A DNA stretch of 64,000 nucleotides from Botryllus schlosseri (lineage: Eukaryota): the NCBI GenBank assembly GCA_051294905.1, contig CM119372.1, forward strand, positions 6,696,001 through 6,760,000, read 5' to 3'. The stretch's first letter is position 1, and each line of letters starts with the position of its first letter. Under the pieces are notes generated by a model, which saw nothing but the letters and a program-made list of their open reading frames with translations, made no database searches and was not told the origin of the DNA. Position numbers and translations under genes: made by a program. Below, one piece after another: positions 1-64,000 of the stretch.

Positions 1-228
1 TCCCATCAATATGTAGGCTACAGACCTAAATGGGATTCACGAGAATTTACAAAACTGTACCACAAAGACTAAAACGCGCGTCGGCCAGACTAGAATATAC
101 GTGACTGCCATAGTAGGAACACACTTATTGAAGAAACCTATTTTTTTTTTGTAAATACGATTCATTAACCATATTAATTTTGGTTTTGAGAAACAGCACT
201 GCGGTAAGAAAGCTGAAATTCAACCAAC

Positions 229-3200
229 CTGCGTACACGAATTTCTCGACGTCACATCAGAAGCCATATAGGCAAGTATATTTTGGTGTCGCAACATCGC
301 GGTATTGTAGATATCAGTTTCGCGTTTGAACGATTGCTCTTCACGAGAAGAAAAAATCTTGACCGCGACAATTTCTTGTTGATATTGACCAGTCCATACT
401 TCTCCATATCTGCCCTTTCCTTTACCGAAAGTGGCTGAGTGCCATTACTTGTGAGGAGCACCAATTAAGAAAAGGATCTGACCTATGCATTCAATCAAGT
501 TGATGCTCTTCGCTATTGTGGCTGGTGTGAGGAGAGGGTAGCCAGAGCCACTGCCTGATGAGCAAGCGGAGTCCATTTGCGTCCAGCTCTGTCGAGGCAA
601 TGACTACCATATGTTAATAGATAAAACACTATCATGCGACACATCATGTAATACTGGGACTGCGATACTGCCTATTGCCATCCTAAATTGAAATCAAGTC
701 TGGTGTTGCAGTCTTTATTGAAATTCCTTAAACTCGCTATTGCAGTACAGGCCTGCCATCCATAGCCATTAGTATATAGAGATCTTAACATTGACAACAT
801 GAACCAGTCTCGTTACAATTTTTATTTAGTAATGCATATAAACCATGAAAATTTCAAATGCTGTTTCAAAATATCACATTTTGCTTCGGGATAGAACTTG
901 CTCCATTGGTAGAATTCCATACCGATTTATGACCTACATCTTTAGACGAGTATATTGTACTGTTTCAATGTATTTCATATCAATTTTGTCAGAATCCAAC
1001 TCACACAAAGTACTTAGAGGCTGACCTGCGACTATATTTCAATTGAAAGACTTGGAACATAGAGTAGCTTACATTACATTAAAAAATAGTTTCCAAGAAC
1101 AGATAACTATAACTCACGAACAGCCTTTTCTTGTCATCGGCAGTGCCATGCAACCCACAGGGACATGCATCTGCTTTTTTCATACAGCGTCTCTGTAATT
1201 AATTTCGTTATAACTAAAGACGTAAAGAGTATCGAGATGCAGTGAAAAACTCTGGTTCAGAATAGCAGCGAAACAGAGAGTGCAACAGCGACGCAATGAA
1301 AATAGCCTGTATCAAAACCGTGAGTGTTATACCAAGTCATTCATAATAACCAGATAACCCCAGCCTTAAACCTATCCTAGGCATAAGCTAAGCTGACCTA
1401 ACTCGATATTGATGTTTGCATTAATATTATGACACTCTCTATTTTGAGATAGAAGGATAATTGATTTCCCCTTACGTGTTGCTTTTGCTTTTTCCAGATT
1501 CTATACACTACTACCAATATCAGCATGAAGCACAGGACACTACAAGCCACTGCTACAATTACTTTTGTATTGTCAGATGATTGACCTCCTCCTGTAAAAT
1601 AAAAACATTCAGTCCCCAAGGTCAATATGAGTTGGCAATTGGATAACATCGGCCGATCGGTGTGCAAGATTGCAAAGCAGATCAGTGTGAAGGGCCAACA
1701 ACATCAAGTTATGATCACATGGGCTTGTGAAACTTGTAGAATATGTCATGTAGGCGTAAATGTTTGTCTCCAAGCCGAATCGTATTTTTCATATGTTGAA
1801 GCAATGTCAAATTAAGTCTGACTCAGGGCAAGTCATGAGTCAAGTCAACCTAACGCTGCAACATATCATGACAATTATTTATAGGATTTCTTCAGTTCTT
1901 TCCATTGGATTGAGAGACTCAATAATCAGGATCTGATGAGTTAGAATCAGAAGAATTAGAACAACAGCATTGAAGATATATTCAAACATATGTATCCATA
2001 CGCATTCTTATTACAATAGTAAGCCTTTATATATTCCAACCAAGTTCTAATGTCCCGCCACCATTGGCAAAATACCTTACCTTTTGGAAGTGTATCCACG
2101 TTCAAATTGCACATATCACTTTGACAGCAGTCAATAGAAATCATTGTGTCTGAGTTGATTTTACACATAATAGCAGCATTGCTAGTTGCATCAAAACAAC
2201 CCTTTCCAAAGGTTATACTGTCAATTCAAAAAAAGTCGTTGAAATAATCATATCTCTGAAGCAATTGAACTATCAATAGCCTACCTTCCGTCTGGATTCT
2301 TATGACCAGAAGAATAGCAGGATTGCCGAGCAATGCAAACATCTACATTTGAACCACAATCTGTGCATGCACACCGAATTTTGATATCCACAGGAACATG
2401 CGTCTCATTAACCAACTGAAATTGAAATAACATGACAAACATAGTTAGTAAATATCGATTTAAACAGTACTGGAATGACGAATTTCCGACAATCAAAAAT
2501 TGTAAATACCTTGAAATGGGAAGTATTTTTGTTTTGAGCAAGAGAAATAAGTTGCTCTGTCACTGAAAAAAAAAACATTTCAAATATTTCAGAAACAATG
2601 AGACCAGTCTTTCCCAAAGTGGGCATCAGCGGCCCCCTGGGTGCTTAAAGAAGGGGGCGCTGAGAGTAAACGTGGACGTTATGGACTGCGTAGCCGCCGC
2701 AAAAGTATCTCTCTTTCTGAACCGAAGTCAGATTTATGAATATGTATGTGATCACGCCGTTTGCAGTCATTCCAGGTGCATTCAACCGAAAATCGTAGTG
2801 ACCGTGCAATGAGCCAAAAAACTTTTTTTCGGGAGGAGGAAGTTAAGGGGGCGCTCAAACCTCGTTCGCTGCCCAGTGGGGCGTTTGGGAAACACTGAAT
2901 TAGCCTAAACAGATGGCTAAAATATAAAATATAATTATGGAATCGCATCTTCATTGTTGAAGCAGCTCAACGTTGCAGACAGAAAAAGAAAAAGTTGCCT
3001 TCCTCCATCCTCACATGAAGTATGACTGGCCATAAAAGCAAACGATAGCACATTTTAGCGCTGCTCTACGCTTTCTCATAACAATGCCAATTTTTTACTA
3101 TGAAGGCCATTTTTGTGGGGGTTCTAAAGTGTCCTAATCATCATCATCATTAGTTTATTAGCAATTTTTATCAGTTCAATACACATTACACAACAAAATG

Positions 3201-6023
3201 CAATACAATGAAAAGATAGGAAGGTGTCGAAGCGACTTGAAGTAGTCTATGGAATCAAACACCCACCTTGGCCTATGCCAGAGGTCTCAATCACGCGGCC
3301 CGCGAGACCATTTTGTGCGGCCCGCTACAGTATTTTGGATTTCGAAATATTCGACAATATTTAACTGCCAAATATATTTTTTTATATTTGAAAACTGGAA
3401 AGTCGCCCCAAAACGATTCCAGAAGCCTGAAACTACCAATCAAACTTCACTAATATATCACTTTCAAAAGTTACCACGAAGTGGGCGATCAATGAATACT
3501 TCTGCGATTGGACATATCTAGTGCTACGGCACAGTCATATTCAAGTTGTTACTGATCTGTTCCAATATTCGAAGGTAAATCTAACGCTGATTTAATTTGA
3601 CTTAGGTAATGACATGATCAATAGCCTTGTTATCAGGAGTATACCCGAAACCCGGATTAGGCTGAACTGCTACAATGCGCTGATATCAGATCAATCTTTG
3701 TAAAATTCTAAAATATTCTACCTATAATTGTGACACGTCAAATGTCCGTTGGCCGCAAAATTTTAACGCAACAGCTTTTATTACGTCCTGATGCATTTGT
3801 ACTTTCGCATGGTGTCTACGACTACTTATACAGCAACTATGCCAAGTACATCAACAATTTTATTCAAATGTTTTAAAATGTGATTTTTTTGTGCCAGGCG
3901 TGAATTCACAATAGTAAATCACATTTTCAAGATGCGTGTGGGCTGTCAGTCTGCAAGGCCCTGTCATCAAATAAGGCCTACTCAGAAATACATTGGATAC
4001 CCCTATTATTGGTGCTGTGGCCCATGTGGGCAATTGGCCCGCAAGCACATTTAGGTTTGAGACCTCTGGCCTAGGCGATGTAAAGAGGAGGCATGCACAC
4101 CAGACTTGGACAACTAGATAATTCTAGTTGTCTAATTTCACTGAATTAGAGCAAAATGACAGTAATCTATTCTAATCGAATTTGTGAAATGTTTCTATGC
4201 TCTAATTCTAATCTAATTTTTGAAACGTTTCTACACTATAATTTTAGTTCTAATCCAATTCATTTCTGAAAATGCGTCTTTGTCCGCGGCATTTTGCAGC
4301 GAGTTAACAAGAATATCCATCTCGCGCAAGAAAATCCAGTGCATCGCTGACATCGCATTATTTACACTATACAGTGTACAAGTACAATCATAGTAGTTAT
4401 AAGTGTGACGAATAATGGCCATGCTGGCATAGTAGCTTGTAGCCTGCAAACAAAATTTTAGTTTCGATCACAAACAGCACAGCAGTGAAGAAAGGGAGAT
4501 AGTTAACATAGGGTTGTTCACTTCCATGCCCTCAACTACATCAAGAAAAAAGATGAATGCTTCAGATTCAATTAAAATCATACAAGAGGTTTGGTTAAGC
4601 GTTTAAGTTGAGCACCGAGCACCACTGACTATAGTCTTTAGAACAGAGATGGATACTTTGCTATTATATTGCTTTCTTACTTTAACGAAAATGTACGCTG
4701 TAAGCTTTAATCACTTTGTTTGCGGTCGATTTATTTGTGATGAGATAATGGAGGTTCAGTAAAACAGGAAATCATGGAATGAATGAAATTGGTCGCTCTC
4801 ACAGGTCACACCAGCGTATCGAGAACAATCCGAACATATGAAAGATACAGCAATTGTTATCGACACAAATTACTTGATGACTTCAAATTGAGTCGTAAAC
4901 TTTGCTCCGAGTCACTAGTCAAAATGCATTTTTGAAACGCCGAGTGACGTGAAGTCTGTTTTTCAGACTCGAGTCAATTCAAGTCATACGAGAAAGGTGA
5001 CTCGAGTCGAGTCATGACTCGGGTCATCCCAACGTTAACTATTCTCACACGTATGGAAATCCACTGTAATTTGATGTGACCTGAAGTCCTGAACTTGATT
5101 TTTGCTGTATTCATTTCTCATTCACAATCCCATTTAATTTCCAAGTTTTTGTGAATTCAGTAGTTTTAATTCTAATTTTAATCTAATTTGGAAAAATCTG
5201 TGGAACTCTAGTTCTAATTCTAATCTAATTTGGAAAATTTGTGTAGCTCTAATTTTGATTCTAATCTAATTTGGAAAAGCTGGAAATTTACTAGTTGACC
5301 AAGTCAGATGCACACTGAATGAAAAGTGAAGGCAGATAGTATAGAAAAAAGCAAACGACAAAAAATGGTGTGGCATGTCATGGAAGGCGAGATCGATAGG
5401 TAAGGTCGTGATCAGGTAATCTTGAGGATGGACTAGTATTTAGTTAGTAGTAATTGCTTGTATTTCGACTTGAATGTGGACATGCTCGTCCTGACCGACC
5501 CGATAATTTATATTTCCGAATCCTCCTTTTAGCCAGACTGTAATCACTGGTTGTTTTCAGCAATAAGTTGCGCGTGACAGAAAGGTTTCTTCCATAGAAT
5601 AATTAAGGAATTAAATGGAAAGTTCCGCGTGACATTTGCCACCAATTCCACTCTGGACTTTTAGGGCTACCCCGACGGCCCGACCCGATAGTATCTTTTG
5701 ACCAAGAATGGCTTCATAAAGCTGCACTACAGTATTAGGCTGATACAACAATATACTATTAGCAGTGCTGCTAATGGGCTACAACAACTTTAGCTACAGG
5801 ATTTCCATAAAATTGTTCGAAATACAAATACAGGCTTTTACCTCTTGATGAATTCAAATCAGGATACCCGATTTCATTAAGCACTTCCGTTTCATTCCCT
5901 GCAACAAAATACATGTTTTAAAACAAAGTTCTGTTGGAGAAATCAACCTATATATGTTTATATACCATATACGACTGCGATGAGTACTCCAAGTACAGTC
6001 CACAGAACCGCGCGTGTTTTCAT
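229..6023 (-). CDS. ACVR1: BMP/activin type I receptor Ser/Thr kinase, ALK1/2 (ACVR1/saxophone) class; 3' part lies outside the window
   Basis: Phase-checked GT-AG exons: 6023-5966 (signal peptide [19 protein letters not shown]), 5898-5842, 2562-2510, 2415-2285, 2217-2081 (cysteine box CCQSDMCN), 1591-1476 ([22 protein letters not shown]), 588-483 (GS box SSGSGSGYP), 419-229 (GKGRYGEVW...[10 protein letters not shown]...LRHQNIL). The L45 loop [11 protein letters not shown] is the ALK1/2 type. Juxtamembrane exon(s) between 1475 and 589 are unresolved. Confidence 0.93.
2605..2897. mobile_element. Non-autonomous hAT-type MITE
   Basis: TIRs cagtctttcccaaa / tttgggaaacactg; degenerate 8-bp flanks aatgagac / aattagcc. 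Confidence 0.7.
3279..4068. mobile_element. Non-autonomous hAT (Charlie-like) element
   Basis: TIRs cagaggtctcaa / ttgagacctctg; 8-bp TSD gcctatgc / gcctaggc; gcggcccgc subterminal motifs. Confidence 0.85.
4101..5307. mobile_element. Non-autonomous hAT element, family B (ctaattctaatctaattt arrays)
   Basis: TIRs cagacttggacaactag / ctagttgaccaagtcag; perfect 8-bp TSD atgcacac at 4093-4100 and 5308-5315. Other copies at 12364-14077, 35870-36291 and a degenerate one at ~49531-49716. Confidence 0.88.
4570..5035 (+). mobile_element. 5'-truncated copy of hAT family A inside the family B element
   Basis: Colinear with the right half of 9287-10102 and 47947-48900; ends gactcgggtcatcccaac. Confidence 0.8.
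5405..5690 (-). mobile_element. Fossil LINE (L2/CR1-group) 3' fragment
   Basis: Minus strand reads ...PFCHAQL...[14 protein letters not shown] with stops, resembling the C-terminal motif of L2/CR1-group ORF2. Shares sequence with 6777-6815 and 19038-19159. Confidence 0.6.
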
Positions 6024-6200
6024 ATTTCTGCGCTACCGCACGGAAAAACTCGGACGACAATATCCAGGGGCGTTGCGTATAACTATAAATTAAATAACTA
6101 CGTAGTGCAACAATCTACAATATACGCATTGGGCATTGGATAAAGTTAGTTACGCTTGCTGACAGACTACAGACGACACGACACACTCGATGAGCAAGGT
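6024..6200. promoter_or_regulatory. Putative bidirectional promoter between the ACVR1-like gene and KLHL12
   Basis: The receptor ATG (6023, minus) and a candidate KLHL12 5'UTR exon (donor gtgagc at 6539) diverge from this interval. Two ATTGG (reverse CCAAT) boxes at 6128 and 6135. No transcript data. Confidence 0.4.
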
Positions 6201-6654
6201 TCTTTCAAAATGACGACGGCACCAATAGTATCACGTCTCAGAACTCAACTCGAAGCGACCACCACTGGACGGAGATTACGGAACGACAAAAATGATTATT
6301 TCGAGACTGATTTTGGGGGATTCCAGGATTAGCAAAATAAGATTTATACTTTCATAATCAATACAGTGGCAGCTTGCGATTTATTACCGTCATATTGAAT
6401 TCAGCGCTCGGCAAGCCGATAAAAAATTACCGTTGGCTAAATGGAAAGTTTGTCTATAGAAATGAAACATGGAACGGCAACGACCGATTTTGCAGCTTCG
6501 TTCCGCTTCGCTGAGGCTGGAGTGGAGAATTGTTTTGGGTGAGCGACTGTAGGATTTCTGATAATCCAAAAGCTATCTTCCCGAGCGCAGAAATTATTGA
6601 ATCCGGTCTTGATCGAACGCTACTGTTGCACCGATTCCGAAAATATAAATTAAA

Positions 6655-7295
6655 ATAATGATCAGGTACTGATCCACCTAGAATCTGTCCTCCAAGTCTG
6701 AAATATCGGCATCGTTCAGAACAAACGGGTAGCCGCAACACAATGGCCATAACAATGACCCGTTGCGACTCCCCCCAATTGCTTGTATTTCAACTTGAAT
6801 GAGGACATGCTCGTCGACTGTCGGATGGCCGGTGGGATCTTGTGGTGTTTTGATTTGATAAAATTTCAATAAACGATGATTATTAGGATTGAGGAAGCAT
6901 GGACAGATTGGCAACAGCAATAATAGGGTTATCTGCAACTGCAATAATATAGTCGGGTGCATTCGAGCCATTTATTACATTAGGGTAACTAGTTGTTGAA
7001 TGGCCAATTCGCTGCAGGTGCATAGCATAGATTGCTCCTTCAAGGTTAAGATAACAATCAATGTAAAGTATCGATATTTTCAACTTCGAAGTATAGGGCT
7101 GTAGCTCGTGTCGGTTCATTGCAATAGCGTAAATATTCGGCCTCACTTTTGTTTGGTATCCTACAGGTACGCCTATTATGATTAGATGACAGATCCCAAT
7201 CCATTGGGAATGCAAGATTTTTTGATTGAAGGATCGATTTGAGTGATATAATGAGGGGAGTGCCTGCTGTTTGGGAGAAAGACTTATACAAGTTT
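6655..7295 (-). mobile_element. Fossil LINE (L2/CR1-group) ORF2 3' end
   Basis: Degenerate translations ...PMDWDLSSNHNRRTCRIPNK...PTRATALYF... and KIPPAIRQSTSMSSFKLKYKQL match the pattern WNSLP.EIR.S.SL.SFK.KLK at the end of L2/CR1-group ORF2. Multiple stops and frameshifts. Confidence 0.6.
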
Positions 7296-7461
7296 AAGTT
7301 TTCATTTTATAGCAATCTTGTACCGGATTTCAAAGGATGAACTGAACATGACTGAACTGGCACTGAACTTGACTGGTATAGTCTGAGAATAAATGAAATC
7401 TTCATCCACTTCTTTCAAACCTTTGTTTTTCTGCTGACAGAAATATTCAAATAGTGGGATC

Positions 7462-9186
7462 ATGCTACCTAACGAACCTGACATGAGTCAGGACTTTGTG
7501 TTAGTAAATGGTCATGCCAGCATGATGCTATCATCCATGAACGAATTGCGATCAACAAAAACCTTGTGCGATGTAATTATCAAATGCGAAGGGGTAGAGC
7601 ATCCGGCACATCGTGTGGTTCTAGCCGCATCTTCTGCGTATTTTACAGCAATGTTCACTTCGGAAATGAAGGAGAAGCAGCAAACGGTCATAGAGATTAA
7701 AGAGATCATGTCGTCAACAATTGCCACCTTGCTAGATTTTATTTACACTGAATCGGTGTTGGTAGGCACTACAAATGTGCAAGACCTTCTTCCAGCAGCT
7801 TGTTTACTTCAACTAAAGGGAGTGGAAGATGCCTGTTGCGAGTTCTTAAGCGGGCAGCTAGATCCCATCAACTGTCTGAGTATTAAGCAGTTTGCCAATA
7901 CTCATCTGTGTATGGAGTTAGCTGCGAAAGCAGAAGAATTCACTTTGAGACATTTCAATGCGATAGTTGCACATGAAGAATTTTTAGATCTCGAAGAAAA
8001 AGATGTTATAGACCTTATAAAATCATCAGAAATCGAGGTGACATCAGAGGAGGATGTATACAATGCCTTGATGAGTTGGATTATGCGCAGCAAAGAGGAT
8101 AGAAGCCCGAAGCTTCCACGATTATTGGAGTATGTAAGGCTTCCACTATTATCTGCTCAATTTATTACAGACGTTGTAGATGAACAGATTTTGATCAAGT
8201 CAAGCTTGAGATGCCGTGATCTCCTGGATGAGGCCAAAAAATTTCATTTACGTCCCGAGCTGCGTGCAGATATGCAGAAAGACAGAAACCAACCGCGATT
8301 TGGGTCATCGGAGATTCTAGTTGTGTTGGGTGGGTTTGGTGTTGAGCAAACTCCCATCTCCAGTGTTGAGACGTATGATCCAAAAACTGGTAATTGGGGA
8401 GAAATGGTACCCTTCACCAAAAGGAGAAGATACATATCAGCTGTAGCCGTTGATAATCGAATATACGTCATTGGTGGCTACGATACACACACCAGATTGA
8501 ACACTGTTGAGTGTTTGGATTTTTCACTGAACAATGATGGCATATGGTATTCAGTGTCTCCAATGCATATGAAAAGGGGTTTGGCCGGCGCTACAGTTCT
8601 TGGAAAAATGATATATGTGGCTGGTGGTTTTGATGGCACCTCGAGGCATTGCTGTGCCGAAAGGTATGATCCTCGGATAGATGAATGGACTTTATTGCCA
8701 GACATGGTCAGTGGCAGAGAAGGTGCGGGAGTGGTGTCAGCGATCGATTGCATATATTGTATAGGAGGGTACGATGGCATGAACATACTCAACTCAGTTG
8801 AAAAGTTTAATCCCAAACTTGCTGCTTGGACCACAGTCGCACAGATGTCTACTAGACGCTCTGGGGCTGGGGCTGCATTTTTAAATCACGTTGTCTATGT
8901 TATCGGAGGCTTTGATGGAAATTCACACTTGGACACTACCGAGTCTTACAATGTGTACACGGATTCGTGGACTGTGATGCGTAACATGACTGTGCCACGC
9001 TGTTATGTGAACGCGTGTATACTGAGAGGCAAGTTGCACGCAGTAGCTGGATATGATGGGGAATCCTTGCTAAATTCTGTGGAACAATATGATCCAGCAT
9101 CAGATACATGGAAACAAATATCTCAGATGTACGCAAACAGATGTGATGCAGGTGTCGCAATAGTAAAGAGGGAGGGATGGGTATAA
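7462..9186 (+). CDS. KLHL12: Kelch-like protein 12 (BTB-BACK-6 Kelch; CUL3 adaptor); CDS is a single exon
   Basis: 574-aa ORF. Long stretches match human KLHL12 as I recall it (LCDV..PAHR.VLAA, DLLPAACLLQLKGV, RDL.DEAKKFHLRPELR, GLAGAT.LG, REGAG, RRSGAG, PRCYV, RCDAGV). Polypyrimidine/CAG acceptor at 7440, 21 nt before the ATG. Confidence 0.96.
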   Translation: MLPNEPDMSQDFVLVNGHASMMLSSMNELRSTKTLCDVIIKCEGVEHPAHRVVLAASSAYFTAMFTSEMKEKQQTVIEIKEIMSSTIATLLDFIYTESVLVGTTNVQDLLPAACLLQLKGVEDACCEFLSGQLDPINCLSIKQFANTHLCMELAAKAEEFTLRHFNAIVAHEEFLDLEEKDVIDLIKSSEIEVTSEEDVYNALMSWIMRSKEDRSPKLPRLLEYVRLPLLSAQFITDVVDEQILIKSSLRCRDLLDEAKKFHLRPELRADMQKDRNQPRFGSSEILVVLGGFGVEQTPISSVETYDPKTGNWGEMVPFTKRRRYISAVAVDNRIYVIGGYDTHTRLNTVECLDFSLNNDGIWYSVSPMHMKRGLAGATVLGKMIYVAGGFDGTSRHCCAERYDPRIDEWTLLPDMVSGREGAGVVSAIDCIYCIGGYDGMNILNSVEKFNPKLAAWTTVAQMSTRRSGAGAAFLNHVVYVIGGFDGNSHLDTTESYNVYTDSWTVMRNMTVPRCYVNACILRGKLHAVAGYDGESLLNSVEQYDPASDTWKQISQMYANRCDAGVAIVKREGWV

Positions 9187-9286
9187 TAACCGCGGTGTCT
9201 TGGTTCAATAGTAATGGTCTTTACGTCACCGCATTTTTCAATATTTTTGTGCGCCTTTAATTTCCCATTTGTTCGCGTCCTTGTGC

Positions 9287-10102
9287 CAGTGTTGGGATCA
9301 AGTCACTGCCTTCGAGTCATTTCAAGTGATTGCACATTTTGACTCGAGTCAAGTCAATCGGTTTTCGAAGGTGACTCGAGTCAAGTCACTCGATTTTTAG
9401 AGGTGACTCGAGTCAAGTCACAATTCAAGTCAAGTTGCCTTTTCGAGGTATGAAGCTTGATTATGTTATTGCATTTTTCTAGCAGTCTGTAGTACAGATT
9501 TAGTGGTCATTGATTCTGAACCGATGAATGAATATAGAGTTGAATATACATGCAAAAAGACGCTGTATTGCTCACGTATACGCAGAACTGCCAGCCAAAA
9601 TAGAAAATAAAGAAACAAATTGATAGGATGCAATACATTATCCATTTATACATATTGATATGATACAATTCGGGTCTGCCCCAATCGTTGAGGAGCATAT
9701 AAACTATATTCAATTTCAATAAAGCAAGAAGTTTGGTTAAGGTAAGAACTGAAAGCAGAAATATATATTTTGCTATTAAATTACTTTACTACTAGTTTAC
9801 GACAACGTAAGCTGTAAGCTTCGATCACTTCGTTTGTGGTCAATTTATTCGTGAGATAACAATGGAGGCCCATTAAAACGCACGAACATTGAATGATTGG
9901 TCGCTCTCATGGGTTGCACCAGCGCTTCGCGAACAATGCAAGATACAGTGGTTTTAATCGACACCGATTACTTGATGACTCTAAATTGACTCGTGAATTT
10001 TGCTCCGAGTCACGAGTCAATCCACTTTTTGGATATGCCAAGTCAAGTCATTTTAGCAAAGTGACTCATACAAAAAAGGTGACTCGAGTCATCCCAACAC
10101 CG
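9287..10102 (+). mobile_element. Non-autonomous hAT element, family A (TGACTCGAGTCA arrays)
   Basis: TIRs cagtgttgggat / atcccaacaccg; perfect 8-bp TSD ccttgtgc at 9279-9286 and 10103-10110; 100 bp after the KLHL12 stop. Confidence 0.92.
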
Positions 10103-11242
10103 CCTTGTGCCTTCCAGATCTATAACTATACAAGTCGTACCTCACGCATGCACAACACAATTATGTTGATATTCAATCAACAGAGAATGCTTGTTTGAAT
10201 GGGTCTCATTAATTTCCGATCCTAGGTAAAAAGTGATTTTCATCTGTAGCCAATATCCTGATTCATTTCTTGTGTACTCTTGCACTTCACCTGGATTATC
10301 AAAATAGATGTGTCACCCTTTTACTGTGCCGGACAGTCTCTTAGGCTAAATCAAATCGGAAAGAATTGAGTCACCAGTGAATGGTTTTATTGAAATAATA
10401 AAGCAAAATAGCTACAAGAGAAATATGGCAAAGCAACACGTGGCAGTTGCATTGTTGGACATCCAGTATAAAATAGTAATAACTTATGTTCATAGGAAGA
10501 TTTTTACAACTATATTGTATGCATCGTCATGTATACTGTCGGGCTGGGTTAGCATGGAGCCGAATGAATTGCGTGCACTGGCACCGCAGACACGTAACTT
10601 ATATCAGAGTTGTCTGAACGAATTGAATTTTCTTTGGTTCATGCAAGAACACACGGGTCAATTGTCAAATTTGCATCAGGGAAAGGGATCATCTGTAGTC
10701 ATATCTGCCGCACCTTTGTCAAAAACTCATCAATATGCCTGTGGATATGTTTGGCCTATCTGCACACTTTCACCACCAGAGGCAAACACAGAAGAATATT
10801 TGAATGCGCATGCACAAATTAAAAACCATCACAATAGTAAAACACAATGACTTCGGGCCGCCTGACACAGTGATCACATTACCGAATTCGCATCTGTGAG
10901 GGGCGAGGTTTCAGACCAAGACCGAATCCATTCAATGGTACGCAAGGTCAGACAGACGACTTTTACTGCGACCATCTCAATTTTACTGTTATGTTAGTAA
11001 GATCTTCGTCGATTTTTCACTAATAATAACATTGCAATTTTCTGTTATGTTCAAATCCAAGTGATTATAACAAACTAACAATAGTCAGGCAGGTTCAAAC
11101 AACATATTGGTGTGCACACTGCACATACTACATACAGTACACACTCTTGCATCATCTACATTGTCACATGCATCAACTGAAGAACATCTATTCCGTGTAA
11201 ATGCAGCGTCTGCTTCAGATGAAGTGATAAAAGGTATGACTG

Positions 11243-11360
11243 CAGGGCTGGGGAGTCATGAATTCCATTTCAATTTTCTCACATAAATTTTATAACACGT
11301 TTTGGAGTCGAGTTTGGAAAACGCATACTGGTGGCAAAGTGAACCGACTCCACAGCCCTG
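11243..11360. mobile_element. 118-bp deletion derivative of the family G (CCGACT-armed) element
   Basis: Ends cagggctggggagtc / gactccacagccctg are nearly identical to the termini of 23905-25984. Confidence 0.75.
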
Positions 11361-12080
11361 ATATACTGTTACTGCTACCAACATAAACTGTTAACATGGT
11401 GCATCATGTGAGGTGTGAAGAATCTTTGAATTTAGTATCATCCGATCAGATACAATCTTGTTGAATCAGGGATCAAAGCTGCCCAGTGCCCACCAGTTCT
11501 AATTGCTTTCAACATGAAAGTAAAAGCTGTTCGTCCTCGTAACTGCATTCTCGAATGCTTCAAAATCAACAGAATGGTCTCCTACTCCCATACACATTCA
11601 TAGTAACATCAAGTCACATATAGACGGACACCACGTCGATCATATTAATGCAGCGTACAGCTTGGTCAAGATGGAACAAATACGGGTCACAAGAAAAGAA
11701 ATGCTGGGTCTCGCACTACATCAATGCATTACACATGCCTGTATCCAACAGAGCTAATAATTTTCAGTATAGTGTTTTAAACGAAACATGGGCCCAACGA
11801 CCTTGCGATGCTTTCTATAATGTCGCACAAGCCTCCCTCGTTTCAAATAACAGTGGGCAAACTCAACGGGACTATACACATCGTTCAGAATTTGGCAGTA
11901 TTGTCTGTCAACCATCCGCATGACTTGCCTTTGAACGGCCATTCTGTCAACGTGATCATACCACGAGCTTGATGTTCTGTTAGCTCCTCCGCATCGACAT
12001 AATCCGGCCCGAGACTTCGGCAGGCAACACTTCAAACCGAACGGATCAATATCATCCCCAAATAGCAGTGGTTTGCATCC

Positions 12081-15000
12081 TCATGAAAACGGAATTGTTG
12101 TCGACATTTTCTCCAGATCCTTCACTTGTTGTCGAAGATACAAAATTCTGCGAAAGAATCAAGTCAGAAATTCTGTAGGCTTTCCACTCAATACTTTCAA
12201 GAGTTGTACCTCTGTTCCTGAATTGTGGAATGAATCTCCGCTGATCTCACTCTGGAACGTGACATTTTCATTGAAGTACTGAGCTGAGAGGTGTGGTTCA
12301 CTACAAACAGGTGATTCTCGTCGCACAGTCTCACGGACTAAAACAAAGAGCATGCATTAGTGTTTGAGTTAAACAACCAGAAAATTCTCAGCTGTTCTGA
12401 ATTCGATTAGAATTATAGCCAGTGTTGGGATCAAGTCACTACCTTCGAGTCACGAGTCATTTCGAGTCATTGCACATTTTGACTTGAGTCAAGTCACAAT
12501 TCAAGTCAAATTGAAAAATTGAATTTTTAAAGTATGAGTGATGATTCAAAGTCATTACATTTTGCTAGATGTGTGAAAGACAGATGTATTGATCATATAT
12601 CTTGAATCTAACAACAAGTATAAAGTCAAATATACATGCAAAAAGACGTATCGTATCGCGAATAAAATACACGAGCCAAAATAGACGATCATATATGAAG
12701 CGTCGGGAAGTTGAAACAAATTGATATGGTATAATACACTACACATCCGTGAGAATATAAACGCATAAAGTATATTCATTTGATTCAAATCATACATTGT
12801 TAAGGAGGGCACTGCGTGATGTAAGCACTGAGCCGTCTATGAAACATGGATACGTTGCTATTAGATTATTATTGTACTGCTAGTACATAAACGTAAGCTG
12901 TCATCATTTCGTTTTCGGTCAATTTATTTGTGGTGCAGCAAGGGGGCATCCATGAAAGGTACAATCGGTGAATGACTGGTTGCTCTCACAAGTCACACCG
13001 GCGTATCGCAAATACAATAATCCGAACATTAACAAGATACAGAGATTTCCGCTTACTCGATGACTTGAAGTTGACTCGTAAATTTTGCTCCGAGTCATGA
13101 ATCAATTCATATTTCCAAAGAGCCGAGTCAAGTCATTTTGCAAAGCGACTCAAGTCAAGTCGTACGAAAAAGTTGACTCGAGTCATCACTGATTATAGCT
13201 ACACAATTTTTTTCTAAATCAGATTAGAATTACTAAATTTTCAACTTGAAAATTGAATTATTTTCAAAATTAGAAAAAACATAACTTCACCATTTCCGCA
13301 AAAATAAAGAAATTAGATGAAAATTAGAGCTTAGAACAGGGCTGGCCAACCCTTTCAGCCAAAGGGCCACATTCGATTGACGAACTGATGTGCGGGCCAC
13401 TAGCCGCGCCAAGCGCGAAAATTTTTTGAAGTTCACAGGTCAATAATATTGTCGCCTGACTATATTGCGGGCCTGCTGTATATCGCTGGGCTCAGTTTGC
13501 AAGGACTGGGCAATCGGCGTCTGGACATATCGATATCGAAAGTTTCGACCAACGTCAATCATTTTATGCCTAGGTTTCATAGTCGACGGTCTTTCTGCGA
13601 GTGCAAACGCAAAGTCGCATATGTTGAACGACACTCTGTCTCGTAATCGCGAATATAGTTAGATTCAATCTGATACATTAGGCGTTCTTTCATTTTCACA
13701 AGAGGGCAACGATATTAAAAGCAAAATAATCGAGTGACAACATTTTGCTAGAAGCGTGTAGAAATTTTTTACTTTTGATAAATCTATTGCAAATCATTCT
13801 GCTTTATTGTAGTGTACGAAGATCTATCAATATCTGCCAATGCGTCGGAACTGATATTTTAATCATCACATCTCAAGTGTTGCGACCAGACTAATCAAAT
13901 TTTTGGTTGGCCTCACAAGTTGACAATCTGTGCAATCCATTTTTGATAACATTAGAAATTTCGGAAATTACCTCGCGGGCCACTCAAAACCTTCTCACGG
14001 GCCACGGGTTGGTCGGCCCTGGCTTAGAAACATTTCACTTGAATTAGAGTAATACGACAACTAGATGTCCAAGACTGATGAAGACTGCTCCAAGACCAAA
14101 TCACCTGTCGTTCCATCTGCTCGGCGGGCCACCCCTGCACATGACCGATATACTTTTCGTCGTAAAACCCGCGAAGAGTCTCCAAAACTCTCTCGGCGAC
14201 CTTGCACGTTTCCACAGACCGACTGTTGGATGCAGGAAACTGAATTTGACAGAGCAATCGGCTGGAATCAAAAAGAGTCGCAAACCTTGTAAGTTCGTCC
14301 GTTACTTCAGCAAGCCGGGGTTTCTTAAAATGTGTAGGCTCCATCTTCTCTTTCTCGTCCGATTCCGTGGTACCTGTCACGCAGGATGGCTCACTTAATT
14401 GATCGGTCTACAGCGAGTTCATCCATTACATAGTAAAAGGTTGATATCTTCACGTTAACGAAATGATTAAGCATAATGTTGAACATTTCATTGCAAGCAC
14501 AGAACATGTCAGTTTTCCCAAGGTTTTTACCACTTCTGTTGTATTCGACTTGGAAGAGTAGCAAAGGTAGCATCAATATAGGGTTAACATATATCCACTT
14601 TTTCAATAAATTGAAAGTGTGCTCGGGATGACGCCTAAATGACTTTTTTTTGGGAATGTGTCCTTTTTTTTTCAAGTACCATTAATTATTAAAATGCGAT
14701 CAAAAACTCTACTCCGACGCAGCAATTGGCAAGACAATGAACGAAAAATATGACCCGACGGGTATTTTGGGAGTAGAGAGGGGGAAAGATCACCTTTTTT
14801 TAGTCAAACCGGTACTATTGGTCGAAATTTTTTTCAATTTTCCGGCACTAGAGCTTTTAGAATTTTTACAAAGTGTCCTCTATTTCGCATCTCAAAAATA
14901 TGGTAACCCCGATCAATAAACATCCTCTCAAATCATTTCTGAATATACTACGAACCTAGGTCTAATTAGTCCAATTATTGCGACAGCAAAAATTGGAGGT

Positions 15001-17782
15001 ACAAGACCAACAAACCTGTGAGTTGCTGGCTTTGAGCTGCAGCATTGAGTAGCATCTGGAGAGCTGCAAGACAAGGAATCAATCAAGACTAAATTCCACA
15101 ACTAACGAACTGTGCACAAATAGTTTAAATATAGCAAAGAATACAGGATAATAAGTGAGGTTAAGTTGCCCTAGTCCTGTTTTTTTCTCGCATTACGACA
15201 ACCCTGGCTATGCAGTATTTCGACCTTCTACACAAGCATTGCGCGCACCCTTTCGAATTAGCTACATATATGGGATGCCCCTTACAATGTTGCATGAAGT
15301 GTACTCAATTGAAAGACAACACAGTATGTACACCTTCATACATCATTTCACTGCTGTGGATGAGCATAACGCTAGTACTGGTACTACACAAGTAAATCAC
15401 TTCTTGGAAATGTTTTTGAAGGAACACCAGCAAATGCTTGCTATGACTTTACCATACTAGACCAGCCCCATAAACCATAGCAGGCTCTCATTGTACGTAT
15501 ATATGCAAACACTGAACACTGCATAGCGCTAATCAAGTAGCCGTCATAATAAGCAGATGACACTGGTTCTGGTTGAACTAATCCAATATCTACAGGGGCT
15601 TATATCCTTAGAAACTCTCAACAACGCAGCTGCAGAGAAACAGAAATTCACTACAGTTAATGTAATGTCACCCAGAAATGTACAAGCATTGTGGTTAAAG
15701 CCATAATAAATACTGCATTTGGTAAGCTCTAAACTTTTTGTCACTTGTCACAGAGTCAGAAAAATGGAGTTGCTCGCGTACGCCGTAAAATTCTCTAGGT
15801 TTATAAAACCCCTGTTGAGGAAGATGTAAATTATGATGGAACAGCAACAGCTTCAAGATGTTCTTTATAAAGGATTTCCTGTGGTAAAGGCTCCCTTTTC
15901 TGTAACACCATTTCTTCATAATCCTTTCCTCAAATCTTTCTGACTTCCATCCCACTCCGGTGTCGGTAACGATTAAAAGATTTTTTACCAGTCTTCAAGT
16001 TGCCTTCGATTGATGTCGACTCCGCCTTTTCTTCCACCGAAGCTTTGTTGGCTTGATTCAAGACGGAAGACAACGTCTCGACCAGTGCAGAGGAACCGTC
16101 TCCGTTCAGCGTCCTTGCATTTGCGGAACCGTTCAGTCCCGCATTTGAGGAAGCTTCCAACACAGCATGAGTAGTTACAGATTAATACACGATCAATAAC
16201 ATGGCAACATAGCGAAACAATATCAAGAAGCTTACCTGCCTTGGGAACATCCTGTGAAGATAACGGTGTGCTCGAGCTGCTCTTTGAGCGTTCTTCCCGA
16301 CCGGTACCGTCGTCTCTGACATCAGCACCTTCACAGCGAGAGTTACTCTCCGAAATTTTGTCTCCGTACGTTCTTGCTTTTGCGTGTGATGCAGCAGATT
16401 CGCTATTCTGCCTACCGATGCCATGTCTCGTTTCGTGGGCGGAATTTGTGGATCTATAGTCTCGGTCTTGTGACTTCCCCGGATCGACATGGTTTCCACC
16501 ATGACGGGATTCCGGCATTCTCTTGTCCCTATAATCGAGATCACGATAATCGCGATCTTTAACATTCGAAGTCCGGTAGTCTCGGTCTTTGTATTCCTTA
16601 TTACTGTGTACATCGTGGCCAGACCTTTGCCGGGCCAGCGCCTTTTTCCCGTCACTACTGTGAGAATGTGCGGTTTTCTGCAATTTTGCGGCAGACAAGT
16701 GACCACCACTAGACGTATCTCCCGAGTGCTTCACAGAGGCTGCAATAAAAATTGTGTCAGACTCTATCAATGAAGATATTTCTCAACCCATTCACGCTAC
16801 ATACCTCGATTGTGTTGCAACTTTGATTTCTCCTTCTTTACGTCAATGGCCCGACTATAGAAAGAACGTTTTTTCTGTCAGAGAAGAAAAATGACACCTA
16901 AAAATCTGCTCACTAACCTGTTACTCCAGTCTTTGGGCCTCTCCCATTGTGATGATTTTGTTTTGATATTGAAAAAGTACAGTTTTCCGTTGGAACTCAA
17001 TTGCTCCGACCAGTCACCGCAAACTCGTATCGCACCTGGTATCTGTATGAACTACAGTTCGGAAAATGTGCTTCCATCACAGAAACAAAATACAATATTA
17101 CCTGAGCAATGATATTCGCTTTCAAGGTTCGACCATCATTCTTGCCACTAGAACTTCCTGAAACAATAATTCAGTAAGAGCGACGCCTTATTGAAATTTG
17201 AAAATAAAGATGTTGCACCATTGCTGCAAACATGAACCAGAATTTATGATCATTATTGCTTTAGGCTCCTTTATAAAGAATAATTGAAGTAAATATCGAT
17301 AATTGACACGTTCAGTCAATTCCAGCCTGGGATACAGACTTGTGATTGTACTATTTTCATAGCAACAACTAAGTGAATTAATGCCTAATTAAGTTATTAT
17401 CATTGTGTACTTGGTTACTTTGCAGGCTCATGTTTTATGTATTCGTATGGACCTATTACTTCAATGAGCAGTGATTACCATGTCATTTTGGCACTCTTGT
17501 GTCTTTTCCTACAGCTCTACAGCACGATATTTTGATATGAACAAATGAAATTGCAGTACTTATCACTAAGTCGCATTATCAATACTATAAAATATCAAAT
17601 CGTTAACCATAACATGATCATTGGAAATGATTGAAAAACATATTGTTACATAAATCACAATATATTGCAAAAAACTAACCTTTATGCGTCATTTTATCAT
17701 TTTGTTTTTGAGTATAGTAATCCTTTCTGCCATCTCCGACTCGGTGTTGGTGCTGACCCATGTCAGGTTTACCCATCATCAT
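12081..17782 (-). CDS. WAC: WW domain-containing adapter with coiled-coil
   Basis: Exons 17782-17680, 17157-17102, 17042-16918 (WW: GDWSEQLSSNGKLYFFNIKTKSSQWERPKDW), 16854-16805, 16739-16236, 16153-15989, 15063-15016, 14407-14105 (GHVQGWPAEQMERQ), 12337-12210, 12147-12081 (EIHSTIQEQRILYLRQQVKDLEK). The C-terminus aligns with human WAC HVQGWPADHAEKQ...EQRILFLRQQIKELEK. At least one middle exon is unresolved. Confidence 0.92.
12420..13191 (+). mobile_element. hAT family A copy, nested
   Basis: Left TIR cagtgttgggat; right TIR carries a 4-bp deletion (atcactg); perfect TSD attatagc at 12412-12419 and 13192-13199. Confidence 0.9.
13337..14021 (+). mobile_element. hAT (Charlie-like) family C copy, nested
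   Basis: TIRs cagggctggccaacc / ggttggtcggccctg; perfect TSD gcttagaa at 13329-13336 and 14022-14029; homologous to 24868-25690. Confidence 0.9.
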
Positions 17783-18143
17783 ACGATCTCTGAAAGTTGA
17801 TGTATTATAAATATCAAGAAATACCCCTGTGAATATCACAAGCTCACCAAATTCAATGCAGTAACGATGGTTTGCAGATTGGTAACATCTTCTTCGTTTG
17901 GCAATCAGGATTCTTGATTTACCATGTTACCAAAGCTGCAATACTGCGCCAAGTGGCAACAAGGACACGTGTCTAAAGTTGTGGGATAATTTCTTATTGT
18001 ATCGACTATTCGCAAACATAATGAAACATTACCGATTTTTAACAAGTTGGTAAATGATGGCAATATCACCCAGTCTCATTCAAAATTTGGTAAAAGCAAG
18101 AAAGGTTTTGTTGTTGCCTCAATATATAAGTGACTTGCTATCG

Positions 18144-18445
18144 GTGGCCTACATATCAATGACATACAGTGGTACTGTTTCATACTGCAACTAGTATGAA
18201 TACAGGTAAAAAGAATACCGAGTCTATACATTTCTGGCTTAGGCATAATTGTTTATCTGAAGCAATACTGCATTATCAACTGCGCAGGCTGCATACTAGT
18301 TGTGGCCTTTTTAGAGATCAATGACATACAGTATAATACTGTTTTATAGTGAAATCAGATTAGAGAAATAACTAAGAATTACCAAGCCTACATTACTGGT
18401 AGCATTTGACTATTCAAAGCAATACTGCATTATCGAAAGCGCACA
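18144..18445. repeat. Diverged ~158-bp tandem duplication upstream of the WAC CDS
   Basis: gtggcct...atcaatgacatacagt...aagcaatactgcattatc...gcgca occurs at 18144 and again at 18302. Confidence 0.7.
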
Positions 18446-18959
18446 CCGTTTACCAAGGCATCTAAACCAGGCGCGATAAAAATAACTGCTTCGAAGTTTT
18501 AAATGTTATGATCAAAGCACTTCCTGGACATATATAGATCTTACTGAAAAATTCAATACAATTACACGTATAGATTCTATGCATTATTAGATAGGATGCA
18601 TACATTGACCTGGTAAGTTTTACTGTTATTCGTGACCTAGACAAAACGCTTTCGCGATCCACTAAAAGCAGTTGCAGAGCATTATCCAAGAGATGCCGCC
18701 AACCAACGGCACATGATAATGAAGTATCATGCAAAATTTATACATTGATGTTGCGAGGCCGTTTATAATCATTCAAGAAGCACTGCTCAATCAGACCAAA
18801 TTATACACAAAAAAATAGTTATTACTTCCAATGCTTTCTGCTGTTCACCAGGACGGAGGAAGGCGAACTTTTAAAAATGCTAAAACCATGGCAGGTCTCA
18901 GAAAGAACTTTTCCAACCGCAGAAACATAGTGAATCTTATGATTATAAAAACCAATGTG

Positions 18960-19170
18960 CAGAAAGATCGAAATAGTCAATTTCTGCACGAAACATGCAA
19001 TATAAATCTGAAAAATGGCAGACCTATAGATCTCACCCCAGACTGGAAACGATGATTGTTTTTGCCATTAAGTTGTGCGTGACAGAAAGGGTTCTTGCAA
19101 ATAATAATTAAGGAAGTACCCGAAAATTGTGCATGACGTTACAACCAATTCCAATCTGGCTCACATCTCC
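18960..19170 (-). mobile_element. Fossil LINE fragment homologous to 5533-5656
   Basis: Roughly 70% identical by eye over ~120 bp to 5533-5656; minus strand reads KNPFCHAQLNGKNNHRFQSG. Confidence 0.55.
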
Positions 19171-19920
19171 GAAACTAACCAAACCCCAAAATGGATTACC
19201 AGCCTCGGAAATTCGGTCGTGAAAACCGCCGAAGCCAGACATGCTTCGATATCGCAGTGGGGGAATCTATACGCAATGAAGGTATAGTTGACTATGTATA
19301 TTGTCCACAAATCGTACAATACCCACCAAAAGTCAGTAAGTTGCGGAAGACGAAATCTTTCATCAGACGAAGCACGGAAACAGGCGGCTGGCAGATACAC
19401 CAACTCCGGGACCGACAAGATCGCTGGAGCGAATTTGCCAATCACAAATATACGGGATGATGAGCCATCGCCCATCGGTCATCGGTCTAGGGCTCTAGGC
19501 CAGTGCTCTTCAACCCTTTTCGTCGTGGTACGCCCTTTTAACGTTTACCCGAAACTCGTACACCCCTGACCATATAACACACTGATTCGATATAGTAAGC
19601 CGAATCCAGGGCTGTTCAACCTTCCTGCTATTAAAGGTCAACTGCATCTAAAAAATGACTTCGTCTTATTTCGTACGTTATGTGGTTAGGAATATGAATA
19701 TAATAATAAAAATTCAAATTACATGATAGTTTTCAAGTAATTTAAATTATAAATCGAAAAGCTGAAAAACGGATATGAAATCATTCAGCTATGAAATGAC
19801 GTCATGTGAGTGACACGACAAAAGTCCTGGTATAGCTCAGTGTGGTAAACAGATAGTTATTCGTGTTGGGATTGATTTTGATACTGGATTTGATTGTGAA
19901 TATGGAAGGTATGAAGAAGA

Positions 19921-20975
19921 TGAGGCACGGAGGTACATCTTGTGTCGCGTATGGTCGCTCGAATACGCGATATTCGGTTCCCAAAGTGTCTTTTCATCGC
20001 TGTCCAAACCCTATTGCTGGAGAGGATTATGAAGACTGTGAAAGTGATATCCAATCCCTGTCAAGCTAGCTTCCACCCAACAGAGTTAGATGGCGAGTCA
20101 GAGTGAGTACTTGAACAGTGTAATCATATTTGTACCCAGTCTTCACCAAGATATTGATTTGCAGGCATTCAGATTCAGAGGAATGTCTGGAGAATAGCAA
20201 GATCCAGTTTGTGATTGTGGACAGAAATAAAGCTGGTGAGCATTTTTCAACATTGTCCAATGCGTCAATCAGAGTCGGACGTGCAAGAGTCTGGTTTAGG
20301 CAGCACATTGAGAATCAATCAAGACTGCAAAAACTGCTCATACTCCAGATTTTGATTTACGGGTATAGATGCCGTTACATCCTTTGAAGATGAAATAGCC
20401 TACTTCACTGTATCAAAAAGAAACAAACTGCTCCATTCAGCATATATACATGATACATATAGGCCTAAATTTAAGTTACAATGAATAGCATCTTTGATTC
20501 TGTTGTTTACCATTATGATAATCCATTTTCAGATTCATTGGCATATGACAGGATTTGCGATGTTCTCTACTCAACGCGAATGAAAAATGACATACGCCAT
20601 CTATCGCTGAATGGAAACACTGCTGGAAGTGAATCATTCAATGCCCTCCTCAATCATTTCTGCCCAAAGTTATATCACTACAACCATATTTCAGTCAAAA
20701 AAAAGCCAGGTAGGTACCTTGCAGTTTCTCGCCTATTCAAAACAACCTATATAAGATTTTGGCATAATTACTATGCATTTTTTGTAGGATGCAGTTGGCA
20801 ATCCTTCATTTCAATGAAAATTGCTCGAAAACTCAGAAAATGTCGAAAGAAGGAGCACCGCGGTCAAATACCCGAAACGTACAAAAATGGGGAATGTTCG
20901 GTCCACAAGATACTTGACACAAGATACTTGAAAATTCAACATTTGGTAACTGCCGTTGATCTGACTGCATCATAA
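19921..20975 (+). pseudogene. Kolobok-type THAP-DDE transposase remnant
   Basis: GTSCVAYGRSN...VSFHRCP (truncated THAP with a Cys>Arg change); KIQFVIVDRN; LAYDRICDVLYSTRMKNDIRHLSLNGNTAGSESFNALLNHFCPK; after a short intron, ARMQLAILHFNEN. Many stops, frameshifts and a large internal deletion. Confidence 0.8.
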
Positions 20976-21251
20976 GATTTCGTCATATTGTTATGCATGT
21001 TCTAGATTACTGCAATGAGCTTGTCGAAGAAGTTCAAGCACTCATCAGAACTGGACCAGAAACTGTTGAGTTGAGCGACTGTGCTGAGACCGTTTCACCT
21101 CCTCTTGACTAGCAGCATAATCAAAATTAGAGAGGAAGCGAAGCTATTGCCCGACATAAAACCCGATATGCTTTTCTGCCTGACACAGTAGCTATTTTGG
21201 TCGATTAGTTGTATGCGTTTATTATTTGGAATACAACTGTACAGTGTACAT

Positions 21252-21969
21252 TCACAATGTGGCGTTACTGAACTGGAATCCTTTGTAAGAATTTGATGTA
21301 AATTTTGTTCGGACAGCAGATACAACGCATGCAGGCAGGATTTTCCGCTGGTTTTTGCCACAGAATCTCCATACCCAGCGAACACAATTTCTGTAGGCAG
21401 TATGTTTCAGCTTCCTGAAAAGTGAAAACAGGTGTATTAGTGCGAGAAAAGTATTTGGCAACCGAATCAGAGACTCATCCCATATTCATGCATCGAACTC
21501 GATGTTATTATTCTGCGGCCATATTCCTGTCGATATCCATAGTAGGACATCTCCAATACGTCAACGTCCAGACACACTGAATTGAATCCTGGCAATTCTG
21601 TGATACACTTTAATTCTGTCAGTAACTCTCGGAACCTCCTTACAGCACAAACTTATCAAGATGTCAGATATCAAGATACATGACTGAAACGAGCTATTAC
21701 ACTACAGACTATATATACAACTGTATTTCATGTAGTCTCGACGAACGGCTTGCGCTGAGCAAGCTATAGGCTGATCATGACCCATCATCATGAAGCTGCA
21801 AGGGGTTCCACTGACGTGGGATCGAGCGCATCAACACCTGAACCAATCCGACATTTAAACGGTAATTTTGTAAGTATGTGAAAAAATGATACTTACATTC
21901 GACATCCGAGTACTCGGACTCAGTCTCAATATCACTTGGCAAATCCGTTACAATGGAAACCTCGGCCAT
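21252..21969 (-). pseudogene. KolX / P2X7 cytoplasmic-ballast-like protein remnant
   Basis: Acidic exon 1 MAEVSIVTDLPSDIETESEYSDVE; SLCCKEVPRV, then a frameshift to KCITELPGFNSVCLDVDVLEMSYYGYRQEYG; last exon (from 21414) KLKHTAYRNCVRWVWRFCGKNQRKILPACVVSAVRTKF...YKGF. One donor appears mutated GT>AT. Confidence 0.85.
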
Positions 21970-23904
21970 AACTGACTAGAATAAAAACTGCGAGAACACA
22001 AACAGCCGCTGTGACCGGTGTTGATAATATGTGTCACTCACTTGACGTCACAATGCACATTCTGCTTTTTCTGTAAACATGCCAATATTGGAACTTTCAG
22101 TCAAAATTACGGCAATTTCCGATTGAGTTGAAACACGGAAAGTCGGTAATTTCGTTATGAAAAAAAATTCTGAACATGATTCCGCAAAGTTGTTATGAAG
22201 ATCGTATTTCGATTACAGCGTACGGCCACATCCAGGTGGAGAGACGTCATGGCCCATCTGGACGTCTACATTCATACTGGAACTACTGGGAACTTGGCAC
22301 ATCGGAAAGCCCTTGTGGTGTTCTGTGCCATCACTGATTTCTTGAGATATACCTTGCGCATAAAAATTTTAAACTTTCGCGGCAGAACACCCCCCGCACG
22401 CTTGCTACTTATGCACCAAAATAGCGAGTATAAATGCCGGTAAATGTTATGTAATCTCCTTCTATAGTCGCGTAGGGCGCGAAAAAATTTTCCTCCTCAA
22501 GAATAAATTTCGTCGATAATATTGATTGCTTGATATAAACATTTGTGCTTTCTTAGCCCACTGGTAGAGCTTATGGAGGGGGTCTTCGAAAATTTCGGGC
22601 ACAAAATCATTGATGATGCATCTTCCGGTATTTATTTATCACTTTGTGGCATGTTGTTGTATTTGACCTCCCATCGGGATTGTAGACATAGTCGAAATAT
22701 ATATATATTGGAATCGCCCAGATGTAACAGAAACCTTCATTCGTGAGACGTACACGATTCGGACGTTGGTATTTCTTTAGGGAATTGATCATTTTCCTAT
22801 GCGATTCGCATTTGTACGGCGGGGTTCAGATTATACACTATTATAAATAAAAACGAAAAACGGCGACACACGCTAATTTGTTTATGTGTAGAGGGCCGCA
22901 TAATTATATTGTTTAACGGCTGCATATGCGACCGTACGTCTGCAGGTTGGCCATGACCAATGATCATCTCTGGCGCTATTGAAATAAGGTTGAGGCTGCA
23001 ACGTATTGGAAATGGTGCTACTATAATCAGGGTTCGGGGTTACCGGACCACCATGTAATGCCGTGGTTCTTAAACTCGACTCCCGCAACCCGCTGGCTAC
23101 GCCCAGTGCAATTATGTACATTTAGCCTATTTAAAAGCATCTCTCGGGAAGTACCAATTCAAAATGTTTGAGCTCAACCAATAAGTCTATTACCAACGTT
23201 TAAATAATGAGGAGAAGCATTTGCATGAGACATGTGACATCACAAAAGGAATGTAGGCCTAATCTACATAAGCTGCTTGCTGTTAATATGAGCATTGTTC
23301 GATATCGCACAGCCGATCAACATGTTTTGATTGAAAATTTTGATTTGAATAAAAGAGTATTTACGGTGAGCACAACGATAATAAATAATTAAGGAATCGG
23401 TCAACGTAAATACTATTTTATTCAAATCAAAAAATTTTCGACGGCAATAACTCCGCTTCCACTGGTTGGAATTGAACCAAATTTGGTGAACATCGTTCCT
23501 ATAGACAACGTAACACTTTGATGGGATGAACAGAACATTTTTAATTCTTTTATTATGTATTTTTACATATTAAATCGAAACTTTCTTCTCCTGTAGCAAT
23601 GCGGCTACTGGCTGGAATTGAACCAAATTTGGTGTTTAGGCTTAAATTAGGTAACCTAACAATTGTATCAAGAAGCCATGCAGTATGATTTGAGAAAAAA
23701 GCCATTTTTGAATACCCCTAATGTACATAGGCTTATGACATTCAACTAAGCCAACTGTTATCTAAGTTTAGCGTATTTGATAACTTGACCCGTCTAAACC
23801 AAACCAATTAAACGCACTGCGACACCAGAGCAGGGGTTCTCACCCTTGCGGATCGGTATAACATCAAGATAAATGCTGCTTACCGGTGAGCCTACACTAC
23901 AGTA

Positions 23905-25984
23905 CAGGGCTGTGGAGTCGGTAAATTTTACCACCGACTCCGGCTCCGACTCCGACTCCACACATTTTCAATATACCGACTCCGACTCCGACTCCGACTC
24001 CTGAGTCTTCGAACGTACCGACTCCGACTCCGACTCCGACTCCTGGGTCTTTAAACGTACCGACTCCGACTCCCGACTCCGACTCCGACTCCAGTAATAT
24101 TACCAATTTACTTCGAAAATTATATGCCACATTGTCGGTTGAATGACTATCCTACAACCATTAAACATATTCAAACATATTCAAACATATGAATAACGGT
24201 GGCATGCTAAATCGTTCCATTGTGGAACAGCTCGAATTATCCACTATGCAATTAACATGAAAGAAAGATTTGCTAAATATCCTTCCTTTTTCAAGTTTTT
24301 ATAACGTGGACTCTCTAATATCCTGAAATGTATGAATCATTCAAATATGGCAGATATCCAATAATGTATGATAAAATGTAGATAAAAATCCAAGTGTAGC
24401 TCTTGTGTATGAGGTAGCAACTGATAAAAGAGATTGAACTTACTAATTTTGTCATTGCCCACTATCCTGATTACAAGCACACACACTCTAACTACTAATA
24501 TACATTGGTCATAAACGGAATTTAGTTAAGTAGTCAAAGACCATAGCCTATGTCTAGTCTACATGTACTTAATCAAGTATTCAAGGATTGGGACTTGCAG
24601 TCTTTCTTAATCATTTGTTCGACCCAAACAGCTAAGCTACACTACAAATATTTTTCATTTCGTCAAGCGGGAAGCATCGTTTGGTCATATTTACATCATT
24701 TTTACAATTTTACAAAACCAGCCGATGCATTTGCTCTGTCACAGTATCATAGTATAATTCCAAGAATTGCATCAATTTCGACTGCATCGCGAAAACGCAT
24801 TTTGCGATTTTCTTCCCCTGTGCAACTGAGTTGTAATGTAGTAAGTAATGTCTAATTTTATCCATATAAGGGGTGGGCAACTTTGTCGGCCAAAGGGACA
24901 CATGAGATTTACGAACCATTGCGCGGGCAACTGGAATGTTGATAACCTTGTCCTAGTCGTCCGATAGGAGCAAACCGAATTAGGTAACATTGCAAACAAT
25001 ACTTACGCTCTAAAATTGATAATATGTCATGCAACTGTGCGGTGCGCAATCAGGCCCTTGTCGCGCGAAGCGCGAAATTTTTTTGCAATATGTCTGAATT
25101 ATATCAATAAATATGTTGCTAACATACATTGTGGGTCGCATTTGTATACCACTGGGCTCATTTGGCAAGGACAGGATTATTCGATGTTTAGACATAGCAA
25201 AATCGACGGTATCAGTGAACATGCCTCTATCATTTTGTGCAAATGTTTTGTCGACGATCTCGATGCGAGTGCACAAGCGAAGCCGTATCTCCTTATTGCG
25301 AATATAGTTAGACTCAATTCTGTGAAAAATATGTATTTATAATTTTCAGAAGAGGGCTCAAATAGGCCTACTGAATGCAAGAAATCTAGTGACAATGAAT
25401 CACGCGAAGTACCGAGAAAAATTTCAAGTCAAATAAATCTGCTATGAAACAATCTACTTTATGGTCATATACGAAGATCTGGGATAAATGTGGCTGGCCC
25501 CTTGATACGTCAATGCGTCAGAACTGTTGTTTTAGTCATCATCAAATTTCGCGGTCATGCTAATCAAATTTTGGTTGGCCTTGCAATTGTACCTGATGTC
25601 ATAAATAATTTCGAGAATTACCTCACAGGCCACACCTAACCTTCTCGTGTGCCAAATTTGGCCTGCGTGCCATAGGCTTGCCGCACGTGATCTGTATGGT
25701 TATTAATAACATTGATTGGTGGTACATGAAAATTATAAGGAAAATTCTTTGAAAGCAAATGTTTTCATGATAGAGAAGTTGGAGTCGGAGTCGAAGTCAG
25801 GGTCATTCTCACAAACTCCGACTCCGACTCCAGTCAGTATTTTCCTACCGACTCCGACTCCGACTCCGACTCCAGCTATATTATAGTTTTCACGACTCCG
25901 ACTCCGACTCCGACTCCATCAAGCGAAAATTACCCAGACTCCGACTCCGACTCCACCGACTCCGACTCCGACTCCACAGCCCTG
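23905..25984. mobile_element. Non-autonomous hAT element, family G, with (CCGACT)n subterminal arrays
   Basis: 17-bp TIRs cagggctgtggagtcgg / ccgactccacagccctg; perfect TSD ctacagta at 23897-23904 and 25985-25992. Confidence 0.92.
24868..25690 (+). mobile_element. hAT family C copy nested in family G
   Basis: Colinear with 13337-14021 (ggccaaaggg..cacat; aagcgcgaaatttttt; cacgggcca); degenerate TSD atccatat / atctgtat. Confidence 0.8.
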
Positions 25985-27934
25985 CTACAGTATGCAATAA
26001 CAACAAATGTATGCAACTGAAAAGAAGATATTTGAAACTTCATTTAATGCTGTATTTTGAAATCAGACATGTTATACGTGACTCTATTAAAGTTGCTGCA
26101 GGGTGAAGTGCCAAGTTTCATTGTGTGGTTTCTTTTGAAATATGAAAAATGCAAGTTTGCTGTTTGTTAGCCTCTATTCGACTGATAAATTTCGCTAACT
26201 TATACTGTCGAAATTTAACGAACTTTGTTCAAGCGTTTCCTGATATATTTCACATAAAGCTGTTACTAAGATAGTTTTAGGCTACTTTAACAGTTTCGTA
26301 CAACACTTTCAGCAATTTGACATACACTAAGTACAAAGTAGACCACACAAACTGAACTCTATAATACGACACCGTGTAGAAAATATACATTTCCAATTTT
26401 GAAATCACTTTGATGTTTCATTTCTCTAATTAATATGGATAAGCGTCCAATTTCTTGCATTTTGCGTTTGAAATATATCATTTATTTTGCGGACCGGCAG
26501 GAAACTTGCTGCGGACCGGTAGTTGAGAGCTACTACACTAGAGTACGGAATTAACCTCTGAATATAGGCTATATTCTCATATAGCCTACAGATTTTGGGT
26601 TATTTCGAAATGAAGTCGAGTTTTGTTGCTTTATGATTGAATGAATTGCCCGCCGGAAAAACACGACATTCATTTGTTATTAAGATACAATAGCGTTATG
26701 TGCAACACCCCAAGTGGTATTGTGTACGAACACTTCAAAACTCGCAACCTACCACGGTGTGTTCATTGGCTTATACCAAGATTTTCTGCTCCAAGGAAGG
26801 AAAATAAATATAATGAACTCGGCTTAGGCAGCATGATATTCAAGTTTGGTACACGACACACGAGAATGCTTAAAAATGAATTCGGTCATTGCTATTATTG
26901 ACCCATCACCAGTATCCTAACAATCACGTTTTGTTATCGTCGCCCTTCAAAGTACCGCGAAGAACGTCCACAAGTTTTGCCTGTCCGCATCATATCTCAT
27001 ACATAAGTCCGCGTATTCCGAAATAACACACGAACTCGGCCAGTCGCATTATTGGTACATACTATAAGTAAAATGGTTCGTGTCTAAACATTGATAAGCT
27101 TTCGGAAAACAAATATTAATTTCAGTTGAAATAAGCGTTAAGAAATCACTGCTGTTTCATGTACGTCTTGTTTACAAGGACGGCAAGCATATGTATCCTC
27201 CGGTAGTAGACTTACATTTATTGGTGTCACTTTGGGTAATCACAAAGCAGGCGTCAAGAGCGGATAAAGTAGGCTAATGACATTTGGTTCAAATCAACAA
27301 TTCTGTGTCGTTTTTTCGTGGTGGGTAAATTCGCAAATATTTGGCACTTACCGTAGCAGTTGCACAGCGCTTCCTGACATGATTCACGGGCCGGAACTCG
27401 TGTAGTTTTCGCTAGTTCAGTGTTGAACATTCCGCAGAGTAAGGAGCCAGTGTTTATTCCAATCGAATATAAATCAGCCAAGCTCTAATAATTTTTAGAC
27501 GCCATACAGGTATTAGTGAGATTGGCTTGGCGGTCAGATTGCTATACTGTCGCGTCGTTCAACGCGGTGGCTGCCTGCCGATCAAGAATATTTTATCGAG
27601 GTAAACACTGTAAAGCAATCGCCTTGTAATTTATGACCGCGTGTCACATATATTTGTGTTTTTTTATTTCTCAAATTAATTAGTCAGCAAACACGATAAT
27701 TTTATGCTTCGTTAGGGATTATGAACACATTACGCGTACGTATCATACAAGTAGGAGTCTGTGCATTGTAAGAAACGAGGAGCAAACGCCCAATAAACTT
27801 CAGGATATATGCGGTTGAAGGTTGAATATGTTCAGCTCGAGAAAGCCATTGTTGAGATATAAGATTAGACATAATTATTTTCAGTTTTCTTAACACTCGT
27901 GAGAATTATAATTACAGATTCATAAAACCCCGAT

Positions 27935-30900
27935 ATGGTACGTTTTGCATTGTTATTCATCGGAACTTTGTTCCGATATTGCTGTTGCACTATGCCCGCA
28001 GATGACCTGTCAATAAACGATCGCATAAATTCTCTAATCGAGGGAGACGACGATATGATGAAAGACCTTTCAGACCAAATGCAACCTGCGTTTTCATCGG
28101 GCGAAGATTTCACAAACGATACCTCTTCGGAGGATGTGGTCGGCATGATGGTGAAATATGACGACAGAGAGCCTATCCACACTGCGCCAATTCATACAGG
28201 CGACACTCATTTGCGGAAGAAATACCCGCAGGATTACTACGATCGATTGACTCAAAAACTGATGATGAGCTTAGACAAAGTGTTGCATGTGTATAATGCT
28301 AGCATTGTAAAGACGAATACGTCTCTATATGTAACAAAAACGTCCATTTTGGGAGAGAATGTAATTGTATTACGGATAGGGGGTGACATTGCAATCCATG
28401 TGGATGATATAGAGACTGCGTTTCCAGCCCTGACGAATTCTGACCTCTCTAAAATTGACGGTTTAATCAAAGAATACAACAGAAGTTCCGCTCATTTTAA
28501 CCTTACGAGCGACATGACAATCTGCGAAATCGAGGAAGTCGGGTCCGTACTAGCAGACGATGTTCGTCGATATGCGGCCAAAGGCATGGTTTCAGAATTC
28601 GAGGAAGGAAATCTGGGCGAGGATGAACTCCTATCCTTGCTACTAAAAAATAAAGATTACGTTCTGTCACAGTTCCCGAAAAAACTCAGTGAGATGCTGC
28701 AAGACCAACGATTACCTCCCCACATTAACGACGTTCTATTCTCCGGTGCTTATCCTCTTCGGGAATTAAAGCAAATGGTGTATCTAGACGACGTAATCGC
28801 GAAGGCCTTTCTACCGGATCGCATACGTCAGCTTTTGGAGGACAGAAATCCTCCTGCGAGACTGAAAGAGTTACAGTACTGCGGTCATAATCACTCCACC
28901 CTGATTAAACTGACATTATCGAATGAAACATTGGTGGAGAGCATGATGTCGGAAAGCATGTATTACTTCTACAACCTGTTCAGAATACCGCGGAATGTCA
29001 TGCTGAATATGGCAATGAGTGCGACGACCATAGTAGCGTTGACTTGCGTCATGACTTCATTAGGTAAGTGACTCTGAACCTGAACATTAGACTCTGATAT
29101 TTTAGATAACTAACACGGATAGATGCGCTTCACGTGATTCACGGTCGAGTGATGCTACAGTCGCAGATTTGTTGTCACTTCATAGCATGAAATGGCAACG
29201 TAATTGCTAATCCTCTCGATGACGACCCGAGCGCTTAAATTTATTACCGTTGATAATATTTGAAAGCTACAGTCGCGCTGATTATCAGAATCAGCGCGAC
29301 TGTAGCTTTCAAATAAGATCAATTTTAGTAAATTTGAGCGCTCGGGTCGTCATCTATGGGATTAGCAAGTTCGTTGCCGTTTCATGCTATTAAGCGACAG
29401 CTATTCTGCGAATGTGGCATCACTCGACCGTGAATCACGTGATGCGCATCTATCCGTAGGTAAGTTATCTATAGATAATTAGATATACCATAGCAATTTT
29501 CAGCGTAGCTGGCATGGAGAGTTCCATCTGAATACAATCGATGTTGTGGTTTACAGCGACACCTATCTCTAGCGTATTACTTTTTCGTCGTCATCCAGAA
29601 CAGAGATGTAAATAGTAGCCAGTAAAGCAATCTTACGATACTTGTGGAGATCATTCCCAAATTTGCTAAATTAAGATATATAAAAGCAACGTTTTCTTCT
29701 ATAGGACGACTGCATCTATTTTGCTGAAGCAGATTCCCGGTTTAAATCATTCCAACGAGTGAAACCTGCCTGATTTTTTCACATTCTGTGTAGGCCTACT
29801 TATTTCCAGTTAGGCAATTGCTACGCTGTAAATTGCTATGGATATACGACATAATTTTCGGTTCGTAGATTCGCTATAGCGAAAATATGAAACCTAGTAT
29901 ACCACCATGCGACAGTGAATATGAGAATGCTAAATAACTGAGATGTAGTTTGAAATTCAACGACACAGACAAAACTTACAGCAGTTAATTAGTTATAGAA
30001 CTTTAAATGATTTTCATCTAATGTATGTATTATGTGGCTCTTGTTTGTTTTGAATTATCTTTTTGTATAGTGTCTGTGGTAGACACCAATAGGGCGAAGA
30101 TAATGAAAAGATCTTAATTGATACTGGAACTTCATATAATAGACCTACATTTCATTCGATTTTTCATAAATCCTGCATACCAATGTATTTGATTATGTAT
30201 AGGTTGCACTATGACAGTTCAAGAAATCATGGTGCACGTGAGACGACCGAAAGGAGTCCTCATCGCACTGTTCTCCCAATACGGAGTCATGCCGGTATCT
30301 GCTTTTGCCTTGACACAAGCGTTCGATCTGGGAGTATATCCCGCGATCGCGGTGCTGATATGCGGCTGCTGCCCAGGAGGAAATCTGTCCAACATATTAG
30401 CATTTGCAATCAACGGAGATATGAATTTAAGGTATGGATGGATAGATGGGCAGGCAGTTAATTGCTTCCTTCTATGCGTTAGTTCATTAAGTGAAATTGT
30501 GTATCCAAAACCGTTCACACCCATTCCCGACTTTTTTTCAAGGGGGCATACCACTTCTTGAATAAGAGCCGTGAAAATTCTCTATATGCGTATGTGGCAG
30601 TTTATATGTACATCGGCACCCAAAGAACTACTTCACAGATATCTTGATTACTCCAAAATTCCAATTAGAATGACGGAGAAAGCGTAGGAGACATGCTGGA
30701 CATAATGAAAGTAAAACGGATTCACTACCGACACCATGAACAACATTTTCGAAAACATTCACATTAACTTTTCACCATAACAAGTTGATTTTCAGTAGCA
30801 ACTACGTAGTGCGTATACGCAGGGCCGTAACAGCACTTCGTCAGCCCCCAAAACTTTGGTCTTGGGCCCCCATAGGGTTATAGGCCGAACTTATGGGGGG

Positions 30901-33900
30901 CTCCGCCCCCCAGAACCCCTCTGGCGATACACTGTTTACACTTTACAGCTATCTATCATATTCGTTGGGAGTTTGTTTGTTGAATCCGCTTATGTGGCCT
31001 AAGCGCGCGAAGCGCGGAAAATTTCTGGAATTCATGATTGAATCGGTCAGTATGATCGGGAATTGCATATATATCGTTATCAATTTTTATCTTCTCTCTG
31101 CCCACGTAATCAGATTTGCCGATAGAGCTGAGTGAGGGGTGTTTGAAAAGGTAGGACCACTCAATAATAATTAAACATCTTCGGGCGTATACCCGTTGGC
31201 AGGAACGAAACAGCACCTCGTCAGGCCCCCAAAAACGTGGGTCTTGGTCTCCCATAGGGTGATAAAACGACCCCCCAACACGTTTTTTGCGTGAATTTTC
31301 GATAATTTATGATAAAATCGGTCAATCAGATCGGCGATTGCATATATATTATGCTATCAATTTATTGTCCTCTCTACTCACATAATTAGATTTACTGGTA
31401 GAGCTGAGTGAAGTGTCTTGAAAACGGGAGGGCCTGTAAATAATAATTAAACATATTCGGGTGGGCGGACCCGTTGATATGACTTCGTTACATGATGTTA
31501 TTTCGTGACTTCCAGTCTGCTATATCAAAAAATATATAGAATCGCCCAAACGTAGCCTTCTAAACTGAGAGACGCACACGATTTCAAATTGGTATTTCTT
31601 CACTGGCATAAAAATTTTTCCAGCGGGATGGTATTTGTCTTGCGATGTTCAGATTGCAAAGACATGAACATTCGGCGCCAGTCATTTAGGCGCCTATGGA
31701 CAATTAAACCTATATGTATTTTGTATATATAACGAAGTCTTCGGTCAGCATAAGGGCATAGACCTTTTCGACCAAGGTTTTCTCGCTGTCGATCGTTCTG
31801 GCACACTTCTTCGAGTCGCATGTTATATGGCCTAAAACTTGATTGTATTTCTTGGTGGGTCGTGGCGCGGTAATGCCCCAATACCCAACAATAAAGATAA
31901 ACGGCTGCTTGAAATTTTGAAAAAATTGCATAAATTTTCAAAAAATACTCTACGATTTATGCTAATTCACGAAATAATTTTGGGCCCCCTTCGAGCTCGG
32001 GCCCCTCCCAATTGGGGGGTTTGGGGTGCGGCAGTTACGTGCTGCGTATACTCTCGTTAGAACATAGGCTACGTGACTCGACTTCAAATTCCTACTGATC
32101 TCGTGGTTTGACATTTTACCATGTACAAATTTGCGTCTATGGCTGAGGATTTATATGTACTGAGTCGGTGTGACGTTTCTCAAGTCAGTTATATACATAT
32201 TATGGTTTCAAATTCGAAATGACCAAGAACTCTTAGAGAAATCACGTGTTCGTGATCATTGGGGTTTCGATTCTCCCTCTATTTGGAAAACCTGTTTTTT
32301 TATCGGCCTTCAAGTTTTAGATGAGCTTTTAGGTACATAGATTACGACTTCAAGTGCATTTATATAGGGAGAGGCCACCCAGATGTAGGTCTACATTTAA
32401 TAATCGAGTTCAAAAGCTGTATGCACAATTGCACATAATCATACATTATTACGTACGGCTTCACTCATCGTATATGGTATATCAAAATGCCGCAGCAATA
32501 GGCTATCGGAAGACCAACAGTTGTAATTCGCTATGCATTTACGGCTCCAACGCTAGTTCCGTTGGAATCAAACATCATATTATTAATGCCTCTAAAATTT
32601 ACGTTTCAGCATTCTTATGACGACATGCTCATCCGTACTCGGGCTCGCAATGATGCCTCTTCTTCTGTTTTGCTACTCTCGATTCATCATCCCAATCGAC
32701 GGAGCGGAAATCGTGCCGTTTGATAAGATTGTATTGAACATAGCCTTGACAATTTTTCCAGTGAGTATTGGCATCGCGATAAAAAGATACCGACCAAGCT
32801 GGACTACAAAAGTGATGCGGGTAAGTGGAACGGACACAATACTTTTTCTGCAGCGTAATAAACCTTTTGAGAATCATTTGAAATTATTCGACATCGATGT
32901 ATCGTTCAGTATCAATGTTCCATCGGTTCAAAACACCACAGGCCTTATATAATTTTGACGGTCAGTAAAGTTAGATATTTCAACTTTTTTTGCAGTTCGG
33001 AGGGATAATGCTGCTATTGTGTAGCATTACATTTAGCGTGATTGCCGGATTCTTGCTGGGCGACAGGTTTTTCTCGTTTTTCCCGAAGTCGGTGGTATAC
33101 TGCGCAGCTATTTTACCGGTCACGGGGTACGTTTTGGGATTTCTGCTGGCCAGATTGGTTCGGGAAAATCAAAAATGCAGGTAAAGCTAATTAGTAGTTT
33201 CAGAAGTATGCGTTACAGTCATCCCGCTGTCTATATGGTTTGTCAGTGTACTACGACACGGTCTCGAATCCCCTTCCCTGTGAACTCTGGATTCGTGTTG
33301 TTATTATGATATGAAGAGATTCACACGGATATTTAGACGTCTCTGCGATTGGAAAGCTCAAATTTAAAATTTTCCTTTAACCGAGCGTACATATTTTTCA
33401 GTCGGACAATATCCGTGGAAACAGGATGCCAAAATGTACAATTATGCGGAACAGTATTGAAGCTAGCATTCGATCCCGTACTAATCGGCGCAATGATGCT
33501 TCTTCCAATAATCTACATGCTCTTTCAGGTGATTGTGTTTGTTTTCATTACAGACGCTTCAATGAATCGACCTGGGCCCACAGTCCAGTATCCGTTGTGA
33601 GTCATACATTTGATTTTACCGCAAGGACCAGAGTCAATATTAATCAAGCAAATATTATCACCGATGCATCACCACTCTGGTACAGAAGATGTTCAGAGTG
33701 TGTGCAGATCATCGTTTGTAATCTGCCCTGTAGTAGGCTACATCCACCGGGCTTATATAACATCTTAACTTTAATACCGCAACAGGGCTTCCTTCCCATT
33801 ACATGTCTACAATCTGTTATCAATCTCCTATATCACTACGGACGACAAATGACTAAAATGCTATTCTCCTCATTGCTACTACATATCATAGCCTTATGCG

Positions 33901-36567
33901 CTCTGTTAGTTATAACCACCTGACCAGAAGCATATTCTGAGTCATAGTTTATCACAATCAGCTAATATAATTCAAAGTGAGTCGTATTTTCATGACAGGC
34001 AACTCTCCATACAACCCTAAACCTAATTTGTTTTTAATTATTCTAGTGTCATCGTCACAATGCCACAAAGAACGCGGTAGGGGAGATGTGGTACCGATGG
34101 ATCAAAAATTGCATAATGATCTCTGGCCCGTAAATCTTCAGCCGAGAATAGCAGATCTTTTGCTTTCTCGGCACTTCGATACAAGCTCTACCTATCGCAG
34201 ACATTTACATGAATATCCGCCTTTTCAAAAAATATTTATAAACGTTCAAAATTTGTTGCTCGAACGTGTCATCGGTCCACACCCGGTGGGTCCAAAGGCA
34301 CACGACCATGGGACCTATGAGACATACGCTCATAAACTCAAATTTGTTAACTTGTTTTGTTGTGTACTATAAGATAAACTACAGCAAGCCAATGAAGACT
34401 GTTTCATCGCGACCTTCAAGAAAAAAAAAAGATTATATCAACTCAAATTTTGGCATAAAATCATGTTTTGATTTATGCTTAAACTTACAAAATTAATGCC
34501 ACACACATGTTACCCGCAAATCGACATTTTGACTTTCAAATACCTAGTAATGGCGATAAAACACCGCAGGTAACTATGATTTACAGCCTATATATATGTA
34601 GGCGAGTTCCTGTTGTTAAGTGATTAGTTGGTCCATCCATCCATTTTGCTTGATTTGGCTATGGTACCATAGGTCCCCCACCCCATAAATACTGTAATTG
34701 ACTTGAAAATAGTCCGGCACTCGAGGATGGTATTGATTCAAAAAATATATGCCATTATATACCGTGACACAAGCCCTATATTTCACATCAAAAATAATGG
34801 CGGGTTTGTTAGTCTGAAAGGTGATATGGTAAAATGCAAATGTCGATCCAAATTTACTTTACACCCCCTAAAACGTAAATCATTCGTCACCGACCCCATA
34901 ACTCACGCAGGTCGAATTTTTTTGCATGTGAGGAAAGATTCTGTCAGCATGTAATTGTAGACAAATTCACGGAGTGTAATCATGGAATTATCATGGAGAA
35001 TTTTTCAAGTATTTTCGGTCCCAGTGATCCATCGGTACCACATCTCCCCTACTATGCGATTTAAACTATAACGAATTCACAGGGGGTTATCCAATATATC
35101 AATTGTCCTTAATGCCGGCATCACCCATATGCGGATGAGATTAAATAAGCATGCATGTGGATCGCACTCAATTAGTGCCCCATACAGTATATTTTACATG
35201 AAGTACAACTGATCAAGGCTAATGTAGTGTACTCCAGTACTTGTGATATTTGAGAAGTATCATTTTCATTCCGAGGAGTTACAAAGCTACATTGGTGTTA
35301 CGAGTAGAAGAGTCACAGTAACGAAGGGATACCTTATATTCGGAAAATATGTTTTGAAATCACTCTCTGTGTTACACTATATTGATTACCGCATGACTAT
35401 ACAGATGATCACGTGCGACTAATTTTATCATCACTGTGAATGCCAGAAATATGAGTTATTTATTGTTGTTTTCAGGCAGGGGAGGCGTTAATCCTGATCT
35501 CACTGTACCGATTGTATGAACGTATATTTGGAAAGAAAAAAGCATCAGACCAGGACGATGAAATAAAATTTGATGACGAAGATAGAAGTACGTTCTGCTG
35601 ATATCCAGTATTTTTTAATTGCTGCTATTGTAAAGGAGTCGATCGAGTACGATATCTTATAAATCAATGCGATGTGTCAAACCGACTAGAATATATGTCT
35701 ATTGTCCAACCGTCTGAAATGGTAATTGCTCTTCTGATGAATTAGCCGAATAGCATTTCCGCGAATTGGGATCCGATTCGCCTGAAACATAAATCTAATA
35801 GATATTTGATAAAAATTGGGATTTGAATCAAAATGTTCTTGTTCGGAGAATTGGAGTTCATGTTCAGTGCAGACTTGGACAACTAGAAAAAATTCTTAGA
35901 CTAATGTGACCGAAATGCTCGTAATCTAATTCTAGTCTATGTTGTGAAGTGCTTTTTTCTCTAATTCAAATTCCAATCCAATTAGTGAAATGTTTCTGGT
36001 TTTACTGAAAATGATACTGGAGAACTGTTTAGGGCGAAACGAGCCAACCTTGCTGCACAGATATTTACCATTCTCGTGCTTTCGAGAATGAACTCTGATT
36101 TGTTACGAACTGCGAACTCGATTCAATTTCCAAGTTTTTGCGAATTCAGTAATTCTAATTCCAATCTAATTTGGTAAAACGGTGTAGCTCTAATTCTAAT
36201 TCTATTCTAATTTGAAAAACAAATGTGTAGCTGAAAATATAATTTCAGTCTGATTTGAAAAAGCTGAAGATTTTCTAACTGGCCAACTCTGTTTCGGTGC
36301 GTCGCGAAATAGCGATTGCACCAAAGCGTATCAACACATCAGGCCAACTCGCACAGTATTATATCACACATGCTGTTTGCAGAGTTGCAACGTTCGGACT
36401 CGGACGTCAAAAAGCTGGATGACGACAGCATGTCATCAGATGATACAAATGGAGGGGACATCAACAAAAATGGCATAAGCACAAAAAAGCAAGAGGGTGA
36501 AAACTGGCCGCTGATGCCGCCCGAATTCCAGGAAGTCTTCGATAACTCCAAGGAGAACTACGTCTAG
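27935..36567 (+). CDS. SLC10 sodium/bile-acid cotransporter family protein (ASBT-like), ~725 aa, with a long N-terminal extension
   Basis: Seven phase-consistent exons: 27935-29063, 30203-30431 (GCTM..RRPKG..QYGVMP..GCCPGGNLSNILAFAINGDMNL), 32610-32820 (SILMTTCSSVLGLAMMP), 32996-33180 (LPVTGYVLGFLLAR), 33402-33528 (RTISVETGCQNVQLCGT), 35476-35587, 36383-36567; total 2178 nt. Confidence 0.92.
29105..29469. mobile_element. 365-bp foldback MITE (almost entirely palindromic), TA flanks
   Basis: Arms of ~180 bp around a 5-nt loop at ~29284-29288 (gcgctgatt-atcag-aatcagcgc); TA at 29103-29104 and 29470-29471. Confidence 0.9.
29488..29841. mobile_element. MITE with ~21-bp TIRs adjacent to the foldback
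   Basis: ccatagcaattttcagcgtagc / gctacgctgtaaattgctatgg, in a TA-rich context. Confidence 0.75.
30820..32044. mobile_element. Non-autonomous hAT-type element, family D, with an internal tandem duplication
   Basis: Ends cagggccgtaac / gttacgtgctg; TSD cgtatacg / cgtatact. Block ~30829-31199 is repeated, shortened, at ~31208-31465. Confidence 0.78.
35870..36291. mobile_element. hAT family B copy in the last SLC10 intron
   Basis: cagacttggacaactag ... ctaactggccaactctg; degenerate TSD gttcagtg / tttcggtg. Confidence 0.75.
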
Positions 36568-37836
36568 AGATAATACACATTTGAATTTATTTTTACGTAC
36601 CACGCCATCAATAACGGTTCACATGAAGGGGCATTGGCGCTCTGAACTTGTTGTAATCCGTTGATCTGCACCTCTGACATGAATAGATACATACCTATTA
36701 CGAACTTTTGAAAAATTATATTGACCTTCTTTGTGACACTCCTCATTTTGCTTCTGCCGCACCGAGCTTACAAGACGAATTGACTTATGCAGTGTAATAG
36801 GTGATGGTATGTTTATTTGGTCCCTAACCCTAAAATGATTGGAAATCCTCAAAAACTACTAAATATTGGCGAAATTGATCATCACTTTATTCAAATCGAT
36901 CTTCATGTGCTGGAAGACAGTGGTTCTAACCTTCGGGTGACCTGGGCGCAACAATTCGAATAGGTCTACTCAATCAAGTATCAATTATAATGAGTGGAGC
37001 AGAAACAGTGTCTTTCGAATACCGAATTTGCATGCTCTTGTGGAGCCTACAAATGCTTAGCGATCGTAGGTCCCGGCTTTTTTGCCAATGAGAAATCTAG
37101 TTTGGATACGTTCTCGCCACCGTGCGAGCCTAGAAGCCTCCATCCGTCGTGTTACATCACAGATGATCTCGAAGAGCAATGAAATGATCATGATCAGGGA
37201 GCACAAGACTAGTTTTGATTACCGGGATTATTTTCCTTGTTGCCTCAATAGGTTCAGGGTTCATACCACAACTTTTGCAGTCATTCGCACTGATAAAACG
37301 TCATAAGAGGTATAGTCGAATGCTCGACCAAACGCCAATAATACTCGCCTCAGAAACGAATCAAGTACTAGGATTTACCCAGGTAATAGGTCACTAGATA
37401 ATTCATCTAGGCTAGACTAGGCGTTTACGAGCCGTAGCTTGCCACGTCTGGCGTAGATGCCGCCGGTGACTTGATTACACGCGTTTTCGGATTTTGCGAG
37501 GCAGCATGTTCCATATTCGGGATGTTAAATGTTCAACCCGTTCAAAACTGTAAACCGGTACGATTGGGTATTGTGTATTCGTATGCCTACTCCACTTGTG
37601 GATAGTCAGCATTGAATAGGTAATCAGCAACAGATATCGTATTGGAGGTCCACTAAGAAACTCACAACACCGCTGACACGTGTTCTGAGCATGACTCTGA
37701 GACTGACCGCAGAGAGTACAAACACCAAAGTCAACACCGCAAGCGGGATAAGATTCTTAACATACCGGATATCCAACACTTGACTGCGGACTGTCTTAAT
37801 ATGTCTACCGAAGCGAAATTTTGCAAATGAGAAAAA

Positions 37837-37842
37837 TTTATT
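37837..37842 (-). promoter_or_regulatory. Candidate AATAAA polyadenylation signal of the mucin gene
   Basis: AATAAA on the minus strand ~410 nt downstream of the mucin stop codon; position only. Confidence 0.35.
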
Positions 37843-38249
37843 CCGCTACCTTATATGGAATCTAACATTTAGGTACATTCGTATAATTAACGAAAGCGCC
37901 TAGGCGCCATAAATTCTACATATCGTAACACATTGATCATTAAGCCGTGATTGCACTGTTCCCGGTCTTCGACGAGATACAATTCAAGGATCGATACCTT
38001 ACACGAAAAGAGAAAGAAATTAGTCGTTACTTTGTACAAACGATGTGCAAATGAATAATATACGAAAGGAACTTGTGTGTACGGAGTACCTGTATAAGAT
38101 ATGGCGCTTAACCGTCACGATGCTACTGGGTTCGACAGGATTCAACGAGTAAGGATACGCGAGCGAGCAAAACTGGACGAAGAAACGAAACGTCACATCA
38201 ATCCACGACCTACTGATTTTCTTTTAAATACAAAGCACTTGGAAATTGC

Positions 38250-41200
38250 CTACGCGCTATTGATTAAGTCTATAATTTCCCGTGGCAGCTCCTCTTCAAA
38301 GTCACGTTTGGACTTGGGCGACTTCTCTGATTTAGGCGACTTTTTTGACTTGGGCGATTTTTTTGATTTGGGTGACTTCTCTGATTTAGGCGTCTTTTTT
38401 GACTTGGACGATTTTTTTGATTTGGGCGACTTTTTAGATTTGGGAGATTTCACAGACGTGGAGGTTTTGGCGGACAGGCGTTTTTCCAACTCCTCCTCGA
38501 GCTCGTGTTCGATTTCAGACTGAAACGCAATATTCTGGTTACGGGAATACGTACGAAATAAGAACTTAAAAAATACTGACCTCGCCGACCTGCTGCATTG
38601 CCTGTTGTATCTGTTCTTGATGCTGTCCGTGAAAGTCTGTGTTTCCCTTCGACAGAGAATTTAGAAGGTTTTCGATTTCACTGTTTCCCCACGAATTCAT
38701 GCTGTTCTGAATGGCAGATTCGAACTGGCCCTGTGCTTGAATTTGACCCTGCTGCTGATGCTGCGAGTGCTGGGTGTTGCTTTGATGTTGAATTTGGACT
38801 TGATGCTGTTGCTGGCTTTGTCCACCGGATTGCTGGCCTTGGTGTTGGGTTTGGATTTGGCCTTGCGATTGACCCTGTTGTTGACCTTGCCCTTGCGATC
38901 CCTGGCTTTGATGCTGGATTTGGATCTGTCCTTGCGATTGACCCTGTTGTTGCTGGTTTTGCTGCTGGATTTGGATCTGGCCTTGCGTTTGACCCTGTTG
39001 TTGGCCTTGCCCCTGGGATCCCTGGCTTTGGTGTTGGATTTGGATCTGATGCTGGCCTTGCCCGGAATCGGGAAACGATGCAGAGCCGCCGTTCTCTTCA
39101 ATACCGCCAATGATCGACTGTACGTGCGAGGTAATGTCATCAACTTCTTGCCCCTGGCTCTGACCTTGTTGCTGGCTCTGTCCGCCATCACTACCGCCTT
39201 GAGATTGGTGCTGGTGCTGCCACTGCCACTGGCCTTGTCCTCCTTCACCGCCCTCGCTCGTTGGAGGGATAGTGACTATAGCATCGTCGCAACAATACAC
39301 TCGGATTTCATAATCGCTGCATACCGGGTGGTAAGGTTGTTGGTGTCCGTAGCACTCCAAGCCGACTGCTTTGTCACACGTTACTTTCTGCCATTGCTGG
39401 GCTTCTTCGAAAGTTTCTGTATCGCCCGCCGGTCTGCATTGGATATCTTCCGGTTTTTCGCAGAATTCGTAATCGTGCGATTTCAGCCTGTCGAAGGTCT
39501 CCACGTCGTCCATAATGGGAAGTTTGGGAGTACCGGAGTTCATCCAGTCGGTCCAGTAGCACGTTGGCTCTTGTTTCGGGGGTGTCGTGGGCGGAGCGGT
39601 GATCTCTTTTTCTGTCGTTGTCTTCAGAGCCTCCGTCGTGGTCGTTGATTTCGGCGTGGTCGACTTCGGTGTGGTAGTCGTTGGCGTGGTCGTCGTGGCC
39701 GGTGTCGATTTTTGCGTTGTTTTCGCGGTAGTGGTAGTTGCTTTCGTGGTTGTAGTGGCCTCTGTTTCTTCAACAGTGGTTGTGGTAGGCTCAGGGGTCG
39801 TGGTTGTAGTTGTTGTAGTAGTGGTGGTTGTTGTTGTCGGCTCGGGTGTGGTAGGCTCTGGGGTTGTTGTAGTAGTGGTGGTAGCAGTTGTGGGTTCTGG
39901 AGTAGTGGTAGTTGTCGTTGGTACGGCAGTGGTTGTAGTTGGCTCGGGTGTCGTTGTGGTGGTGGTGGTGGTGGTAGTAGTAGTTGGTTCTGGTGTGGTT
40001 GTGGTCGTAGTTGGTTCAGGTGTGGTGGTGGTCGTAGTTGGCTCAGGTGTCGTTGTTGTGGTGGTCGTGGTAGTAGTAGTTGGTTCTGGTGTGGTTGTGG
40101 TCGTAGTTGGCTCGGGTGTAGTTGTTGTTGTAGTAGTGGTGGTTAGCTCCCGAGTGGTGGTTAGCTCCTGAGTGGTGGTAGTTGTCGGTTCGGGAGTAGT
40201 TGTCGTTGTAGTAGTAGTGGTGGTTGGTTCTGGAGTGGTAGTGGTTGTAGTCGGTTCGGGTGTAGTTGTCGTAGTAGTGGTGGTGGTTGGTTCAGGGGTG
40301 GTGGTAGTTGGTTCCGGTGTGGTGGTGGTAGTTGTTGTGGTTGGCTCCGGGGTTGTGGTCGTAGTGGTGGTTGTCGTCGGTTCTGGGGTTGTCGCTGGGG
40401 TAGTTGTAAGCTCAGGCGTTGTCGTCGTAGTGGTGGTGGTAGGTTCCAGAGTCGTGGTGGTGGTGGTGGTCGTGGTAGTAGTAGCCGAAGTTGTCTTCGC
40501 AAGAGTTGTTGTAGTTGTTGTGGCTTCTTCCTGTGGCTCATCTCCAGACGGTTCACCGGATCCGGATTCTTCTCCGGATCCAGAAGGTTCACCAGATCCC
40601 GATTCTTCCCCAGACCCGGAAGGTTCACCGGATCCAGATTCTTCTCCAGACCCTGACGGTTCGCCAGACCCGGAATCTTCAGGTTCTTCAGTGGTAGTCG
40701 TTGGCGCCGTAGTAGCCGGCGGTAACGTAGACTCGGGAGTGGTTTCACATTCACAGGACGCGCTGCAGGAGCAGCTATCCACGTACGAATATTCGTATTC
40801 GATCGTGGATCCATCCTCGCATACCATGTCAATCATAGCCGTCGAGTGCGTCGCTGGTTTGCAGCAAGAGCACGAGTCCTTGAATCCAACCGCTGACCAC
40901 AGAGATCCGCTTCTGCAAAATCCGTCACAGTACGAGATCGGTTGCTTTTCAACCGAGACGCATCCCTCCACCTTGACGGACTGCATGTGCGACGAAATAT
41001 GTCGGGAGCACTCGAAGCACGAGTCGATCTGGCATTTACTGCAGCAACCGTCTTCCGTCGCGGTCAAATATCCGCCTTTAGACTTACATGCGGACTCGTC
41101 CACAGGCGGACAAGGCCTCCTAGTGCATTTGAGAACGTGAAATCCGGTCTCTTCGCTGACTTGCTGTCCGCAGACGCAACTGGTACATTGGTCCGGGTGA

Positions 41201-44200
41201 GATATCGCTCCGGGGTGCATCGGAAGCCCAGCTTCACAGCACACGTCCAAGGCGACGCAGCGGTATTTTTCACAGCAATCTTCGGTGTAAGACTCGAGTT
41301 TGTAACACGACGGGCATTTCGGGATATCTTCGCGAGGACACTTGTAGTCCATTGTGTCAATTGTCACGCCGTCCAAGTTAACCACGCAGGCGTAGGCGGA
41401 ACACGTATCAACGTCTTGCCACGAGCTGCCGATCTAAAAGAGGAATAAGAAATCAGTAAACGCATTCAATTGATTCCATAGTGAGACGGTCATACCTCTT
41501 CGCAGCCGTCGTCTACCGCACATCCCACCGGTATACATCCACCGCAGCACTGTCCCTTCGGCACAACGTATTCGTGGCACGGCGGGCATGTCGTGTCGCA
41601 CTGTTGAGTTGTGCATGAGTATCCAAAGCACTGGCTGACGTCGTCTCTGCTTTGGTCGTGGCATTGGCATTCGGTGCAGACATCGGTACGCCATGATTCT
41701 CCGACCTGCGCAAATCGTAAATGAATTGGACCAATCCCGATAACTTTTGCAATATACGGAAGTAATCGTGATCGGATTCCTAACGAGAGCACACGCAAAA
41801 AAAAACATATAACTGATACGCTTCACCGTATATTCTATGCATAATAAAATGGGGTGTCGTCAGCTATACGATATGTATGACTTCACATGTAAATTAGTCT
41901 TCGCCTAGTTGGAAGAACTTCATTGTTACATGACATCTCCTTACTCCATGATAAAACTGAAAACACCAGCAACTTTTCCAAATTTCCATTTAATTTGTAG
42001 TATTATCTGCTACGATGACATAGACATGACGTCTGACCAAGACCCCGTAACGTTTGTACCGTCGAAACCTTTTAGATAATACGAACTATTCGTGGGAAAA
42101 TTTACTTGGTGGGTTACAAGAAGAATTGAATACAGGTCTGGCATTATACTGATAGCTACTACAAAAATTGGATTGCGGATTTCACTCATTATCATTGCAT
42201 TTTGTCACCACGTCTGATATCATTCATAAAATCGAATTTCTGATGTGTCATAAAATCAGAACATCATAAAAGTACAAGGGTTTGAACTAAGATATACTCA
42301 CGGGGAAGACAGTGCCGTTGTAATGGCAAACGTCCATCGGTATGCAAGTGACATGCCTGCAGTCGCACGCGTCGAATTTGATGTCCATCTTCTCACACGG
42401 CGAGCACGAAACGACAGTCTCATCGCATTTGTTACATTCTAAACATCGCAACATGTTCGCAACGGTGCTGCACGATATAATATATTTAAAATTGGTTCTT
42501 ACCGCATCTGTGGCTGGGGCAGCATCCCGAATGGTCAGTCACGAGATGGTGGATATCGTCACATACCGGTGCGTCGTCGCAAGGATTTTTGTCAGGGAGA
42601 CATTCGCAATGGTAACTCGGCACGCATTCGTGCGGGTTGGTCAAAACCGGGGCGTGACCTTTGCCGCAAGACGGTATCGGTACGACCGGACAGCTGTCGC
42701 TACCCTTTCCGAGCTCGTAATCACAAACTGTAAAAGGTCAAATTTCAAGTTTTCCAGAGCACTAAGAATCGCGTTTTATTTTTATAGATAACTAAACCTC
42801 CGATATATACGAAACAAATGACCGCACGGATGGTTAATCACAGACGGCTAGCAATTTCTCGTAACTACGTAGATTCCGACCCGAACGTAAATTTATTTAA
42901 AATGGTCCTGAACGAAAGCATTAATTCCGAAAATGCACACTATAAACTTGGTCAGGGCGCTGCAACTACCCAAAGATTGTCCTTAAAAGGCGAAAATCGG
43001 TATTATTCCGAACGACCAGAGTGCTGAAATAATGCAGATTACTAACTCTATCTGATGGTCACCTAACAGGCATATACAAACTATATTTTAAGTAAGCTAA
43101 CAGATATTGGAGATATAATCGGCATTTAAAAGCAACGTGGCTTCGAGTTTGAAAGGGGAAGAGTTTCGACCCAAAAACCCATCGCTGGCTACACTGCTGT
43201 TAATGGTGCTGACTCTGAGATAGCAATGGCTACACTGGTATCACGATTCACGTTAAACGACTACACGCGTTTTCTAGCTGTTCGGGAAGTAATTTTCTTT
43301 AAATGTGAAAGTAACAACTGACGTTTAAATCCGCAACTTGAGGTAGCACCTAGAGTTGACCGTCAACCAACCAGCTTGGTACTAGTTTGTACAAGTTTGT
43401 TGCCCGTGCAGTCATAAGTGCGCATCAATCCTTAGGTTAGTAATCTAAAGTCTATTCAACATACCGCATTCATACTCCGGACAGCACGGGTCTGACTTCG
43501 GGTCTCTGGTAACCACGTGACACGGCCCGCATGAAGGCACCACGCCGGAACCGGAACAGGTCTTCGGATTGCATTTGATCTCCAGCGACGCGGTACACGA
43601 GCAAACCTCACAGTCAGACATCCAAAATTCTCCGACCTGTCACCAAGTCGTAAAATAAAACCACTGGTTTAGTTTATGTCCGGATCCGGATAGGACAGCT
43701 CAGTCTTTGTTTGCGTTATATACAGAGAGGGTCGGTAACGAAACACTTCTACTTTTTCGGTGTACTCAAGTACGTTCTGCCTACTAGCACTATACTTACT
43801 TAATGGAGTGTGTTTGTAGTTTACTTTCGCTTCATACTTACCTAGTAATTGCTTTTTAGCTTTTGTAAAATAGAAAATAGTTTCGGGGTACATCTGTAAC
43901 ACTTTTACGAACGAAACTATCATGCCAACTGGGACAAAAGATTTCCAGTACCCCGATAACTGAATTTATTCTCGAAAATAGCGCCTATTTGTCTTCATTC
44001 GTTCATTTTCTACTTCTATTTGAAATAGCTTTAATATGTATCGAAAATAGTTATTTGTACTTAAGTTGGAATTTTCTTCGAGCACCGTTGGTTAAAAATG
44101 TGAGCTTTATCTCAACAGCGGTGTCCTAACCGGGAAATCAATAATCATGTATCGGTTATCAGTACACACTAAATTGAAGGCGAGCAGTTAGACACCACAT

Positions 44201-47200
44201 TTCATGTGTTAGCCAATATTATGTGTTAGAATGTACAATGTGGTATCTAACTAAACGTCTAGAAATCATAGTTAAATGACCAATTGTGCATTTTACAACA
44301 CAATATTGGCGAACAAAGAAAATATGTTGAAATGTGGTGTCCAACTGCACACCTTGAATTTGAAGTGTAGTTTCCAATTCTTCATTTATCTGAAATTCCA
44401 CTGTTACTGACCTAGTTTTGTAATTGCCATTCCCAATTTATACTGAGGTTTCAGTTAGTTAAAGCCCACAAAACGGCAGTCTCGTCAATACGGAGTACGA
44501 CAATATGTCGGAGAATTGCTTGGGTGTATATGTACCTGATGCGAAGTGCCGTCTTCCTTGATGCATTGGTCGTCGCATTTGTCGCAGCAGCCGTCTTCGG
44601 TTTTCACGATGACTCCGGTGCAGAGGCTGTGGTCGAATTCCGGGCATTTTTTGTGGTGACATTGAACGATGTGGAATCCGGACGTGGCGTTCAGGGCTTC
44701 GGTGCAAGAGCAGGTGTTGCAGTTGTCCGGGTACCACTCCTCATTAGGCTGAAGCAGTACGAAGAGACATTATTGTCGAGCATGTGTAGTATAGTTTCAG
44801 CCAACCGAAGTTGTGATGCAATGAAATTAATCGGCTGGACCGCTCAGTTTCTGTGGCAACGAAGATATTCAGAAAAGACTGGTAGCTTACTCTAGTAATA
44901 GATCCTTTAGTTTTTATATTTTCGACATATCACCTAACGCAGCTTCAACTTTGGTAATTTACTTCACGGATTTGTAAAGCGATTTCAGGATAGTGATAAA
45001 CTACAGGACCGGGCGAATATCTAAATCATTAGCCTACACGAATCACAATTATTTACACACGAAGAATTTACCTGCTTCACAGTTGTGCCGTCGGGGCTGC
45101 AGCAAACGTCGGACTTCACGCATTCGGCCACTTGGCAGCAATCCTTTACCGACATTTTGAGTTCGTAACACGGCCCGCAGGTTGGCGTGATCATCGGTTC
45201 GCACGCGATCGGTTTTCCCATCACCACAGGCTCGCCTTCTTTATCAACCATACAAATATACTGCTCGCACGTACCCTGGTCTTCCCATTCGTGTCCGACC
45301 TGCGCGCGAAACGTATTCAATTGGATTTGCGAGCACGCATTAAAGGGGCACTGTGCTCTAAATATGATGTGGTCTCTAATTACAGATAAATGTGTTTTTA
45401 CTCGGAAAGTCACCGTCTTCAAACTCCAGGTAAAATATTTTGACCGTTACTTTCCACTGTAGCTTATCTCTGCGTCTTGGGTTTTTAACCCATGCGTGCA
45501 GTAAGCCTACGTACCATGTGGCTCGTAAGACACAGTTCCTTTCTAGTATCGACATGAAACTATCTAAAATTCCCTGCACGTCATTGCGTCATTCATTTTC
45601 ATCACAAATCGTTTCATGTTATCCTTATTTATTTTCCATGGGTGTATAGTGTAATGTACTTGAACGCCGTACTTTACAGTGTACAAGCCTTTTCTTTATA
45701 TCCCCTAGGTCCGGGTGCGGATCTGATTTCAAAGACTACTCCAAGTCGTTTCGACACCTTTCTATCTTTTCATTGTATCGCAGTCTTGTAGTGTTTTGAA
45801 ATGATGAAAATTATGAGAAACTGATACTGATACTGTCCGAAATTTCTCCAAGTGTTAAGAAGCGATGACGCGTGACCTAGGTACCACAGAGATAAACTAA
45901 AGTGGAAAGTAACAATCTTAGAAATGTTTACCTATACAGTTTGGATATGGTGACTTTCTGAGATAAATTGTTGCCACTAAAACGTACCACACTTTTATCA
46001 TTGGTTTGAGACCACATCAGATATAGAACTTCGTGTCCTTTCAAGATATAGGCTACTCACGTCGACGCATTGCTTGTTGGTGTGGACGTCCTCGATCACG
46101 CACGCAGTCTGCACGCAAGTGCCGCAACACTGGCCGGGTTCCGTGATGTACGTGTGACAAGGCGGGCAATGCGTGCCGCACGACAAACGGAAGCATTGAG
46201 CGCCGAAACATCCGCGCTCGTTTGGCTCTGTCTCACCGCAAGTGCATTCCTGACACGGATCGGGCCAGTATTTATCGCCAGGCTGAAAAACGTTCAAGTT
46301 ATCGACCGTGCTCAAAACGTGTTGTTGATGTTCTCACGTAGTAATTGGTTCCGTTATAGTGGCAGACGCCTTTCGGCCGGCAGGTACTGTGGTAGCATCC
46401 GCACGCGTCGGTGTTGACGATCTTGTCCTCGCACTCGTGACAAAACAAATTGTCATCATGGCAGTGCTTGCAAACTTGAAAACAAAATAGAAAATAAGAA
46501 TCCGGGTGTAGTGATATAGGAGAGAGGGGTGCGAAGGATGCGGCTGTATCCCCAGATGTTTTGAAATGTTGTCTCGGATTGATTATTTGAGTTTCGTAAT
46601 AGTTTTAAAATATTGTTTTGCACCTATTCCTCAGTATTTTAAAATTATAACAACAGTTACAAGAAACTACTATACAGTATATATAGGAAGTATAGTACAG
46701 GAAACTACTATACAGTCAACAGGAAGTATATATTTACAGTAATCGGTGTGTGCACAGTCAATTTGCGGGAATAGGGTAATTCCATGTCAGACCAACTCGC
46801 ACGAAAATAGATTTGTGCTCCTTTATGATCGTCGAGTTTTCGCATGGTAAGTAAATTTGATTTGGTCTGTAGCTGACCTCTCTGACCTTAGAATGTTGTT
46901 CTTCACAGAAATAAATCATATTATATAGTGAATCAGTTGGTCCCATCTAGGCGAATAGTTGATCAAGTGATAACTCTTGGTTGGGTATAGGCCAGTCAAA
47001 GTAGGATGGTCATGATTGGTTGTCATTTTGTCGTCTTTCTTTCACTCAGGTGTCATATTTGTAATCGTAATTTTAGTTTTTATACTTTTTGAGTTCGTAC
47101 ACGTGTATAAAATGCTTCCAAACTGAATACTCACATAGTGAGTCGACACTATTAAGTGTGTTATAATCGCAGCTTCACTTATACCTCATGATCTATTTTT

Positions 47201-50200
47201 GCATCACCACAAGTTTTCTTCCCGTACACCACAACTAAAGAGTTCAACGAACAGGTCAGCTCCAAGTAATTCAATGCCAGTGCTAATCATTATACGGACA
47301 TTTGCAGATTCACGGGTAACATATTTCCGAGCTATTACTGCCACTGTTTGCATTCATAAATGCTGAGGTATGTCACAATTTTCCGATCGGAAATCCGAAA
47401 TCTATTATTTGTCGACATGAAGTAAGGTAGGCTAGCAAATATTTTTACATCGCATATTTCTGATTGCGACAATCGCCCGCTATCACTTTACAAACAAATG
47501 GTACATGGCACGAGATGTCAGGGGTGGCCAGGGGGTGTTTCCAGAGGTGGTCAAAGTAGTCGGTGCTCAAGTAGAAGTAGAAGTAACATCGTAAATTTAT
47601 ACTCGAGTGTAGGTAGATGTAGCTATTTCCAAGTAAGTAAAAAAGTAAGTAGTGTAGGCGTAGTTTTGCTGACAACTTCAATATACATCAATGAATGTTG
47701 ATATACACAGTACTTTTGACATCTTTACTAGTTGCTGACGATTACCCTTGACGATTACTGTTTTTAGTTTATTCTATGCCAAAGCATATCGTATTATGGC
47801 TACAAAGCTATTAAAATAAATGCTCTGAAGTTTTTGAAATGTGAGTTAAGCCAAGTGCCATATTTCTGCTTATCGGGTGAATATATGGACGTGAGGGTTC
47901 GAGTGATCGCTTTTATGGGAAAAACCCGATACATGTCTGCTTCTACCAGTGTTGGGATCAAGTCACTACCTTCGAATCACGAGTCATCTCGAGTCATTGC
48001 ACATTTTGACTCGAGTCAAGTCAAGTCACTCGTTTTTTGGAGGTGACTCGAGTCAAGTCAAGTCAAGTCAAGTCGAGTCACGAGTCAAGTCATAATTCAA
48101 GTCAAATTGAATTTTCGAAGTATCAGTGACGATTCAAAGTCATTACATTTTGCTAGCTGTGTGAAAGACATAATAATTGACCATTTATCTTGAATCAAAT
48201 AACTAATATAAAGTTAAATATGCCTGCAAGAAGGCGTTGTATCGCTCACGCGCACTTAGAACTGCAAATACAATACATGAGTTACTGTACAGCCACATGC
48301 AACAGTCTGTTATTAGCAGCCAATTGGCTCGAAGCCTCGAGAAGTTTAACAAATTGATACGGTACAATACACTACCCATCTGTGAGAAAATAAACGCACA
48401 AACTATATTCGCTCGATTTAAATCATACAAGAGGGTTGGTACAGGCGATCACTGCGGAATGTAAGCACTGGGCCGTCTAAGAAACAGAGATACGTTGTTA
48501 TGAGGCTAATGCGTTAATCTATTGCTACTCCTCTCCTACTAACAACGTAAGGTGTGATCATTACGTTTGTGGTCAATTTATTTGTGGTGTAACAATAGAG
48601 GATCAGTGATACGTACAATCAGCGAATGACTGGTTACTCTCGCAAGTGACATAGCAGGCGTATCGCGCACAATACCAACATTCACAAAATACATTTCATT
48701 AATCAATACCGTTTACTTGATGACTCGAAATTGACTCGTAAATTTTGCTTCGAGTCACGAGTCAATTCGCATTTTTGAAGAGCCGAGTCAAGTCAAGTCA
48801 AGTCATTTTTGCAAAGTGATTCGAGTCAAGTCAAGTCATACGAAAAAGTTGACTCGAGTCTGACTCGAGTCAAGTCATGACTCGAGTCATCCCAACACTG
48901 GCTTCTACTTACCACATTCGTACGAAGGACAGCACCCGTCGTGTTCCGTGTGAAGATATTCGATATCCGAGCAAACCGGGGGCGACGGGCACGGCTTTTG
49001 ATGCGTGTCGCACACGCAGTCGTATTCTGGCACGCATTGGTCTTCATCCACTCGATCGGCTACTTCTCCGTTTGCCGGACAGGACGGTATTTGCACAGTG
49101 TGGCAGTCGCCGCTGCCGTGGCCACTCATGTAGTCGCACACTAAAGTAAATTTACCGAATTAAAAAGCGGTTCGCTATGGGGCACTCAGTATTTATTCTA
49201 ACTCACCGCACTCGTACACCGGGCAGCACGGGTCGCTTCCGGCAACTTGCTGCAATACCTCACACTGGCCGCAAGTCGGCTTGATTGGCGACCAGTCGCT
49301 CGGACAGCTCATTGCGTTGCAGGCGAATTGTTGCCCTTCCATGCAAGTGCATATCGTGCAGCCGTCGCCGGGTGGGATAACGCTTTGTCCGAGCTGTATG
49401 AAGATGTAAAATGAAACATAACATATCTTACGATTTTTCGCAATAAAGCAGACTTCGACAATGCTAGTTGTCTGGTATACAATACAAATATATATATTTG
49501 CCATTCTCATAATACGAGAATGAACACTGAACAGACTTGATATGATATGAACTCAAAGTGATTTTTCTGCATTTCCTTCCAATTAGGACGCTAACTCAAT
49601 TTCCGTGTTTTTGCGAATTCAGAAATTCTAATTCGGCTATAGTTTGAAAAAAACTGTGCAGCCATAATTCTACTTATAAAATTTAGAAAAGACGTCAACT
49701 TTCTAGTTGTGCAATCCCACAATGAAGCGCACATCTATACCTCTATGACATCTCCGTTTTCGTCCGTGCAGTCCGTGCAAGTTTTAGTAGGCAAGCATTC
49801 GCCGTCCACCAAGACGGTGCCGTCAGGGCAAAAGCACCCTTCCACCAATTCGTCCTCTGCGCAAGACGTGCCCGAGTTGAACTCATCGCACGTATCCTCG
49901 CAGTTGGGTCGGCAAGCTTGGTAGACGCGGTTGTCCTCGCATGTCATAGCTGTTTATTACAAAGCATGATTGGGTACACTGCGGTTTTTGCTTTGATATA
50001 ATGCAACTCGCATACGGCATACGTCCGAAGTTCTCCAGTCGATGCAGGCTCCTTCGTGCAGACATATTTGCGCGTAACCGTATACCGCGTCGCAGTAGCT
50101 GTAATTTCCGCAGCCCGTGTCGTATTGGCAGATTTTGAAAAATGCTACAGGGTCGACAAGAGCGTGGCAGGCCTGATGATTGAAACGAAAGTTGTTTGTT

Positions 50201-53200
50201 TATTTTGCGTTGTACCTGGTACGTTCACTTTGCAGTCTATTTTTGGGTTTACAGCAGTTACTTTTTACTTTACTTATATTTAACCAGTACCAATATACCA
50301 ATGATAACTACTTGACCATCTCTGGGTCTCGGAGTAGCCGAGTCAACGATCGTACCTATTCCTCTAGTAATGTTAAGATCCCGAAAATTGTCGACAAAAA
50401 TGTCGAATAACTCAACACACCTCGAATACCGGCGAGAGAATAATCTCGCACTCCTTAGATGGCGGGTTGGGGCAAATCGGTGGCGGGTTGAAGCATGACT
50501 TGGATCTGTGCCCGACCAACCAGCTTTCGCCGAACTCCTCGATGTCGGTAGTGATCTGTCCGTCTCTCTTTGTCAGCTCATCCGACTGGTCGTTGTTGCA
50601 AATGCCTAATCATAAAAGTTAAACTATTAGAGAATTCTTCAAGTGCACCGATAGGGTAGAATTGGATCGTTCGCGTCTATAACATTACGACTGAGTACTC
50701 GCAGTAGATTGACTGAAGTATAGAGGATTACGAAATTGATTATGTCACCTATGTTTCTTTACCATCATAACTACTGCACGCGAGTGTATATTTGTGTATA
50801 TATTAGCCTATAATGTCATGCTTGGTGGCTTGACATGAAGGGTCTTAAGCAAGCCAAACGCTGGGAATGTGCAATAATCTTGAACGTTTTAGTGTGACTA
50901 AATGACATCACCATGGTATGTGTAGCAATATGCTGTTTTCGTGGAGGCAAGTTTTAACGAAGACCTACCACTCATTCTACAATGAAGTAGCGATCATCCC
51001 CGTCCTATATATAGATTGATCCATGACAGTCATGACAAGTTCATCACAAGTCAATCAGCTCATACGTACCGCACAAACCCTCCGTGTTATCATAAGCGTA
51101 ACTCCACGGCAGCTCCAACGACCAACTGTAGTCCTTCCCGGTGTACGTGAACACCATATCGATTGCTGGAATAGTCACTTCGAACAGAACAGTGCCTCTC
51201 AATTGGATGTATATCCCGTTGATCTCAGCTGGCAGATTGGAAACCGCATCAGCCGGTGGTCCTCCGTTAACAGTGAACTGTTGGGAATGAAGCATTTGAG
51301 CGCAAGTGCTAAGGTATCGAGTATGTCGTGTGATATACCGTGTAGTCGTTGATCAGTTGGATTTCGGTGTGGTTGAATTTGATCGTCACCATCCTCGTGC
51401 ATGTGGTTTCGGGCGCCTCCTCGCATACCACGTTTTGCATAAAGATCTGCGTTACGAAATCAAGACACATGAACATTTCGTTTGCGCACTTTCGATGTGC
51501 ATTGCATTTCATATAAATTCGAAACGATCCATGCAAGAATGGGAGGTAATTTAAGCAGAGATATGGCTCGTAAGAAATAATAAAGTTAATAACAATTAAT
51601 TCAAGCGACCCAGATTGCTTGGATTCGCCACCTTATGCGTCGGCAGTAGGTCTACAATTCAAGATCCTACAGCTAATTTATATTATTAGGCTTCCCATAA
51701 AGTGCTTGAGACTAAAATTGCCTACAAGTAGCTGACAGAGTGACAGTTACCCCTCGTGAGAGTCAGCCGGAAATTTTAACGTATATTTCAATACCAATAT
51801 GTTATGCAATCATAAAATCAAGATTTGCACCGAGGAAATAATATATCCTAGTTTTTTTTCTTTCTCTTTGATGACGCATATTCCAATAGCAGCCTTTAAA
51901 TAACATAGCGAAAATTCTTAGCTCAACATCTAGTAATCAGTAATGCTACCAGGGATATTTAGAACTCATCCCTGGATGTGGATACTACCGAGAAGTGTTA
52001 TGCATGTGACTGCACAAGCACATGTATTGACGTACCTGGTAGTCATAGTGAGAAAAGTGTTTCGTCTCCGTCATTGAGCTACTCTGGTAGAACGAGCTGC
52101 CAGAGTTGCGAGCCAAAACGAAGGTGCAGTCTCCTTGGAACGGGTAGTAAAAACCGTCGAAAGTGAAGAAATGCGGGTCGCCTTGACCGAAGCAAAAGCC
52201 TGTAACGAAAGCAAGACGTTTTTCACATTGCCCACAGCAACAGATTCTCATCGAATATACATTTGCATTCCCAGTGGCAGGAGCACCCGTCGTCGACGGC
52301 GACAGGTTGGAAGTTGTTCACGCACACAGGCTTAGGCTGCGAATCGCAAGTCTTTTTCTTGTCGACACTGTCAATTATGCATACGTTTTCCGACGTTTCG
52401 ACGCACGTCATGTCGACGCACAGCGACGGGTCGTCTCTCATTGGCCACGTTTCTCCAGGTAGATGGTCTTCACCCTGTCGGTACGAGAGGCATATGTTAA
52501 TATTGCGTAAAGCAGGGTGAGCGATACAGGCCTGCCGATTCGTGGTAAAGATAACGTACATTGTACAGTACTCGTACAGTAAATGTTCCCGAACGCCTGC
52601 TCGTGCACACTAGGTTATGCGTATTGTATATGAATAGGTTGACACTATATACTCGGAATGAGCTTGAAGATTGACAGTTCAGACTAGGTGGTATAAAGTA
52701 AACTCTCTCTTCAAATTTCCGACTTTGACATTACTTGCCTATCCCTGGCTGAATCCCCAAAGAGAAATTAAAGGTAAGTGAATCTCTGCCAACATCGTGC
52801 GGCAAGTTAGCAGAGGAACATTTGATAACAGTTAGCGAGTAAGTAGTACGCACCTGGCTATCTGTGCAAACACAAAATTGTGGAGGCGTCGGCGACGGAG
52901 TTGTTGGCTCTTCTGTAGTCGTTGATATGGTCGTGGTCGTAGGCTCCGGCGTAGTAGTAGGCGGCGGAATTACAGGGCAGCTGGCTTCAGGAATACAGCT
53001 CGAACTGTCATAGTCCCAGACTTCATCTGCAACAACACATCCGAACTATCATCACAAAACAAGACTTCAACAACCACACTGTAACGCACCGTCTTTGCAT
53101 TCCACGTAGCAGCCTTCCAGTTTCGGCCACGGGCATGATGTGGGATTCGGGTCTTCGCAAGTCGGCGGGCATGGATTGCCGCATGTTTCATATTTCCATT

Positions 53201-56200
53201 CGCACTCGTAGTCGCCGCTGCCACTGCCGTATCCGGGATCGTAGGCTTCGCACATGACCGGGCAGATGTCGGGCTGACGCCACACCACGCATATATCCTG
53301 GGCGGCGCACGCCTAAAAGGGACATACAGTTCGGTGTAGAGAGGAGCAGCACTGGACTGAATTCGTCAAGGAAAATGAGCACAGTATGAAGCAGAATGAC
53401 TGAATCAATAAAAGCCTGCGTGTTTATCCCAATTGCATATAAACGGAGCAAACATTTCAATTGTACTGCAGCAGGTTCCCAACAAGGCGCCATGAGCCCT
53501 TTGCAGGATGACCAATTTTCCATGACCAAGCGTTACAAAATTCGAAATAATTTATCATCTTTATTAGTCTATTCCGTTACAACAAAATAACCGATTTAAA
53601 ATAAGCTACTAAGCTAAGGTTAGGAGTTTACGTATTTTTGTTACTTTTCGATTTATTAATATTAATATTTAACTGTTATCGTAATAGCTATCCTCTCTAC
53701 AAGATATCGTGAATGTGGCTATTCAAAAATGTTACTTACGAAGACAAAACAGTGCAGTGTCGTGGATATTCAATACGACGCGAGGCTAGTTTTTTTTCAC
53801 GTCCAAACCAGCAATTAAAACATTGTTGGAGCGAAAACAAACTCAACCTTCACATGTGTAATAATAATTAATGTAGTATAATATACATCGCGTGTTGCAT
53901 TTATATCGCTTTATCATTCTAACGAACGTTTACTGTGTATACCCGTTAATAGCATTTCTTAATTTTTTCAGAAGGTCAAAAAATTCGGGAATCGTTGATT
54001 TGTCAAAATTTTCAAATGGGGTCGAGGTGTAAAAAGGTTGGCAGTCCCTGCGATATAGTATCAGAGTTGGATTTGTTTCTATAACGCTATACTAAGTCGC
54101 AAGTTGGATTTTACCTGAGAGTACGCAGCGACAGCCGAGCAGAAGCATTCGCAGTCGCCTCCAAAGTCGCATCCGCAAGTATCGTACAGGCAGTTATCAT
54201 AAAACGGTTGCGGGTCAACGGTGCCGTGGCAGTCAGCGAACACGTCGCTCAAAATAATACCGCACTTCTTCTTCGACCAGGGCAGTCTCTGGGAATGCTC
54301 TTCGCACGGGTGGGGCTTCTGCTGCATGTTCGGGCAGGTTTCGATGAGCTAAAATGCAACGATATGGTGTGACGTAGCGCCGCACATGTAATGTTGAATA
54401 TTTGTACCTTCCAGTCGTTTCCAAACACGTTCGGGTCCGCGACGATGTCACCATCGCTGGTTTGCATGTCGTTGCTTTCGTCGTAGTCGAAGTTACCGCA
54501 CAGACCGCACACCTGAAAGTTGGAAGTTAACGGGGAATGATTGTCCTCTGTATAGTACTTCTATATTTGCTGCTTAGTTATAAAATGTCTTGAAAATTGC
54601 TGCTTCTATATATAATTGAGTAACAATTTACGACAATACTACTACAGTCTAGTCTACTTGCATAGCCACGCCTAATACATTGACCGCCTCTGCTTACATG
54701 GTAGCCTACTCATACCATATAAATAAACCGTTTGCATAACCGCTTCATAAATAATCACCTTTCCGGAATGCCTAGAATCCAGTTGCACTTTGATTCCATT
54801 GTCGCCATTCCACAACACCGAAACGCCAATGTTTGTTTCCAAGATATAGTAAATGCTGCCTTTCCTTACGGTGTACTGCACTGGGACTTGAAGAGCCGCG
54901 TTAGTCACGTTTCCGTAACTGACAACCTACAACCGCAAAGATTCTATACTTTCCGAGCCGTTGAAAAATTGATATCTCGCCACTTACCGCGTCTCCGTCT
55001 CCTTTGATGAAGTGGATGGAATGCTGGTGAAGGTACACGGTTACAGATTTAGTACACGTGACATCCGTATTTCCGCATGGAATATTTTCAACCACGACAC
55101 GAAACGATCCGCCCTTCTGCCCGTTGCAGACGTCTTGAACTAATGTATAAGAGCAGGCGCCCTGAATCCAATGAATGTTACAATTACTTGACTCAGACAT
55201 TTTCCTATTAGCTTATATATGAACCTGGAAGTCGTAAGTGAGACCGTCGAAGGTTGTGTAGTGCGGGTCTCCGATAGCTGAGCATTCGGCAGAGCACGCG
55301 TCCTGTGAGCACGACCAACGCCCGTTTGAGCATTCGCAAGTATTGCATTTTTCCTTTCTGGTCTCGCCCGGCATGAAAGTCTTGCCATTGAAAGCGCAAG
55401 TGCACCTATCCAACGTGACGCAGGTGTGTGTGTGTTCATCTGCGACAGAAGCGCTGGTGTGATTTTCAGATTTCGTCAGTAGTTAGCGATGACGTATGGG
55501 CTACTTCTAGTTATTCGCAGTACTCAAGTAGGTCTTGCAAACTCCCACTACTCACTCAAGTCGTTATGTATTTGTACGTTGTACTTCGAGTTGTAGCCTA
55601 CTTAAGAAACTACTTACTTTATATAATTTGGATTTCGTAAAGTATAAAGTAGTTTGAAATAACCTCTGTATCGCGGAACGTTATTTCTGCATGAGTACCC
55701 ATATGCTGACTATTTGAAAACTTACGGTGAATTTACATAACATTTACCGAGTTACTTCTGGCTCCACATGAGCTACATCGCTGACTATTTGTACTCCTGT
55801 AACGATCTTACAAAGGATACAATACCGAGACGCTAGATCTTACCAAGGACGAATCCAGCAGGACAGGAGCATCCGGAAATGCACTGCGCGACCTGAGCCT
55901 CGCAGAGCGCGTTGGTGGGATGGGCGCAAGTGTATTTGCACGCGAGTCCTTTCGATGAGGACGAGGCGGCCGTTCGGCAGTCGAAGTATTCAAAGTTGGA
56001 TTCGCAAGAGAAGTGCGAGTGCGTGTTGTTGACGCAGTGCATTTTGCCTTTCTCGCAAGTGCTGTTAAGCATAAACATGTCACTTATCGTATAGCTAGAA
56101 AGGTATTCTGTGGCATTTCCACGGAGCATTCCCGTTTCGAGTGAGCTTATACGGACACGGGTCGGCGCGATAAATATGGGTGTAACCAAACTATCTCATC

Positions 56201-59200
56201 CGTGCGTGGACTCTGTCGGCAAATATCGTATTATCCGAATTGATAATAGCGAGACAATAGCGTTTGGGGAACCATTGAGAATTGAACTAGACTTTGTTAG
56301 ATGACGCTTATGTACAATAGCATATTTCCTTACCAAGAGACTCCTTCCAAGTCCAATTTTTGCCCAGCCTCGTACACTCTACCGTGGTATGTGCACTCGC
56401 ACTTTGCGATCTCAACGCATTTTCCGTCTTCGGCCAGGTAAGTGCCCTCCGGACAGAAGCATCCGGGGCTGCACGTGCCGCAAGTCATAGAAGCGTCGCC
56501 TAGGGCTTGGCAGGTTGAATCGCAGAGCGACCCGCATTCGCGGTATTCTTGCCCGCCGCTGCACGACACGGCTGAAATTTCAAAGTCATATACTCAGTCT
56601 CTAACACAGTACTTCTCGACTGGGGTGCCGTTTGGCCTGATCAAGGATGCCGTGAGATAATGGGGTGATGAGGGTTGTCGTCGACATATAACAAAAAAAT
56701 AAGGACAATCAAATTCTGAGTGCTCAGCATTTGGGAAGCTTATGACTAAAAAGGCCACCAATAAGTACCCGCCATCTGGAAATGAGACCGAGATTAGGGC
56801 TATAGTAAAGAACGTAGAAGAGGACGCTTGTATTTCAATCCTTGATATTTTTGCTGCATACATACCGAATCATGTGCCTAGCAGCGCATGTTTGATATAC
56901 ATATACTATACACACCATCACATCAACCATGCGTGCATGATGTGCAAGTGCATATGCTGCAGACAAGGAAGTTTCAGTAATGGTCTTATAACGCTTTCCA
57001 AGTCCTGCACCATGGGCCAAAGCCAATAGTGACGACCTTATTTTGTCGGCAAGATCAGCATATGTTCACGAACACTGAACAGTGGTATTCATGACCATTC
57101 TTAGTCACCAGCTTCCCAAATCACACATTTCAAGATACTCAATATGCTAGAGTGTAACGAACTATTTATCCCTTTCAGAGGGTGCCGCGAGCTCAAGGAC
57201 AGAAACCATTGGTCAAATCCAATGATTTTTAAACTGTGTGCTGCCACAGATCCTCCGGTGTGCCAGGAATATTTTTGGCAGAACCGGCGTTTAAACGCTA
57301 TTTCTAAAAAAAATGGATAACTGCAGGCTGATGTAGGTTCTATGTGTACAAGTAATAAAATATTTTTGAAGTAGCTTTTTCTCTCTAAGTGTGTCGAGAG
57401 AGTTCTATAATTTGTCGAGCTCGCAACAAATTGAAAAGGCTCAGGAACCAGTGGTCTAATGAGATCAATACGTCTGCTGGTAATTATTTGAGAGAAACAC
57501 TCACGGCAATAAGACGCGTTCCTCCATTGTACCACTACGCCGTTTTTGGAGCATTCCCTCGCGTAATCGGCAACGGCATCGCATGCGCAGCCATCGGTGA
57601 CACCGTAGCATCGACAAGCGTCATTTCTACAACGAAAAGCACGGGTTTACCGTTACCATGATCGCGTAATCTTCAGTCGCTGGATAACTATACCTGCAGT
57701 TGTGATAGTACAAATTCCAATCGACAACGGCGTGACATGCGCTGAATCCGGCTCCCTTGATCGCAGAGCACATGAGTTCGGAGTAGGCGTCTTGCTCCTG
57801 GCTCAGTTGGCACGAGTCGGGCAGGATAGGTTGTGCGTCGCCGCATTCAGAGTTGATCTAAGACGATAGGGTTGTTGACTATCTTATTGTCGTAAGGTGT
57901 ATGTGCTATACAATAATTGGCTGATTCGTTTCACAATTTTTATATAGTAGACTGACTGAAATTCTTGAAAATGATAGACCAGTCTACGATGCAAATGTGT
58001 ATAGATATGGAGACAATTCAACTGCCCTTACATCCAATGAATGAAGCGTAAAATTAAGGATTTATTAGTTACATGTGAACTAGACTACGCATATTGCGCC
58101 TTCAGCTACTCGGGCAATATGTTTCCAAGGCGTTACCAGCGGTGTATTGTTGACAAGCATCGGTCGTCCATAATACTGCGTTGGTGAAATCTTTGCGCGA
58201 ATGTTTGCGAACTGGGCAGTTCCGCCGGAATGATTAAGTTCATGGAAATTGTTAGGGGATAGAGGTATTGCTAAAGTTAGCACTATCTCATCATAAATCA
58301 TGTGTAGCCATCGTGCGTGCACGTTGACTATATGTGGATAACATTACCATCGGAAAATATCTGATTCTCCCAGAAATGCCGGCGATCCCTATCGCCTATT
58401 TTCGTCTAAGAGGGAGGGAACACTGTCACCGCTCAACAAGGCCAAATATTTAATCCACAGGTATGAATCCAAAATAGTTGTAGGTATGGATGATGGAAAT
58501 GCGATATTTATCAGTCGCCAATCTCCGTGACTGCGTCTAATTTCCTCATATCAAGATATATCAGGATACGGCCGTTTATACCTTCCACGAATTTCCAAAA
58601 GCGGTCGATCCTACGACCACAACGCCTTGCGGCGTCAGGAAATCATCGGTGGACCTGGCGTTGAAGTTTCCGCACATTCCGCACAATTTATTCTTCCATG
58701 TCGGATCAGCCTGAATGAATATGCCAATCGCATGTAATCCATTAATTTTATCTTGTAAATTTATATACTTACCCTGACGTATACTCTCATTTTCCCGTCC
58801 CATTCGACTTCAATTCCGTTCGCACTTCTGAGGCGTATCACGAGGTTGGAAAGCCTTTCGATGGAGATGTCACCTGCAATGAATCGTAGTCAGCAATTGG
58901 AGTGAGATCGTTGAGATCTACATACTAAGTAAGTTTCATTATTCCAAGCGGTATTACCAGACAAACAGTAAATATATGCTCAGGTTTTATTTAAACTGTC
59001 GAGTCGTATCTCCATAATAAATACTGAAGTATTGGTACCTTATGCCACAGTGCGATTTCTCTTAAAATGTCTTATACATAAGGGCGCTTTGAATGTACTC
59101 GTGACAGATTTTGTTAGAGTAAAATCGGATTTGGTACGACGTGATAACACCGATATCTAGGACTGAATAACGATATGCGCTATGTTATGTACTTAAATTG

Positions 59201-62200
59201 CAAATGCAATTTTACCGTGACTGTATGGTAACGACACGCTGACTTCGTCAACAGAGACGGATTCTCCTTCTCCCAATTGGTACTTATGACGTCCTAGCGG
59301 ACCGTCGGTGACCAGCACGACGGCTTTGGTGCAATATCCACCGACTCCGCAAGCCACATTTTGAGCAGTAGCCTGAATAAACGAACGAGTGATATATTTG
59401 GGACAACTCGGAAGATTCTCAAATCATCTCCATACCGCGAACGTGAAGTTATTTTCGCCGCATCCGTCGGTGGCGAGCACGTACTGGCATTTTCCGTCGA
59501 AGTTGTATTTCTTGCCGTCGAAAGTACGGAAATGCGGGTCCCCGGTAATAGCGCACTCGCCAACGCAAGGCAAGTTGTCGCAGTTCCACGCGCCGTCGAC
59601 GCACGTACTGTTCGAAACATATAGCCTCTTACTTGAACTATACTTACCCAAGTCGTTATGTTATGTTTTTAGAGTATACTTCCATTTCCAACAATTTATA
59701 GGGAGAACTTTTTCTACTTAGTAATTTACAATTAAATAGTATATTCATATTGAAATGAACCCGAATATTTTCGGCTGACACTCAGTAATTTGTAAACTAT
59801 AAAGTAGTTTCGGGATATGTGTGCATAAATTATGAGTGGAATTGTAATGGAAACTTGGGGAAATAATCTCGGTAGCACGGCAAATGAATAGAATTTCGAC
59901 AATTGTACATATTTATAGTATACCTACTTATTGCGTTATTGCGTTAGTTACGAAGGGCCACCTCGCGATTTCGAAAGTACCCACCTCCGCTTAACTGCTA
60001 AAAGTATGCGAGCCATCGACCAAATCTACTTTTTAAAAATACTTCGTTATGTACCTTTCAGATCATCATTTTCTATTACTAATTAAAGTGCTTCTTGAAG
60101 GTACAAAACTTCAATATACACGATTGAATATGAATCCGAATGTTTTCGGCTGACAGTCGTCAGGGGTAATCGTCAGCAACTAGTAAAGAAGTGGAAAGAA
60201 CATGTGAATAAGCTCAATGTACTATTTTAGATGGTACACGAAGTCCCTGTAAAGCACGGACATGATTTGGGTATTTTGATAGAAGTCAACTTCAAGCCAC
60301 CCACATGAACGGGTGAACGGCCTATTTTAAGTAGTTTTGACATGTTTTCGAAAGCGCTACTTCTACTTGCAATTGAGTAGAAATTTACAGCGTTACTTCT
60401 ACTTCTCCACGTGCAACACGAGAAACTTATAACTTGCACATGATTACTGCTGCATTACCATTCTTCGCATTCAGTCGATCGGAGTTCTCCGTTCTTGTAG
60501 GACACGCCGTTGTGAACGCAAGAGCATTGGTTTTCCGGCACGCACTCCGCGCCATCCAGCACCGTGCCTTCCGGACAGAAGCAGCCGTCTACGCATCTGA
60601 CTTCGCACGACATCTGCTGCAAGCGATTTCGGCAGGTTCGCGGGCATGGCGATCCGCACTCTTTGTATATTCTTCCACCGCTGCACTGCTTTCCTGTGGG
60701 GTAACATATTCGATGAGAGACGAGGTATACGAGCACCACTCGATTCTACACTGGACCTATATAGCCACTCAGCAATAACTCAAGTTGAGTAGGTTGAAAG
60801 TTACAATTATGGTGACGTAATTGTAACTGATATTAATCTTGTCCCTTCTCTAATGGGAATTGAGTTGTTAACTGTATGGCGGCTGCTATTCACTGAGTTT
60901 GTATTCACTGGTCAGTAACCTTTACGGAATACCGAAGTAGGTTTTGCTTGATTACTTGTGTACTTGTATACTTGTTCAAGTGGTTATGTTTTAGGCCCCT
61001 CCCACTACTACTCAAACAGTTCTTTAGGCAAAACTCTTTTCAATATGCATTTTGAAAAGTGAAAAGTAGTCTAAACTTTACCTAACTAAAGTTCACGTGA
61101 CTTCACGAGTGAAGTTGTCATAAAAACCTTGCGAAATAGCCTTTGTATCACTGTCACTATAAATATGCGTATATTTGAAGTATTATCTTATTACTATTGT
61201 CATTATTATCGCTTTGCGTAAGTCACGAATTCGAATATACATATTGCAATATCGAATCAGCCAACTCGGATTACCGACAAAAAGCATGCGACCCCTTGAC
61301 GAAATCTACTTCTTCGAAGTACTTACTCGAGAAATGTCTGTTACCAGTATATAATTAGAAATTTATGGCATCAGTTCTACTTCTACTTGAGTAGCAACGA
61401 TGAATACCTTTATTACCTCTGGCTTATTTATCCATCACCTCCTTTGTGTTATAAGTTAACCGGTTACATATTTATATTTCGTGCCATATAGGAGTAATAT
61501 AGGCGGGTTGTGGTCTACTACAGAGGTATACTACAGAACTGCTTACAAATTCCGTAAAGAATACCTAGATTCTACTCACCGCAATATTCTTCCGTTCTCC
61601 AGTTGTCGACCTTGGCTCCCCTGGCGACGCACAGTCTGCTGAACTGCGTCAAAGCGGAGCAAATGCAGCTAGTGTAGTCGCTTTGGCATTGGCACACCGA
61701 CATGAGGCAAAGCTCGTTAAAAGTCGCGTCGGAAACGTATCCGGAACACGAGCTGAAGGCGTCTTCTTCTTTCAGTTGCATGCAGATGGAGGCTGCGTCC
61801 TAAGAGAGATGGTTCCTTGTGAATTATGCCTTTTGATGGCTGAAGGTGACACTGGGGCACTCAAAAATGAGCCTTGTCACGGTTGTCCTTCCATAATGTG
61901 GTAACAAGCTGCGATGTGATCGATTTTGTTCTCAATCGTATTAGTGACCTATATATTATATGTATTGTACAGCCGGTGCGACAATATGAGTTTCGTTTGT
62001 CATCACTACGACCACTGAAACTTCAGTTGCATTTGTTGGAATACGCCACATGAACCTTGGCGACCACTGTAAATGCCAGGCCTTAGTTGAAGAAACATGG
62101 CAAACGATATTTACTTCCAGTTCTTTAGCAGATAAAGCTGAACAGTAGTGAGTCACATCAGGCGTGGAGCAGGTATTGGATTGCTCTCTGATCTGCCAAC

Positions 62201-64000
62201 TGTCCATCACATCTGCAACGTCTTCAGTAGGCGTGTCTGTAGGACATACAACACGGGCCGTTACTCACGGGCTTTCATAAAATCATCTATCATAACCTAC
62301 CTAATCCGTTCGGTACCATATCATCCAACATGTCGCCGTTGAAGTTACCGCAGAGACCGCAAAGGCTTCCTTGCCATTTCTCGGCGTTGGACACGTGGAT
62401 ATAAAAAGAAGACTCTCCGTCCCAAGTGATGTCAAGGCCGAACAACTGCCCGTATAAGACAATGTAGTCGGTGTATGGGATCGTCTCAATATGCACGCCG
62501 TTATAGAAACTTGGGATATTGATTCTTAAAGTGAAATTCGCGAGATAACACGGCTTCGACTGCTTGAGGTGAAAACGCAATATTTACTCTTCCTGGTTGA
62601 ATGTCGCTTTTCCTTGACTGAGTTCGATCATCATGTCTATGTTCGATATTCTCAAAGTGGCCTTCCCTTCCTCATTGTAGATGAGGCTTATGGAAAACGA
62701 GTCTGACTTGCAGTCTCGCACCACGTAGTAATGACAACGTCCGGTCGATGAGTAAAACACGCCATCGAAGGTGTGGTAATGTTCCCCTTTCCAGATAGCG
62801 CAAGTGCTGCCTTTGAGTGGCTCGTATCCAATAACTAAAACAAAATACAGCGTGACGGGAAGGTGCCTAACGGTTGGTGTGATTAGTGGACGCGGGTGCA
62901 TCCAACTGCCATTTATAGCAAGCCCTCCTGCAAGACGTGTACACTGTACAGGTCAGTTCTAAAGTTAATTTTATAGAATGACGTTTTTATTTACTAGAGA
63001 GAACTTCCCATCTCTTCAGGATCAGACGCAATGAACGCAATACATGAATACCACAAGAATGAAATGCGTCTCCAGACGCAAGTAGTTAAGGTATTTTATG
63101 GTGTACGTTGCGCGACTTCGCGTCATCCGACGCACACTAGAACTATAGTTACACAATAATAGGCAAACAGCGCTGGCACTAAAGGTATGATGGATTGCAT
63201 TGGGCGGAAAAGTTATATTACTTAATTCAATAGATTATTGGCTTATACGTCGCCGCCCAGAATGCCAACAAATCACTTTTTACTGCCGCAGAAAACCAGG
63301 TCCGGATGTGGCGCAAGGTCCTTAATAGTTATGATGTTACGGTGAAAACTTTTATGTTTTGTGATGACCATTGAATCAGGTGTTGTTATGTCTGTTCATT
63401 GTATGATTACAAGTCAGATCTTTCAACAGTTTTGAAAATACATCTTCGGTGGGCGTCTGGGCAGTATAATTTGTGACCCGATTCGTATTTTATGAGGTTT
63501 ATGGAGACTGATATTTTTCACCCGCTTCTCCCCACCCATTATGTATATATTCGTCGGTCATAGAGTTCATTCATATTTCGTGTGTTTGTTATTCGACTAG
63601 TTTTCGCACTATTTACTATTTATTCCATTCTGCAATGATTAAGTAACTTACCTTCCGATTCGCCATCTCCTTCGCCCGTCGTTGGTACTTCTAAAATATA
63701 AATTTTAGAAATGATGAGGTTGCCAAGTTTAAGCTACTGGTATAACTGCAGATACCAAGTCTAGAATATTATCGTCATCTTCCATCACACCCGCAATAAT
63801 ATAAACCGGGATTCGAACGATACTATATTATTATATCTTACTACTCGCTGCCGTCATAGTAAACTGAATGCCTTTTTATAGAAATGATCGTCGAGGCTTG
63901 CCTTCCGCTCAAATCATTACTGTATACAACTGTACGTTCAAGTGTACATGCACGGTTAGCATAATATTGATGATAAATTAGAACATTACCTGCACCGCTC
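38250..64000 (-). CDS. Gel-forming mucin / von Willebrand factor-family secreted protein (D1-D2-D'D3-D4-VWCn-CK plus a unique C-terminal extension); 5' end outside the window
   Basis: About 40 exons. D1: 62834-62588, 62524-62301, 62236-62115, 61799-61580. TIL/E: 60693-60459. D2: 59607-59436, 59372-59216, 58873-58773, 58710-58582, 57857-57694, 57626-57505. TIL and D': 56571-56334, 56061-55844. D3: 55439-55225, 55161-54988, 54926-54759, ~54512-54408, ~54348-54116, ~53312-53090 ([29 protein letters not shown]). Mini-PTS: 53026-52854. D4: from 52199 ([12 protein letters not shown]). TIL and VWC-like exons ~49950-41495. A 2853-nt exon at 41433-38581 and a last exon at 38519-38250. A donor at 63989 shows the gene continues. 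Confidence 0.93.
38307..38450 (-). repeat. Coding 18-bp repeat x8: K-S/T-P/S-K-S-K/E
   Basis: Last mucin exon: [48 protein letters not shown]. Confidence 0.9.
38590..39255 (-). other. Gln/Gly/Ser/His-rich low-complexity coding region of the mucin
   Basis: [23 protein letters not shown](T/S)QGQIQ unit duplicated; about 220 aa. Confidence 0.88.
39289..39561 (-). other. CysD (WxxW-repeat) mucin domain
   Basis: [53 protein letters not shown] matches the MUC2/MUC5 CysD pattern. Confidence 0.93.
39565..40520 (-). repeat. Thr-rich PTS domain (TnPEP repeats), ~320 aa
   Basis: Imperfect (T3-12)PEP repeats within the open 2853-nt exon. Confidence 0.93.
40541..40680 (-). repeat. Acidic Ser-Gly repeat ([12 protein letters not shown]) with 15 Ser-Gly dipeptides
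   Basis: [48 protein letters not shown]. Confidence 0.92.
40747..41020 (-). other. Mucin/VWF-type cystine knot (CTCK) domain, internal in this protein
   Basis: [12 protein letters not shown]...[35 protein letters not shown]. Confidence 0.9.
44185..44347. mobile_element. Small foldback MITE in a mucin intron
   Basis: cagttagacaccacatttca / tgaaatgtggtgtccaactg (1 mismatch) plus a further internal inverted segment (gccaatatt / aatattggc). Confidence 0.65.
47947..48900 (+). mobile_element. hAT family A copy with expanded agtca arrays, 12 nt from a mucin 5' splice site
   Basis: Perfect TIRs cagtgttgggat / atcccaacactg; perfect TSD gcttctac at 47939-47946 and 48901-48908. Confidence 0.94.
59620..60420. 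repeat. Degenerate interspersed repeat family E (ctactt/agtag-rich) in mucin introns
   Basis: 60157-60187 is the reverse complement of ~47722-47752. Other blocks are shared with ~55480-55790 and ~60760-61400. Termini not defined. Confidence 0.5.

What the first reader, a model, noticed from the sequence alone, without database searches (positions are those of the whole stretch)
27935..29063. SLC10 transporter fused to an unassigned ~355-aa secreted-type N-terminal domain encoded by one giant exon
Seen: the 378-aa ORF ends on a donor (TTA G|gtaagt) and splices in frame to GCTM..., giving ...VMTSL-GCTM at the conserved TM1 MxxxGC motif. The extension has a signal-like start (MVRFALLFIGTLFRYCCC), an acidic segment, seven N-glycosylation sequons and an internal ~46-aa-spaced repeat (FPKKLSEMLQDQRLPPHINDVL / LPDRIRQLLEDRNPPARLKEL). 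Established: ASBT/NTCP are ~350 aa with short N-termini, and SLC10A3/A5 have signal peptides with shorter extensions. Inference: a ~725-aa chimeric transporter with a novel ectodomain, possibly a ligand-capture or sensor module.
Basis: partly seen in the sequence, partly recalled or inferred. Interest (0 to 1): 0.72.

Follow-up and report, generated by a model that had tools for sequence, protein, structure and literature searches.

The report
Sea-squirt SLC10 transporter with helical ectodomain
This sea-squirt gene encodes a bile-salt/steroid-sulfate-type sodium transporter that carries, in front of its first membrane helix, a roughly 350-residue secreted-type domain whose conserved part is a three-repeat helical module with no recognisable relative. 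The layout is shared by other sea squirts, has no description in the papers I could search, and its function is untested.

Summary
A 376-codon first coding exon (27935-29063) ends on a canonical donor. It joins in frame to six further GT-AG exons, giving a 725-aa protein whose last ~375 residues are an NTCP-like SLC10 carrier.

RNA-type runs cover exon 1 and exons 2-5 but not the introns. Two transcript contigs leave the genome at the predicted donor. The exon 1-exon 2 joint itself was not among the rows shown.

A 3-kb cDNA contig from a related species encodes the same fusion in one open frame. Styela, Ciona and Clavelina have annotated "uncharacterized" proteins with the same layout.

The extension consists of:
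- a signal-like start;
- a disordered acidic stretch;
- a weakly modelled alpha/beta part;
- a ~145-aa juxtamembrane domain of three ~46-aa helical repeats, with a near-invariant glycosylation sequon.

This juxtamembrane domain folds confidently (pLDDT 90). It has no Pfam match, no PDB sequence match and no structural neighbour. It is unrelated to the N-terminus of this genome's own SLC10A3/A5-like gene.

Wherever I could check, the domain occurs only in front of SLC10 cores. Its function is inferred, not shown: an extracellular cap or vestibule on TM1 beside the substrate entrance. I class it as a new variant of a known kind, of moderate interest.

The parts
27836..27934 (+). Probable 5' UTR part of exon 1, after an acceptor ttcag| at 27835
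   Evidence: X1 contig record 2 (289 nt) lies on 27839-28071 with 56 unplaced letters upstream. An in-frame TAA at 27923-27925 closes the frame before the ATG. The boundary is approximate.
27935..29063 (+). Exon 1 coding part: residues 1-376, i.e. the whole N-terminal extension plus TM1
   Evidence: ORF. Donor gtaagt at 29064. RNA coverage. 10 synonymous vs 7 non-synonymous variants, p=0.001.
27935..27991 (+). Signal-peptide-like start (residues 1-19, MVRFALLFIGTLFRYCCCT)
   Evidence: Basic n-region plus a 10-residue hydrophobic core (KD10 2.5). The same feature is present in all nine relatives with complete N-termini. No SignalP was run.
27992..28225 (+). Acidic, predicted-disordered segment (residues 20-97; pI about 4)
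   Evidence: pLDDT 34-64. D+E 17 vs K+R 4 in residues 20-80.
28229..28483 (+). Weakly modelled helix / 3-strand / helix region (residues 99-183) with four sequons
   Evidence: AF2 pLDDT 50-73. Conserved only in the closest relatives. Best PDB Z 5.0, not informative.
28562..28672 (+). Juxtamembrane domain repeat R0 (residues 210-246), degenerate
   Evidence: hhalign R0 vs R1: probability 72%, E 3e-5.
28673..28810 (+). Juxtamembrane domain repeat R1 (residues 247-292, FPKKLSEMLQ...)
   Evidence: hhalign R1 vs R2: probability 96%, E 1e-9. pLDDT >90.
28811..28948 (+). Juxtamembrane domain repeat R2 (residues 293-338, LPDRIRQLLE...), with the conserved sequon N319
   Evidence: The sequon is kept in 13 of 14 aligned sequences. 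P, G and N are near-invariant.
28949..28996 (+). Conserved aromatic pre-TM1 helix (residues 339-354, SESMYYFYNLFRIPRN)
   Evidence: Conserved even in the most distant long-form relatives. Helix 340-350 in the model.
28997..29063 (+). TM1 of the SLC10 core (residues 355-376), ending in SLG|C
   Evidence: Hydropathy. Aligns to NTCP TM1 through P0002.
30203..30431 (+). Exon 2 (SBF core; CCPGGNLSN and GDMNLS motifs)
   Evidence: Pfam SBF E 3e-18. RNA depth. Gene model.
32610..32820 (+). Exon 3
   Evidence: Gene model. RNA depth.
32996..33180 (+). Exon 4
   Evidence: The joint 33180->33402 is seen in X1, X2 and X20.
33402..33528 (+). Exon 5 (ETGCQNVQLC motif)
   Evidence: Joint. 11 X20 reads leave at 33529 into the exon 6 sequence.
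35476..35587 (+). Exon 6 (last TM and start of the acidic tail)
   Evidence: The loose-end consensus maps here. Gene model.
36383..36567 (+). Exon 7 (acidic C-terminal tail ending ...GENWPLMPPEFQEVFDNSKENYV, then stop)
   Evidence: Matches the C-termini of P0002 and other long-form relatives.

Best explanation
This is one real gene of an ascidian. It encodes a 725-aa member of the NTCP/ASBT/SOAT/SLC10A4 branch of the SLC10 sodium-coupled organic-anion carriers.

Shown:
- The carrier core (residues ~355-650) keeps the family's sodium-site and substrate-site motifs.
- TM1 is encoded in the same exon and frame as a 354-residue extension.
- The extension starts with a signal-like sequence. It ends in a conserved, confidently folded, all-helical juxtamembrane domain of three ~46-residue repeats that carries a near-invariant N-glycosylation sequon.
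- This domain has no detectable relative outside long-form SLC10 proteins.

Inferred:
- The signal sequence delivers the extension to the ER lumen, so it ends up outside the cell (or inside a vesicle). That matches the N-out topology of 9-TM SLC10 carriers.
- The helical domain is tethered directly to TM1 of the panel domain. It would therefore sit at the outer mouth of the cleft between panel and core, where substrate enters.
- My preferred mechanism is that it acts as an extracellular cap or vestibule. It would pre-bind substrate or control access to the site, or dock a partner there. Candidate substrates are sulfated sterols such as the ascidian sperm attractant SAAF.
- The acidic, fast-evolving distal half would be a glycosylated spacer.

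I put the architecture at about 0.85 and the cap/vestibule role at about 0.3. The confidence figure given is a blend of the two.
For: Gene model: seven exons, all GT-AG, 725 aa. SBF Pfam hit on exon 2. The core is 87% identical to P0002, 78% to the Styela protein and 44-45% to vertebrate NTCP and SLC10A4. P0002 aligns to solved NTCP at E 2e-86, with QxG(V/I)MP, PGGNLSN, MTTCS and ETGCxNxQLC conserved; the window protein has the same motifs.

Transcription: exon 1 and exons 2-5 are covered and the introns are not. Two contigs leave the genome at the donor.

Same fusion elsewhere: an uninterrupted 771-aa ORF on a 3013-nt cDNA contig, plus Styela LOC120342401, Ciona LOC100186727 and Clavelina proteins. 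ORF fragments of the domain lie 1.7-3 kb upstream of SBF exons on two further contigs.

Selection: 10 of 17 listed variants are synonymous, p 0.001.

Domain: repeats. AF2 pLDDT 90, pTM 0.79. No Pfam match. No PDB sequence match. No fold neighbour: best AFDB E 2.1, best PDB Z 2.9, best atlas TM 0.39.

Outside location: a signal-like start in all complete relatives and a sequon kept in 13 of 14. The nine-TM panel/core layout with TM1 in the panel, and the cavity between panel and core, are described in PMC8165160; the N-out orientation rests on established knowledge of NTCP, not on that paper. SAAF is a sulfated steroid (PMC8835908).
Against: No signal-peptide or topology predictor was run. There is no experimental evidence for glycosylation, surface exposure or transport.

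The ectodomain has almost no cysteines, which is unusual for extracellular domains.

Nothing here shows that the helical domain touches the core or binds any ligand. The single docking attempt gave no verdict.

The AF2 model rests on only 18 sequences.

For human SLC10A4, removing or swapping its (unrelated) long N-terminus changed neither sorting nor transport (PMC4472396). Long SLC10 N-termini therefore need not gate anything.
Confidence: 0.6

Rival explanations
1. The extension is a structural or biogenesis appendage with no direct part in transport. It would be a glycosylated stalk that helps folding, ER exit, surface stability, oligomerisation or sorting of the carrier. The carrier itself would work like a plain NTCP/SOAT.
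For: The distal half is acidic, disordered and diverges fast: 32% identity to P0002 against 87% in the core. In Ciona and Clavelina the distal part is replaced by other low-complexity sequence. In SLC10A4, deleting or swapping the N-terminus had no effect on transport or sorting.
Against: The membrane-proximal 145-190 residues are conserved across divergent ascidians and fold confidently. That argues for a specific structure-dependent role rather than a spacer. The domain is found only with SLC10 cores.
Confidence: 0.25
2. The hydrophobic start is not a cleaved signal peptide but an extra membrane span or anchor. The extension would then lie in the cytoplasm, giving a 10-TM N-in topology like the bacterial ASBT homologues, and would act as a cytoplasmic regulatory domain.
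For: The ectodomain has only two non-conserved cysteines after the start. All-helical, acidic repeat domains are common in the cytosol. No signal-peptide predictor was run.
Against: The h-region is only about 10 residues in the window protein, which is short for a span. A sequon next to TM1 is kept in 13 of 14 sequences and sequon density is 1.1-3.6 per 100 residues across relatives. The core aligns from TM1 onward with 9-TM NTCP, not with the 10-TM bacterial form.
Confidence: 0.08
3. Exon 1 and the SLC10 exons are not normally one mRNA in this species. There would be a separate upstream gene, or a mostly used alternative short first exon, and the fusion would be an annotation or reading artefact.
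For: The 29063->30203 joint row was not displayed. Exon 1 contig depth is lower than the summed depth of exon 2 alleles.
Against: TM1 itself lies in exon 1 and is needed to complete the core. Contigs from two studies leave the genome exactly at the donor, with about 96 extra letters that fit exon 2. The true RNA run has no coverage in intron 1. The fusion is one ORF in a relative's cDNA contig. The depth gradient fits 3' bias.
Confidence: 0.04

Closest known systems
NTCP (SLC10A1) and the ASBT/SOAT group
   Same: The carrier core is shared: Pfam SBF, about 45% identity, conserved sodium-site and substrate-site motifs, and an acidic or short cytoplasmic tail after the last TM.
   Different: NTCP, ASBT and SOAT have about 20-30 residues before TM1. 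This protein has 354, with a signal-like start and a folded helical-repeat domain. The intron after SLG|C in TM1 is seen in the ascidian genes only.
SLC10A4 (orphan vesicular carrier)
   Same: Equal core identity (about 45%). A longer lumenal N-terminus and an acidic C-terminal tail that matters for sorting (PMC4472396).
   Different: The SLC10A4 N-terminus is about 100 residues and showed no similarity to this extension (BLAST against P0030-P0049). It has no signal-peptide-plus-repeat-domain layout.
SLC10A3 / SLC10A5 (orphans with signal peptide and ~130-180-aa N-terminus)
   Same: Both have a signal-like start and an extracellular or lumenal extension in front of an SBF core.
   Different: This genome has its own single-exon gene of that type (L007:1072-2481; PGGGGG and GGDVTLAIS motifs; the A3/A5 assignment is from memory). 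Its N-terminus is unrelated to this one: BLASTP E 0.14 or worse, hhalign probability 0.2%. A full-library phmmer search with exon 1 found no protein outside the long-form group, all unnamed.
Uncharacterized long-form SLC10 proteins of other ascidians (Styela clava LOC120342401, Ciona intestinalis LOC100186727, Clavelina lepadiformis)
   Same: Same architecture, juxtamembrane repeats, pre-TM1 motif, core and C-terminal WPL...EN[YFV]V ending.
   Different: They are 819-995 aa, with different and longer distal regions. Ciona and Clavelina carry an extra R0-like unit and polybasic or mucin-like stretches, and their domain is split by an intron. None is described in the papers I could search.

Membership tests
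SLC10 / SBF (PF01758) sodium-coupled carriers | Significant match to the SBF profile | tested here: met
   Exon 2 alone scores E 2.9e-18, 66.7 bits against a cutoff of 24.3. Orthologs carry PF01758.
SLC10 / SBF (PF01758) sodium-coupled carriers | Conserved sodium-site and crossover motifs (Q in TM2, PGGNLSN, MTTCS, ETGCQNxQLC) | tested here: met
   All are present in the spliced protein. In ortholog P0002 they align with solved NTCP. The residue-to-site assignment rests on established NTCP/ASBT structures.
SLC10 / SBF (PF01758) sodium-coupled carriers | Na+-dependent transport of bile salts or steroid sulfates | not testable with these tools
   This needs uptake assays.
NTCP/ASBT/SOAT/SLC10A4 branch | Closest vertebrate relatives are SLC10A1/A4-type rather than A3/A5/A7 | tested here: met
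   Core identity is 44-45% to NTCP and SLC10A4 proteins. The own-genome A3/A5-like gene matches the Ciona long-form query (P0021:470-700) at only 26% identity. One-to-one orthology was not tested; earlier work found none for Ciona (PMC3540847).
SLC10A3/A5-type N-terminal extension | Sequence or profile similarity of the extension to the A3/A5-type N-terminus | tested here: not met
   BLASTP E 0.14 or worse and hhalign probability 0.2% against the N-terminus of L007. The phmmer hits in the 1.84-billion-protein library were only long-form relatives. Human A3/A5 sequences themselves were not available here.
Known helical repeat or extracellular domain families (Pfam, PDB, AFDB) | A profile or fold match to the juxtamembrane domain | tested here: not met
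   Pfam: none. PDB profile: best E 0.52. Foldseek on AFDB clusters: best E 2.1, TM 0.30. VIA-wide on PDB: best Z 2.9. Atlas: best TM 0.39.
Secreted / type-I-like N-out ectodomain | Cleavable signal peptide and lumenal exposure (glycosylation) | tested here: inconclusive
   A signal-like start is present in all complete relatives, and the N319 sequon is conserved in 13 of 14. No predictor or experiment was available.

The most novel reading that the evidence does not exclude
The three-repeat helical juxtamembrane domain is a new extracellular fold that works as a built-in substrate-capture or gating module for an NTCP-type carrier. In ascidians it would handle sulfated sterols such as the sperm attractant SAAF. 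That would make it the first SLC10 carrier with an integral extracellular ligand-handling domain, and a window on what this carrier branch did before bile salts existed.
Probability: 0.15. Interest if true: 0.7.

Novelty: new variant of a known kind. Interest (0 to 1): 0.45.

Why it matters
SLC10 carriers are drug targets, and NTCP is the hepatitis B virus receptor. Four of the seven human members are still orphans, and what the family did before vertebrate bile salts appeared is unknown.

Ascidians turn out to have a conserved long form of the NTCP-like carrier. A confidently folded helical-repeat domain of unknown fold sits exactly at the outer end of TM1, next to the substrate and preS1 entrance. 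If it binds or gates substrate, that would be a new way of regulating this transporter class. It would also give a lead to the native substrates in invertebrate chordates, where sulfated sterols are known signals.

If it is only a stalk, the finding is still useful: an undescribed lineage-specific domain family worth a Pfam entry.

Tried and rejected
- **Protein-language-model look-alike search:** neither exon 1 nor the domain alone gave a usable hit.
- **Fold searches with the whole exon 1 model:** only noise. I repeated them with the domain alone.
- **Word-index homolog searches:** queries with the N-terminal regions of P0002 and P0005 returned only Styela, or nothing new.
- **Own-genome searches:** searches with the domain (single sequence, profile, and the Ciona version) found only this locus. 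The tool scores few candidates, so this is a lower bound.
- **Complex prediction, juxtamembrane domain against carrier core (both from P0002):** no verdict, score 0.21, below the mark. This is neither support nor evidence against.
- **Cluster look-up:** no organism names for the unnamed relatives, so reach beyond ascidians could not be settled.
- **MAFFT alignments A2 and A3:** these placed repeat 1 of short fragments onto repeat 2. I dropped those half-fragments for the domain model.
- **Intron-5 read-through ending (...QVIVFVFITDASMNRPGPTVQYPL*):** rejected as the main form, because 11 RNA reads leave at 33529 for exon 6.
- **Furin-type processing of the extension:** no R-x-[KR]-R site in the window protein (by eye).
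Full report
**What is there.** The window comes from a sea squirt. On the + strand, an ORF runs from the ATG at 27935 to a stop at 29071. An in-frame TAA lies 12 nt upstream of the ATG. At 29063 the frame meets TTAG|gtaagt. At 30202/30203 an acceptor tatag|GTTGCA opens an exon that Pfam recognises as the SBF (SLC10) family, E 2.9e-18.

Joining the exons in phase gives ...VMTSL-G-CTMTVQEIM.... I followed the gene downstream. Seven exons, all with GT-AG introns, give a 2178-nt CDS and a 725-aa protein: 27935-29063, 30203-30431, 32610-32820, 32996-33180, 33402-33528, 35476-35587 and 36383-36567. From the local stop frequency, the chance of 376 open codons is about 2e-9.

**Is it transcribed as one message?** I laid four public runs on 27600-33599.
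- Two contig runs flagged 'RNA?' (X1, X2; the type is the tool's guess, and they come from different studies) and one true RNA-seq run (X20) cover exon 1 and exons 2-5. They have zero depth in the unique parts of the introns.
- A fourth run (X12) covers the introns too, so it is DNA.
- The exon 4-5 joint is seen in X1, X2 and X20.
- Eleven X20 reads leave exon 5 at 33529 into a sequence that maps to exon 6 at 35479.

Two contigs bear on it indirectly. One (600 nt, X1) follows exon 1 to 29060 and one (345 nt, X2) follows it to 29062. They then carry 98 and 96 more letters, although the intron was available to align to. About 95 nt of exon 2 reaches 30297. That is exactly where a heterozygous SNP at 30298 starts a bubble, and the allelic contigs begin at 30268, i.e. 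30 nt before it. I read this as strong indirect support, not as a read junction.

Exon 1 depth rises 5' to 3' and is comparable with the per-allele depth of exon 2, which fits one transcript with 3' bias. Of the 17 listed variants in exon 1, 10 are synonymous against 22% expected (p 0.001), so the frame is under purifying selection.

**Relatives.** I ran a full phmmer pass of exon 1 against 1.84 billion representative proteins. It found only 16 hits.
- One is a 771-aa protein (P0002). It is encoded as a single uninterrupted ORF on a 3013-nt Logan contig, so it is a cDNA from a related species with the same fusion.
- Searches with P0002 added Styela clava LOC120342401 (819 aa), Ciona intestinalis LOC100186727 (995 aa), two Clavelina lepadiformis proteins (943 and 869 aa) and unnamed long forms of 561-782 aa.
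- Two genomic ORF calls (P0001, P0003) end in ...VMTSLGK. They read into an intron just as the window ORF does, so the single large exon and the SLG|C intron are shared.
- Short ORF fragments carry either half of the conserved region. Two of these lie 1.7-3 kb upstream of SBF exons on separate contigs of an ENA assembly.

Wherever I could check, the domain stands in front of an SLC10 core and nowhere else.

In this genome only this locus carries it, though that is a lower bound.

Core identity is 87% to P0002, 78% to Styela, 62-63% to Ciona and Clavelina, and 44-45% to vertebrate NTCP and SLC10A4. The extension, by contrast, is only 32% identical to P0002.

**Anatomy of the extension.**

| Residues | Feature | Evidence |
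|---|---|---|
| 1-19 | Basic residue plus a 10-residue hydrophobic core; every relative with a complete N-terminus has the same | |
| 20-97 | Acidic (pI about 4), predicted disordered | |
| 99-183 | Helix / three strands / helix at modest confidence; conserved only among close relatives | |
| ~205-350 | Conserved part, here called the juxtamembrane domain | |

The juxtamembrane domain consists of three tandem units of about 46 residues: R0 210-246, R1 247-292 and R2 293-338. R1 and R2 match at hhalign probability 96%, E 1e-9. R0 and R1 match at 72%.

Each unit reads roughly [LF]P-x5-[LM]-x-[ED]-x3-P-x2-[IL]-x3-[FLY]-x-G-x1-2-N-x-[ST]. The P, G and N of R2 are near-invariant. The N is a sequon (N319) kept in 13 of 14 sequences. 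A conserved aromatic helix (SESMYYFYNLF) follows and runs straight into TM1.

After the start there are only two cysteines, and neither is conserved.

**Is the domain known?**
- Pfam finds nothing in the window protein or in nine relatives' N-termini.
- A profile of the domain finds nothing among PDB sequences; the best E is 0.52.
- AlphaFold2 on the domain alone, with 18 aligned sequences, gives pLDDT 90.2 and pTM 0.79. The model has about twelve short helices.
- Fold searches with that model give best E 2.1 and TM 0.30 in the AFDB clusters, best Z 2.9 over 48,161 PDB representatives, and best TM 0.39 in the ESM atlas.

By the tool's own calibration, models without a clear relative typically still reach Z 7-8, and helical ones more. 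These values are therefore unusually low. I take this as "no recognisable relative", not as proof of a new fold, because the model is a prediction from a shallow alignment.

**Is it the SLC10A3/A5-type N-terminus?** The same genome has a separate single-exon SLC10 gene (L007:1072-2481, 469 aa). It has a signal-like start, a ~160-residue beta-looking extension and PGGGGG/GGDVTLAIS motifs. From memory, I recognise these as the A3/A5 type. Its N-terminus is unrelated to the window's: BLASTP E 0.14 or worse, hhalign probability 0.2%. The N-termini of the vertebrate NTCP and SLC10A4 proteins I had fetched gave no hit either.

**How it probably works.**

*Shown.* The core has the family's sodium-site and substrate-site motifs.

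*Established knowledge.* NTCP-type carriers have nine TMs, with TM1, 5 and 6 forming a panel domain and the substrate cavity lying between panel and core (PMC8165160). Their N-terminus is glycosylated and outside.

*Inferred.* With a signal-like start and a conserved sequon next to TM1, the extension is extracellular or lumenal. The helical domain, tethered to TM1 through an aromatic interfacial helix, then sits at the outer mouth of the substrate cleft. I therefore favour a cap or vestibule that pre-binds substrate, controls access, or docks a partner, with the distal acidic half as a glycosylated spacer.

Candidate substrates are sulfated sterols. Ascidian eggs release SAAF, a sulfated steroid (PMC8835908), and the vertebrate relative SOAT carries steroid sulfates.

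None of this functional part is tested. The one docking attempt gave no verdict. For the unrelated long N-terminus of SLC10A4, deletion or transfer changed neither transport nor sorting (PMC4472396), which keeps the plain "stalk or biogenesis" reading alive.

**Novelty.** The architecture is present in public databases only as uncharacterized proteins. A 2012 study counted 16 putative SLC10 sequences in Ciona without discussing this form (PMC3540847). Searches for the locus names and for the family in tunicates found no description.

I class it as a new variant of a known kind: a known transporter family with an undescribed, lineage-conserved ectodomain. Interest is moderate. It is a clean, real and conserved feature with an unexplained domain, but its function is open and it answers no long-standing question by itself.

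Noticed in passing
window 29115-29457 (intron 1): A near-perfect palindrome: two 169-nt arms, 88% complementary, 5 nt apart. Contig depth spikes here in all contig runs, so it looks like a multi-copy foldback or MITE-like element.
   Followed up: partly
window ~30800-32100 (intron 2): A very high-copy repeat, with summed contig depth in the thousands to hundreds of thousands. It shows many internal rearranged joints and some reads in the true RNA run. It is probably an abundant transposable element family.
   Followed up: no
window 36497-36567 (end of exon 7) and the C-termini of P0002, P0017, P0020, P0021, P0023, P0005: The acidic cytoplasmic tail ends in a conserved motif, [NTVA]WPL...EN[YFLV]V (EKMV in P0005), shared by the long-form SLC10 proteins. 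It may be a sorting or PDZ-type signal. In SLC10A4 the C-terminus is what directs vesicular sorting (PMC4472396).
   Followed up: partly
L007:1072-2481 (G000:C7, about 704767-706176): A separate single-exon 469-aa SLC10 gene of the A3/A5 type (assignment from memory). It has a signal-like start and a ~160-residue N-terminus that looks beta-rich by eye and is unrelated to the one studied here.
   Followed up: partly
window 33529-33600: If intron 5 were retained, the frame would run on for 24 codons (VIVFVFITDASMNRPGPTVQYPL*). That would give a truncated carrier without the last helix and tail. RNA reads favour splicing to exon 6.
   Followed up: partly
window ~25790-25980: Interrupted (GACTCC)n hexamer repeat blocks about 2 kb upstream of the gene.
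   Followed up: no
P0034, P0043 (unnamed 604-609-aa proteins): A further group of long-form SLC10 proteins has a different, cysteine-rich ~250-residue N-terminal extension. Long ectodomains have therefore been added to this carrier branch more than once.
   Followed up: no
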